The notes under the pieces: model-generated
The model's input: only the letters and a program-made list of their open reading frames with translations
What the model was told of the DNA's origin: nothing
Databases searched by the model: none
Assembly (NCBI GenBank): GCA_965261735.1
Contig: OZ253470.1
Coordinates: forward strand, 3,744,001-3,808,000
Direction of reading: 5' to 3'
DNA length: 64,000 bases
Origin: Alphaproteobacteria bacterium
Lineage (GTDB): Bacteria > Pseudomonadota > Alphaproteobacteria > SHVV01
Shown: one piece after another, positions 1 to 64,000 of the stretch
How the letters are laid out: every line of letters starts with the position of its first letter
Position numbering within the stretch: the first letter of the stretch is position 1
Position numbers and translations under genes: made by a program

Positions 1-930
1 CCGGGCGAGCGAGCGGCGGGCCGGCCCGACTGGTGGGGCGCCCTGTTGGCGAGCCTCGGGCTCGGCGCCATCGTGTTTGCCCTGATCCGCGCTGCCGCCG
101 TCGGTTTTGGCGCGCCGATCGTGCACGCAACCCTGGCCGCGGGCGGCCTCGGGCTCGTTCTGTTCGTGATTCACGAGAGCCGCGCTAGCCAGCCGATGAT
201 GCCCCTGTGGCTGTTCCGCTCGCGCGGCTTCAGCAGCGCCAACCTGCTCACGCTGCTGCTCTACGGCGCCCTAGGCGGCGCCTTCTTTTTCCTCCCCTTC
301 AATCTCATCCAGGTGCAGGGCTACACGACACTCGAGGCCGGCGCCGCGCTTTCGCCGACCATCGTTCTCATCTTCCTCCTGTCGCGCTCGGCCGGCGCGC
401 TGCTCGGGCGGGTTGGCGCACGATGGCTGTTGACGGTCGGCCCGCTCATCGCGGCGGGCGGATTCTTCCTCTTCGCCCTTCCCGGTATAGGCGGCAGCTA
501 CTGGACCACCTTCTTCCCCGCCGCGGTCGCTCTCGGCGCCGGCATGGCCATCACCATCGCTCCCTTGGTCAGCGTTGTCTTCGGCGCCGTCGATCCCCTG
601 CGGTCCGGCGTCGCCGCCGGCGTCAACATCACGATCTCGCGCGTCGCCAGCCTGATGGCGGTACCGATTCTCGCGGTCGTCGCGTTCGATCACTTCAACC
701 GCGATCTCGACCGTAGCCTCGCCCGCCTCGCGCTATCGCCGCCGGCCCTGGCCGCCTTCGAGCCCGAGCGGACCAAGCTCGCCGCGGCGCAGCCGCCGCC
801 AGTGCTGGGGCCCGGCGCCGCAGCGGCCCTATCGCGCGCGATCGACGAGGCGTTCGTCTACAGCTTTCGCCGCATCATGCTGATTGCGGCGGCCCTGGGG
901 GCGCCAGCGCGCTGGTCGGCCTATTGGTGA
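1..930 (+). CDS. MFS drug/H+ antiporter (DHA2-like), 5' part lies outside the window
   Basis: Many hydrophobic TM segments, 'PMMPLWLFRSRGFSSANLLT' motif typical of 14-TMS MFS proteins; 3' end may be frameshifted. Confidence 0.8.
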   Translation, partial: PGERAAGRPDWWGALLASLGLGAIVFALIRAAAVGFGAPIVHATLAAGGLGLVLFVIHESRASQPMMPLWLFRSRGFSSANLLTLLLYGALGGAFFFLPFNLIQVQGYTTLEAGAALSPTIVLIFLLSRSAGALLGRVGARWLLTVGPLIAAGGFFLFALPGIGGSYWTTFFPAAVALGAGMAITIAPLVSVVFGAVDPLRSGVAAGVNITISRVASLMAVPILAVVAFDHFNRDLDRSLARLALSPPALAAFEPERTKLAAAQPPPVLGPGAAAALSRAIDEAFVYSFRRIMLIAAALGAPARWSAYW

Positions 931-1017
931 TCGGCGCTGCGCCCGCGCGCCCCGCCGGCGCGCCGCAGGTGCGTGAGCGTGCCGGCCCGGGTCCGTGACC
1001 CGAAAGAGAGAGACGAA

Positions 1018-2744
1018 CTAGAATCGACGATTGAGACGTATCACGAGCGTGGCCGCGCCGGCCGCCTCCCGCATGTGGCCGGGCTCGTGCTGGTAGAGCA
1101 GGTTGGCACCAAGGTCGACGCCACGAAAGGGCGTGAACGCGTAGGAGACCTCCAGGTCGATCTCGCGCCCTCCCGCAACCAGCTCCACGCCCTCGCGCGA
1201 ATGGGTAACGGCGCCGCTGGCATAGTCGATACCTGTCGGGACGACCGCCCTCGCCCCTGCGCGCCAGGCCCGCAGCGGCTGCGAGATCGACAGGCCGAGG
1301 CGATCTCCGCCCGCGACGACGCCCGCTGCCAGGAGGCTCACGCCGTAGCTCGAGGTTGCGATCTCGGTGAAGTCCTGCAGTAGCCCGACCCCGGTATCGT
1401 CGACCCGGGTAACGCCTTGGGCGGTATATGCGGCCAGCGTCCATTTATCGCTCACGGGGAGCACACCAGAGAGGCCGGCGAACATGGTTCGTGCCCCCGA
1501 GAAAGAATCATAGGCGCCAGAGGCGACGCTATCGAGGACGCTCCCGTCCTCGGTCAGGGTGCCGAATCGCGCGCTCCAGCGAAGCTCGGGTGCGCGGCCG
1601 CGCGCGAGCTCGATGAACGCGGCGTGACGGGCGCGGCTCCCATGGAGTTCGCCGAAATCCCGCTCGCCGCTGGCAACCGCGAGCGCGAGGCGAGTACGCG
1701 CGCCCGCGGCGAGCTCGACGGCCAGGTGTTCGCCCTGTCCGACCATCGCCAGATACGGCGAGGCGAGGGGTGCCTTGGCCAGAAAAAGATCGGCGGGCGC
1801 GCCGGCGAGCGCCGCGGCGCCGAGGAGGTCCATGAGCGCGGCGCCGAAGCCGAGCGCCATTCGTGCGTTGCCGGAGAGGGGAGCCGAGAACGCGAGTTCC
1901 GGATTCTCGATCGCCGGGTTCGCGTTATCGGTTTCGCGCCAGCCGACCGGCGCGCCCGGAAGCTGGCCTTGGGTCAGCGTGAAAGCGAAGGACAGTCGTG
2001 CATCCGCTCCGACGTCAAGGGTGTCGGCCCGGCGCTCCTGGTTGTGCGCCAGCAGGTTCTCGAGGTCGAGCCCCTCATCGGCGGCCAGCGCCAGCGCCGA
2101 AAGATCGGCGAGATAGGCGCGGCCAAAGGAATCGAGGACGATGGCGTTGGTGAGCGCGGGCGCTCCTACGAGTGCATCGCCAAAGGCCGCGCCCAAAGTC
2201 AGGGTCGTCGCATCGAGATCGGCCCCACTCCCTTTGCCGGCTGCCACCGAAAGGGTGCCGAGCGGCGCCAGGGCCGCGCTCAGGTTCAGGAGACCCTGGC
2301 CGACGCCGGCGAGCCCGAGATCGGTCGCGGTCGTGAGCAGGATTTGCACCGCCTGCTCTGGCGTCAGCCCGGGGAATCGCTCGAGCATGAGCGCCACGCC
2401 CCCGCTCACCTGGGGCGCCGAGAACGACGTGCCGCTCGCCGTCACCGTGCCGCCGCCGACCGCCGTGGTCACGATGTTCTCGCCCGGCGCGACGAGGGTT
2501 GCCGTTGCGGTGTCCCCGGCACGGTTGCTGAACGAGGAGATGGCGTTGTTGGCGTCGACCGCGCCCACGGCGATCATGCGGCCGAGGGCATCGAAATTGC
2601 CGAGGCCGACGGCGCCGTGGAAGCCCTCGGGGCAGGGCACCGTGGCGCTGCAGTTGGAGAGGCGGGCGGGAAACTGGACCTCGGTGCCGAAACCCGAGCC
2701 GCCTTCGTTGCCGGCCGCGGACACGATGACGACCCCAGCCGCCA
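1018..2744 (-). pseudogene. S8 subtilase-family protease with beta-barrel-like C-terminus, N-terminus truncated by an IS
   Basis: SAAGNEG oxyanion motif, GTSFSAPQVSG catalytic Ser motif, terminal Phe; the Asp and His motifs are missing because the frame runs into the IS end at 2745. Confidence 0.8.
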
Positions 2745-4380
2745 GGGTGCGAGTCTCGCATGGCAGTGATGTCTGCGGCTTGGTTCGTTGAGTTCAGGCA
2801 GCGATTGCCATGGCTGCTGCACGTGGACTGATGTTGTCGTTGGCCGGTGTGTCGGTTGCGCTGATCAGGGCCTTCCATGCGCGCTCGAAGCGGCCGGATT
2901 TGATCAGGGCGCGGAAGGTCAGAACAGCCTGTCCGCCGACGATCCGCCAGCGCATGCCGGAGCGCTTCATGCGCTGTGTCACCAGGGATCTTGTTGGCAG
3001 CCTCGACCACGCCTGAGCCGATGGCGATGCCCTCTTCCTTCAGGGCGTGGTAGCGCATGCGATGGCGATGCTTGCGGAAGAAGGCGAGTTCCCGCTCGGT
3101 CTCGGCCCGGTCCGGCGCAGCGGCGGCATCGCGAAGGTGGCGCAGCGCCCGGATCACCTTGGCGACGCCACGGGGATCGTGACGGAGGATCTCGCGGTAC
3201 TTCTCGAACCAGCCGGGCGCCACGGCATGGTCGGACGCGGTTTGCAGATGTTCGCAAGCATGCCAGAAGTCGATCACCTCGGTTTCGGGCGACAGGGTCT
3301 CCAGGAAGGTCCAGTTGTCGGCGGCGCCATCGGCGATAGCGACGATCCCGATCTCGGGGCGTGCTCGCCTGATGTGTGCGACTTCGCTTGCAAGCTGCGC
3401 CTTCAGCGTGAGCTTGCCGCTCTCCGGCATGGGGCCGAGATAGAGGGTCTTCAGGCGCTTGCCCTCGGCGTCGTGGAAGGAGACCGTGCCGCAGGCGGCC
3501 TCGCGCCAGGAGGCCTTGGCGCGACCGTCCTCGCCGGGTCTCAGCGGCACCATGACGCCGTCGAGGGAGACCGAGGCGGTGGTCGCGTCCTGCGGTATGC
3601 CCTCGGCCTCACGGATGCTGCCCAGCGTCTCCGGGCCGAGGCTCTCCCAGCATTCGTGCATGCTCAGGGTCAGGCGCTCACCGACGGCGTCATGGCGCCG
3701 GTCTTCGCAAAGAACGCCGCCGCTTCCCGGGCCGTGCAGCGACCCATCATCAGCAGACCGAGTTCGGCCGCCGGCCGCGTCAGGTAATCGTCGACGAGGC
3801 CCAGGCTCTCGTCGACCGGCCACCGGCGATGCCCCGCTCGCGCCGCTGCGGTAACGCGCTCGCCGGTAGGCGAGCGAGGTCATGATCGTCTTCGGCGTCA
3901 CCGCGACCCGGAACCAGCTCTGCCCGTCCCGCTCGATCCGGGAAGCGCCATCGTCCCGGTTCTCGATGACGGCGCCCATGACATCGCGAGCGAACTCGTT
4001 CGTGGCCTCACGCACCCGCAACTCGACCTCCTCGGGCGCCTCGGGGCGCGGCTCGGAACGAAGCTCCTCGCGACACAGTGCGAGCACCCGGGCGGCCGCC
4101 TCGACGACCCGAGGAGGCAGGCCGGAAAGATCGATGGACGAAGGCGCCGGAGGCGGGGATACTGCCATGGGAATGCCCCCGATGTTGGGTTTCGAGACAC
4201 GGCATCGTACCGCTTCTGGCGGTGCGGAGCGTTCCCACCTTCCCCTGCTCGACCCTGCCGTCGTGACAAAATCCTGCCTTGGAGCGGCCCATTGTCACGA
4301 ATAGCCGTTTTCGGCCGTTCGTCTCGACACAAAAACGCACTAAATCAATGACTTAGATTTTCCATACCAGACCCACACCC
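2745..4380 (-). mobile_element. ISKra4/ISLre2-like IS, frameshifted transposase (copy 1)
   Basis: Imperfect IRs GGGTGCGAGTCT / GGGTGTGGGTCT; motifs SLDGVM, IADGA, DFWHA, IGSGVVEAANK; near-identical to 14245-15879. Confidence 0.85.
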
Positions 4381-5321
4381 TCTCAATCAGCGTCTTGGTG
4401 GCGGCTAGCTCCGACACTTTGCGCAGCGCGTGGGGTGCTCAAGATCCACGGCCTGGTCAAACCGCTCCATCTGCACGCTTGTTGAGGGAAACGGGACCAC
4501 TGATAATAAACGAGGATTCTCGTTGGTAATGGGGGCTCGCAAACAACGAGAATCACTGGTAGTACCGGTGGTGCTGTAGGTTCAAATGGGGATGGGCTCG
4601 CCGAGGGACGATGGGTATCGGGCGCTAACTCAACATCGGTGACCTGATATCCGCTTTCCGGCCGATCATGCCCGCTTCAGGGCCAAGAGCGGACCTACAA
4701 AGCAGGGTAGCGGCAGGTCTGCTACTGACCCAAAGCGGACGTCCGGCTGGCACCGATGGGGGCGACTGACAGTCGATAACTAGCCTAGTTCAACCGGGCG
4801 CAAGCCCTGTCGAAGCCACCGCTCGAAAATGGCGAGTAAGGAGCCTCCACCGTCAGGACTATGTTTTTGCGAGCAGCGAGTTGCACTCGTTGACCACGTC
4901 ATTGTCGGCTTCCTCCTCACCGGGCAGGACCGCCCACTGCTCGGCAAGTTTGCGCCGATCACCGAAATTGTTGAGCACGTCGGATGTCGCCTCCGGATCC
5001 GATCGAGCCCGCTCCGCGCAGAGCCCTGCTCGATAGGAAACGACCGCATCGCTGATTTGCACTCTCCATCGTCCTGGTAGTGACTTGCCAGCCGATCCAG
5101 CTGGAGATGAATGGCCCCACCACCAAGCCAATCACCAGGAAGATTATGCGCGGCCTCCACTCCTGAATTATCGTAACTACCCAGGTACCCCGCTCCTGAC
5201 CGCGAGAGGATGATGTAGGTGGTCGCCGGGGCCGGGTTTCCGCCGCCGCGTCGTTGATCGTCTCTTGACTCCATAGAATCGGGCGTCTATGGGTTGCGCT
5301 CTCGTGTGACGGGAGCGGCGC

Positions 5322-5987
5322 GTGGGATATTTCGGGTCGAAGGCGACGAGCGGTCTGTGCCAGGCGCTGATTGCGCTGATGCCGCCGCACAGCGTTTACA
5401 TCGAGAGCCACCTGGGGGGCGGTGCGCTGATGAAGCGCAAGCCAACGGGCGTGCGCTCGATCGGCATCGACCGCGATGCGCAGGCGCTCGAGGCCTTTGC
5501 CTGTGACTACCCGGTCGAGTTGGTGCATGGCTGTGCCCATGCCTTTTTGGCCTCGTTCCCGTTTCTGGGCCCGGAGCTGGTCTACAGCGATCCCCCCTAT
5601 CTGCACGCGACCCGCCGTTCGGCACGGCGCTATCGCTTCGACTTCGAGGAGGTCGACCATGTCGCGCTCCTGGACCTGCTCAAGGATCTGCCCTGCCAGG
5701 TGATGGTCTCGGGCCATCCCTCGGCGCTCTATGACGAGATGCTGGCGGGCTGGCGCAGTCTGGCGCTGCAGGTGACGACCCAGGCCCAGGTGCGGACCGA
5801 GGTCGTGTGGTTCAACTTCGCGCCCGACCGGGTGCATTGGGCGAGCTACGCAGGCCGGAACTTCACCGACCGCCAGCGCATCAAGCGTAAGGCGGCCAAC
5901 TGGGGCCGGCGTTACAAGGCCTTGCCGGCGGGCGAACGCCTCGCGGTGCTGGCCGCCATGATGGCCGTCGATGCCGAGGACCCGTGA
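5322..5987 (+). CDS. DNA adenine methyltransferase (D12/Dam-like)
   Basis: YFGSK...YIESHLGGGA SAM-binding region and YSDPPY catalytic motif. Confidence 0.85.
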   Translation: MGYFGSKATSGLCQALIALMPPHSVYIESHLGGGALMKRKPTGVRSIGIDRDAQALEAFACDYPVELVHGCAHAFLASFPFLGPELVYSDPPYLHATRRSARRYRFDFEEVDHVALLDLLKDLPCQVMVSGHPSALYDEMLAGWRSLALQVTTQAQVRTEVVWFNFAPDRVHWASYAGRNFTDRQRIKRKAANWGRRYKALPAGERLAVLAAMMAVDAEDP

Positions 5988-7522
5988 CGCTGTCGCGCTG
6001 GCACGAGGACCTCGCCGCCCATGACGAGGCCTTCGCGTGCCTGCAAGATCTTCTTGACCCCTCATCCTTCGCAACCACAGTCGTCAAGGCCTTCGGGGAA
6101 TGGGGCCAGGGGCTGTTGCGCCTGGCCACGGCGCTCGTCCGGGAGAATGCCGCGCTCGAGCGGGAGAACGCGACCCTGCGGGACCGCATCGCCGAGCTCG
6201 AGCGGAGCGCGGCGCTTGACAGCACCACCAGCAGCAAGCCGCCCGCCAGCGACGGCCTGCGCAAGAAGAGCCGAACCCAGAGGCGCACCCGAAGCCAGCG
6301 CGGCAAGTCCGGCAGGCCAAGCGGCGGCCAGCCGGGCCACAAGGGAACGACGCTGGCGCGGACCGAGAGCCCGGACCATGTTGTGGATCATGACCCCTCC
6401 GCCTGTTCGGGCTGCGGCGCACCGCTGTCGGACGCCGACCGTCACCGCGCGCCCGTCTGTCGACAGGTCTTCGATGTGCCCGAGCCACGCCCCCTGGAGG
6501 TCACCGAACACCGCGCCCATCGCTGCCTCTGCGGCGCCTGCGCCACCGTGACAGGAGCCGTCTTCGCGGACGGCGTGACCGCCCCGGTCCAGTACGGGCC
6601 ACGCATCACCGCCTGGGTGAGCTACCTGCTGTACGCCCAGTTCGTTCCCGAGAAGCGCTTGGCCGAACTCATGAGCGACCTCTTCGCAGTGTCCATCTCC
6701 ACAGCCACGATCACCGCCATGGGCCGGCGAACCGCCAGGCGCTTCGAGCCCTTCCTCGCCCATGTCGCAGACGTGATCCGCACAGCGGTCCCGGTCAAGC
6801 ACCTCGACGAAACCGGCCTGCGGATCGCCGCCCGTACCCGCTGGCTCCACGTGCTGTGCACCCCATTCCTGACCGTCCTGCGCATCGGCGCGGGACGCGG
6901 CGATGTCGAAAAGGACCTCGAAGGCATCCTCATCCATGACGATTACGCCGCCTACTTCACCCTCAAGGGCGTGCGCCACGGCGCCTGCAACGCCCATCAC
7001 CTGCGCGAACTCCAGGCCCTGATCGACATCGAGAAGGAAGACTGGGCAAAGAGCATGCACCGCCTCCTTGAGCGCGCACACAGGGCTACCCGCTTCTCCC
7101 GTGAGAACGGCCGCGACGCGCCCGCCTCCCTGGTGGCCCGGATCTCGCGGGCCTGGGCCCGCATCCTCGACCACGCCATCGCCTTCCACGAGGCGCAGCC
7201 GCCGCTCCGGACCGGCAAGCGCGGACGAAAGAAACGCCGCATCGGTCATAACCTCGCGCTCCGCCTCCGCAAGCACAAGGAGGGATGCCTGCGATTCCTC
7301 ACCGACCCGCGCACGCCGTTTACGAACAATGAGGCCGAACGTGACCTCCGAATGGCCAAGCTGCGCCAGAAGATCTCCGGTGGCTTCCGCTCCGAGAGGG
7401 GTGCCTGCAACTTCGCCAGAATGCGTGCCGTCATCGCCACCGCCCGAAAGCAAGGCTGGAACGTCCTCCAGACCCTGGTGCATCCCGATCCGATGCAACT
7501 AATCCCCCAACTGCGCCTCTGA
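5984..7522 (+). CDS. tnpC: IS66 transposase TnpC
   Basis: SSKPPASD, GGQPGHKG, CxxC zinc finger, HLDETG, CNAHHLREL and FTNNEAERDLR motifs. Confidence 0.95.
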   Translation: MTLSRWHEDLAAHDEAFACLQDLLDPSSFATTVVKAFGEWGQGLLRLATALVRENAALERENATLRDRIAELERSAALDSTTSSKPPASDGLRKKSRTQRRTRSQRGKSGRPSGGQPGHKGTTLARTESPDHVVDHDPSACSGCGAPLSDADRHRAPVCRQVFDVPEPRPLEVTEHRAHRCLCGACATVTGAVFADGVTAPVQYGPRITAWVSYLLYAQFVPEKRLAELMSDLFAVSISTATITAMGRRTARRFEPFLAHVADVIRTAVPVKHLDETGLRIAARTRWLHVLCTPFLTVLRIGAGRGDVEKDLEGILIHDDYAAYFTLKGVRHGACNAHHLRELQALIDIEKEDWAKSMHRLLERAHRATRFSRENGRDAPASLVARISRAWARILDHAIAFHEAQPPLRTGKRGRKKRRIGHNLALRLRKHKEGCLRFLTDPRTPFTNNEAERDLRMAKLRQKISGGFRSERGACNFARMRAVIATARKQGWNVLQTLVHPDPMQLIPQLRL

Positions 7523-8179
7523 GAACACCGGCACCGCTACCAGCCCGGACCCCCACGATCCCTCACATACAAACGCTCGGGCCAATCAGACCTGGGTAGT
7601 TACGAATTATCTTCACCTGTTCGAGTCCTTTTCGCCTGACATTTCCCAGATAACCGTCAAATCGACTCCGACAGTACCTGATTTTTCACCGACCATCGGA
7701 TTCGTTCACCAGAGCGTCTTGATGGCGCGCGTCGCGGTGGGCCTGCTCGTCCCGATCAGCTCATGCCGAGCGGGCGGCAGCTCGAAATGCAAGGACTGGA
7801 CGTGGGGGGAATTCCGCGCCCGTTGGCCGCCCTCGGCGCGTTGAATGAGCTGGTTTCTTGCACCAGGAAGACCGACACGACTTGATCACGGATACAACAG
7901 AGAGTTCTTCAGCAGCCTCGGCTAAAAGCAGGCATTCTAGTGTGAGTGCGCCTAACGTCCACTAGTGCGTCACATAATGACTGGGAGGAACTACGCATGA
8001 ATAAGTCATTGTTAGCGTCGTGCCGAGCGCTCTTCCTCGCCGCGGCTTTCGCTGCGACTGCCGTTCTCGCCGGCGTGGCCCCGGCGGAAGCCGCCGCGTC
8101 CAAGCTGAAAATCCTCTTTGGGACGCCGCCGACGACATACGCCATCCCCTACTACCTCGCTATCGACAAAGGCTGGTTT

Positions 8180-9045
8180 CTTGCCTATCCGGTTAACGCC
8201 CATGACCGCTACATGTAGGGTGCCGCCACTCTCCCGAGTAAAGCTCGGCATAGGTTGGAGCAGAGGTGTCGCCCGCGATGCCGAGCAATGAGCGGAAGGC
8301 GTTGAACGGGTAGAACCGCCTGTTGAAGCGGAAGGTGAACTCGTTGAGGTAGGCTTGTAGGTGCTGGTGGCTAACGCCGTGGTGGATACCGATCAGCCAC
8401 GTCTTCAGGTTGGCGAAAACCAGATGGATGATCGGCAGGTATTGCTCGGCAACCTCTGGATCACCACACTCGGCAACAGCGAAGTGCTCATAGCCGCGCT
8501 TCCCGAGGCCAGCATAGCCGCTCCAATCGTCAGTAACGATCAGCGATCGCGGCGCGACGGTGCTCTCGACGAACCCACAGAGCGACTCGGCGCTACGGTC
8601 GAGCACGACGGCGAGCCGAACGCGTCCGGCATAGCGTCCGTCTTTCCGGTTGTCGAGCTTGGTGCCCGGCTTTCGATGACGCACCTCGATGGCACAGGAG
8701 ACGGGAACCTTGTGGTGAACACCACGGCCTTCCCCACGCGTTCGCCCGCCAACCCAGGTTTCGTCCACCTCAACATGGTTCTTGGGCTGTCCACCGATCC
8801 TGTCTTGGTTGGGCCGCACCATGCCCGAGCGGAGCTTGTGGAGAATTTGAAAGGCCGTCTCCCCAGCGGGCTTTCTCCAGGTAGGCGGCGCAGGCCGCAT
8901 CATCGGCGAAAAGTCGCTGGAACTCGGGTAGCGAATGCGGGAATGGGAGATCGGCGCGGTCGAGAACATCCATGGCGCGCTCCCCTATATCCGGTTTGCG
9001 CCCACTCTAGCCCTAGTGGGTGTGGGTGTAAACCGGATAGGTAAG
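8180..9045 (-). mobile_element. IS1595-family element A (ISSod11-like), internal 239-bp deletion
   Basis: IR CTTGCCTATCCGG; near-perfect TSD GCTGGTTT / GCTGGTTC. Confidence 0.95.
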
Positions 9046-9463
9046 GCTGGTTCAAGGACATGGACCTCGAGGTCGAGGACATTCACTTAATCGGTAGCAG
9101 CAACTCGCTGCGCGCCCTGATTTCGGGCAGCGGCGACGTCGTGCTTGTCGGCCCGTCGTCGACCATGCTGAGCATCCAGGGCGGCAGCGGCGTCAAGGTC
9201 ATCGGCTCATGGCAGCCGCGGGTGGACTATCAGCTGATTGGCAGCCGGAAGATGAAGGTCGCCAAGATCGAGGATATTCCCGGTAAGACAATGGCCGGCG
9301 GCGGCGGCATCGGCATGCTCAATCACATGACGTCGATGATCCTGAAAAGAAACGGCCTCGACCCCAAGGTCGACTTCGTTGCGGTGGGCGGCCACGCCGA
9401 TCGGCTGGCAGCGGTGGTCGCGGGCAAGGCGGACTATGCGCTCGTCAACACCTTGCACGCAAC

Positions 9464-9768
9464 CTTGCCTATCCGGTTTACACCCACACCCACTAGGGCT
9501 AGAATGGGCGCAAACCGGATATAGAGGAGCGCGCCATGGATGTTCTCGACCGCGCCGATCTCCCATTCCCGCATTCGCTAGCCGAGTTCCAGCGACTTTT
9601 CCCCGATGATGCGGCCTGCGCCGCCTACCTGGAGAAAGCCCGCTGGGGAGACGGCTTTGCCTGCCCGCACTGCGGCACGGCGGGAGAGCCGTTCCACTTT
9701 GAAAACCGCCCTGGCGTCCTGCGCTGCCGCAAGTGCCGCCAGAACACCGGGCTGACGGTGGGAACAGT
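9464..9768 (+). mobile_element. IS1595 element A, 5' fragment
   Basis: Left IR plus transposase start MDVLDRAD; truncated. Confidence 0.95.
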
Positions 9769-9896
9769 CCGAACGAGATCACCGAGTTCACGGCCGAGAA
9801 GTACCTCGAATACGGTGTGCTCAAGAAGGCGATCTCCCGCGACCAGGTGCTCGACGCCTCGATCGTCGAGCCGATCATCAAGGAACTGGGCACGTT

Positions 9897-11051
9897 CTAG
9901 TGGATTGATTCCAACGTTTGGAACCCTCTGTTTCGTGCGGCGATGATATGATCGGGGTCGGCTTTCCAGATGAAGGGTTTTGGGTTTGCGTCATTGTATT
10001 CGCGGACAAATCGGTTGATGGCGTCCTGAAGGTCGACGACGGATTGGAAGACGCCGTATTTGAGCCTGCGCCGCGTTAGTTTGGCGAAGAAGCCCTCGAC
10101 GGCATTGAGCCACGAGCACGAGGTTGGCGTGAAGTGGAAGGTCCAGCGTGGATGGCGGGCGAGCCAGGCGCGGACCTTGTCCTTCTTGTGCGCGGCGTAG
10201 TTGTCGAGGATGACGTGGACGGCCTTGTCCGTCGGCACCTCGCGCTCGATGCGGTTGAGGAAGCGGATGAACTCCTGATGGCGGTGGCGCTGCATGTTCT
10301 GTGCGATGACCGTACCGTCCAGCACGTTGAGCGCGGCGAACAGCGTCGTCGTGCCATGCCGTTTGTAATCATAGGTCATCGTACCGGCGCGGCCCTTCTT
10401 CATCGGCAAGCCGGGTTGGGTGCGGTCGAGCGCCTGGATCTGTGATTTCTCATCAACCGACAGCACCACGGCATGGGCCGGCGGATCGACATACAAGCCG
10501 ACGATATCTGTGAGCTTCTCGGCGAAGGCGGGATCATTGGAGAGCTTGAAGTGCCGCCAGCGGTGCGGGCTGAGGCCATGGGCCTTCCAGATCGCTTGGA
10601 CCGTCGACGCCGCGACGCCAGCAACCTTCGCCATCGCGCGCAGCGTCCAGTGGGTCGCCTCGTGCGGCGGCGCTTGCTGGGTCAGGCGGACGATCTCGGC
10701 GACGCGCTTCGGCGGGATCGGCGCTTTGCCAGGCGGACGGGACCTGTCGCGAAGCAAGCCGTTGACACCCTCGTGCATGAACCGCTCCTGCCAGCGCCAG
10801 ACACAGGTCTTGGACTTGCCGGTCTCGGCCATGATCGACGAGTTCCCGAGCCCCTCGTCGCTCTTCAGGATGATCCGCGCCCGCCAGACATGTTTCTGCG
10901 AGCTCTTCGGGTCCGCGACGATAGCTTGCAATCGCTGACGGTCGCCAGACGTGACAGTAAAATGGATGCCGGTGCGCATAGCACAGACTCACATGACACC
11001 GCACAATACGGAATCTCAAATCGGACTCTTTCGTTCCGATCAATCCACTAG
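9897..11051 (-). mobile_element. IS630-family element (transposase 9897-10979)
   Basis: IR CTAGTGGATTGAT at a CTAG target; DEKSQIQAL, LDNYAAHK and SWLNAVE motifs. Confidence 0.95.
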
Positions 11052-12042
11052 AATGGGCGCAACCCGGATATAGGGGAGCGCGCCATGGATGTTCTCGACC
11101 GCGCCGATCTCCCATTCCCGCATTCGCTACCCGAGTTCCAGCGACTTTTCCCCGATGATGCGGCCTGCGCCGCCTACCTGGAGAAAGCCCGCTGGGGAGA
11201 CGGCTTTGCCTGCCCGCACTGCGGCACGGCGGGAGAGCCGTTCCACTTTGAAAACCGCCCTGGCGTCCTGCGCTGCCGCAAGTGCCGCCAGAACACCGGG
11301 CTGACGGTGGGAACAGTGATGGAGCGTAGCCACACTCCGCTGAACGTCTGGTTCTGGGCCGCTTATCTGGTCGCCAGTCAGACGCCCGGCATGTCCGCCG
11401 TGCAGTTTCAGCGGCAACTTGGTCTTTCGCGCTACGAGACGGCCTTTCAAATTCTCCACAAGCTCCGCTCGGGCATGGTGCGGCCCAACCAAGACAGGAT
11501 CGGTGGACAGCCCAAGAACCATGTTGAGGTGGACGAAACCTGGGTTGGCGGGCGAACGCGTGGGGAAGGCCGTGGTGTTCACCACAAGGTTCCCGTCTCC
11601 TGTGCCATCGACGTCGTGCTCGACCGTAGCGCCGAGTCGCTCTGTGGGTTCGTCGAGAGCACCGTCGCGCCGGGATCGCTGATCGTTACTGACGATTGGA
11701 GCGGCTATGCTGGCCTCGGTAAGCGCGGCTATGAGCACTTCGCTGTTGCCGAGTGTGGTGATCCAGAGGTTGCCGAGCAATACCTGCCGATCATCCATCT
11801 GGTTTTCGCCAACCTGAAGACGTGGCTGATCGGTATCCACCACGGCGTTAGCCACCAGCACCTACAAGCCTACCTCAACGAGTTCACCTTCCGCTTCAAC
11901 AGGCGGTTCTACCCGTTCAACGCCTTCCGCTCATTGCTCGGCATCGCGGGCGACACCTCTGCTCCAACCTATGCCGAGCTTTACTCGGGAGAGTGGCGGC
12001 ACCCTACATGTAGCGGTCATGGGCGTTAACCGGATAGGCAAG
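11048..12042 (+). mobile_element. IS1595 element A lacking its outer left end (found at 51207-51245); 75-bp in-frame deletion
   Basis: Transposase 11085-12029; right IR followed by GGTTGATC. Confidence 0.95.
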
Positions 12043-13566
12043 GGTTGATCCAGACGGCTTCGGGAAGCGGGGCGGGTTTCGGGGTGCCGTGGACGAAGCG
12101 TTCGGGGTGAAGGGCCCAGGCGGCTTGCAGGGTACGTCCGCGCTGAGCCAGCACATCCGGTGCCCAGTGATGATGGACATCATCGGGGGTGAGCATCGCG
12201 ATCCCGGCATGGCGGTGTTCGGTGTTGTACCAGGGGAAGAACGACCGGCAGAAGGCGATGGCGGCGGTAATGTCTTCGAAGCGCCCAGGGAAGCCGGGGT
12301 GATACTTCAGGGTCTTGAACTGCGCTTCGGAGAACGGGTTGTCATCGCTGACCTGGGGGCGGCTCAGAGAGCGGGTGACCCCGAGGTCGGCGAGGAGTTG
12401 GGCGGTACACTTGCTGGTCATCGGCGCGCCGCGGTCCGAATGCAGGGTGAGCACCTGGGGCTCGATGCCTTGCTTGAGACAGGTTTCCTCGATCAGCGTC
12501 GCGGCGAGCGCGGCGTTCTCCCGATCGGCAACCATCCAGCCCACGACGCAGCGGCTGAAGATGTCGAGCAAGACATAGAGGTAGAAGGACGTCCAGCGTT
12601 TGGGCCCCCGGAGCCGGGTGATATCCCAGGACCAGGTCTGGTTGGGGCCCGTGGCCACCAGCTCGGGCTTGGTGTAGCAGGGATGACTGCGCTGATTGCG
12701 CCGCTCTCGCACCGGCTAGTTCGCGGCCAGGATCCGGTATATCGTGCGCTCGGCGCACAGATACTGGCCTTCATCGAGCAGCGTCGCGACGACCTCGGCC
12801 GGTGACCGGTCGACGAAGCGCGGGCTGGCGAGCACGTCGAGGACGTGCGCGCGTTCGGACGCACACAGGGCCCGGGCGGGCGTAGGACGGGGCTGCTGAT
12901 GCCCGGGAGCGGGCCTCTGACGACGGTAGAAGGAAGCCCGTGGCACCCCCAGCGCTCGGCACGCCGGCGCCACGCCGACCTGCGATGCGAGCGGCTGGAC
13001 GGCCATCAGCAGTCCTTCCCGTGTTCGAGGCTGAATCCCAGCAGCCCGGCAACTTTTCCCTGGACGTCCAGGATCGTATGGGCGGTGTGCAGCTCCTTCT
13101 CCAGCCGAGCCACTTTCGCCTCGAGCTCGTGCACCTTCGCGCTGAGGGGGTTGCGCTCGGCGGGCTTCCGACCGCGTTTGCTCGGGGTCAGGCCTTGAAG
13201 CGACCCTTCACGCCGCGCCCTGCGCCATTCCGTCAGATGGGAGCTGTACAGCCCCTCGCGGCGAAGCAGCCGGCCCACCTCGCCGGGCTGCGTGCAGCTC
13301 TCTGCCTCCTCCAGAATCCGCAGTCGATACTGCGCGGTGAACTTGCGCCTCTTCGGCTTGGCCACGACCTCCGGGTCCGGCGTTGGCCGCGCGTGGCTGG
13401 CACCGGCCCCGGGGGCCTCGTCGCGACGCTCCTCGACCCCCAGGGCCGGAGCGTCCATCTCTTGCAATGTCATCGATTCTCTCTCTGCGGTCATTGGTAT
13501 TCACCTCCACCGCCCTACAGTAATTCCAAGGGGGGCCGGTGTCTCAGTGAGGTTGGCAGAGAGGGC
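12043..13566 (-). mobile_element. IS3-family element (orfA 13006-13494; orfB with internal TAG), 3' end cut by IS1595
   Basis: HTH orfA; rve motifs WSWDIT, LHSDRG, DNPFSEAQFKTLK; near-identical to 53195-54750. Confidence 0.9.
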
Positions 13567-13701
13567 TTCTCGCTCGCCAGGGTTCCTCCTCAAACGGAAA
13601 CAAGCCTGTTATGATGTGGTGACAACGCTGTGCACAGAAACAGCGATCAAGAACGGCACATCAGTGGGGCAACAATCATGGGGCAATTAGCAGTGACTTG
13701 G

Positions 13702-13923
13702 ATGAAGACGACCGTCGTCGCAATCATTGTGACCGGCGCGCTGGCCACCTCCGGGTGTTCGAGCGAAGGTTTCACATGGATCAACGGTGATCGATACCGG
13801 TTCCTCGGTATCGAGTCCCGTTGCGCACCCGATGGCTCCCTTGTCCTGTGGCAGCGCGCTAACGATGCCGGTGACTTCGGCGCGGTCCAGGCCTCTTCGG
13901 CAAACTGCACCGGCGGGCCATAA
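13702..13923 (+). CDS. Small putative lipoprotein
   Basis: MKTTVVAIIVTGALATSGC lipobox-like signal. Confidence 0.45.
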   Translation: MKTTVVAIIVTGALATSGCSSEGFTWINGDRYRFLGIESRCAPDGSLVLWQRANDAGDFGAVQASSANCTGGP

Positions 13924-14244
13924 GGGCTAAAGCCGGCCCGATGGACACGTCCTTCGGCAATTGGCGCTCCGCGTAGCGCGGCGCCCGCCGGGGAAGTCCC
14001 GGGCGAGGATCGCGGGGGGACAGCATCGGAGAGCCTCGCGGCGAACTACCGGCGACCCATCCCAGCCAGCTGAAAGTGATGGCGCGAAGGATCTGCCGGG
14101 TGGCGGTACTGGGGGCGACCCCGATCCGGAACACGTCCCGGCCGAGGAATTCGCCTTAGATTCTGGAAATTCAGGATGTCATTGACCCGGAACCACGACG
14201 GATCGTCCGCCGTTTCGTTCTTTGGCATCATTTTGAACAGAAAC

Positions 14245-15879
14245 GGGTGCGAGTCTCGCATGGCAGTGATGTCTGCGGCTTGGTTCGTTGAGTTCAGGCA
14301 GCGATTGCCATGGCTGCTGCACGTGGACTGATGTTGTCGTTGGCCGGTGTGTCGGTTGCGCTGATCAGGGCCTTCCATGCGCGCTCGAAGCGGCCGGATT
14401 TGATCAGGGCGCGGAAGGTCAGAACAGCCTGTCCGCCGACGATCCGCCAGCGCATGCCGGAGCGCTTCATGCGCTGTGTCACCAGGGATCTTGTTGGCAG
14501 CCTCGACCACGCCTGAGCCGATGGCGATGCCCTCTTCCTTCAGGGCGTGGTAGCGCATGCGATGGCGATGCTTGCGGAAGAAGGCGAGTTCCCGCTCGGT
14601 CTCGGCCCGGTCCGGCGCAGCGGCGGCATCGCGAAGGTGGCGCAGCGCCCGGATCACCTTGGCGACGCCACGGGGATCGTGACGGAGGATCTCGCGGTAC
14701 TTCTCGAACCAGCCGGGCGCCACGGCATGGTCGGACGCGGTTTGCAGATGTTCGCAAGCATGCCAGAAGTCGATCACCTCGGTTTCGGGCGACAGGGTCT
14801 CCAGGAAGGTCCAGTTGTCGGCGGCGCCATCGGCGATAGCGACGATCCCGATCTCGGGGCGTGCTCGCCTGATGTGTGCGACTTCGCTTGCAAGCTGCGC
14901 CTTCAGCGTGAGCTTGCCGCTCTCCGGCATGGGGCCGAGATAGAGGGTCTTCAGGCGCTTGCCCTCGGCGTCGTGGAAGGAGACCGTGCCGCAGGCGGCC
15001 TCGCGCCAGGAGGCCTTGGCGCGACCGTCCTCGCCGGGTCTCAGCGGCACCATGACGCCGTCGAGGGAGACCGAGGCGGTGGTCGCGTCCTGCGGTATGC
15101 CCTCGGCCTCACGGATGCTGCCCAGCGTCTCCGGGCCGAGGCTCTCCCAGCATTCGTGCATGCTCAGGGTCAGGCGCTCACCGACGGCGTCATGGCGCCG
15201 GTCTTCGCAAAGAACGCCGCCGCTTCCCGGGCCGTGCAGCGACCCATCATCAGCAGACCGAGCTCGGCCGCCGGCCGCGTCAGGTAATCGTCGACGAGGC
15301 CCAGGCTCTCGTCGACCGGCACCGGCGATGCCCCGCTCGCGCCGCTGCGGTAACGCGCTCGCCGGTAGGCGAGCGAGGTCATGATCGTCTTCGGCGTCAC
15401 CGCGACCCGGAACCAGCTCTGCCCGTCCCGCTCGATCCGGGAAGCGCCATCGTCCCGGTTCTCGATGACGGCGCCCATGACATCGCGAGCGAACTCGTTC
15501 GTGGCCTCACGCACCCGCAACTCGACCTCCTCGGGCACCTCGGGGCGCGGCTCGGAACGAAGCTCCTCGCGACACAGTGCGAGCACCCGGGCGGCCGCCT
15601 CGACGACCCGAGGAGGCAGGCCGGAAAGATCGATGGACGAAGGCGCCGGAGGCGGGGATACTGCCATGGGAATGCTCCCGATGTTGGGTTTCGAGACACG
15701 GCATCGTACCGCTTCTGGCGGTGCGGAGCGTTCCCACCTTCCCCTGCTCGACCCTGCCGTCGTGACAAAATCCTGCCTTGGAGCGGCCCATTGTCACGAA
15801 TAGCCGTTTTCGGCCGTTCGTCTCGACACAAAAACGCACTAAATCAATGACTTAGATTTTCCATACCAGACCCACACCC
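14245..15879 (-). mobile_element. ISKra4/ISLre2-like IS, frameshifted transposase (copy 2)
   Basis: Near-identical to 2745-4380, same termini. Confidence 0.85.
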
Positions 15880-16367
15880 TCCATAACTCCGGTCGCGCCA
15901 TGGTATGGGAACAGACCCCTGCGTTTTTCCCGTTCGCGAGATGAGAGAGGAATTCTCTTACTATCGAGTAGTTCGACCACTTCCCCGACACCGACGGCAG
16001 CCCATCCTTCCGGTTTCCCGTCCTCATCCAGCTTGTCGGGAAACAGATCCCAAATTTCCGGTGCGAGGTAAGGATCGCGGCCCTCGATCTTGGCGCGGGT
16101 GGGTCCGAAATCCACGAACCAGTCCTTGAACAGCGCCCGCGCCATCGCCTCCAGCGTCTCGTTCATGCGCCGGTTCAGCTCGATCTTGTCGTCCAGCGTG
16201 CCGAGGATGTGAGCGATGGCACGTTGTTCGTTGACATCATCGGGGAACCAAACAGGAGCCTGATGCAAATGATTCCAGTTTAGCCCAGGCACCGCTGCTT
16301 TGTCTGAAAAGGGCAGAAAATCAATGCCTTTCAAGAAATAGCTGATAAACCGTGGATCATTATTTTT
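15880..16367 (-). pseudogene. hsdS: Type I restriction-modification specificity subunit, internal fragment
   Basis: Conserved EQRAIAHILGTLDDKIELNRRMNETLEAMARALFKDWFVDF spacer followed by PEGW; cut by an IS on both sides. Confidence 0.9.
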
Positions 16368-16484
16368 GGGAATTGTATACAATTCTAGCCAATATCTCGA
16401 CATATCATTGATTTCATTACACAAATAAGCGCTTGAACCTTCTGGCTCGTTTTCCCTATATTATTAGCCATAGGGAGATTACAC

Positions 16485-18533
16485 ATGGCCAAACGCGACA
16501 AGATTGAAATCATGAGCGCCTGGGATTTCATGGCGCGATTTCCTACTGACAAGGATGCGCGAGGCCATATCGAGCGGATGCGCTGGGGCAATGAACCTTA
16601 CTGCCCTCACTGCGGAAGCGTTCGGATCAGTCATATCACAAACGAGAAACCGCAACCTTATCGCTGCAAGGATTGCCGCAAGCACTTCTCGGTCACGACA
16701 GGGACGGTGTTCCAGTCCGCCAAACTCTCACCACGCAAGTGCCTCTATGCGATCTATCTCATGGTCATTGCCAAGAAGTCCATTTCAAGCTGCCAGATGG
16801 CGCGGGAATTGGGCTGCACGCAAAAGACAGCGTGGTATCTCGCCCAGCGCATTCGTGAGACATGGCTCAACAAGTCCAGCATTGGCGACCCGATGGCTGG
16901 CGAGATTGAAATCGATGAAACCTATATAGGCGGGCTGGAGCGCAACAAGCACGCATCGAAAAAGTTGAAGGCCGGACGTGGCCCGGTCGGAAAGCAGCCG
17001 GTTATCGGGCTGCGGGAACGCGGATCGGGCCAAGTTAGGGCGCACCCAATTACCGGAACCGATGCGGCGCATCTACAAGGCGCAGTGCGTTCAGAGGTGG
17101 TGCCGGGATCAACTATCCTTGCCTATCCGGGTTACACCCACACCCACTAGGGCTAGAATGGGCGCAACCCGGATATAGGGGAGCGCGCCATGGATGTTCT
17201 CGACCGCGCCGATCTCCCATTCCCGCATTCGCTACCCGAGTTCCAGCGACTTTTCCCCGATGATGCGGCCTGCGCCGCCTACCTGGAGAAAGCCCGCTGG
17301 GGAGACGGCTTTGCCTGCCCGCACTGCGGCACGGCGGGAGAGCCGTTCCACTTTGAAAACCGCCCTGGCGTCCTGCGCTGCCGCAAGTGCCGCCAGAACA
17401 CCGGGCTGACGGTGGGAACAGTGATGGAGCGTAGCCACACTCCGCTGAACGTCTGGTTCTGGGCCGCTTATCTGGTCGCCAGTCAGACGCCCGGCATGTC
17501 CGCCGTGCAGTTTCAGCGGCAACTTGGTCTTTCGCGCTACGAGACGGCCTTTCAAATTCTCCACAAGCTCCGCTCGGGCATGGTGCGGCCCAACCAAGAC
17601 AGGATCGGTGGACAGCCCAAGAACCATGTTGAGGTGGACGAAACCTGGGTTGGCGGGCGAACGCGTGGGGAAGGCCGTGGTGTTCACCACAAGGTTCCCG
17701 TCTCCTGTGCCATCGAGGTGCGTCATCGAAAGCCGGGCACCAAGCTCGACAACCGGAAAGACGGACGCTATGCCGGACGCGTTCGGCTCGCCGTCGTGCT
17801 CGACCGTAGCGCCGAGTCGCTCTGTGGGTTCGTCGAGAGCACCGTCGCGCCGCGATCGCTGATCGTTACTGACGATTGGAGCGGCTATGCTGGCCTCGGT
17901 AAGCGCGGCTATGAGCACTTCGCTGTTGCCGAGTGTGGTGATCCAGAGGTTGCCGAGCAATACCTGCCGATCATCCATCTGGTTTTCGCCAACCTGAAGA
18001 CGTGGCTGATCGGTATCCACCACGGCGTTAGCCACCAGCACCTACAAGCCTACCTCAACGAGTTCACCTTCCGCTTCAACAGGCGGTTCTACCCGTTCAG
18101 CGCCTTCCGCTCATTGCTCGGCATCGCGGGCGACACCTCTGCTCCAACCTATGCCGAGCTTTACTCGGGAGAGTGGTGGCACCCTACATGTAGCGGTCAT
18201 GGGCGTTAACCGGATAGGCAAGCAACTATCTACACAGACGGTCATCGCGCCTATCGCGGTATGGGCGAGTACATTCATGAAGCGGTCGAGCATTCGGTCG
18301 GAGAGTATGTCCGCGATCAAGCCCACACCAACGGGATCGAATCCTTCTGGGCTTTGTTGAAGCGCGGATATATTGGAACCTTCCACCATTTCTCCGAGAA
18401 GCATATGGGTCGCTATGTCGATGAGTTCGCAACCCGCCATAACAGGCGGAAATGGGATACGATGGCCCATATAGACCAGAGCCTCCGCAACGCGGGCGGA
18501 GTCCTTGGCTACAAACGCCTCACCGCGAACTAG
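16485..18533 (+). pseudogene. IS1595 element B transposase, interrupted by element A
   Basis: CPHCG zinc ribbon, EIDETYIGG, STI|YTDGH and HTNGIESFW motifs rejoin after removing 17118-18230. Confidence 0.9.
17118..18222 (+). mobile_element. IS1595 element A, full length (transposase 17190-18209)
   Basis: IRs CTTGCCTATCCGG; 8-bp TSD CAACTATC. Confidence 0.97.
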
Positions 18534-18542
18534 AGCCAGCCT

Positions 18543-19298
18543 ATGCCGCGCAAAGCCCAGCAGATGATTGAGCCCATCGACACAACGATGGATACCCTGA
18601 CCGCGACCGTGTTTTCCGGCCAAAGAACCGTGCAAGCACCGCCGCTAGCTTTGCCTGATGTTCTGAAACCGAACGTACGGCTGAAAATGGACGGGTTGGC
18701 GTTTCTGGACCTGTTGCCCGAAGCGTCGGTCCCGGTCGCTTTCCTCGACCCGCAATACCGCGGGGTTCTTGAAAAGCTGGCCTACGGGAACGAAGGCATG
18801 GGTCGGGGCAAGCGCCGTTGTGCACTTGAACAGATGCATGAAGACACAATCGGCCAATTCGTGCGGGGCATTCATCGGGCGCTGATCCCTTCCGGTCACC
18901 TGTTTCTATGGGTCGACAAGTTTCACCTCTGCCAAGGTGTCCACCCATGGTTGGAAGGAACCCTCCTTGACATCGTTGACCTGCTGACTTGGGACAAGGG
19001 CACGTTTGGCATGGGATACCGAACACGGCGGCGGGCCGAATATTGCGTGATCCTGCAAAAGCCGCCGCGCAAGGCGAAGGGCGTCTGGAAAATCCACAAC
19101 ATCCCGGACGTGCACAAAGAAGCCGCGCCGAAAACCGGGCACCCGCACGCGAAGCCTGTGGACCTGCAAGGCGAGTTGATGGCCGCCGTGAGCCATGAGG
19201 GCGATTTCGTCATAGACCCGGCCGCAGGATCGTTCTCGGTCCTGCAAGCGGCCAAGAACCGCCGACGCACCTTTCTCGGGTGCGACCTGAACGGCTAG
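18543..19298 (+). CDS. N6A/N4C DNA methyltransferase (beta-class motif order)
   Basis: FLDPQY catalytic motif, HPHAKP, VIDPAAGS SAM-binding motif, FLGCDL. Confidence 0.9.
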   Translation: MPRKAQQMIEPIDTTMDTLTATVFSGQRTVQAPPLALPDVLKPNVRLKMDGLAFLDLLPEASVPVAFLDPQYRGVLEKLAYGNEGMGRGKRRCALEQMHEDTIGQFVRGIHRALIPSGHLFLWVDKFHLCQGVHPWLEGTLLDIVDLLTWDKGTFGMGYRTRRRAEYCVILQKPPRKAKGVWKIHNIPDVHKEAAPKTGHPHAKPVDLQGELMAAVSHEGDFVIDPAAGSFSVLQAAKNRRRTFLGCDLNG

Positions 19299-19886
19299 CG
19301 GCATGGCCCGCCTTCGGGACGCCAAGCCCAAGAACACGTCTGGTTCATACGAGCGCATTTTTGGCAATCCCGAGCTGGGCGCACTGGCCAGCAAGATTCA
19401 GTCTGCCGTGATTACGTCCGGCTCGGAACTCGAAGCGATGATCGTGGCTGCGGTCCCGAATATCCCAGACCTAGATCCTTTCCTGGAGCAGGAGATCATG
19501 CCGGAAGGCGTGTTCCTGGCCACCAAGCGCCAGATCAAGAAATCGGGTACCTTGGATTTTGCCGGGTCCGAACCTGACTTCATGGTGTTCAAGCGGCGGA
19601 AGAAGATACCTTGCCTATCCGGTTTACACCCACACCCACTAGGGCTAGAATGGGCGCAACCCGGATATAGGGGAGCGCGCCATGGATGTTCTCGACCGCG
19701 CCGATCTCCCATTCCCGCATTCGCTACCCGAGTTCCAGCGACTTTTCCCCGATGATGCGGCCTGTGTTGGTAGCGACCGTAAATTTCCCATTTGTAACGA
19801 CCCAAAATTTCTCACTTTGGGCTTGTCGCTGAAGGCGTCCCGGGCCGCTCTGTTGGCTTTGCCAACAGAGCGGGATCGGTGCGCGG

Positions 19887-20909
19887 ATGTACAAATGGGA
19901 GACCAGGATGTTGTTGAAGCACTATCTGGACCGGGGTGTCTCGAAGGCGGAGCTGTCGAGGCGGTTCGGGGTGAACCGTCGGACGATCCACAATTGGGTC
20001 GATACCGGCCAACTGGACCGGGATCTGGCGGCCGGTGCGCGAGGGTATTCGCCCCGTCCGCCGGTGGCCCACAAGCTGGACCCCTACAAGGCGATCATCG
20101 ACGCCCGTCTTGAGGCGTTCCCGAAGCTGTCGGCGAAGCGGCTTTTCGATGAGGTCCGCGCTGCGGACTACCCGGGCTGCTACTCTCGCGTGAACGACTA
20201 CGTGCGGGCGACGCGACCGCGCGAACCGGTTGAATCGCTGGTCCGGTTCGAGACGCCGGCGGGGCGTCAGGGCCAGGTGGACTTCGGTACGTTCACGCTG
20301 CCCTGGGGCCGGCGCCATGCCCTGGTGATCGTCCTCGGCTTCACCCGGCTGCTGTGGCTGCACTTCTATACTCGGCAGACCATGCCGGTCCTGATGGAAG
20401 GTCTGGAGAGCGCCTTCGACCGGTTCGGCGGGGTTCCGGAGGAGCTGCTGTTCGACCAGATGCGCGCCGTGGTGCTGTCCGACGACCGCGGGGCCGGCGG
20501 CGGCCTGGTGCTGAACGAGGAGTTTCTGCGGTTCGCCGCGCACTGGGGGTTCATGCCGCGCTCGTGCCGACCCTATCGGGCCCAGACCAAGGGCAAAGTG
20601 GAGCGCCCGATCCGCTACATCCGCGAGAGCTTCTTCTACGGCCGCTCGTTTGCGAATGACAACGATCTCAACGAGCAGGCCGTGCGCTGGCTGGAGGGCA
20701 CAGCCAACGTCCGCCGGCATGCCACGACCGGGGAGCGTCCTGTCGACCGCTTCGAGCGCGACGAGCGAGCGGTGCTTCTCCCCTTGGCGAACCATCCCTA
20801 TCGACGTCTCGGCGTCCGGCATGCTCCGGAGCCCGCGCCGCGGCGACTGCCGGCAACCGTGAAGGTCGAGCAGCGACCGCTTAGTGTCTATGCGGAGGCG
20901 CTGCAATGA
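19887..20909 (+). CDS. istA: IS21 transposase
   Basis: RFETPAGRQGQVDFG and TKGKVER motifs. Confidence 0.95.
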   Translation: MYKWETRMLLKHYLDRGVSKAELSRRFGVNRRTIHNWVDTGQLDRDLAAGARGYSPRPPVAHKLDPYKAIIDARLEAFPKLSAKRLFDEVRAADYPGCYSRVNDYVRATRPREPVESLVRFETPAGRQGQVDFGTFTLPWGRRHALVIVLGFTRLLWLHFYTRQTMPVLMEGLESAFDRFGGVPEELLFDQMRAVVLSDDRGAGGGLVLNEEFLRFAAHWGFMPRSCRPYRAQTKGKVERPIRYIRESFFYGRSFANDNDLNEQAVRWLEGTANVRRHATTGERPVDRFERDERAVLLPLANHPYRRLGVRHAPEPAPRRLPATVKVEQRPLSVYAEALQ

Positions 20910-21703
20910 ACGCTCCGGCGCCGGCCCGGCGCGACCGGCTGCGGGCAATGCTGGCGGACCTCAAGATGCCGGGCGCGCTGGAGGCCGTCGACGGCATCCT
21001 CTCGGACGCCGACGGCGGCACGATCTCGGCGGCCGAGGCCATCGAGCAGTTGCTGAACGCCCAGATCGTGCTGCGCAACAACCGCCGTCTCCAGACCGCC
21101 ATGCGCTCTTCGCGGCTGCCGGCTGTGAAGACGCTCGATCAGTTCGACTTCGCCTTCCAGCCCAGCATCAAGCGCGAGCAGATCGAGAGCTTGCACGAGC
21201 TCGGCTTCCTGGACCGCGGCGAGAACGTGATCCTGCTCGGCCCACCAGGCGTCGGGAAAACGCACTTGGCGATCAGCCTCGCGATCGCGGCGGCCGAGGC
21301 CGGCCGGCGCGTCTACTACGGCACGCTCGCGGCGCTGATCGAGTCCCTCACCGAGGCCAAGGCCGCCGGCAATCTGACCCGGCGGCTGCGCGTGCTCACC
21401 CATCCGGCCCTGCTGGTGGTCGACGAGATCGGCTACCTGCCGGTCAACCAGGACGGCGCCGTGCTCTTCTTCCAGCTCATCAACGCCCGGCACGAGAGGG
21501 CGTCGACTGTGCTGACGTCGAACAAGGGTTTCGAGGACTGGGGTGGCGTGCTCGGCGACGAGGTCATGGCGGCGGCTCTCATCGACCGCCTTGTGCACCA
21601 CTGCCACATCGTCAACATCCGGGGCAACAGCTACCGGATGAAGGAGCATCAGAACCTGCTGCAGTCCGGCTCGGATCGACGCAGGAAAAGAGCCGCCGCG
21701 TGA
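20906..21703 (+). CDS. istB: IS21 helper ATPase
   Basis: GPPGVGKT Walker A, LLVVDEIGY Walker B. Confidence 0.95.
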   Translation: MNAPAPARRDRLRAMLADLKMPGALEAVDGILSDADGGTISAAEAIEQLLNAQIVLRNNRRLQTAMRSSRLPAVKTLDQFDFAFQPSIKREQIESLHELGFLDRGENVILLGPPGVGKTHLAISLAIAAAEAGRRVYYGTLAALIESLTEAKAAGNLTRRLRVLTHPALLVVDEIGYLPVNQDGAVLFFQLINARHERASTVLTSNKGFEDWGGVLGDEVMAAALIDRLVHHCHIVNIRGNSYRMKEHQNLLQSGSDRRRKRAAA

Positions 21704-23316
21704 TCGCCGGCTCAAACGGAGACAGGAGCGGTGACACCCGCCCGCTGTGGATAACCGGGTTGTCGCCGCCAGACTCTTGGCGGTCGCTGCGCCAACCCGG
21801 TTACCTACAGCTCGACCAAGTCCGACACCCCAAACACCGCGTCTGGGGGTACGACCGAACGCTCAAAGTGAGAAATATTTCGATCGACAAAAGTGGGAAA
21901 TTTTCAGTCGCAATTGACAGCCTGCGCCGCCTACCTGGAGAAAGCCCGCTGGGGAGACGGCTTTGCCTGCCCGCACTGCGGCACGGCGGGAGAGCCGTTC
22001 CACTTTGAAAACCGCCCTGGCGTCCTGCGCTGCCGCAAGTGCCGCCAGAACACCGGGCTGACGGTGGGAACAGTGATGGAGCGTAGCCACACTCCGCTGA
22101 ACGTCTGGTTCTGGGCCGCTTATCTGGTCGCCAGTCAGACGCCCGGCATGTCCGCCGTGCAGTTTCAGCGGCAACTTGGTCTTTCGCGCTACGAGACGGC
22201 CTTTCAAATTCTCCACAAGCTCCGCTCGGGCATGGTGCGGCCCAACCAAGACAGGATCGGTGGACAGCCCAAGAACCATGTTGAGGTGGACGAAACCTGG
22301 GTTGGCGGGCGAACGCGTGGGGAAGGCCGTGGTGTTCACCACAAGGTTCCCGTCTCCTGTGCCATCGAGGTGCGTCATCGAAAGCCGGGCACCAAGCTCG
22401 ACAACCGGAAAGACGGACGCTATGCCGGACGCGTTCGGCTCGCCGTCGTGCTCGACCGTAGCGCCGAGTCGCTCTGTGGGTTCGTCGAGAGCACCGTCGC
22501 GCCGCGATCGCTGACCGTTACTGACGATTGGAGCGGCTATGCTGGCCTCGGTAAGCGCGGCTATGAGCACTTCGCTGTTGCCGAGCGTGGTGATCCAGAG
22601 GTTGCCGAGCAATACCTGCCGATCATCCATCTGGTTTTCGCCAACCTGAAGACGTGGCTGATCGGTATCCACCACGGCGTTAGCCACCAGCACCTACAAG
22701 CCTACCTCAACGAGTTCACCTTCCGCTTCAACAGGCGGTTCTACCCGTTCAACGCCTTCCGCTCATTGCTCGGCATCGCGGGCGACACCTCTGCTCCAAC
22801 CTATGCCGAGCTTTACTCGGGAGAGTGGCGGCACCCTACATGTAGCGGTCATGGGCGTTAACCGGATAGGCAAGGAAGATACAGGCCTGCCATATCGTCG
22901 AACTGAAAGACGGACATGTGTTCGACACCAAGAAGGCCGGGGCTGAGCGAACCGCTATGCATCGGTTTATTGAGCGGAATGCTCAGCACATTCAGTACCG
23001 GTTCGAATCGCATTTCGTCGCCTTCAATCAGGACGACAGAACCGCGATTTGGGAGGGGTTCAAGAAGAGGATCGCCTTGAGCGAAGCCATGACAGGTCGG
23101 CAATTCTGCCAGCTTCTTGAGATCGACTATGACGCCATTGTGCAGCCGCGGCTAGTCGATTGTGCCGACAACGTGGAGTTCTTTCTGTCAGAATTAACGA
23201 AGATCAAAGGCATCAAGCAGAGGCTGCTTGATCTGCTGAATGGCTAGGATTGTATATAATTCCCTTATGTTACCCAAAGATTATTTTCGGGCAGCGAATT
23301 CCGATGGGAGGCGACC

Positions 23317-24738
23317 GTGCCCTACGTGTTCTACGACACCGAGACTACCGGGACCAAAACAGCCTTCGATCAAATCTTGCAATTTGCCGCCATCAGAACG
23401 GATGACGATCTCAACGAACTGGATCGCCTTAATATAAGGTGCTGCTTGCTGCCGCATATTGTCCCGTCGCCGGGGGCGCTCCGCGCTACGCGGGTCACAC
23501 CGGCGATGCTGACCGATCCGGCGTTGCCGTCCCACTATGAAGCGATCCGACAGGTCCAGGCAAAACTTCTGGAGTGGTCGCCAGCAACGTTCATCGGCTT
23601 CAATTCGCTTGAGTTCGACGAGCCCCTGCTGCGCCAAGCCCTGTTTCAGACTCTTCACCCAGCCTATCTGACGAACACCAACGGCAACGCGCGCTCCGAT
23701 GTGATGCGCGTGGCGCACGCGGTCAGCATCTATGCCCCAGACAATATAACTGTGCCGACCGACGACCGGAGTCGGCAGACCTTCCGCCTTGAACGTCTCG
23801 CACCTGCGAACGGCTACAATCACGACGAAGCGCACGAGGCGATGGCGGACGTCGAGGCAACGATCTACATGGCTCGCTTAGTACAGGACCGCGCACTGGA
23901 CATCTGGCATGCCATGGACCGGGCGAGCACAAAAAATGCCGTTAAAGCGTATGTCACGGCCCAGTCGATGTTCTCGTTGACCGAGCGCTATTTCGGGCGC
24001 ACCTATTCGTGGCTTGTGGCGCCCTGCGGTCAAAACCCTGCCTATGATGGCCAGCTTGCCGTCTTCGATCTCTATTACGATCCCGACGACTATCGCTCAC
24101 TGTCCACAAAGGATTTGATTGGTGTTCTGAATGCCAGCCCGAAGGTGATCCGGTCCCTGCGGGCCAGCAGCCAACCCATCATGATGTCGGCAGATGTGGC
24201 CCCGGAGAATGTCAAAGCGCTTTCTGTTCCGGCCGACGAGCTGCGCCGCCGTGTCGCAGTCATTCAGGACGATAAGGATTTTCACGCACGGGTCGGGCAG
24301 GCACAGGCGCTTCGTTTTGCGGATAAGGAACCCTCACCGCATATCGAACAGCGACTTTATGACAGCTTTCCGGGCGACGCGGATCAGGCGCTTATGGCGC
24401 AGTTTCACGATGTGGATTGGTCGGACCGTGTGGCCCTTACTGGGCGAATCGAGGACCCTCGCGTGAAGGCATTTGCGCATCGCCTCATCTACTTTGAACG
24501 CCCTGATTTGCTGCCCGCCGACAGAAGGGCTGAACTTGATGCATGGCGGGCCAAACGGGCGCTGAGCGAGGATGAGAGTGTTCCCTGGATGACCGTCAGG
24601 AAAGCGCTGCGCGAGGCTGATGACCTCCTACAAAATGCCGCTGCCGATGAGCGTGCATTGCTCGGCGCGGTTAAGGATTTTCTTGTCGAGCTTGCGCAGC
24701 ATCTCGGTTCTGAATCAACATCAACTGGGCGCTTATGA
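23317..24738 (+). CDS. sbcB: Exonuclease I-like DEDDh 3'-5' ssDNA exonuclease
   Basis: FYDTETTG, DQILQFAAIRTD, GFNSLEFD and AHEAMADV motifs; 473 aa. Confidence 0.85.
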   Translation: MPYVFYDTETTGTKTAFDQILQFAAIRTDDDLNELDRLNIRCCLLPHIVPSPGALRATRVTPAMLTDPALPSHYEAIRQVQAKLLEWSPATFIGFNSLEFDEPLLRQALFQTLHPAYLTNTNGNARSDVMRVAHAVSIYAPDNITVPTDDRSRQTFRLERLAPANGYNHDEAHEAMADVEATIYMARLVQDRALDIWHAMDRASTKNAVKAYVTAQSMFSLTERYFGRTYSWLVAPCGQNPAYDGQLAVFDLYYDPDDYRSLSTKDLIGVLNASPKVIRSLRASSQPIMMSADVAPENVKALSVPADELRRRVAVIQDDKDFHARVGQAQALRFADKEPSPHIEQRLYDSFPGDADQALMAQFHDVDWSDRVALTGRIEDPRVKAFAHRLIYFERPDLLPADRRAELDAWRAKRALSEDESVPWMTVRKALREADDLLQNAAADERALLGAVKDFLVELAQHLGSESTSTGRL

Positions 24739-24744
24739 AGTAGG

Positions 24745-25033
24745 ACGTGGCTGACAGACGGCCCGACTACTCGTACCTTGTGGCAGCGCTTCCTTCGCCT
24801 CCGGCAGCGCGGAGGGCGAAATCCCGGCGGCCGAGCGCCTTGATATCTGTTATTTTGACGATGCAGGTTTTAAACACGGCGTCCAGCGCACACCTTTATC
24901 GCCGATCTGCGCATTGTGAATGAACAAGAACGGGGTCCGCGAAGACGGAACGGCGGCTGACTCTTGGCGATGGCGTGATGTAGGGTGGTGCATCCTGGCG
25001 ATTATCAGAGTCAATATTTACACGTCAGCCAGT
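24745..25033. ncRNA. Candidate structured RNA between the exonuclease and RT genes
   Basis: Closing IR TGGCTGAC / GTCAGCCA enclosing several hairpins; no expression evidence. Confidence 0.25.
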
Positions 25034-25052
25034 GGTTAGTGGCGTGCGAAAT

Positions 25053-25853
25053 CTAAGCCTCTCCCACTTGGTCCCATAGCTCATCTATTGGCAGCCTCGG
25101 AGTATCTTTGAGCAGCGCCACGTCCAAAGCTCTGCGTCTCCGATCATCGATAACGGCGCTATTGATGCAATGGTTTGCACGTCCTTTGAACTCCCTCAGC
25201 AATCGATTGATTTCGCTATCAATCTGGTGAAACGGGAGGCGGTTGTTGGTAAACGAAAACGCGTCTCCCCAACCGCGAATCAGTCGGTCCACGCGAACGA
25301 GCACTTGAGCAAATGCCTCTTCTGCTCGTCGTTCATTGTCGGCGGAGGCATACGCCGTGATTGCATGGCTTCCAGTGTTCAGAGTGTACCGAATATTTCT
25401 CAGAAAACTTTTCCTCGCCTTTTTCGATGGCATAACACTATTGGCTTGGATGGAGCATCCGAGAAAATCAAACCCATCGGAAACCTGACCAACCTTTGAC
25501 TTATCAGTGTTTTCGTCGGGATCATACGCTTTCATCCCGAGATCGCCGAGAATGGAGATAGCCGAGGAGAAGGCGGTTTGTACAGCGTTCTCCGATCGTC
25601 CAAGGATTACAAAATCATCAATGTACCGGACGGTCCTGATATTTCGGCTGTTCAGATTTCTATCGAAATCCTGCAAAACGACGTTCCCTGCAAATGCTGA
25701 AAGGGAGGACCCTTGAGGTACTCCGATGTCCTCAAGCGGGAACAAGTGAAGCCATTCCCTGATTTCGTCCGCATTTTCCAATTCTGTAGTCATGGCTAGC
25801 TCAAGAAGCGCCGCGAAGTCGTCATCACCGGTCTGGTCGCGCACAAAGTCGAT
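25053..25853 (-). pseudogene. Group II intron-like reverse transcriptase (G2L4-type, YIDD), N-terminus removed at IS256
   Basis: GVPQGSSLS, RYIDDFVIL, GFDFLG and thumb-like IRGWG motifs; no endonuclease domain and no intron domain V downstream. Confidence 0.8.
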
Positions 25854-27190
25854 GATCGTGTCCCGCGGAGTGGTGTAAGAGCGTTGCGCTCTACGCGGCT
25901 CCCGGCGGGTAGGGCCGGGACGTTCAGGCTGCCACGGTGGGCAGCGTGATGGGGACACCATCGCTCAGCGGAGCGATGGATTCCAGCGTCATGTATCTCC
26001 TTGAGACGGCCCACTCGTCGTTCTGCTCGAGAAGGATGGCGCCGACGAGCCGTGTGATGGCGGCTTCGTTGGGAAAGATACCGACGACGTTGGTGCGACG
26101 CTTGACCTCGGCATGGAGCCGTTCGATCGGGTTTGTGGAGTGCAATTTCTGGCGGTGCTCCCTGGGGAAGCTCATGTAGGCGAGGACGTCGTGCTCGGCT
26201 TCGTCCATGAGAACTGCCAGCTTGGGCACCTTGGGCCTGAGCTGGTCGGCGACCTGGCGCCACTGGACCTTCGCGCTGTCGGCGCCCTCCTGGGCGAAGG
26301 CGGAGACGACGCGCCGGCCCTGGCGGCCGGCATGGGCCAGCAGGTTGCGGGCGAAGTGCACGCGGCAGCGCTGCCATGTGGCGCCGAGGATCCGGGTCGC
26401 GGCGGCCTTCAGGCCCTTGTGGTCGTCGGAGATCACCAGCTTCACGCCGCGCAGCCCGCGCCGGGCCAGCGAGCGCAGGAACTCGGTCCAGAAGGTCTCG
26501 GCCTCCGACGCGCCGATCGCCACGCCCAGGACCTCGCGGCGGCCTTGGTCGTTGACGGCCACAGCCACGGTCACCGCGACCGAGACGATGCGTCCGGTCT
26601 GGCGCACCTTCACGTAGGTGGCGTCGAGCCACAGATAGGGCCAGTCGCCCTCCAGCGGTCGATCGAGGAAGCCGTTGACCTTATCGTCGATCTCGCCGCA
26701 CAGCCTGGAGACCTGGCTCTTGGAGGCGCCCGACATCCCCATCGCCTGAACCAGATCGTCGACCGAGCGGGTCGACACCCCCTGGATGTAGGCCTCCTGG
26801 ATCACCGCAGCCAGCGCCTTCTCGGCCATCCGCCGCGGCTCCAGGAAGCCCGGGAAGTAGCTTCCCTTCCTCAGCTTCGGGATCTTCAGCTCGACCGTGC
26901 CGGCCCGCGTCTCCCAGGACCGGTCGCGGTAGCCGTTGCGATGGGTGATACGATCCGCCGAGCGCTCGCCGTGCCCGGCGCCGGTCAGGCCCTCAACCTC
27001 CAGTGCCATCAGCCGCTCGGCCGTGAAGCCGATCATCTCGCGCAAAAGGTCGGCGTCAGAACTCTTTTCCAACAGTGCGCGCAGCGTCATCATGTCGTTG
27101 GCGGTCATCGTGGTTCTCCTCCGGTCGGGTGGACTCTGCAAGCCCAACCCTAAACCGGTACCGCGATGGCCTCCGCTGTGGGACACGACC
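25854..27190 (-). mobile_element. IS256-family element (transposase 25924-27108)
   Basis: IR G(A/G)TCGTGTCCC; [16 protein letters not shown] and STNPIERL motifs; no TSD. Confidence 0.92.
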
Positions 27191-27295
27191 CGAAGTGAAA
27201 CGTGACGTTCGTGGCGCATGCTGCATATCTCAGTCGACCCGGCTTTCGTTGACCCGCACTGACGGGCCCAGCCACGTCTTGCGATCGGAGAACTA

Positions 27296-29176
27296 ATGGC
27301 CACCCCAGAAACGCCTGCTTTTTCCCGGTCCAATCCCTTTGCCTGGCCGCGCGTGAATTATCGACTTTCTCTGGCGTCGATTCTTGTTTTGAGCTTCGGC
27401 TCGCTGATCACGGTCTCCATCTTGCTTGTGCTGGGTTTTGCTATCGTCAGTGCCGCGCGCAATACCGTCGATCTGTTACGCGATCAAGCAGATCTTGGCA
27501 TTGGCATCATCACCAGCGAGATTGAGGACCACCTGAAGTCGGCACGCGATCAAGTCTCTTTCGTGACGCGCGCACTGGAGACAGGCAGTTTGGACGTCAG
27601 CGATTTCGATCAGATGGGAAAATTGCTTTTCGGCGCCATGGCGGCCGACCCGGCGATCGGTGCACTCGCGTTTCTTTATCCCGACGGCGGGGCGGTGATT
27701 GCCGACAGGATGGCGGACCCGGCACGCAGTTATCGCGTCGATTACGCTGCCGACGCCGCCGTCAAGCAAGCACTCGATCACGGCCGCGTCAGCGATGAAC
27801 CGATCTGGGGGCCACCGTCATATCGCCCCGACTTCGACCGCACGATCTTGAGTTGGCAGTCGCCTGTCCGCAAGGACGATGAATTTCGTGGCGTTCTGGT
27901 GGCGGCGATCAGTGTCCGTACCCTGTCGGAATATCTGAAGCGGGCGGTCGAGCATCTCGGCCGCAACGTTTTCGTTCTGTACGGCGAGGAAAGAGTACTC
28001 GCCCACAGACTCATGGCGGCAGGCTATCCAGGTCTTTCTCTTCGGGATCCGTTGCCGCGGCTAGACGGTTTCGGGGACCGCATTCTGGGCCGAATGTGGG
28101 ACCGGGAATCGATGCGGCCGAGCATAATTGAACTCCGCCCACCGTTGCAGAGCCACGTGACTGATATCGATGGTGTCGAGCACGTGTTCATCTACCGCCA
28201 GCTCGAAACCTATACCGGGACGCCCTGGTATGTCGGCATGCATTTTCCCCGCGATGTCGTCGCCGCTGAGGTGAATCGATTGCGAAACTCGATCATTGCC
28301 GGACTCATCGCACTTGTGCTTTCGGTTGCACTGGCTTTGCTTATGGGATGGCGCCTGGCGCGACCGGTCGCCCGCCTGTCGTCCGCTGCGCGCCTGGTGG
28401 GAGAGATGCAACTCGAGGATATCGGTGAGCTACCACGCAGCCGGGTGCGTGAGTTGGACGAGCAATCAAGCGCCTTCAACGCGATGACCGGCGCCCTCAA
28501 ATGGTTTCAGGCTTATGTACCGCGGTCGCTGGTGCGCCAGTTGGTCCGCGAGGGTGATCTTGCCGCGCTCGCCTCCGGCAGACGGAATGTGACCGTAATG
28601 TTCACCGATATCGCCGGGTACTCGACGGTTTCGGAAGGCAAGGGCGCTGCGGAAATCGCGGCACTGCTCAATCATCATTTTGCAATTGTTACACGTGAGA
28701 TAGAGGCCGAAGGCGGCACGGTGGACAAGTTCATCGGTGATAGCGTCATGGCCTTTTGGGGCGCACCGGAGAAGCAAAAGAACCGTGCAATCCGCGCCTG
28801 CCGTGCGGCGCTTGCTATCCGTGCCGGTATAGCCGCAGACAACGAGGCGAGAGCGGACCGCGCGGAACTGCCGATATGCATGCGCATCGGCATCCATTCG
28901 GGCGAGGCGACGGTTGGCAACATCGGAACACAGGACCGGATCAACTACACGGTCATCGGCGACGATGTAAATGTTGCGCAACGATTGGAACAGATCGGCA
29001 AACAGGTAACGCCCGATGCCGAGGTGGCAATCAGCATCAGTGCGGCGACAGTCGCGGATCTGGACAGCAGTTTCGATATCGAGCCGGTCGGAGAGATGGA
29101 GGTTAAGGGCCGCACTGCACCCGTACGCGTCTACCGACTCGTCGGGACAGTCCAGGAACTCGCCACCCAGGCTTAA
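27296..29176 (+). CDS. Membrane class III adenylate/guanylate cyclase (Cache-like sensor + HAMP)
   Basis: Two TM helices; MFTDIAG, DKFIGD and [15 protein letters not shown] motifs. Confidence 0.92.
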
Positions 29177-29562
29177 TCCCGCATTTCCCAGGTGAACTTC
29201 GGCGTTGGACCCTTTGAACGCTGATTCTATGTTCGGTGTCATCGGGTTAGATGACGTAGAGGGCGGTTCGGATGTGGAACTCGGAGGGTGAATTCGGATT
29301 TGCGGCGGGCGCCGGCAGCGGTCTCAATAGCGGCATCAAAATGGAACCTTCTGGAGAAAGGTGCGACAGGAATGCTGCCCGCTACGCAAGGGTTTGGGCG
29401 CCGCCCTTGGCAGTTTGCTGGGGCCAGCAGCCGTCGCGGCCTTGAGGGCGGCGGAAGGGCGTCTCGCGCCGATTGCGAAAACCGCTTAGCGCGCCATGGC
29501 ACGATCGGGTCTCACCGAAGGTGAAGCACTAGCTAGTCAGGACGCGCGGCACGGATTCCCGG

Positions 29563-30636
<1,074 letters not shown>

Positions 30637-30671
30637 CTACTTGAGCCGGCCGTGCCGCTTTGCCAGGCCCT

Positions 30672-30760
30672 CGTACACCAGCCGCTCCGCGCTCGATCTC
30701 GCCGCGGGCCTCGTCATCGACAAGTGCTATAGGCGTCACCCAGGGAGTTCCTCGAGTTGG
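30672..30760 (+). pseudogene. Degenerate IS630 transposase remnant
   Basis: SALDLAAGLVIDKCYRRH resembles the IS630 motif AALDxxxGxVIGxCxxRH. Confidence 0.45.
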
Positions 30761-31140
30761 TCATGGGCAGGACTTGCGGCTCCGCAAGGCCCGGGCGGTC
30801 AAGGCCCCTGGCTGGCGGGGCGGCCGCACTATCATGCGGCCCATCGCCCCCAGCATGCCGAGGTTCATCATGTTGCGACTTGACGAGGCTGACGACTTGT
30901 GCCGGGGGAAGATGCGGGTCGGATAGGTCGCCGCCGCTGCCCCGCACCGCGTTCGCCGCCAGGCTCCGCATCCCTGTTCCGCGGCCCGGCGCATGCGGCG
31001 GCGGTAGAGGGAGAGCAGAGCCAGAGACAAGGAGATCTTTCGAGGGAAAGGGGCCCGGCGGAGCTATCGTAACGCACGGAGGATCAGATGATCTCAATCT
31101 ACGCCTTCGGCCGAAACCGTCAGAGATGTCAACCAGGGAA

Positions 31141-31425
31141 TCAGGCGCCCGCCGCCCTCTTCAGCGCGGCCGCCGGCCGGAACTTCAGAACCTTGGAGGC
31201 CTTGATCCGGATCGCTTCGCCCGTCTGCGGATTGCGGCCCTTGCGCGCCCGGCGCTTGGTGATGGTGAAGGTGCCGAAGTTGCCGATGGTGTAGCGGCCT
31301 TCCTTCTTCGATTTCTTCAGCCCGGTCTCGATCTCGCCCAACACCAAGTCGACCATGCGCTTGGACTCGACCTTGCTCATGTTGCCTTTCTTGGCGACGT
31401 TCTCGATGAATGCGGCTCTGCTCAT
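31141..31425 (-). CDS. hup: HU-family DNA-binding protein
   Basis: FGTF...ARKGRNPQTGEAI motif; 94 aa. Confidence 0.93.
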   Translation of the reverse strand: MSRAAFIENVAKKGNMSKVESKRMVDLVLGEIETGLKKSKKEGRYTIGNFGTFTITKRRARKGRNPQTGEAIRIKASKVLKFRPAAALKRAAGA

Positions 31426-31739
31426 GCTGTGTAGCCTCTTTACGGTCCCCAAACCGAATCGACGCTCGTAAGGGCACTACATATAGTAGGGTTTTGCTCA
31501 GGTGTACACAGAACTGCTCCGATAGCCCCATTCCAACGGATTTGTTCGGACGGTCGTCAAGCTAGGTGTTCGCGGCGCGGCCGGGTACCGCATCAAGGAG
31601 GGCGAACCTCTGCGCGTGACGGAATTCCTTTTTTGTGGTCTGCCGCCGCTGCCATTATCGTGACCAGCCTATGAGTTTTTTCTGAATGTGGGTCGTGGCG
31701 CGGTGGCGCCAGGCTGCGTGACGAGGGGAGGCCATATCG

Positions 31740-31934
31740 GTGGAAAACGTTAAACTGGAAGTCGTGGACGGGAACCGGCTTATTATTGAAGTCGATCTGA
31801 ACCACCGCGGCGACATCAGCGCTTCGGGAAAGACCAAAAGGGTGGCGTCTACCCTGGGCAATGTCAGCGTTCAGGATGCCAATGGCGTCGAGGTCAAAAT
31901 AGGGCTCAACGTTTACGTCAAACCCGGCGATTGA
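31740..31934 (+). CDS. Small conserved hypothetical protein (SxSGKT...ASTxGN...GLNVY type)
   Basis: Strong RBS GGAGG; coherent beta-rich 64-aa sequence. Confidence 0.7.
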   Translation: MENVKLEVVDGNRLIIEVDLNHRGDISASGKTKRVASTLGNVSVQDANGVEVKIGLNVYVKPGD

Positions 31935-31959
31935 CACCGGTTCGATCCGACTTCCCGCG

Positions 31960-32459
31960 GGGCGGCGGCGATCCGGCTGCTGGTGCTGACCGGGTGCCGG
32001 CGCAACGAGGTGCTGGAGCTCAGGTGGGACGACATCGACCGGACGGCGGGGGAGTTGCGGCTGCGCGACGGCAAGACCGGCGCGCGCATGGTGCCGCTGA
32101 CGCTGGCGGTGCAAGGCGTGCTGGCGGAAATTCCCCGGGTTCCGGACAACCCGTGGGTGATCGCCGGGCAGAAGCCGGGCGCGCGCATGACCAACGTCAA
32201 CGATCCGTGGCTGGTCGTGCGTGCCCGGGCCGGGCTGGAAGATGTACGTATCCATGACCTGCGGCATTCCTGGGCGAGCCGTGCGCTGGCGCTCGGCGAG
32301 AGCCTGAGCATGATCGGGAAGCTGCTGGGCCACAACAGGATCGAGACCACCGCGCGCTACGCGCATCTTGCGCGCGACACCGAGAAGGCCTCGGCGGCCA
32401 AGATCGGCGGCAGCATCGGCGCCGACATCCTGCCGTTAGAGGATGCGGAGGCGGCGTAA
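31960..32459 (+). pseudogene. Tyrosine recombinase, C-terminal half only
   Basis: LTGCRRNE, HDLRHS and LLGH...TARYAH motifs; no N-terminal domains. Confidence 0.85.
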
Positions 32460-33688
32460 TGGCGAAACTGAACCGGCGTTCGATCTCCCGGCGCACGGTC
32501 GAGACGCTCAAGGTCGAGAAGGACACGGTGTTCTGGGATCGGGACTTGCCGGGGTTCGGCATCAGGGTCTACGCCTCGGGCACGAAGATGTACGTCGTGC
32601 AAAGCAGGACGAAGGGAAAGTCGGTGCGGGTCACGGTGGGCCGGCACGGGGTGATCTCCGCCGACGAGGCGCGGCGCCGGGCGGCGCGGATCGTCAACCG
32701 GATCAAGGCGGGCGAGGACCCGGTTCCGGAGCCTCTGCCGGCCCGGCTCGCGGGCGGGCCGACGGTAGCCGACTTGGCGGCGCGCTACATGGAGAAGCAT
32801 GTCGCGGTGCGCTGCAAGGCGTCCACGGCGGAGGGCATCCGGGGGCTGCTCGGCAAGTACATCGTGCCGGAGTTCGGCAAACTCCCGCTCCTCGCGGTGG
32901 AGCGCGAGCGGGTGGCGGCGTTCCACATCCGGTTGAGCGGGGTTCCCTACGCGGCGAACCGGGCGGTGGCGCTGATGTCGCGCATGTACGCGATGGCCGC
33001 GGACTGGGAGATGGTCCCCGACGGCACCAACCCTTGCCGGTCGGTGCGCAAGTACCCGGTGCGCGGGCGCGAGCGGTTCCTGACCGACACCGAGTTCCGG
33101 CGTCTCGGCGAGGTTCTCGGCGAGGCCGCCACCGAGGGCGGGGTGTCGGTCCATGCCGTGGCGGCGATCCGGCTGCTGATGTTGACCGGCTGCCGCAAGA
33201 CCGAGATCCTGTCCCTGCAATGGACTGACATCGACCTCGAGGCCAGCGAATTGAGGCTCCGCGAAAGCAAGACGGGCCCGCGCGCGGTGCCGCTGTCGCC
33301 GCCGGCGGCGAGGGTGCTGGCGGAACTGCCCCGGGTTCCGGGCAACCCCTGGGTAATCCCCGGGCAGAAGCCGGACACGCACATGACCAACCTGGACGAC
33401 CCGTGGCGGATCGTGCGGGAGCGCGCGGGGATCGAGAACGTCCGCATTCACGACTGCCGGCATTCCTTCGCATCGAGGGCGCTGGCGCTGGGCGAGAGCC
33501 TGCCCGTGATCGCCAAGCTGCTCGGGCACAGCCAGATCCGGACTACCGCCCGGTATGCGCATCTGGCGCGGGATTCGGTCAAGGCCTCGGCGGCGCGGGT
33601 CGCCGCCAGCATCGCGGAGGATTTCCTGACGGGCGGTTCGGCAACGGCAAAGCTGCCAGGGCGACGGGGTACGGACAGTCCAGGGTAA
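32459..33688 (+). CDS. Tyrosine integrase with N-terminal arm-binding domain
   Basis: WDRDLPGFGIRV, LTGCRKTE, HDCRHS and LLGH...TARY motifs. Confidence 0.92.
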   Translation: MAKLNRRSISRRTVETLKVEKDTVFWDRDLPGFGIRVYASGTKMYVVQSRTKGKSVRVTVGRHGVISADEARRRAARIVNRIKAGEDPVPEPLPARLAGGPTVADLAARYMEKHVAVRCKASTAEGIRGLLGKYIVPEFGKLPLLAVERERVAAFHIRLSGVPYAANRAVALMSRMYAMAADWEMVPDGTNPCRSVRKYPVRGRERFLTDTEFRRLGEVLGEAATEGGVSVHAVAAIRLLMLTGCRKTEILSLQWTDIDLEASELRLRESKTGPRAVPLSPPAARVLAELPRVPGNPWVIPGQKPDTHMTNLDDPWRIVRERAGIENVRIHDCRHSFASRALALGESLPVIAKLLGHSQIRTTARYAHLARDSVKASAARVAASIAEDFLTGGSATAKLPGRRGTDSPG

Positions 33689-33849
33689 CCAGCTATCGCG
33701 GAACTCCCGGACCGGCAAAGCGACGGCAAGCCTGTTCATTGTCGCCGAGAGAATGCCGGGTAACATTGTCAGACGCCGGAAAGCCGGGAATCATCGACTT
33801 TAGCGAATTTGTCCGATGGCCGAAAGGCCGGTTACCGGGAAAGCAAGTC

Positions 33850-33955
33850 ATGAGCTAATACCGATACTATGAGGTCCAGGCGATAGACCGCCCGCTTGGC
33901 GAGGCGGACATGGAGGCGCTGCGGACATTGTCGACGCGGGCGCGAATCACGGTGT
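33850..33955 (+). pseudogene. 5' remnant of a conserved hypothetical gene
   Basis: Reads MS*YRYYEVQAIDRPL...LSTRARIT, with an early stop. Confidence 0.5.
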
Positions 33956-34174
33956 TGATCGGCGCTCAAGTTGGACGCCGATCGGCACGGTAAGGCATTG
34001 AGATAACTTGATCCAGCGGGGTCAGAATTGGGCGCCGAACAACACCTGAGGGCAACTACGGCAACGGCGGGGCCATGCGCGTCTCGCCGGCTGCGTATCT
34101 TGCCCTGTGGAATGGCATATACTTCCACTAAAATAGTTTCCTAGAAACTCGCCCAGTTAGGGAAAAGCTCTGCC

Positions 34175-35127
34175 ATGCCCCTGATCGACGAATTAATCGC
34201 TGCTGTTGCTACCATAGAATCGGAGATGCCACACTGGGCGCCAGGGCCGGTCTTAGAACCGGATTGGTGGCAGTTGTGCGATGGCGCGACCGCAGCTGAT
34301 GCCTTTGCACATCTTGAGTCCGAAAGCGAATCCTTAAACCGTTTGAACCAAATCCTTCAGAACCACCTCGATCCGCTCGACCTTCCATGCGACGATCAGG
34401 ATAGATTCAATTTAGCCACTTATTGTCGGCTCAGCAGCTCGTCGCTCTGTGGAGGCCTTGCATTGCATTCTTGGCAATGTTGAAGGCATGGGATATTTGG
34501 CAGCAAGTGGCATCCTCGGCGAGCAGATTGCAGGAACTGTAGACCAACTGGTAGATATAGACAGAGCCAACGAGTTTCTGAAATTTATTATCTCAAATGT
34601 TGAGGACGATGCCGACGAAAGCAAGGATGTGGCGTTGTGCAGAGAAAAGACGATCAGCGCGATAGAACGGGGCCATGATGTCGACAATGACGGGCACGTT
34701 CCGATTGAGACAGTTAGAGGGAACCAGCGCTCTAAGTCGGTGCGCAGAATTTACGAGGGATGCCGCCGACATCATTGTCTCGTCGGTTAAGGCATTAGAT
34801 GATCCGATCGAAGCTGCGCAGCTTTTGAATATGACTGACCGCACGGTGCTTACCAACGAAATTCTTCAACGGTCTGTCGCCTTGGTAATTTTGGGGCACG
34901 AACACATGACTACCAGCAGAGCTTACGAGAGATTGGCACACGCCGCGTCGCAAGCCCATGAAGTTCTGGAAGATGCCCGCGTCGAATTAATTGATAACCA
35001 AGATGAAAATATGGAACCAGCCATAGAGGCGTGCGCCGAACTACTCGACGCTGCACGACAGGCCGCGGCATTTTGCACTGCACAAGCGGCTTTGGAGGAC
35101 TGTATAAAAGCCTTCATCAATCGATAG
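34175..35127 (+). pseudogene. Hypothetical helical protein broken by two frameshifts
   Basis: Three overlapping + ORFs with protein-like composition in a lower-GC segment. Confidence 0.5.
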
Positions 35128-35715
35128 CATCGGTCGCCTGCGTGAGACCGATGATTATCGAACCCGATAACCTCAGCTTGCCGCGTAGCCGGGAGATCGT
35201 GGACCTTATAGCCGAACTGGGTTTCGCCCCCCACCCGAAAGCATTGCCTCGCTGTCTCAGTACCATCTTTGCCTGCACGCCGAACGACGTTTTGTAACTG
35301 CCGAGGGTAACTATTCGCCCGATTTTATTTCTGGTTTGTGATTTGGCTGTTGACCGGCATCGATCGGGTCGGCGGCGTTTCCGGTATACCGCGCTGGCGG
35401 GCCGGAACGGAGCGCAGCAAAGTGGGGGACCTGAGCAACCTTACGGGTCCACTTCCTCACGGTCCTCGCGATAGTCGCCGACGACCCACATGAGGCTCTG
35501 GATGTCGATCCGGTCGCGTGGGTCGAGGTCCGACAGCCGCAGGACGCAAGCCAGTTGCAATGCGAGCGGTTCCGAGTCACGATCAACTCGCTGATAAGGT
35601 GTCCAAATGGGTAATCTCGGCCAAAGCCGTGCAAGCACCAGCGATGGTTGGCGACGCGCCGGCGCCCTGCTATGTTGCGGGACGCCAACAATCGAATGAA
35701 CCAGGGAGGAACCCA

Positions 35716-36873
35716 ATGAGGGTGTTGTCGACAGTTGCGGCCGCGGTAGCGCTGGCCGTCGTAGCGACGGGGACCGCGTCGGCGCAGTCGAAGGACCCGC
35801 TCAGGCTGCCGTTCGCCTATATCTTCAGCGGCCCGTACATCGAGTACGGCGAGCGCGCGTGGAACCTCGGGCTCGTGCCGGCGGTCGAGGAGATCAACAA
35901 GGCCGGTGGCGTCAAGGGCCGCCCGCTGGAGTTCTACAAGATCGACGTGCGGTTTCCGGATACCGCCCAGTGGATCAGCGAGTTCCGCCGCCTGTGCAAC
36001 GACCCCAACGTGCCGTTGATTTACGGCGTCGGCGCCACCAAGAGCACGCTCGCCATTTACGAGGACACCAACAAGTGCGGTATTCCGGTGTTCAACCCGA
36101 GTTCCGCCGGAAGCTGGCCGCACAAGGACTTCGGCGAGTGGACCTTTCGCTACCAACCGATCGCGAGCAAGGTCTACCCCTCGATGATCGCCAAGGTGCA
36201 CAAGGTGCTCGGCATTAGCCGGTTCGCCATCTCGCACACCCAGGACGACGAGTACGCCGTCAACAATAACCTCGTCCTGAGAAAGGTACTCGCCGAACAG
36301 GGGCTCGAGATCGTCTCCGAGACCTCGTTCAGGGGCAAGGAAACCAACTTCGCCTCGCAGGTGGCGGCAATCCGGGCGGCCAAGCCTGAAGCCGTCGTGC
36401 TCACCCATCAGGCCGGCGACGCCGGGACGTTCCTGTTGCAGCTCCGCGATCGCGGCGTCGATGCCCAGGCGGTCTCGGACACGGTCACCAGCAACGTCGA
36501 CTTCTGGAAGCTGTCCAAGGGCCACGCCAAGGGGGCCATCGGCTACGCGCTCTATGCCGCCGACGACCCGCGACCGATAGTCCAGAACTGGGTCAAGCTG
36601 TGGCGCGAAAAGTCGGGCAAGATGGATGCGGCGCCCGACAACATCGTCACCGCCTATTACGACGCGACGCACATCGTCGCGCACGTCCTCAACACGGCGA
36701 CCGACCTGAGCCGCAAGTCGATCCGCGACGCCTTCTTACGGGTCAAGGACTACGAGGCCATCAGCGGCACGGTCACGTGGAGCGCGGTCGGTGATGTCGA
36801 CCGGCCCAGTGCCGTTCTGATTCAGATCGGCGAGGGCGGTGTCACGCACAACTGGCCCCGAACGGGCAGTTAA
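35716..36873 (+). CDS. Branched-chain amino acid type (LivJ/K-like) ABC substrate-binding protein
   Basis: RBS, signal peptide, EEINKAGGVKGRPLE motif. Confidence 0.9.
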   Translation: MRVLSTVAAAVALAVVATGTASAQSKDPLRLPFAYIFSGPYIEYGERAWNLGLVPAVEEINKAGGVKGRPLEFYKIDVRFPDTAQWISEFRRLCNDPNVPLIYGVGATKSTLAIYEDTNKCGIPVFNPSSAGSWPHKDFGEWTFRYQPIASKVYPSMIAKVHKVLGISRFAISHTQDDEYAVNNNLVLRKVLAEQGLEIVSETSFRGKETNFASQVAAIRAAKPEAVVLTHQAGDAGTFLLQLRDRGVDAQAVSDTVTSNVDFWKLSKGHAKGAIGYALYAADDPRPIVQNWVKLWREKSGKMDAAPDNIVTAYYDATHIVAHVLNTATDLSRKSIRDAFLRVKDYEAISGTVTWSAVGDVDRPSAVLIQIGEGGVTHNWPRTGS

Positions 36874-37003
36874 CCGGCGGTCCGAAACGTGCCTTCGCGA
36901 AGCGCGCGCCGGGGTGGCTAGTTCACTCCGGCGCGCGCGTCGCGAAGCGCGCGATCCGCCTATCCATTGACCCGCGCATCCGCGCACCACGCAATGAGGG
37001 GCC

Positions 37004-38095
37004 ATGACCAGTGCGTTTGACAGGGTGATCTCAGCCGATTCGCACGTCAACGAACCGTTAGACCTCTGGGCTCGGGCGTTGGGCGACAGATTCGGCGATC
37101 AAACGCCCCGCGGCCTCGATTCTTACCGCGGCCGGGACGGCCATTTCTTCTTTTCCGGTCGCGAGGTCTTACGGCTTGGCGACCCCGAAGCCGAGGCCGG
37201 CCCGGGATCGCGCGAAGCGGGCTTCATGCCCGATCGCCGCGTGCGCTTCCAGGAGGAGGCCGATGTCGAGTCGGAGCTCCTCTACCCCACGCTGGGCCTG
37301 ATCCTGTTCCGCTCCCACCCCGGTGAGGTGTTGCGCGCGGCCGCCGGAGTCTTCAACGATTGGCTCGGCGAGTTCGCGTCCTACGATCCGAAGCGGCTCG
37401 TCGGTATCGGCATGGTACCGATGGATGACGTCGACTGGGCGATAGGCGAGCTCGAGCGGATCAGCAAGATGGGGTTCCGCGGGGCCATCATCAACACCCT
37501 TGCACCCGAGGGCTGCCCGCCTTACCGCGACTCGGTCTACGACCCGTTCTGGGCGCGCGCCGAGGAGCTTGATATCCCGCTTACGCTGCACTCGCTGGCC
37601 GGCCGCACGCCCTCGCCCTTCGGCTTCCACACCGCCGAGGAGCACGAGGAATCACCTCGCACCATGCTGTTCGCGTTCTTCGAGATCGCCGACGTGCTCG
37701 CCAACGAGTTCATCTTCGGCAAGATCCTCGACCGGTTCCCGCGCCTCAAGATCGTGTGCAGCGAGTTCGAGCTGTCATGGATTCCGCACTTCATGTGGCG
37801 CCTCGACCAGATGCAGACGGCTTTCGCCGAGCGCATGCCGCTGCCGCAGCTCGACCTCAAGGCCAGCGACTACCTGCGCACCCGCATCTGGCAGGGAATT
37901 ATTGACGATCCACTCGCGCGCGAGACCATTCCGCACGTCGGCGTGAGCCGGATCCTCTGGGGTTCGGACTACCCCCACGTACGCTCCATCGGCCTCAATG
38001 CGCATAGCGCGGTGGCGCAAATCTTCGAGGGCATGCCGGAGGCCGACCAGGCCCGCATTGTCGCCACCAACGCGGCCGAACTCTACAGCCTCTAG
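37004..38095 (+). CDS. Amidohydrolase-family protein
   Basis: ISADSHVNEP and LWGSDYPH motifs. Confidence 0.9.
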   Translation: MTSAFDRVISADSHVNEPLDLWARALGDRFGDQTPRGLDSYRGRDGHFFFSGREVLRLGDPEAEAGPGSREAGFMPDRRVRFQEEADVESELLYPTLGLILFRSHPGEVLRAAAGVFNDWLGEFASYDPKRLVGIGMVPMDDVDWAIGELERISKMGFRGAIINTLAPEGCPPYRDSVYDPFWARAEELDIPLTLHSLAGRTPSPFGFHTAEEHEESPRTMLFAFFEIADVLANEFIFGKILDRFPRLKIVCSEFELSWIPHFMWRLDQMQTAFAERMPLPQLDLKASDYLRTRIWQGIIDDPLARETIPHVGVSRILWGSDYPHVRSIGLNAHSAVAQIFEGMPEADQARIVATNAAELYSL

Positions 38096-38121
38096 CCAAC
38101 TCCTCAACAAGGGGACCCGCC

Positions 38122-38267
38122 ATGCGCGTGGCCTTTACCGACGTCGACGGCATCCGCACCCGCTACTTCTACGAAGGCTCGGGGCCGACGCTCGTTCTCA
38201 TCCATGGGCTGGGCATCTCGGCCGACAGCTGGACCCGCAACATCGACGCGTTGGCCGAGCACTTCAC
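38122..38267 (+). pseudogene. Alpha/beta hydrolase, 5' fragment
   Basis: GSGPTLVLIHGLG...LAEHFT, then fused to IS21 sequence. Confidence 0.8.
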
Positions 38268-39273
38268 GGCAGCGATCGCCCGGTTCAGCGACGCCAGATC
38301 ATGGAAGACATGGTTGCGCAGCGGCGCCAGGACCCTGCGCTCAACGTGTAGCACTCCTTGCTCGACGAGTCCCTTGTCGCGCGGGCGCCGGACCCGCGCC
38401 GGCAGGCCCTGGACGCCGTAATGTTCGAGCAGATCGGCGTAGGTCTCGTTCAGGACCGGCTCGTAGCGCGACGGCTGCGTCACCGCCGGCTTGAGGTTGT
38501 CGGGCACCACCAGCTGCGGCGCCCAGCCCATGTCCTCGAAGCAGCGCACGTGCGAAGCGCACCAGTCCTCGATCTTCTGGGTCAGCGTCGCCTCGGCGTA
38601 GAGCCGCCCCGAGACCCCCATCGAGGCCACGAACACCTGCGCCTCGTGCTCGACCCCGTCGACCAGGAGCACAATCGTCATGCCGGCGTAATCGACGAAC
38701 AGCCGCTCTCCGGGACGGCGATTTTGGCGCATCGTCACGTCCCGGCGCGGTCGCCATTCCCGGAAACGGCGACACCAGGTCGGATAGCTCATCCCGTCGG
38801 GATGCGTCTCGCGCCATTCCTCCCACAGCAGCATCAGCGTCATGCCGCGGCCGGACAGGTCTTTCTCGACCTTCGCCCAGTCCACCTCCGGCCAATCCGA
38901 AGCCCGGGACCTCCGATAGAGCGCCGCCTCCAGGACCTCCTCGTCCAGGTCGCGGGCCTCCGGCCAGCTCAGCCCCGAGGCGGCGAACCGCTCCAGGGTC
39001 TGCGCCACCGAGCGCCGCGCTGGGCCGCAGTGGGTGGCGATCGCGCGGGCGCTGCGGCCCTCGTCGAAATGAAACGCAAGAATCCTCTTCACCTTTCTCA
39101 TCGGTAACCTTCCCTGTGCCATCCCGTACCCCTCGGACCAATCGCGAAAGTCCGAGGCGTACGATGACACCCTGAGTCGCACCAAAACCCGCCGCCCCCG
39201 AGGGGTGGCTACCTTGGTGAGATTGGGTGGCTACCATGGTGAGAATCGGTGGCTACCTTCGTGAGATTCCGCA
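38265..39273 (-). mobile_element. istA: Second IS21-family element, left end plus truncated istA
   Basis: TG terminus with three 22-bp-period repeats GGTGGCTACCxTxGTGAGA; PGERLFVDYAG and VPDNLK motifs. Confidence 0.9.
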
Positions 39274-40206
39274 GGCTTGTAGGTGCTGGTGGCTAACGCC
39301 GTGGTGGATACCGATCAGCCACGTCTTCAGGTTGGCGAAAACCAGATGGATGATCGGCAGGTATTGCTCGGCAACCTCTGGATCACCACACTCGGCAACA
39401 GCGAAGTGCTCATAGCCGCGCTTACCGAGGCCAGCATAGCCGCTCCAATCGTCAGTAACGATCAGCGATCGCGGCGCGACGGTGCTCTCGACGAACCCAC
39501 AGAGCGACTCGGCGCTACGGTCGAGCACGACGGCGAGCCGAACGCGTCCGGCATAGCGTCCGTCTTTCCGGTTGTCGAGCTTGGTGCCCGGCTTTCGATG
39601 ACGCACCTCGATGGCACAGGAGACGGGAACCTTGTGGTGAACACCACGGCCTTCCCCACGCGTTCGCCCGCCAACCCAGGTTTCGTCCACCTCAACATGG
39701 TTCTTGGGCTGTCCACCGATCCTGTCTTGGTTGGGCCGCACCATGCCCGAGCGGAGCTTGTGGAGAATTTGAAAGGCCGTCTCGTAGCGCGAAAGACCAA
39801 GTTGCCGCTGAAACTGCACGGCGGACATGCCGGGCGTCTGACTGGCGACCAGATAAGCGGCCCAGAACCAGACGTTCAGCGGAGTGTGGCTACGCTCCAT
39901 CACTGTTCCCACCGTCAGCCCGGTGTTCTGGCGGCACTTGCGGCAGCGCAGGACGCCAGGGCGGTTTTCAAAGTGGAACGGCTCTCCCGCCGTGCCGCAG
40001 TGCGGGCAGGCAAAGCCGTCTCCCCAGCGGGCTTTCTCCAGGTAGGCGGCGCAGGCCGCATCATCGGGGAAAAGTCGCTGGAACTCGGGTAGCGAATGCG
40101 GGAATGGGAGATCGGCGCGGTCGAGAACATCCATGGCGCGCTCCCCTATATCCGGGTTGCGCCCATTCTAGCCCTAGTGGGTGTGGGTGTAAACCGGATA
40201 GGCAAG
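39274..40206 (-). mobile_element. IS1595 element A, 3'-truncated by IS21
   Basis: Left IR at 40206; identity to the other copies. Confidence 0.95.
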
Positions 40207-40268
40207 CTTTCAACACCTTGTCAACACAAGGACGGTGGCGGTGTTCGGCGAAGGACGATCTTAAGGCA

Positions 40269-40650
40269 CTATCGCCGGTGTATCCCGGCGCGGGCTGGGT
40301 TCCACATGCGAAACACGGAATCCTGACCGAACCGCGCCTGAAACGCAGCAGAAATCTCGTCGACCAACTTCATGCTGCGATCGGTGTCGGCCGTGACGGC
40401 GCCCATCACCACCCTGACCGGCTCCCGCTGCAAGTTACCGGTTGGCTCGAGCCACTGCCTCCGGCCTTCCAGCACGGTCAGCCTCGCCCGGAATCGCGGC
40501 GTGATGGTATCCGCAAGGAAGCGTTCCCATTCTTCCTCCGTGACAACCTTGCCCGTGTGGCGTCGGCCAAACCGAAGAAGAGTCGGAATAAACCGCGGAC
40601 CGCGTGAGGCGGCATTTCGACAGGCTGCTGGCGAGGGGATGACGACATCG
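40269..40650 (-). pseudogene. DUF3574-like protein, frameshifted
   Basis: RLFFG / VTEEEWERFLADTITPRF...FGQDSV split across two frames. Confidence 0.6.
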
Positions 40651-40740
40651 CCCGCTCGCCGGCGGCAACGCCCGATGGCCCAACCGGGGTTGCGGTGTTC
40701 ATCCGGAAATGATTTGCTGGTCGGGTGTCAGAGGAGGGGG

Positions 40741-42042
40741 ATGATCGTGCGTCGGCCTATCGGCCCAGCCTTCGCGATTCCGTTGGCTTCCGTCCTGCCT
40801 CAGCCGGCTTGGGCGGCGGAGGCGGCTTTCAGCGCCGGCGACACCGCATGGATCATCGTCGCCAGCGCGCTGGTCCTGTTGATGACCCTGCCGGGCCTGG
40901 CGATGTTCTATGCCGGGCTGGTGCGCTCCCAGGCCGTGCTGTCGGTGATCATGCAATGTTTCGCGATCACCTGCGTTGCGAGCCTGCTCTGGCTGATCCT
41001 CGGCTACAGCCTGGCCTTTGCCGACAGCGTCGGCGGCATCATCGGTGGTCTCGGCAAGGCTTTCTTCGCCGGCGTGACGCCGGACGCCTTGAACGGCTCG
41101 ATTCCCGAGATCGTTTTTGCCGTTTTCCAGATGACCTTTGCCATCATCACCCCGGCCCTGATGGTCGGCGCGTATGTCGAGCGCGTCAAGTTCCAGGCTG
41201 TGCTCATTCTGAGCGGGGTGTGGCTCATCGTGGTCTACGCGCCGGTCTGCCATTGGATCTGGGGCGGCGGTTGGCTCAGCGCGCTCGGAATCATGGACTT
41301 CGCCGGTGGCCTGGTGGTGCACACGACCGCCGGCGTATCGGCGCTTGTCATCGCTGTCATGGTGGGCGGCCGCCGCGGCTTTCCCAATCAGATCCATCCG
41401 CCGCACAATCCCGGCATGACGGCGGCGGGGGCAGCGCTGCTCTGGGTCGGCTGGTTCGGCTTCAACGGCGGCAGTCAACTGGCTGCCGATGGCAGCGCCG
41501 GCATGGCCATCGCCGCGACCCACATCGCCGCGGCGGCCGCGGCCGCAACCTGGTCGGCTACCGAGTGGATCAAGTTCGGCAAGACCTCTGTCGTCGGCGC
41601 CGCGACCGGCGTCATCGCCGGTCTCGCCACGGTCACGCCCGCTTCGGGCTTCATCGGCCCGGTCGGCGCCTTGATGCTGGGCGTGGCCGCGGGCGCGGTC
41701 TGCTTCTTCGCGACAGAACTGGTCAAGCAGCGATGGAAGATCGACGACTCCCTTGACGTCTTTGCCGTGCATGGCGTCGGCGGCATGTTGGGTTCACTGC
41801 TGGTCGCCGGCCTCGCCGTCGGGGCGCTGGGCGGGAACGGCTTGGCCGAGAATATGACGATCGCCAAGCAGTTCGGCGTTCAGGTGGTCGGTCTGCTCGC
41901 CACCGCGGCGTGGTCGGCCCTGGCCACCTTCGCGATCGTGAAGATCACGGCGGCGCTTACCGGCGGTCTCAGGGTCGACGAGGAAGGCGAATTGGTGGGC
42001 CTCGATCTTGCTGCCCATGGCGAAAGGGGTTATGACTTCTGA
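40741..42042 (+). CDS. amtB: Ammonium transporter
   Basis: FQMTFA, DFAGGLVVH, WFGFNGGS, DDSLDVFAVHG and HGERGY motifs. Confidence 0.96.
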   Translation: MIVRRPIGPAFAIPLASVLPQPAWAAEAAFSAGDTAWIIVASALVLLMTLPGLAMFYAGLVRSQAVLSVIMQCFAITCVASLLWLILGYSLAFADSVGGIIGGLGKAFFAGVTPDALNGSIPEIVFAVFQMTFAIITPALMVGAYVERVKFQAVLILSGVWLIVVYAPVCHWIWGGGWLSALGIMDFAGGLVVHTTAGVSALVIAVMVGGRRGFPNQIHPPHNPGMTAAGAALLWVGWFGFNGGSQLAADGSAGMAIAATHIAAAAAAATWSATEWIKFGKTSVVGAATGVIAGLATVTPASGFIGPVGALMLGVAAGAVCFFATELVKQRWKIDDSLDVFAVHGVGGMLGSLLVAGLAVGALGGNGLAENMTIAKQFGVQVVGLLATAAWSALATFAIVKITAALTGGLRVDEEGELVGLDLAAHGERGYDF

Positions 42043-42066
42043 TCGGGCATGGAGGACGCTAAGCCG

Positions 42067-42405
42067 ATGAAGCTGATCAGGGCGGTGGTCAAACCGCACA
42101 AGCTCGACCCGGTACACGAGGCGCTGGTCGAGGTCGGGGTTACCGACCTGACTGCGAGCGAGGTCAAGGGGTTCGACCGGCAGATGGGTCATGCCGAGAT
42201 GCACCGGGGCACGGAATACCGGATCGCTTTCATGCCGATGGTGAAGATCGAGGCGGTGGTGACCGACGAGTTGGTCGAACCGGTGATGGAGGCGATCCGC
42301 CGAGCCGCCGGCACCAACCAGGACGACGACGGCAAGATCTCCGTCTGCGAGGTGGTTGGCACGCGGCGGATCCATGGCGGCGAGACCGGCGAGGCGGCGC
42401 TGTAG
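42067..42405 (+). CDS. glnK: P-II family nitrogen regulator, divergent
   Basis: 112 aa; MKLIRAVVKPHKL...RGTEY...DGKI; adjacent to amtB. Confidence 0.85.
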   Translation: MKLIRAVVKPHKLDPVHEALVEVGVTDLTASEVKGFDRQMGHAEMHRGTEYRIAFMPMVKIEAVVTDELVEPVMEAIRRAAGTNQDDDGKISVCEVVGTRRIHGGETGEAAL

Positions 42406-42461
42406 CCGCCGCGGCACTCGCGGAGCCGAAGCGGGCGGAGAGCAAGTCAAAGGACACGGCG

Positions 42462-42800
42462 ATGGAAGTGAGAACCGAACGACAAGACGGAACCCTGGTC
42501 GCCGAGGTCGAGGGCCGTATCGATGGCGTCACCGCCCGCGAGTTCGAGGATACGATGAAGTCCGCCATCAGCGAGGAGGACGCCGCGGTGATCATGGATC
42601 TTGAAGGCGTCTCTTACGTCAGCAGCGCGGGGCTCAGAGCGATTCTGTTGATCGCCAAGGACCTCGGGAAACGCGACGCGAAGTTCGCCTTGTGCTCGCT
42701 CGCCGAACCGATTGGGGAGGTCTTCGATATGGCGGGATTCGACAAGATCATCAAGATTCACCGCACCAGGGCGGAGGCGCTGACCGAGACGGGCGGCTGA
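42462..42800 (+). CDS. STAS anti-anti-sigma factor
   Basis: DLEGVSYVSSAGLR phosphoacceptor motif. Confidence 0.92.
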   Translation: MEVRTERQDGTLVAEVEGRIDGVTAREFEDTMKSAISEEDAAVIMDLEGVSYVSSAGLRAILLIAKDLGKRDAKFALCSLAEPIGEVFDMAGFDKIIKIHRTRAEALTETGG

Positions 42801-42802
42801 AC

Positions 42803-43908
42803 CTTGCCTATCCGGTTTACACCCACACCCACTAGGGCTAGAATGGGCGCAACCCGGATATAGGGGAGCGCGCCATGGATGTTCTCGACCGCGCCGATCT
42901 CCCATTCCCGCATTCGCTACCCGAGTTCCAGCGACTTTCCCCCGATGATGCGGCCTGCGCCGCCTACCTGGAGAAAGCCCGCTGGGGAGACGGCTTTGCC
43001 TGCCCGCACTGCGGCACGGCGGGAGAGCCGTTCCACTTTGAAAACCGCCCTGGCGTCCTGCGCTGCCGCAAGTGCCGCCAGAACACCGGGCTGACGGTGG
43101 GAACAGTGATGGAGCGTAGCCACACTCCGCTGAACGTCTGGTTCTGGGCCGCTTATCTGGTCGCCAGTCAGACGCCCGGCATGTCCGCCGTGCAGTTTCA
43201 GCGGCAACTTGGTCTTTCGCGCTACGAGACGGCCTTTCAAATTCTCCACAAGCTCCGCTCGGGCATGGTGCGGCCCAACCAAGACAGGATCGGTGGACAG
43301 CCCAAGAACCATGTTGAGGTGGACGAAACCTGGGTTGGCGGGCGAACGCGTGGGGAAGGCCGTGGTGTTCACCACAAGGTTCCCGTCTCCTGTGCCATCG
43401 AGGTGCGTCATCGAAAGCCGGGCACCAAGCTCGACAACCGGAAAGACGGACGCTATGCCGGACGCGTTCGGCTCGCCGTCGTGCTCGACCGTAGCGCCGA
43501 GTCGCTCTGTGGGTTCGTCGAGAGCACCGTCGCGCCGCGATCGCTGATCGTTACTGACGATTGGAGCGGCTATGCTGGCCTCGGTAAGCGCGGCTATGAG
43601 CACTTCGCTGTTGCCGAGTGTGGTGATCCAGAGGTTGCCGAGCAATACCTGCCGATCATCCATCTGGTTTTCGCCAACCTGAAGACGTGGCTGATCGGTA
43701 TCTCACCACGGCGTTAGCCACCAGCACCTACAAGCCTACCTCAACGAGTTCACCTTCCGCTTCAACAGGCGGTTCTACCCGTTCAACGCCTTCCGCTCAT
43801 TGCTCGGCATCGCGGGCGACACCTCTGCTCCAACCTATGCCGAGCTTTACTCGGGAGAGTGGCGGCACCCTACATGTAGCGGTCATGGGCGTTAACCGGA
43901 TAGGCAAG
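42803..43908 (+). mobile_element. IS1595 element A, complete ends, 1-bp frameshift
   Basis: TSD GGCTGAAC (42795-42802 / 43909-43916). Confidence 0.96.
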
Positions 43909-43922
43909 GGCTGAACCTATCC

Positions 43923-46100
43923 TTAGCAGGACGGGGGCTGGGCCGCGTTCGCCGGCAGTTCGATGATCATTTCGGTAAACGCGTCGGGCTCGGAATCGAC
44001 CCGGATATCTCCCCCATGTTGGCGGACGATGTCGTTCGACAGGGAAAGGCCCAGCCCGGTACCCTGGTCCGTCGGCTTGGTGGTGAAAAAAGGATTGAAT
44101 ATCTTGTCGACGACGTCGGGTGGAATGCCGCCGCCGTTGTCGCGAATGCGGATTTCGAGACGGTCCGTCAGGCGCCGGGTCGCCAGCCGCAACCTCGGCT
44201 CATAGTCCGCCGCCGCTTCGCCGGCGGGCTGGTCGCCGACGGTGGCGCGGCACTTCTCGTCAGTCGCGTAGCAGGCATTTCTTACCATGTTCAGGAACAC
44301 CCGTCCGAGGTCCTGGGGAATGACTTCGCATTCGCCGAGCTCGGGGTCGAAGTCTTCTTCGACGTCCAGGCGGAAGGCCGGATCGCTCACGCGCGCGTTG
44401 TGATAGGCGAGCCGGGCGTGCTCGGAGAGCAGGGCGTTGATATCGGTCGACCGCCACTCGCCCGAGGCGCTGCCCATCATCAGCATGGACTGCACGATCT
44501 GGTTGGCCCGCTCGCCATGCTCGTGGATGCGTTTCAGGTTGCCGGTAAGATCGCCGCCGATCTCCTCGATCAGCTCCCGGCTTTCCTCGTCCGGCTCCAT
44601 GTCGCCCTCGCCGGTGGCCCTCGGGATCTCGGCCAACATCTCCTGCAACAACTCCTCCGAGACTTCCGAGAAATTCTTGATGAAATTGAGCGGGTTCTTG
44701 ATCTCGTGGGCGACTCCGGCGGTGAGTTCGCCGAGCGCCGCAAGCTTCTCGCGCATGACGATCTGATCTTGCGTTCGCTCCAGCTCGGCCAGCGCCTGCA
44801 TGAGCTGGTCGTTCTTGCCGCGCAGCTCCTCGGCCAGCTTCTCCACCAGGTTCAGCCGCTGAACCTCGAGCGCGTGGCGGCGAAAGACCTCCAACGCCGC
44901 CGCCATATCCGCCACTTCGTCGCGCCCCGCGATCTCCACCGCGCCTTCGAGATCGCCCTCGGCCATGCCGCGCATCCGCTCGGAAAGCCGGCCCAGGCGG
45001 CGCGACAACACGCGTCCGACGAACAACCAGGCGATCAACACCGCGCCGACGATGCTGGCGGCGCTGATCAGCAGCAGCAGATTGCGCCCGGCGAGGATGG
45101 CCTCGTCCGCGGCGCGGGTGGCTGCTTCGGCGCTGGTGCGGGCGGCGCTGACCAGGCTCTTGACCGCCGCCACGAGCTCGATGCCGAGGCCGCGATTGCG
45201 CTGCAGGAGGTCTCGTTGCCGCCGGTCGAGGGCGATCTCCCGGGCCCGCAGGCCGAACCCTCCATTGGGCCCGGCGCCGAGCTCGATCAGCCGGGCGAAG
45301 GGCGGGCCGAGCCGCTGGCGCGCCGGCGCCGTCCCGAGCGCCGCTAGGCGTCGCTCGATGCCGCGCGCCGCGGCCTCGAAGCGCTCCCGCAACGGCTCCA
45401 GCAGGGCTGCATCCGAGACGTTGAAAGCGGTCGCCAGAAGCTGCGCCCCAATCGTGGCGGCGGCCCGAAGCTCGGCCAGATGACGATAGCGGTTGATCTC
45501 CGCCGGCGTAAAATGCCGCGTGCGCGGTGCCGGTCCCTCGCCGAGATTGCGGTAGCCGGTCATCGTGTAGAACAGCTGATCGTCGATCAACGGGACCAGA
45601 AGGCCGGTCAGCTCGCCGCGAAGCGACGCCAACTCCTGGCGCTGCGCCTGCCGCAGCGCGGCCAACTCGAAGCGCTCCGACATCGAGGCCTCGATCGCCT
45701 CGATACTGGCGATCAGCGCCTCGCCGCGCTGGCGGATCGGCCGCGAGCGCGCCGCGTCCTGCTCCAACTCCACCAGCCCCGTCAGTTGCGCCTCGAAGGC
45801 CATGCGGTCCCCGGCGATCTTGCCGGCGATGCGCGCCAGGTCGCCGGGCGTGGCCGCAGTGGTCAGGCGCGGGGCCGCGGCCACCAGGGCGCCGCTCTGC
45901 CGCGCCACCGTGAAGGCGGCCACGATCTCGGGAACGCTGCCCTCGTTGACCCGACGTTGGATGTCGCCGACCCGCTCGAAGGAGATCCAACCGACCAGGC
46001 TGGCGACGATGGTGAAGGCGACGGCCGCGCCAATACCGAGATTGAGCTGCGTGGAGATGCGAAAGCAGCTTCGCAGCAGGCGTTTGGACAATTCGATCAT
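43923..46100 (-). CDS. Sensor histidine kinase (helical periplasmic sensor, HAMP, HisKA, HATPase)
   Basis: GVAHEIKNPL, NMVRNA, DNGGGI, NPFFTTK and GTGLGL motifs. Confidence 0.94.
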   Translation of the reverse strand: MIELSKRLLRSCFRISTQLNLGIGAAVAFTIVASLVGWISFERVGDIQRRVNEGSVPEIVAAFTVARQSGALVAAAPRLTTAATPGDLARIAGKIAGDRMAFEAQLTGLVELEQDAARSRPIRQRGEALIASIEAIEASMSERFELAALRQAQRQELASLRGELTGLLVPLIDDQLFYTMTGYRNLGEGPAPRTRHFTPAEINRYRHLAELRAAATIGAQLLATAFNVSDAALLEPLRERFEAAARGIERRLAALGTAPARQRLGPPFARLIELGAGPNGGFGLRAREIALDRRQRDLLQRNRGLGIELVAAVKSLVSAARTSAEAATRAADEAILAGRNLLLLISAASIVGAVLIAWLFVGRVLSRRLGRLSERMRGMAEGDLEGAVEIAGRDEVADMAAALEVFRRHALEVQRLNLVEKLAEELRGKNDQLMQALAELERTQDQIVMREKLAALGELTAGVAHEIKNPLNFIKNFSEVSEELLQEMLAEIPRATGEGDMEPDEESRELIEEIGGDLTGNLKRIHEHGERANQIVQSMLMMGSASGEWRSTDINALLSEHARLAYHNARVSDPAFRLDVEEDFDPELGECEVIPQDLGRVFLNMVRNACYATDEKCRATVGDQPAGEAAADYEPRLRLATRRLTDRLEIRIRDNGGGIPPDVVDKIFNPFFTTKPTDQGTGLGLSLSNDIVRQHGGDIRVDSEPDAFTEMIIELPANAAQPPSC

Positions 46101-47269
46101 CGCCGCGGCGCGTCTCGGAGCGTCTCGACCGGATGATAGCGTCCGTCATCACCGATGACCGTCAGGAAAACCGCTTCGGACCCCTGATTGTCGGCGGCGC
46201 CGTAGCGCAGTTCGAAACCGTCGAGATCGACCGCCTCCAGACGCCTCAGACCGTCGAGAAAACAGGTCCGATCAGGCCGCTGGCCGCACAGTTCGAGCGC
46301 GACGATGGCAAGGCGTCCGGCGAGATATCCTTCGAAGGAGACGAAACCGGGCCGCGCTTCGGGCGCGTGCGCCGCCAGCGCCCGGCGATAGGCCGCGGCG
46401 ACGGGGGGCCGGTCCTCCGTCGGTAAAGGTACGACCTGGGTGACAAAGACGCCGGCCCCGGCCGGGCCGAGCGCGCGCGCCAGGGCGTTACTGCCGACGA
46501 AGGAGATGGTGATGAATACCGGCTCGAACCCGATGTGCCGCGCCCAACTGATTAGAGTCGCGACCGGCTGGTAGGCGCCGACCAGGATCACCGCGTCGGG
46601 GTCGCCAGCGCGCAGGTCCAGAAGGGCGGTTTTGACCGCAGTGGTGTTGCGCGGGTAGACGCCGGTCGCCACCGGCTTCAAATCGCGCCGGCCGAGCGCC
46701 TGCCGCACGCCGCGATAACCCGCGCGGCCGAAGGAATCGTCCTGATACAACACCGCGATGCGGTCGATGCCGAGATCGCGCATCAGGCGATCGACCATTG
46801 CTTCGGTCTCCTGGAAATAGGAGGCGCGCAGATTAATCACGTTGCGCCACCTTGCCTCGCGCAGGAACGCGGCGCCGGTGAAGGGCGCGACATAGGGCAC
46901 GCCGGCGGAAGCGGCGATCGGCGTCGCCGAGCGCGAGGTCGGTGTGCCGACGGCGCCGATCAGGGCGAACACGCCGTCCTCGAAGATCAGTCGGCGGGTG
47001 TTGGCGATCGCGGCTTCCGGCTCATAGGCATCGTCCAGCGACAACAGCTCGAGGCGGCGGCCGAAGACGCCGCCGCGCGCGTTCGCCTCGTCAAAGGCCG
47101 CCTCGATCCCGAGCCGCATGTTGCGGCCGAGATCCTGGGCCGGGCCGCTGAAGGCCGCGGACTGGCCGAACAGGACACGCCCGCTGGAGACTCCGGGCGC
47201 GTCGGCCAAGGCCGGTGTCGCCAAGCCCAAGGCCACCACCAGAAAGGCGACCCCGCGCCGGCCCGTCAC
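46097..47269 (-). CDS. Periplasmic binding protein (Liv-like), probably accessory to the kinase
   Basis: GQSAAFSGP and LDDAYEP motifs; 4-bp overlap with the kinase gene. Confidence 0.88.
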   Translation of the reverse strand: MTGRRGVAFLVVALGLATPALADAPGVSSGRVLFGQSAAFSGPAQDLGRNMRLGIEAAFDEANARGGVFGRRLELLSLDDAYEPEAAIANTRRLIFEDGVFALIGAVGTPTSRSATPIAASAGVPYVAPFTGAAFLREARWRNVINLRASYFQETEAMVDRLMRDLGIDRIAVLYQDDSFGRAGYRGVRQALGRRDLKPVATGVYPRNTTAVKTALLDLRAGDPDAVILVGAYQPVATLISWARHIGFEPVFITISFVGSNALARALGPAGAGVFVTQVVPLPTEDRPPVAAAYRRALAAHAPEARPGFVSFEGYLAGRLAIVALELCGQRPDRTCFLDGLRRLEAVDLDGFELRYGAADNQGSEAVFLTVIGDDGRYHPVETLRDAPRR

Positions 47270-47682
47270 CCATCCCTCCGCTTGACCAGAGTCAGGCGGT
47301 TTCGGCCCCCTTCGCGGCGATAGCTCGCCTCCTCGACCATGGTGCGCACGAGATGGACGCCGAGCCCGCCGACGGGGCGGTCCTCGATCCCAGAGCTGGT
47401 ATCGGGCGGGGGGCTCTCGGTCAACGGATCGAAAGGGCGGCCCCCGTCGCTGAATTCGATGGTCACCCGGTCCGGATCGGAAACCAGCTCGATTTCGGCC
47501 GCCCCGCCCGCGCCGCCGCCGTGCTTCACGACATTGATCGCCAGTTCCTCGATAGCCAGCTTGATCTGAAACTCAAGCCGGGCAGACCAGCTCTCCCGCC
47601 GCGCGAACGCCTCGATCGCCGCGTTGATGCGGGGAAACTCGTCGAGTGTCGTCTCCATGCGCAGCGACAGTTCCGCGCTCAC
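47266..47682 (-). CDS. Anti-sigma factor / Ser kinase (RsbW-like)
   Basis: EELAINVVKHG, DGGRPFDP and GGLGVHLV motifs. Confidence 0.9.
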   Translation of the reverse strand: MSAELSLRMETTLDEFPRINAAIEAFARRESWSARLEFQIKLAIEELAINVVKHGGGAGGAAEIELVSDPDRVTIEFSDGGRPFDPLTESPPPDTSSGIEDRPVGGLGVHLVRTMVEEASYRREGGRNRLTLVKRRDG

Positions 47683-48848
47683 CCCTCCCCCTTACCGCGC
47701 CACAACGTCAGACAGGTGATGTCGTCGAACTGGGGCGCGCCGTCGGCGAACGAGTGTACCGCATCGAACACCGCTGCGGTGACGCCGCGGGCGTCGCCGG
47801 GCGGGCCGGCGGCGAAAAGCTCGCGCAGCCGGTCGAGGCCGAACTGCCCGCCGTCGCCGTTCTCCGCCTCGGTCACGCCGTCGGTGTAGAAGACCACCGC
47901 CTCGTCCGGCGACAGGATCACCGACCCCTTGCCGTATTCGACATCGGGGGCGATCCCGAGGGCGACCCCCTCGGTCGTCGGCAGTAGCGTCGTGGTCCCG
48001 TCGTCGTGCAGAACGAGCGGCGGATTGTGCCCGCCATTGACATAAACGAGTTCGCCGCTGGCCGGATCGAAGACCGCCAGGAAGACGGTGACGAACATCG
48101 CTGCGTCGTTGTTCTCGCAGAGCAGATGATTGACCTCGCGCATCATATCGCCCGGATCGGAATGACCGATCGCGGCACCCCTGAGCAAGGTGCGGCTGGA
48201 CATCATGAACAACGCCGCCGGGACGCCCTTGTCCGAGACATCGGCCACCGCGAGTCCGACGCGATCGCCGGGCAGCGGCAGCACGTCGAAAAAGTCCCCG
48301 CCGACCGCGCGCGCCGGCTCCATCCTGGCGAAGACCCGGTAGCCAGCGGTCTCGGGAAAGCTCGTCGGCAGGATCGATTGCTGCATCCGGCTGGCCAGAT
48401 CGAGCTCGTTTTCCAGCGCGACCAGCTTGTCCCGGGATTCGAGGGCCGAGCGCCACAGCCCGATATGCTCCAGGGTGCGGCCGATGGTGAGCCGCAGATC
48501 CTCGAAATCGATCGGCTTGGTGACGAAATCGAAGGCGCCTCGGTTCATCGCCGTGCGGATGTTCTTCATGTCGCCATAGGCGGAGACCACCACCGAGCGC
48601 ACATTGGGATCGACCGCCGGGATCTGCTCGAGCAGCGTTAGGCCGTCCATCTCGGGCATGTTGATGTCCGAGAGGACCATGTCGATGTCCTGATGCTCCC
48701 TCAATCGCGCGAGCGCTTCGATCCCGTTGCGCGCGAACACGAACTCATACTGTCCGCCGCGAATCTCGCGGCGCATGCGTTGGCGCACGAGCTGTTCCAC
48801 ATCCGGCTCGTCGTCGACCACCAGTATCTTGTTGGGCTCTCGCTTGAT
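47679..48848 (-). CDS. Receiver + SpoIIE/PP2C phosphatase (RsbU-like); start uncertain
   Basis: ILVVDDE, SDINMP, VGGDFFD, ADVSDKG, YTDGVTEA and DDIT motifs. Confidence 0.9.
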   Translation of the reverse strand: MKREPNKILVVDDEPDVEQLVRQRMRREIRGGQYEFVFARNGIEALARLREHQDIDMVLSDINMPEMDGLTLLEQIPAVDPNVRSVVVSAYGDMKNIRTAMNRGAFDFVTKPIDFEDLRLTIGRTLEHIGLWRSALESRDKLVALENELDLASRMQQSILPTSFPETAGYRVFARMEPARAVGGDFFDVLPLPGDRVGLAVADVSDKGVPAALFMMSSRTLLRGAAIGHSDPGDMMREVNHLLCENNDAAMFVTVFLAVFDPASGELVYVNGGHNPPLVLHDDGTTTLLPTTEGVALGIAPDVEYGKGSVILSPDEAVVFYTDGVTEAENGDGGQFGLDRLRELFAAGPPGDARGVTAAVFDAVHSFADGAPQFDDITCLTLWRGKGEG

Positions 48849-48960
48849 CGCACCCTCCCACTTTGCCCTACAATGGAAAGATCGCTCCGTCTTTGTCGTC
48901 CCTTGGTCGTTGCTGCCCGGCCAGCGACCCCTTGGCACCCGGCTCCGGGATACCGAGGGG

Positions 48961-49275
48961 CTAATTCCGCGTTCGCGGCTGAATACCGTACTCACGCAGC
49001 GTGCTCTCCAGGGTCGGTCGGCCAAGGCCGATCCGGCCGTCGTTCAACAAGTAGGAGAACACGTAACCTAAGCCGAGGATCAGCACGCCAATCAGAAAAC
49101 AGTAGGTGACGGCGCGATCGGGATACTGGTCCTTCAGATAACCGACATAGAGCGGGCCGAAGATGCCCGTCGCCGCCCAGGCTGTCAACACCGCCCCGTA
49201 GATCACCGACATCCGCTTGGCACCGAAGACGTCGAGAACGAAGGAGGGCATAGTCGCGAAGCCTGGCCCGCGGCG
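48961..49275 (-). pseudogene. OFA-type MFS transporter, C-terminal fragment
   Basis: GFATMPSFVLDVFGAK...IYGAVLTAW motif. Confidence 0.7.
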
Positions 49276-49283
49276 CGGCGGGA

Positions 49284-50026
49284 TCAGACACGACCGCCCG
49301 GTCGCGCGCCCTCGGCCACTGATGTCTCGGCGGCACCGGTGACATAGAGAAAGAGGCGGGCGCGTTCTCCGATGTCGTCATTGCGGGCGAGCAGCCGGTC
49401 GTCCGTCGCTACGCTGTCGTCGCGCGCGAGGCCCACTGCATAGGCAAGAAGCCTTTCGATCGGCTTGGCGGCGAGATTGACGAACCAGATGGCGGCGAAG
49501 ACGCCGACGACGAATATTATCGAGATCAGATAGACCTGTTGGCCGATCGCCCGCTGAATCTTCAGGACGATCAGCCCCATGTCCATGCCGATGTGAACGC
49601 TGCCGGCGACGCCGGTGAGAATCGGGCTGCTGACCTCGACGAAATCGCCCATTCCGGGCAGGCTGCGCTCGATGGTCGCGGTGCTGAACGGATCGCTGTT
49701 CCGGATCTCTTCGGGGATGCCCTTGCTGTTGCTCTCGTATTCCTTCGACAGATGGATATCGACCGTGTAGATACACAGAATCGAGGTCGATACGCCGATC
49801 AGGCCAAACAGGAAGAAAATGCCGAACAACGTCCTCTGAAACCGCGATAGAGCTCGATGCCGAGCCCTCGCGACGGGCCGGAGAACGCAGCCGACATGCC
49901 GAGGACGATCTCCGACTCGCTTAGTCCAGTCGTTTCCGTAGCCACACCAAGAGAGATTGACAAGGGCGCCATCAGGCATCCTCCAAGACCGGAGCGGAGC
50001 ATTGTTCGCCTTGTCATCCGCTGCAT
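49284..50026 (-). pseudogene. Deleted gene: solute-binding-protein N-terminus joined to a membrane/HAMP-like C-terminus
   Basis: IVLGMSAAFSGPSRGLG (paralogous to 46097-47269) abuts TM segments in another frame. Confidence 0.55.
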
Positions 50027-50055
50027 CGCATGCGGCCCGCGCGCTCCTGGCTAAG

Positions 50056-51210
50056 CTAGTGGATTGATCGGAACGAAAGAGTCCGATTTGAGATTCCGTA
50101 TTGTGCGGTGTCATGCGAGTCTGTGCTATGCGCACCGGCATCCATTTTACTGTCACGTCTGGCGACCGTCAGCGATTGCAAGCTATCGTCGCGGACCCGA
50201 AGAGCTCGCAGAAACATGTCTGGCGGGCGCGGATCATCCTGAAGAGCGACGAGGGGCTCGGGAACTCGTCGATCATGGCCGAGACCGGCAAGTCCAAGAC
50301 CTGTGTCTGGCGCTGGCAGGAGCGGTTCATGCACGAGGGTGTCAACGGCTTGCTTCGCGACAGGTCCCGTCCGCCTGGCAAAGCGCCGATCCCGCCGGAG
50401 CGCGTCGCCGAGATCGTCCGCCTGACCCAGCAAGCGCCGCCGCACGAGGCGACCCACTGGACGCTGCGCGCGATGGCGAAGGTTGCTGGCGTCGCGGCGT
50501 CGACGGTCCAATCGATCTGGAAGGCCCATGGCCTCAGCCCGCACCGCTGGCGGCACTTCAAGCTCTCCAATGATCCCGCCTTCGCCGAGAAGCTCACAGA
50601 TATCGTCGGCTTGTATGTCGATCCGCCGGCCCATGCCGTGGTGCTGTCGGTTGATGAGAAATCACAGATCCAGGCGCTCGACCGCACCCAACCCGGCTTG
50701 CCGATGAAGAAGGGCCGCGCCGGTACGATGACCTATGATTACAAACGGCATGGCACGACGACGCTGTTCGCCGCGCTCAACGTGCTGGACGGTACGGTCA
50801 TCGCACAGAACATGCAGCGCCACCGCCATCAGGAGTTCATCCGCTTCCTCAACCGCATCGAGCGCGAGGTGCCGACGGACAAGGCCGTCCACGTCATCCT
50901 CGACAACTACGCCGCGCACAAGAAGGACAAGGTCCGCGCCTGGCTCGCCCGCCATCCACGCTGGACCTTCCACTTCACGCCAACCTCGTGCTCGTGGCTC
51001 AATGCCGTCGAGGGCTTCTTCGCCAAACTAACGCGGCGCAGGCTCAAATACGGCGTCTTCCAATCCGTCGTCGACCTTCAGGACGCCATCAACCGATTTG
51101 TCCGCGAATACAATGACGCAAACCCAAAACCCTTCATCTGGAAAGCCGACCCCGATCATATCATCGCCGCACGAAACAGAGGGTTCCAAACGTTGGAATC
51201 AATCCACTAG
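50056..51210 (+). mobile_element. IS630-family element (copy 2, inverted relative to copy 1)
   Basis: Near-identical to 9897-11051; CTAG at both ends. Confidence 0.95.
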
Positions 51211-51331
51211 CCCTAGTGGGTGTGGGTGTAACCCGGATAGGCAAGGATCAACCCACCCGCCACTTCCACAACAGGAGAAACGAGTCAGTAAATAGAAACC
51301 GTCGGTGTCTCAAAGTCGTTGACAGGTTCCG
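51207..51331. mobile_element. Displaced IS1595-A outer end (51207-51245) plus IS3 right end (51246-51331)
   Basis: Complements the truncated elements at 11048 and 12043. Confidence 0.9.
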
Positions 51332-51381
51332 GATTCTTACGCGCTGGTGCGCCCGCATATCGCGAGGGTGCAGATCGGCGA

Positions 51382-52065
51382 TTAGCGGCAGAACGGCCAG
51401 ACTTGATACCAGGAGTCGCACCGAAAGCTGGATTCACAGCGCACAAGCTGCGCTCTATAACGATCCGAGGTCGCAGCGACCCGCCGGGCGGCACGCTGCA
51501 CCTTCGGCTTGTCCCTCCAGGTGCCCCGCCGATATCCGCCCTGCCCTTCGTGGTAGGCGAGGTAGAGGCGCTGCGCGTCGGTGAGGGGTATGCCGAGCTG
51601 ACGTCTGGTTCGGTGGTTGTACCAGCCGATGAAGTCCAGGGCATCTTCCATGTCGCCGCGGCTGCGGAACAGACGTCCCCGCTCCGCTTGGTATTCGTTC
51701 CAGACCGGATCCTGTGCCTGCGCATAACCCTTGGCAGAAGACGGACGGCCGAGCGGTATGAACCAGAGCCATTGGCGCGGCGGCCGGGCGTCGCCCCGAT
51801 AACTCGATTCGTGGCGCACGAACGACATCTGCACGTGGATCGGTGTTCCCCAGCGGCTTGCGGACTTCCGGGCATAGTCATACCAGTCGGGGTACTGCCG
51901 GAACACCTCGCAGATATCCGCCTGTCGTGTCGGCGGCGATGCGGTGCCACAGCCGGCGAGCGGTATCAATGCGGCCAACAACACGGCCGCGACCAATTTG
52001 GGAGAATCGCAGACCGCTGTCCGCAAGTCGGACAGCCGGAAAGACAAGCGCACTGGCTGCTGCAT
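51382..52065 (-). CDS. SLT/lysozyme-like lipoprotein
   Basis: LAGC lipobox; FVRHESSY, SSAKGYAQA and YLAYHEG motifs. Confidence 0.8.
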   Translation of the reverse strand: MQQPVRLSFRLSDLRTAVCDSPKLVAAVLLAALIPLAGCGTASPPTRQADICEVFRQYPDWYDYARKSASRWGTPIHVQMSFVRHESSYRGDARPPRQWLWFIPLGRPSSAKGYAQAQDPVWNEYQAERGRLFRSRGDMEDALDFIGWYNHRTRRQLGIPLTDAQRLYLAYHEGQGGYRRGTWRDKPKVQRAARRVAATSDRYRAQLVRCESSFRCDSWYQVWPFCR

Positions 52066-52121
52066 TCGGTCCTCTTACTGATTTCCCCCGCCTCAGATTC
52101 CTCCTCGGGGCCCGGGCGATC

Positions 52122-52268
52122 GATCGTGTCCCGCGGAGTGGTGTAAGAGCGTTGCGCTCTACGCGGCTCCCGGCGGGTAGGGCCGGGACGTTCAGGCTGC
52201 CACGGTGGGCAGCGTGATGGGGACACCATCGCTCAGCGGAGCGATGGATTCCAGCGTCATGTATCTCC
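52122..52268 (-). mobile_element. IS256 right-end fragment
   Basis: Identical to 25854-26000. Confidence 0.92.
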
Positions 52269-53194
52269 CTTGCCTATCCAGTTAACGCCCATGACCGCTA
52301 CATGTAGGGTGCCGCCACTCTCCCGAGTAAAGCTCGGCATAGGTTGGAGCAGAGGTGTCGCCCGCGATGCCGAGCAATGAGCGGAAGGCGTTGAACGGGT
52401 AGAACCGCCTGTTGAAGCGGAAGGTGAACTCGTTGAGGTAGGCTTGTAGGTGCTGGTGGCTAACGCCGTGGTGGATACCGATCAGCCACGTCTTCAGGTT
52501 GGCGAAAACCAGATGGATGATCGGCAGGTATTGCTCGGCAACCTCTGGATCACCACACTCGGCAACAGCGAAGTGCTCATAGCCGCGCTTCCCGAGGCCA
52601 GCATAGCCGCTCCAATCGTCAGTAACGATCAGCGATCGCGGCGCGACGGTGCTCTCGACGAACCCACAGAGCGACTCGGCGCTACGGTCGAGCACGACGG
52701 CGAGCCGAACGCGTCCGGTTGGGCCGCACCATGCCCGAGCGGAGCTTGTGGAGAATTTGAAAGGCCGTCTCGTAGCGCGAAAGACCAAGTTGCCGCTGAA
52801 ACTGCACGGCGGACATGCCGGGCGTCTGACTGGCGACCAGATAAGCGGCCCAGAACCAGACGTTCAGCGGAGTGTGGCTACGCTCCATCACTGTTCCCAC
52901 CGTCAGCCCGGTGTTCTGGCGGCACTTGCGGCAGCGCAGGACGCCAGGGCGGTTTTCAAAGTGGAACGGCTCTCCCGCCGTGCCGCAGTGCGGGCAGGCA
53001 AAGCCGTCTCCCCAGCGGGCTTTCTCCAGGTAGGCGGCGCAGGCCGCATCATCGGGGAAAAGTCGCTGGAACTCGGGTAGCGAATGCGGGAATGGGAGAC
53101 CGGCGCGGTCGAGAACATCCATGGCGCGCTCCCCTATATCCGGGTTGCGCCCATCCTAGCCCTAGTGGGTGTGGGTGTAAACCGGATAGGCAAG
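52269..53194 (-). mobile_element. IS1595 element A with ~179-bp internal deletion
   Basis: Both IRs present; flanks do not match. Confidence 0.95.
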
Positions 53195-54750
53195 ACTCGT
53201 TTCTCCTGTTGTGGAAGTGGCGGGTGGTTTGATCCAGACGGCTTCGGGAAGCGGGGCGGGTTTCGGGGTGCCGTGGACGAAGCGTTCGGGGTGAAGGGCC
53301 CAGGCGGCTTGCAGGGTACGTCCGCGCTGAGCCAGCACATCCGGTGCCCAGTGATGATGGACATCATCGGGGGTGAGCATCGCGATCCCGGCATGGCGGT
53401 GTTCGGTGTTGTACCAGGGGAAGAACGACCGGCAGAAGGCGATGGCGGCGGTAATGTCTTCGAAGCGCCCAGGGAAGCCGGGGTGATACTTCAGGGTCTT
53501 GAACTGCGCTTCGGAGAACGGGTTGTCATCGCTGACCTGGGGGCGGCTCAGAGAGCGGGTGACCCCGAGGTCGGCGAGGAGTTGGGCGGTACACTTGCTG
53601 GTCATCGGCGCGCCGCGGTCCGAATGCAGGGTGAGCACCTGGGGCTCGATGCCTTGCTTGAGACAGGTTTCCTCGATCAGCGTCGCGGCGAGCGCGGCGT
53701 TCTCCCGATCGGCAACCATCCAGCCCACGACGCAGCGGCTGAAGATGTCGAGCAAGACATAGAGGTAGAAGGACGTCCAGCGTTTGGGCCCCCGGAGCCG
53801 GGTGATATCCCAGGACCAGGTCTGGTTGGGGCCCGTGGCCACCAGCTCGGGCTTGGTGTAGCAGGGATGACTGCGCTGATTGCGCCGCTCTCGCACCGGC
53901 TAGTTCGCGGCCAGGATCCGGTATATCGTGCGCTCGGCGCACAGATACTGGCCTTCATCGAGCAGCGTCGCGACGACCTCGGCCGGTGACCGGTCGACGA
54001 AGCGCGGGCTGGCGAGCACGTCGAGGACGTGCGCGCGTTCGGACGCACACAGGGCCCGGGCGGGCGTAGGACGGGGCTGCTGATGCCCGGGAGCGGGCCT
54101 CTGACGACGGTAGAAGGAAGCCCGTGGCACCCCCAGCGCTCGGCACGCCGGCGCCACGCCGACCTGCGATGCGAGCGGCTGGACGGCCATCAGCAGTCCT
54201 TCCCGTGTTCGAGGCTGAATCCCAGCAGCCCGGCAACTTTTCCCTGGACGTCCAGGATCGTATGGGCGGTGTGCAGCTCCTTCTCCAGCCGAGCCACTTT
54301 CGCCTCGAGCTCGTGCACCTTCGCGCTGAGGGGGTTGCGCTCGGCGGGCTTCCGACCGCGTTTGCTCGGGGTCAGGCCTTGAAGCGACCCTTCACGCCGC
54401 GCCCTGCGCCATTCCGTCAGATGGGAGCTGTACAGCCCCTCGCGGCGAAGCAGCCGGCCCACCTCGCCGGGCTGCGTGCAGCTCTCTGCCTCCTCCAGAA
54501 TCCGCAGTCGATACTGCGCGGTGAACTTGCGCCTCTTCGGCTTGGCCACGACCTCCGGGTCCGGCGTTGGCCGCGCGTGGCTGGCACCGGCCCCGGGGGC
54601 CTCGTCGCGACGCTCCTCGACCCCCAGGGCCGGAGCGTCCATCTCTTGCAATGTCATCGATTCTCTCTCTGCGGTCATTGGTATTCACCTCCACCGCCCT
54701 ACAGTAATTCCAAGGGGGGCCGGTGTCTCAGTGAGGTTGGCAGAGAGGGC
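53195..54750 (-). mobile_element. IS3-family element copy 2 (orfB with the same TAG), 3' end cut by IS1595
   Basis: Near-identical to 12043-13566. Confidence 0.9.
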
Positions 54751-54889
54751 GGTACTTGGCTCTGGGGATATGGTGGCGACGCGATGCGTGGAACTTGAAA
54801 GGCATGACAAACTCTCAAAGACGGAAGCGGAGCCAGATATACTAACCCTCAGGTCCATGCACCAAAGCCAACAGAGAGGGGTCGGCGGC

Positions 54890-56251
54890 ATGCCGGGTAA
54901 GCGCAAAGCCATATGGGGGTGGATGTTCTTTGACTGGGCGAACCAGCCTTTCCACACCCTTATCCTCACCTTTACCTTCGCTCCTTATTTTGTCTCAAAG
55001 GTTGCCGCCGATCCTGCTCAAGGCCAAGCCGCGTGGGGCTACGCGATCTCCATCGGCTCAATCGTCATCGCGCTGATGGCCCCTGTGCTTGGCGCCGTGG
55101 CTGATGCGCGCGGGCCGCGCCGTCCCTGGATTCTCATCTTCTCCGCCCTCTATGTCGTTGGCGCCGCCGGGCTCTGGGGCGCGACGCCGGGGTTGGCCGA
55201 TCTGACGCCGGTCCTGGCCTTCCTCGTCGTCGCCCTGATCGGGGCGGAGTTCACCAGCGTCTTCACCAACTCACTATTGCCGGAGCTTGGAACGAAGGGA
55301 GGAATCGGCCGCATCTCCGGCTCGGGTTGGGCGATGGGATATTGGGGAGGGCTCGTAAGCCTGGTTATCGTGCTCGGCCTGATGGCGCCGATCCCGGGGT
55401 CGGAAAAAACCCTTATAGGTCTCGAACCTATCTTAGGCCTCGACCCGGCGTATGGCGAGAGCGCCCGCGCCACCGGCCCGATGTCGGCGATCTGGTACGT
55501 CGTCTTCATGATCCCCTTCTTCCTTTGGACCCCCGACGCGAAGCGCCGGCTGCACGCCTCAAACGCCGTCGTTAAAGGATTGAGGGATCTGAAAAACACG
55601 CTCGTCACCCTGCCGTTGAAGACCAGCCTGTTCGCCTATCTCATGTCCTCGATGTTCTATCGCGACGCGCTGAGCGGGCTCTATATCTTTGGCGGTATTT
55701 ATGCCGCGGGCGTGCTGGGGTGGGGAACGTTTCAACTTGGTGTTTTCGGGATAGTCGCTGCACTCGCCGGTGCGGTCGGGGCCTGGATCGGCGGCCGGGC
55801 GGATCAGCGGCTCGGGCCGAAACCGGTGATCGTATTCACAACCCTGGCTCTGATGACCGTCTCGGCAGTCATCATCACAACCAGTACGAATGAGGTTCTG
55901 TTCATCGGCGTCGGCACCCCGGAGGCGCCATCGGCTTTACCCACTATCGTTTTCTATATCTGCGGGGCCGTTATCGGCGCAGCGGGCGGATCGCTTCAGG
56001 CGGCATCGCGAACCATGCTCGTGCGGCAGGCCGATGAAACGCGGATGACCGAAGCGTTCGGCATCTACGCACTGGCCGGCAAAGCGACATCCTTCCTCGC
56101 GCCACTCCTTATCGCGCTGACGACCGACCTCACCGGCAGCCAACGCATCGGCGTCACCCCGGTCCTGCTGCTCTTCCTTGTCGGACTCGTCCTGATGGCT
56201 TGGGTGCGCGCGGACGGCGAGGACGGCAAGCCATCGGATCGGGTGCGATGA
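54890..56251 (+). CDS. MFS transporter (UMF1/BtlA-like)
   Basis: WGWMFFDWANQPF and GRISGSGWAMGYWGG motifs; ~12 TM segments. Confidence 0.88.
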   Translation: MPGKRKAIWGWMFFDWANQPFHTLILTFTFAPYFVSKVAADPAQGQAAWGYAISIGSIVIALMAPVLGAVADARGPRRPWILIFSALYVVGAAGLWGATPGLADLTPVLAFLVVALIGAEFTSVFTNSLLPELGTKGGIGRISGSGWAMGYWGGLVSLVIVLGLMAPIPGSEKTLIGLEPILGLDPAYGESARATGPMSAIWYVVFMIPFFLWTPDAKRRLHASNAVVKGLRDLKNTLVTLPLKTSLFAYLMSSMFYRDALSGLYIFGGIYAAGVLGWGTFQLGVFGIVAALAGAVGAWIGGRADQRLGPKPVIVFTTLALMTVSAVIITTSTNEVLFIGVGTPEAPSALPTIVFYICGAVIGAAGGSLQAASRTMLVRQADETRMTEAFGIYALAGKATSFLAPLLIALTTDLTGSQRIGVTPVLLLFLVGLVLMAWVRADGEDGKPSDRVR

Positions 56252-56317
56252 TTAAGAGTCGGTTTCGAAAGTCATGCGGCTCGGGCCAATCTGCGGACGA
56301 GGAGCATGACGGAGGCG

Positions 56318-56417
56318 ATCGCGGGCGACACCTCTGCTCCAACCTATGCCGAGCTTTACTCGGGAGAGTGGTGGCACCCTACATGTAGCGGTCATGGGCG
56401 TTAACCGGATAGGCAAG
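56318..56417 (+). mobile_element. IS1595 element A, right-end fragment
   Basis: 100-bp match ending in the IR. Confidence 0.93.
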
Positions 56418-56485
56418 GTTTGAACCTCCATCCGAAGGGGTAATAAGTCACCAGCACCAATACCCCAGCCAGCGTAAACGTTGTC

Positions 56486-56844
56486 GTGCGCAAGGCCAAG
56501 ACGCTTCGCTTGTATTCGCTTGACGCAGTCACACCTTCGCGGTCACGGGCGGCTGGACGGGGACGGCTCGCCGACGAAAGCGATCGTGAACTCGTGCTGG
56601 ATTGGTTTCGGGACTTCGCTGAGACAGTCGGCTTGCCCGCGCATCAGCGCGAAGCAATCCGCGACGAGGCGGCGGCGTTTCTGGAAGCCGGGACCGTCTA
56701 TGTCTGGGAGGACCGTGGCGACTGCCGCGCCATGGTGTCCCACACACCCGCGGGATTGGCGCCCGGGCGGATTCGTGCGGTGTACGCACCGCCGGGTTCT
56801 CGTGGGCACGGCTACGCGAGCGCGTGCGTGTGTTACGTCTGCCG
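56486..56844 (+). pseudogene. GNAT acetyltransferase fragment
   Basis: RIRAVYAPPGSRGHGYASA acetyl-CoA-binding motif; truncated by IS. Confidence 0.75.
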
Positions 56845-57811
56845 CCGATGATGCGGCCTGCGCCGCCTACCTGGAGAAAGCCCGCTGGGGAGACGGCTTT
56901 GCCTGCCCGCACTGCGGCACGGCGGGAGAGCCGTTCCACTTTGAAAACCGCCCTGGCGTCCTGCGCTGCCGCAAGTGCCGCCAGAACACCGGGCTGACGG
57001 TGGGAACAGTGATGGAGCGTAGCCACACTCCGCTGGAACGTCTGGTTCTGGGCCGCTTATCTGGTCGCCAGTCAGACGCCCGGCATGTCCGCCGTGCAGT
57101 TTCAGCGGCAACTTGGTCTTTCGCGCTACGAGACGGCCTTTCAAATTCTCCACAAGCTCCGCTCGGGCATGGTGCGGCCCAACCAAGACAGGATCGGTGG
57201 ACAGCCCAAGAACCATGTTGAGGTGGACGAAACCTGGGTTGGCGGGCGAACGCGTGGGGAAGGCCGTGGTGTTCACCACAAGGTTCCCGTCTCCTGTGCC
57301 ATCGAGGTGCGTCATCGAAAGCCGGGCACCAAGCTCGACAACCGGAAAGACGGACGCTATGCCGGACGCGTTCGGCTCGCCGTCGTGCTCGACCGTAGCG
57401 CCGAGTCGCTCTGTGGGTTCGTCGAGAGCACCGTCGCGCCGCGATCGCTGATCGTTACTGACGATTGGAGCGGCTATGCTGGCCTCGGTAAGCGCGGCTA
57501 TGAGCACTTCGCTGTTGCCGAGTGTGATGATCCAGAGGTTGCCGAGCAATACCTGCCGATCATCCATCTGGTTTTCGCCAACCTGAAGACGTGGCTGATC
57601 GGTATCCACCACGGCGTTAGCCACCAGCACCTACAAGCCTACCTCAACGAGTTCACCTTCCGCTTCAACAGGCGGTTCTACCCGTTCAACGCCTTCCGCT
57701 CATTGCTCGGCATCGCGGGCGACACCTCTGCTCCAACCTATGCCGAGCTTTACTCGGGAGAGTGGTGGCACCCTACATGTAGCAGTCATGGGCGTTAACC
57801 GGATAGGAAAG
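56845..57811 (+). mobile_element. IS1595 element A, 5'-truncated and frameshifted
   Basis: Identity to the other copies; right IR variant. Confidence 0.93.
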
Positions 57812-58393
57812 CATCGTTCATCGTCCAAAGGGTTGGAGCAGGCGCCCGTTCCAGTAAACGATGCATGAAGACTGTCGAGGCTGTTGTTAAGTGTGGAAAA
57901 TTGCCCCCCTATTGGGGGTGATCGGCGTCCAAAATTGGATCTGTCGCGATCTCGATGCTGTTAGTGGCCTATGCACGCGAGATGCCGGCGAACGGAGGCC
58001 AGATCGACGATCTGAAGGCCTCCCAGCGCCAGATGCAGGGATGCGCCGATCTGGATGTGCTCAGCGTCCGCCTTGTCGCTACTGTCCGAAGCCGCCGTCA
58101 TCGAGATTGAGTCAGACCCAATATTCCACGCCGATCAACACCCGAGCCGCTGCGCTGGCCGAGTGGAGGCAACTTGCAGCATAGTGGTCCTCAACTGAAG
58201 GTTCTGCAGGTCCGAGCCCAGTTTGTCTGATGGTATGGACGCCCCCTACGGCTTCACGATGAGCCATACTGGAGTGTGTTGAACAACCCAGACAGAGGGA
58301 GCGTCCACGATGGATATTACGACAATTGGGTTCGCGATTATCAACTTGACACGTCACGCCTCAATCTCCATATGCAGGGGACAGGAGGAAATA

Positions 58394-59248
58394 ATGACGA
58401 CTTTCTACGATTTTCAGCAGCAGTTTCCCGATGACGAGGCGTGCCTTCACCACATAATGGTGAAGCGTTACGGCGGCACCGAGATTGACTGCCCGAAGTG
58501 CGGGGCGCATGGGAAGTTCTACCGCCTGGCACGTGATCGCGCGTATCTCTGCCAGCACTGCAAACACCACATTTATCCGTGCGCAGGCACATTCATGCAC
58601 CGCACGCATCTGCCGCTTCACAAGTGGTTCTACGCCATAGTCCTGTTCACCACATCGCGCCACGGCGTCCCCGCGAAGGAACTGGAGCGCCAACTTGACG
58701 TGTCCTATCCCACGGCTTGGCGCATGGGCCATTTGATCCGCAAGCACATGGCTAATACTGACGGAGAGTGGCCGCTGGACGGCGATATTGAAGCCGACGA
58801 GACCTATGTTGGTGGCCGTACGACCGGTGGCAAGCGCGGTCGCGGCGCTCTGAACAAGACCGTGGTGTTCGGGATGCTGGAGCGCGACGGCGACGTGATG
58901 GCGAACGTTGTCCCGAACGTTCGAAAGCGGACTTTGCAGGCGTTTATCTCCGAGAACGTCGAGCCGGGTAGCACCGTTCATACTGACGAACTCAAGTCTT
59001 ACAGCGGATTGGCGACGATTGGGTATACGCACCAGACCGTCAACCACAGCGCGGGCCAGTACGCGCGCAGCTCTAGCCATGTGAACTCGATTGAGGGCTT
59101 TTGGGCGCGGTTGAAGCTGTCGATTCGCGGGACGCACGTTCATGTGTCCGGGAAGCACCTTCAGAAGTATGTGAAGGAGTTTGAGTATCGCTATAACCGC
59201 CGGAAGCGGCCTGGAACGATGTTTGGCGATCTGGTGGCCCGCTTCTAA
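58394..59248 (+). CDS. IS1595 transposase (element C), intact
   Basis: CPKCG, EADETYVGG, HTDE and VNSIEGFW motifs. Confidence 0.95.
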   Translation: MTTFYDFQQQFPDDEACLHHIMVKRYGGTEIDCPKCGAHGKFYRLARDRAYLCQHCKHHIYPCAGTFMHRTHLPLHKWFYAIVLFTTSRHGVPAKELERQLDVSYPTAWRMGHLIRKHMANTDGEWPLDGDIEADETYVGGRTTGGKRGRGALNKTVVFGMLERDGDVMANVVPNVRKRTLQAFISENVEPGSTVHTDELKSYSGLATIGYTHQTVNHSAGQYARSSSHVNSIEGFWARLKLSIRGTHVHVSGKHLQKYVKEFEYRYNRRKRPGTMFGDLVARF

Positions 59249-59310
59249 GCATCCGGTCCAAGAGCGCATCGAAGCGTTGCCATGCGATCTCGGGCGGATA
59301 GGCATTGTCT

Positions 59311-59826
59311 TTATTCACCGCCCGCCTCCGATTGCATCTTTCCCCATAGGCGCCGAGCGCCGCGTATGTTCCGAACTCTCGCTTCAGCACCAAGGCGGAC
59401 GAGAAATCTGTGCCAGCCCGCAGTGATCCCCTTCCCTGTCACAGGTGGATGGGGAATACGTAATCCGTCTAAAGCTCTCGCTAGTTTGCGAACGTTTTCC
59501 TCATCACGCCCTTCTATTTCTACCTGCCCAATTCGGCCGGGGTTCACATACCATTCAAGACTGACCCGCACGCTGGTGAATTCATCGGTCATACCTCCCA
59601 AGCGATTGGATGGGCGGAAAAGCTGGTGCAGATGCCAGCTCATATAAATGAACGCCACACTGAACATGGCAGTGAAGGCGGCATATTCCGGTGTGCTCAA
59701 CTCCTTCAAGCCTCCGCCCCAAATCCATGAGACGACGCTCCATACGAGACCTCCGAAGAACAACAACCAGCCCAGAAGCCGCACCACGTACAGGGCCTTG
59801 CCCAGGAGAATCTTGCTCTGGTCCAT
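59311..59826 (-). CDS. Passenger membrane protein of unknown function (2 TM + soluble domain)
   Basis: 171-aa ORF fully inside the IRs, convergent with the transposase. Confidence 0.65.
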   Translation of the reverse strand: MDQSKILLGKALYVVRLLGWLLFFGGLVWSVVSWIWGGGLKELSTPEYAAFTAMFSVAFIYMSWHLHQLFRPSNRLGGMTDEFTSVRVSLEWYVNPGRIGQVEIEGRDEENVRKLARALDGLRIPHPPVTGKGITAGWHRFLVRLGAEARVRNIRGARRLWGKMQSEAGGE

Positions 59827-60899
59827 GCCCGAAGCGTACTCGCCCGCCGTGACGTGTCAAGTTGATAATCGCGATTGGGTTTGATCTGGCAAAGACGGTG
59901 TTCCAGGTTCACGGTGCTGATGGTGAGGGACGACCGGTACTACGGCGGAAGCTGCGCCGCGGGAAGGTGCTGGCGTTCTTCGCCGGATTGCCATCCTGTC
60001 TTGTCGGTATGGAAGCCTGTGCCTCTGCGCACTATTGGGCTCGGGAACTGCAAGCACACGGGCACAAAGTTCAGCTGATTCCGCCTCAATACGTTCGTCC
60101 CTTCGTCAAAACGAATAAGAACGACGCAGCGGATGCGGAAGCGATCTGTGAGGCAGTGACGCGTCCGACGATGCGCTTTGCACCGGCGAAAAGCGCCGAG
60201 CAGCAGTCGGTTCTGATGCTGCACCGGGCCCGAGAGCTGTTGGTCCGTCAACGCACGATGGTGATCAATGCGCTGCGCGGCCACTGTGCGGAGTTCGGAC
60301 TGATCGTCGCTCAGGGGGCGTCGAAGGTGGAGGAACTGGTTGCCATCATCGAAGATCCCGGCGATGTGCGACTGCCGCCTCTGGCACGCGAGGCGCTTGG
60401 CTCTCTGGTTGAGCAGCTCCGCTCTGCTCAGGCCCGGATCAAGCAGCTGGAGGCGACACTTATGGCATGGCACCGCTCCAACGAGGCGAGCCGCCGGCTT
60501 GCGACGATCCCCGGCGTCGGTGTCATCACCGCGACGGCGCTGGTCGCGACGATCGGAGATGGCGCGCAGTTTCGCTCGGGCCGGCAGCTCTCGGCCTGGC
60601 TCGGTCTCGTGCCCCGACAACACTCGAGTGGCGGCAAGGACAGGCTGGGGCGGATCTCGAAGCGCGGGGATGGCTATATCAGGCGCTTGCTCGTGCATGG
60701 TGCGCGAAGCGTGCTGCGCTGGCGCCGCGCCAAGCCGGGCACGGGGCCTGGCTGGACCGACCGGCTCCTGGCGCGGCGGCCGACAAACGTGGTGCTGGTC
60801 GCCATGGCCAATAAGGCAGCCCGTGTCGCCTGGGCACTGCTCAGGTACGAGCGTATCTACCGACCGACACCGGCATAGCCAGCTGGCAAACCGGGATCA

Positions 60900-61075
60900 A
60901 ATTGCGAGGGTGACGACGATTTGATGGCGAAACAGGGTTCCACCCGAGATCGGCCAAACCCGAGGCATTGTCCGAGCATCAAGCTCGTTAGTCTGACTGG
61001 GCGTCGATCTTTCGGATTCCATCAGGGCCAGCGGTCAGCGTACCGCAGCGAAAAGGCCGGATACATGACTGCAAG
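60900..61075 (+). ncRNA. Bridge/seek RNA of the IS1111-type element (boundaries approximate)
   Basis: Four short segments match the target and donor-junction strands, each pair separated by a hairpin. Confidence 0.8.
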
Positions 61076-61146
61076 CTCTACCGCCGATTCAAATCAGTTT
61101 TCCCCTTGCAACACCGGGGGCGTCCATACATGACAATGCCCCGCCT

Positions 61147-61641
61147 CTACTCCACTTGCCCCGACGCCGTGATTTTGGCGGCGTTGTTGGGGGATTGCTC
61201 GATCTTGCGGACGACGTCCATGCCCTCGACGACATGGCCGAAGACGACATGCTTGCCGTCCAGCCAGGGCGTCGGCACAGTGGTAATGAAGAATTGCGAG
61301 CCATTGGTGCCCGGCCCGGAATTGGCCATTGAGAGCAGGCCCGGCCGGTCGTGGATGAGCGTGAATTTCTCGTCCTCGAACCGCGCCCCGTAGATCGACT
61401 TGCCGCCACGCCCGTCGCCGTTCGTGAAATCTCCGCCCTGGATCATGAAATCGGGAATCACGCGATGGAAGCGGGAGCCCGCATAGCCGAAGCCCGGCTC
61501 GCCGGTCGCGAGCTGGCGGAAGTTCTCGGCCGTCTTCGGCACGATGTCGTGGCGCAACTCCAGCACGATGCGTGCGGCCGGCTGGTCGTCGATCGCGATA
61601 TCGAAATAGATCTGCGGGTTTTTTTCCTGGGTGTCAGCCAC
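61147..61641 (-). CDS. ppiA: Cyclophilin-type peptidyl-prolyl isomerase
   Basis: [43 protein letters not shown] and LDGKHVVFG motifs; start uncertain (61641 or 61731). Confidence 0.93.
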
Positions 61642-61729
61642 GGCGAGTCCCCCGGGGGTGCCGAGGCCGAAAACGAACGCCGCGGCAATGTATGTCACCC
61701 ATTGACGCACCGCGCTCCGCGCGCGCTCC

Positions 61730-61787
61730 ATCTTCTCCTTGGCCGGAAGTGTTGGCGATCTTCTCCTTGGCCGAAAGTGTTGGCGAT
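61730..61787. repeat. 28-bp tandem duplication
   Basis: ATCTTCTCCTTGGCCG(G/A)AAGTGTTGGCG x2. Confidence 0.9.
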
Positions 61788-61974
61788 GTGGTTGTGTCTG
61801 GAGTTCCGTCGTCTTTGGCGTCCATGTCGTTTCATTATCCTTTTGCAAGAGTCGATGTCTGACGATCTCTACTATCCGCTTGACTATCATTTGTGTGATC
61901 TGAAGGTCAAAGGCGCCGCTTCGGATCCTTGGTATTGGAAACGCCGAGAACGATTCAGCCGGGATTTCCAATGT

Positions 61975-62747
61975 AGCACCGTTCAGCTTCGGCGGGCTCG
62001 ACGCCGACGGCCCGCCCGGCATCGCTGCGGAGGGCCACCGGCGGGCGCTCACCGGGCTGCTGCCGGCGGTGCGCGCCATCGCCGCCGGCCTCGCCGCCCA
62101 CTTTGTGCCGGGCACGCCGGTCTACGGCCGGCCGCTCCCGGATATCGATGCGCTGCTGATGCGCCAGGACCTCGCCGGGTCCTACGCGCGCGTGCTCGAC
62201 GACGCACTCGCCCGCGCCGCCACGGAAGAGCGCCAGGCGCTCGCCCGCGTGGTTGCCGAGGACGCCAGGGAAGCGAGCTGGATGGCGGTCGCCGGTTCTT
62301 CAACACCATTGCCCATCGCGCCGGCCTGTTCCAGGCCGCCGCCCACAACGTCCCCGCCGTGGCCCTGCCGACCCCCAGTCTTGCCGAATGGGCGCCGGCG
62401 GCGGATGCTGCCGTCAAGGGCGTGGCCGCCCAGCTCGCGCGCTCGCCCCATTACCATCCGATGCTGCTCTCCGCCGCGACCTCCGGCGCCGGCGCCCTGC
62501 CGTCGGCGGACGGAGATGGCGGCGGCATGGTCTCGGGCCTGCTGGAGTTCATCGACCTCGATAGCGTCATCGTCGCCGACAGCTACCGGCTCCGGCCTTT
62601 TCGAGTCCATCCCCTTCATCGGCAAGGGGCTCGATGTCTTCGAGTCCGCCTGGCAGGTCTCCGACGCCCTGGTCTCGACCCTGCTCGGCATCCTGATATT
62701 CGCCGGCGCCGTGCTGGCCTACGTACTGCCGGCGCTGCCCTTCATCC
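61975..62747 (+). pseudogene. Frameshifted membrane-protein fragment, possibly DotA/TraY-like
   Basis: GAVLAYVLPALPFI resembles the DotA/TraY conserved TM motif; truncated by IS. Confidence 0.4.
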
Positions 62748-63845
62748 ATCCGGTTAACGCCCATGACCGCTACATGTAGGGTGCCGCCACTCTCCCGAGT
62801 AAAGCTCGGCATAGGTTGGAGCAGAGGTGTCGCCCGCGATGCCGAGCAATGAGCGGAAGGCGTTGAACGGGTAGAACCGCCTGTTGAAGCGGAAGGTGAA
62901 CTCGTTGAGGTAGGCTTGTAGGTGCTGGTGGCTAACGCCGTGGTGGATACCGATCAGCCACGTCTTCAGGTTGGCGAAAACCAGATGGATGATCGGCAGG
63001 TATTGCTCGGCAACCTCTGGATCACCACACTCGGCAACAGCGAAGTGCTCATAGCCGCGCTTCCCGAGGCCAGCATAGCCGCTCCAATCGTCAGTAACGA
63101 TCAGCGATCGCGGCGCGACGGTGCTCTCGACGAACCCACAGAGCGACTCGGCGCTACGGTCGAGCACGACGGCGAGCCGAACGCGTCCGGCATAGCGTCC
63201 GTCTTTCCGGTTGTCGAGCTTGGTGCCCGGCTTTCGATGACGCACCTCGATGGCACAGGAGACGGGAACCTTGTGGTGAACACCACGGCCTTCCCCACGC
63301 GTTCGCCCGCCAACCCAGGTTTCGTCCACCTCAACATGGTTCTTGGGCTGTCCACCGATCCTGTCTTGGTTGGGCCGCACCATGCCCGAGCGGAGCTTGT
63401 GGAGAATTTGAAAGGCCGTCTCGTAGCGCGAAAGACCAAGTTGCCGCTGAAACTGCACGGCGGACATGCCGGGCGTCTGACTGGCGACCAGATAAGCGGC
63501 CCAGAACCAGACGTTCAGCGGAGTGTGGCTACGCTCCATCACTGTTCCCACCGTCAGCCCGGTGTTCTGGCGGCACTTGCGGCAGCGCAGGACGCCAGGG
63601 CGGTTTTCAAAGTGGAACGGCTCTCCCGCCGTGCCGCAGTGCGGGCAGGCAAAGCCGTCTCCCCAGCGGGCTTTCTCCAGGTAGGCGGCGCAGGCCGCAT
63701 CATCGGGGAAAAGTCGCTGGAACTCGGGTAGCGAATGCGGGAATGGGAGATCGGCGCGGTCGAGAACATCCATGGCGCGCTCCCCTATATCCGGGTTGCG
63801 CCCATTCTAGCCCTAGTGGGTGTGGGTGTAAACCGGATATGCAAG
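62748..63845 (-). mobile_element. IS1595 element A (intact 339-aa ORF 62754-63773; right IR clipped)
   Basis: Identity to the other copies. Confidence 0.95.
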
Positions 63846-64000
63846 AACCGGGGCACCCTGTTGTTCTTGGCGGTGGCGGCGCCTATTATCTTTTCTGGTA
63901 GTTCCGCCATGAGGGACAGGTAATTTGGGAAGGACACCTCGGTGACGATCACGCGCTCCACTTATGATGCACCGACGCAGGCGGCCGCCCTGCCGCCCGC

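Follow-up and report, generated by a model that had tools for sequence, protein, structure and literature searches.

The reverse transcriptase (RT) and exonuclease I (ExoI) genes that converge in this stretch of DNA are most probably co-inherited island cargo, neighbours on mobile DNA rather than a two-gene system, with the RT now a pseudogene. The stretch, called the window here, is 64,000 nucleotides long and part of one 5.03-Mb contig (G000) dense in insertion sequences (IS). A first-pass annotation had read the pair as a module of an RT and a 3' exonuclease, with an RNA as a further part, for end processing or defence. It had also described an intact ExoI-like gene lying tail-to-tail with a 5'-truncated, G2L4-like RT in lower-GC accessory DNA. 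The description holds. What stands of the module is that the pair recurs in close kin, and what falls is any linkage outside this lineage.

Table 1. Positions of the features discussed (window coordinates, except the last row, which gives other loci)
Feature	Position	Strand	Remarks
Transporter IS1595-type element with type II restriction–modification (RM) pair	16368..23264	+	24-bp terminal inverted repeats at 16368 and 23264
Methyltransferase (MTase), in transporter IS1595	18543-19298		
Restriction endonuclease (REase), split	19303-~19605 and ~22876-23247		divided by nested IS1595::IS21
Intact exonuclease I, SbcB-like	23317..24738	+	473 aa; DEDDh 3'-5' ssDNA exonuclease family; RNase_T + Exonuc_X-T_C (Pfam)
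Gap between stop codons	24739..25052	.	314 bases
G2L4 RT remnant	25053-25853	-	residues 168-433 of intact 433-aa relative; 3' two-thirds of gene
IS256-family element cutting RT	25854..27190	-	1337 bp (usual 1434/1449); 97-bp loss near upstream end; no target-site duplication
HTH + ImmA/IrrE + ExoI loci	L206:1345-3855; L207:7310-9614; L223-L226 about 7100-9410; L229		absent from window

Because 22860-25860 has no match elsewhere in the genome, no IS lies between the two genes, as first annotated. GC content is 0.50 for the RT, 0.58 for ExoI and 0.657 for the genome. The stretch with ExoI has IS borders on both sides, the left one at the end of the transporter IS1595 element. A structured RNA in the gap between the stop codons was considered and is not supported. 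The folding z-scores of the gap (0.01 on the plus strand, 1.36 on the minus strand) are no better than those of shuffles, and we found no Rfam match, no terminator-like site and no counterpart of the gap in 160 RT loci. The RNA part of the proposed module is not borne out: RTs of this family have one RNA-like partner only, the upstream direct repeat, which has already been described and is lost here.

The RT reading frame contains the PQG, YIDD and FDFLG motifs; a long insertion precedes PQG and the thumb is of the G2L4 type, all in line with the earlier description. A profile of its relatives matches the solved G2L4 RT at E=3e-111. Profile A1, made from 35 relatives, scores 375 bits against this RT (PDB 9d5x) and 107 bits against the next-best RT, which upholds the G2L4 call. 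An intact relative of 433 amino acids (P0384) is 96% identical to the remnant and scores 252 bits against the G2L4 structure, with the next match at 69. Its residues 13-417 align with 9d5x (E=7.5e-74), through RT3a and up to residue 408/411, with short gaps. With this alignment as a guide, the remnant retains the longer RT3a insertion and the extended thumb. YIDD by itself is not diagnostic of G2L4, as it also occurs, in place of YADD, in an intron-like RT clade (L032-L077). The absence of an endonuclease domain and of intron RNA was confirmed: Pfam finds RVT_1 alone in the remnant, with no DNA-binding or endonuclease domain, and Rfam at the gathering score finds no family, and so no group II intron RNA, in the whole window. 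A single-protein scan with the remnant against genome contigs gave no matches.

In a quick tree of 50 rows, of which three are wrongly picked ORFs and none is a named G2L4 reference, the window RT falls within a 22-row set that includes a Pseudomonas locus (L015; SH-aLRT 88). Intron-like RTs form a separate 20-row set (98), so the tree keeps the window RT apart from them; a grouping with ordinary group II introns was what the first-pass annotation had set against its own call. Upstream direct repeats, a hallmark of G2L4, stand about 350 bases apart in 52 of the 79 related loci with at least 500 bases upstream. The available text of the G2L4 report gives two ~140-bp upstream direct repeats in about 70% of members, and varied sites near integrases (10.1101/2022.03.14.484287). 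On its sequence, the remnant is a member of the G2L4 RT family, set apart from intron-like RTs.

The RT is broken at codon 168. Identity to an IS256 with dozens of genome copies starts at 25854, which bears out the 5' truncation first noted, and the 302-aa ORF listed at 25053-25961 is chimeric, with its first 36 codons belonging to IS256. Residues 1-167 are deleted, and with them NTE/RT0, RT1-2a and the motif-A aspartate, the first catalytic one. NTE/RT0 and the full catalytic triad are intact in relatives P0001, P0384 and P0386. In the accessible part of work on the G2L4 RT, NTE/RT0 is tied to end joining (PMC11761039). The remnant also has a G>D change in its nearly invariant RALG motif. The DNA that would hold its upstream repeats has been replaced by IS256, and no copy of it exists elsewhere in G000. 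Since one of three catalytic aspartates is lost, the remnant is probably inactive, and we infer that the RT here is a pseudogene of the G2L4 family.

The missing 5' half had been expected beside another IS256. It is nowhere in the genome: four full-length relatives used as tblastn queries, and a profile search, bring up distant RTs only (E 1e-7 to 1e-13), and no other IS256 copy in the genome has a flank matching those of the RT-cutting copy. In sequencing run X5, a 3185-base contig spans 23265-25853 and then continues for 594 unlike bases. These would have room for the missing 501 coding bases and 93 bases upstream, near where a repeat would break the assembly, which is a hint only. An exact 8-bp target duplication flanks 23 of the 49 complete IS256 copies in the genome, and the RT-cutting copy has none.

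Two observations concern the IS256 copies in their own right. The 97-base loss in the RT-cutting copy (window 27181-27190) sits between short matching stretches. The 26 complete copies without a target duplication include several with reciprocal flanks, and many flanks have been exchanged among copies, which points to extensive IS-mediated rearrangement across G000.

The ExoI gene is the sole ExoI match in G000 and is intact, as first annotated. Its protein matches solved ExoI structures (PDB 1fxx, 4rg8), with which it shares the DEDDh motifs and the C-terminal domain. The DEDDh residues D7, E9, D101, H173 and D178 are invariant in 9 of 9 aligned sequences, and we take them to correspond to the catalytic residues of the E. 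coli enzyme. Unlike SbcB of the known type, the window protein is accessory, only ~27% identical to the enterobacterial enzyme, and below the equivalog threshold of NCBIfam PRK11779 (199.8 bits against a cut-off of 260). By these measures it is placed in a diverged, patchy accessory clade rather than among core genes. A single-protein scan of viral contigs with ExoI gave no matches. With its motifs complete, ExoI most likely works alone as the only SbcB-type 3'-5' ssDNA exonuclease of the cell, an activity predicted from its family.

A PADLOC model named RTasSbcB gives the window ExoI 371 bits. Unrelated alphaproteobacterial ExoI proteins score 309-426 bits, so the model is unspecific for RT-linked ExoI, and RT-free proteins score as highly. 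The existence of the model shows that someone has already filed SbcB as RT-associated. A literature search for its origin did not find the term; supplementary tables lay outside the coverage of that search.

The pair recurs among close relatives. Contigs joining both 3' ends, tail-to-tail, occur in all four of four sequencing runs, from four studies. The 90%+ clusters of RT and ExoI have five further contig sizes in common, two of them with intact 433-aa RTs (95%), and the clusters at RT 77% and ExoI 90% have two in common (15508 and 3168139); linkage from equal contig sizes is an inference from size, not from reading DNA. A single contig of 5.0 Mb carries each gene twice, in diverged copies, which suggests that the pair was duplicated as a unit. 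The pair has stayed together for some time and, within this bacterium and its near relatives, to which it is confined, its recurrence is explained by shared descent on one mobile stretch.

Outside this lineage the linkage disappears. Not one of 160 RT loci has an ExoI match; G2L4 accounts for 106 of these loci (61 with at least 2 kb downstream, 39 with at least 5 kb). Nor is there an ExoI match (0/10) in ten whole genomes whose G2L4 RTs are close relatives (44-71% identical, including those at 66-71%). A single draw of 400 further genomes from the class, which may overlap these ten by about one genome, has G2L4 in 5, ExoI, rare in the class, in 24, and both in none. A G2L4 profile run on 50 ExoI loci, 20 with flanks of up to 8 kb and 30 with 1.5 kb, a few cut at contig ends, found 0/50. 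These 50 loci, which were read as DNA, are 24-53% identical to the window ExoI. Genome searches for the close ExoI clade reached a best identity of 53% (0/101, 4/120, 22/120 and 2/120). That clade (60-99%) was assessed through equal contig sizes only, with sizes visible for ~224 of 593 sequences and for the longest contig only.

Contig sizes give the same picture. Once the two closest cluster pairs are set aside, an equal-size match exists for 1 of 78 RT contigs, and for 1 of 147 ExoI contigs, of at least 10 kb. For the 78 RT contigs, ~0.2 matches would be expected by chance and roughly 30 if each carried a close ExoI. The match at 14504 (RT 46%, ExoI 70%) is indistinguishable from chance, and the equal sizes 1830 and 14504 together lie within chance expectation (0.88 matches overall, 0.21 for at least 5 kb). 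The neighbours are also unlike. Downstream of G2L4 they are miscellaneous, with one recurring family, a resolvase (13 of 106 neighbourhoods), and no exonuclease family is present among 48 downstream ORFs (32 loci scanned; 84 ORFs from 34 listed). ExoI elsewhere lies by HTH and IrrE-type peptidase genes, integrases, helicases or housekeeping genes. Within the closest clusters, full length is reached by 3 of 10 RTs, among which at least two distinct IS junctions occur, and by 6 of 13 ExoIs; contig ends cut some of the sequences that fall short. Both genes decay in the lineage, and ExoI has no clear lead over the RT in preservation. With linkage limited to the two closest cluster pairs, a system conserved across independent lineages is not supported.

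The island-cargo reading would run as follows. In an ancestor of the lineage, two accessory genes, each mobile in its own right, would have come to lie side by side on one island, and would have been inherited together from then on. From what is known of the family, the intact RT would have been a dimeric repair polymerase without proofreading, serving in microhomology-mediated end joining (MMEJ) as well as lesion bypass, its gene preceded by two ~135-bp direct repeats. It would have done G2L4-type end joining unaided, as in the genomes that have no ExoI match. An IS256 would then have inserted in the RT, and a later IS-driven rearrangement would have removed the 5' third, the promoter and the repeats, leaving a dead pseudogene. 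ExoI would now act alone as the only SbcB-type enzyme of the genome.

A different reading gives the two genes a joint function. G2L4 and its repeat RNA would make cDNA, snap-back products or non-homologous flaps, and ExoI would have been recruited as a brake on, or trimmer of, such 3'-ended ssDNA in hosts lacking SbcB, in a young, lineage-limited repair or defence module that is dead here. The persistence of linkage at RT 77% and ExoI 90% and the apparent paired duplication favour this, as do the scarcity of ExoI in the class (24/400) and its single copy in this genome. There is also precedent: in the available texts of the respective studies, host SbcB restrains DRT9 (UG28; PMC12483538) and DRT10 (UG17; 10.64898/2026.04.29.721553; PMC9226505). 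Those systems have an RT and an ExoI in common with the window, and in them ExoI clears ssDNA made by the RT; however, theirs is a host ExoI gene with a UG-class RT, to which DRT10 adds a SLATT effector and an ncRNA; we met none of these here. Related ExoI genes lie in accessory, defence-like operons, one of them (L206) 1 kb from a retron III-A RT, and the RTasSbcB model exists, although it is not specific to RT-linked ExoI. We consider this reading unlikely. Close G2L4 RTs occur in the ten genomes without any ExoI match, and therefore the RT does not need ExoI. Moreover, the genes are convergent, hence form no operon, share no RNA, and the RT has been inactivated repeatedly. A fuller picture, in which G2L4 is an RNA-partnered RT that copies its own upstream repeat into ssDNA needing clearance, and an SbcB-less lineage captured ExoI so that RT, repeat and ExoI moved as a unit, is similarly improbable.

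It is very doubtful that ExoI is instead part of a defence operon with the upstream RM genes, the RT being a bystander. ExoI is co-oriented with the REase and begins 70 bases past it, and a type I specificity fragment lies farther upstream. But the RM pair is cargo of the transporter IS1595, whose right end falls between REase and ExoI, and because this end separates them, the RM genes are not the operon of ExoI. Contigs in other runs break at 23264/23265, and a related ExoI contig runs into unlike DNA upstream of 23274. The RM pair is not part of the RT/ExoI pair. The transporter IS1595 has no target duplication of at least 7 bp. The two REase halves match consecutive parts of PDLC03487, and a joint of 19595 to 22882 in runs X8 and X12 leaves the REase gene unbroken.

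Farther left, 15852-16367 is a piece of a gene for type I restriction specificity, cut by insertion elements. An identical copy of the 7-kb segment 11048-18099, which takes in an IS cluster, the hsdS fragment and the transporter IS1595's left end, lies ~93 kb away in the genome.

Identification of the RT as a UG17/DRT10 defence RT, or as what is left of a group II intron, with ExoI as its known regulator, is scarcely credible: the top PADLOC match of the remnant is RT_UG17 at 86 bits and TIGR04416 gives 88 bits, but both are far under the G2L4 match, TIGR04416 is below its cut-off of 300, SLATT is absent among recurring neighbours, the tree places the RT apart from intron-like RTs, and relatives carry the G2L4 upstream repeats. 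UG17 identity was also rejected for four full-length relatives, which score 104-118 bits, similar to what a generic RT model gives, and match G2L4 far better. SLATT was sought among the 48 downstream ORFs and the recurring neighbours of G2L4 and none was found; upstream ORFs were clustered and in part annotated.

The nearest known system is the Pseudomonas aeruginosa G2L4 RT (PDB 9d5x, 9d4s). Both have YIDD, a long RT3a, an extended thumb, no endonuclease domain and a low-GC accessory setting; the match is full length through the intact relative P0384, and relatives have the two upstream direct repeats. Unlike it, the window copy is 5'-truncated, has lost its repeats, has PQG in place of AQG and adjoins ExoI. 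PrimPol-RT (PPRT), as described in the available part of its report (PMC12439943), is a precedent of a group II-like RT paired with a proofreading exonuclease, but PPRT is a fused protein and the window has two separate convergent genes from other families. Our literature search found no description of a G2L4 adjoining ExoI, and the word 'exonuclease' is absent from the main text, as available, of two G2L4 papers (10.1101/2022.03.14.484287, PMC11761039). The adjacency may be unreported, and a neighbour confined to one lineage does not make a system.

As it stands, the finding has little consequence: it adds one G2L4 RT, and a broken one, from a genome full of insertion sequences, beside a gene that only close kin have there as well. 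It does extend the repeat-plus-RT layout of G2L4 to many more loci. If the brake or trimmer reading were true, ExoI would be the first dedicated G2L4 partner and would join a repair role to the ExoI-gated logic of DRT9 and DRT10. Two observations outside the window look more promising: the near-identity of G2L4 repeats within a locus and an operon of HTH, IrrE-type peptidase and ExoI genes by defence genes.

Repeats were seen in the 600 bases upstream of the RT in L001, L003-L012, L015, L019-L026 and many of L083-L159. Within a locus they are a median 99% alike, and 32 of the 33 distinct loci reach at least 96%; between loci they are ~59% alike. Their period is 328-485 bases; L139 has three copies, and L002 and L082 have one. 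A TTGAC-N15-19-TAnnnT promoter motif occurs in 22 of 33 repeat spacers, a count made without a shuffle control; most lie 80-110 bases ahead of the second repeat. The available text of the original study describes the repeats with their RNA and does not report homogeneity within a locus (10.1101/2022.03.14.484287). This homogeneity may come from re-copying of the RT's own repeat by the RT, or simply from gene conversion.

In 6 of 20 wide ExoI loci (7 of 50 including an IrrE-type hit in L229), ExoI takes third place in an operon with HTH and ImmA/IrrE peptidase genes. The HTH and ImmA/IrrE pair presumably resembles the ssDNA-sensing CapH/CapP regulator, and by this analogy ExoI may act as a brake in a CapH/CapP-like operon. 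A literature search for CapH, CapP and SbcB together found none. The operon is divergent from ThiF/ubiquitin-like genes (a BilA hit in L206) or from nucleotidyltransferase and SLATT genes. In L206, 1 of the 20 wide loci, a retron III-A RT (4788-5945; 584 bits) converges on the operon, with one 303-aa ORF between. A second RT also occurs in one G2L4 locus (L023), where it is of the YADD type and pairs with the retron RT in the tree.
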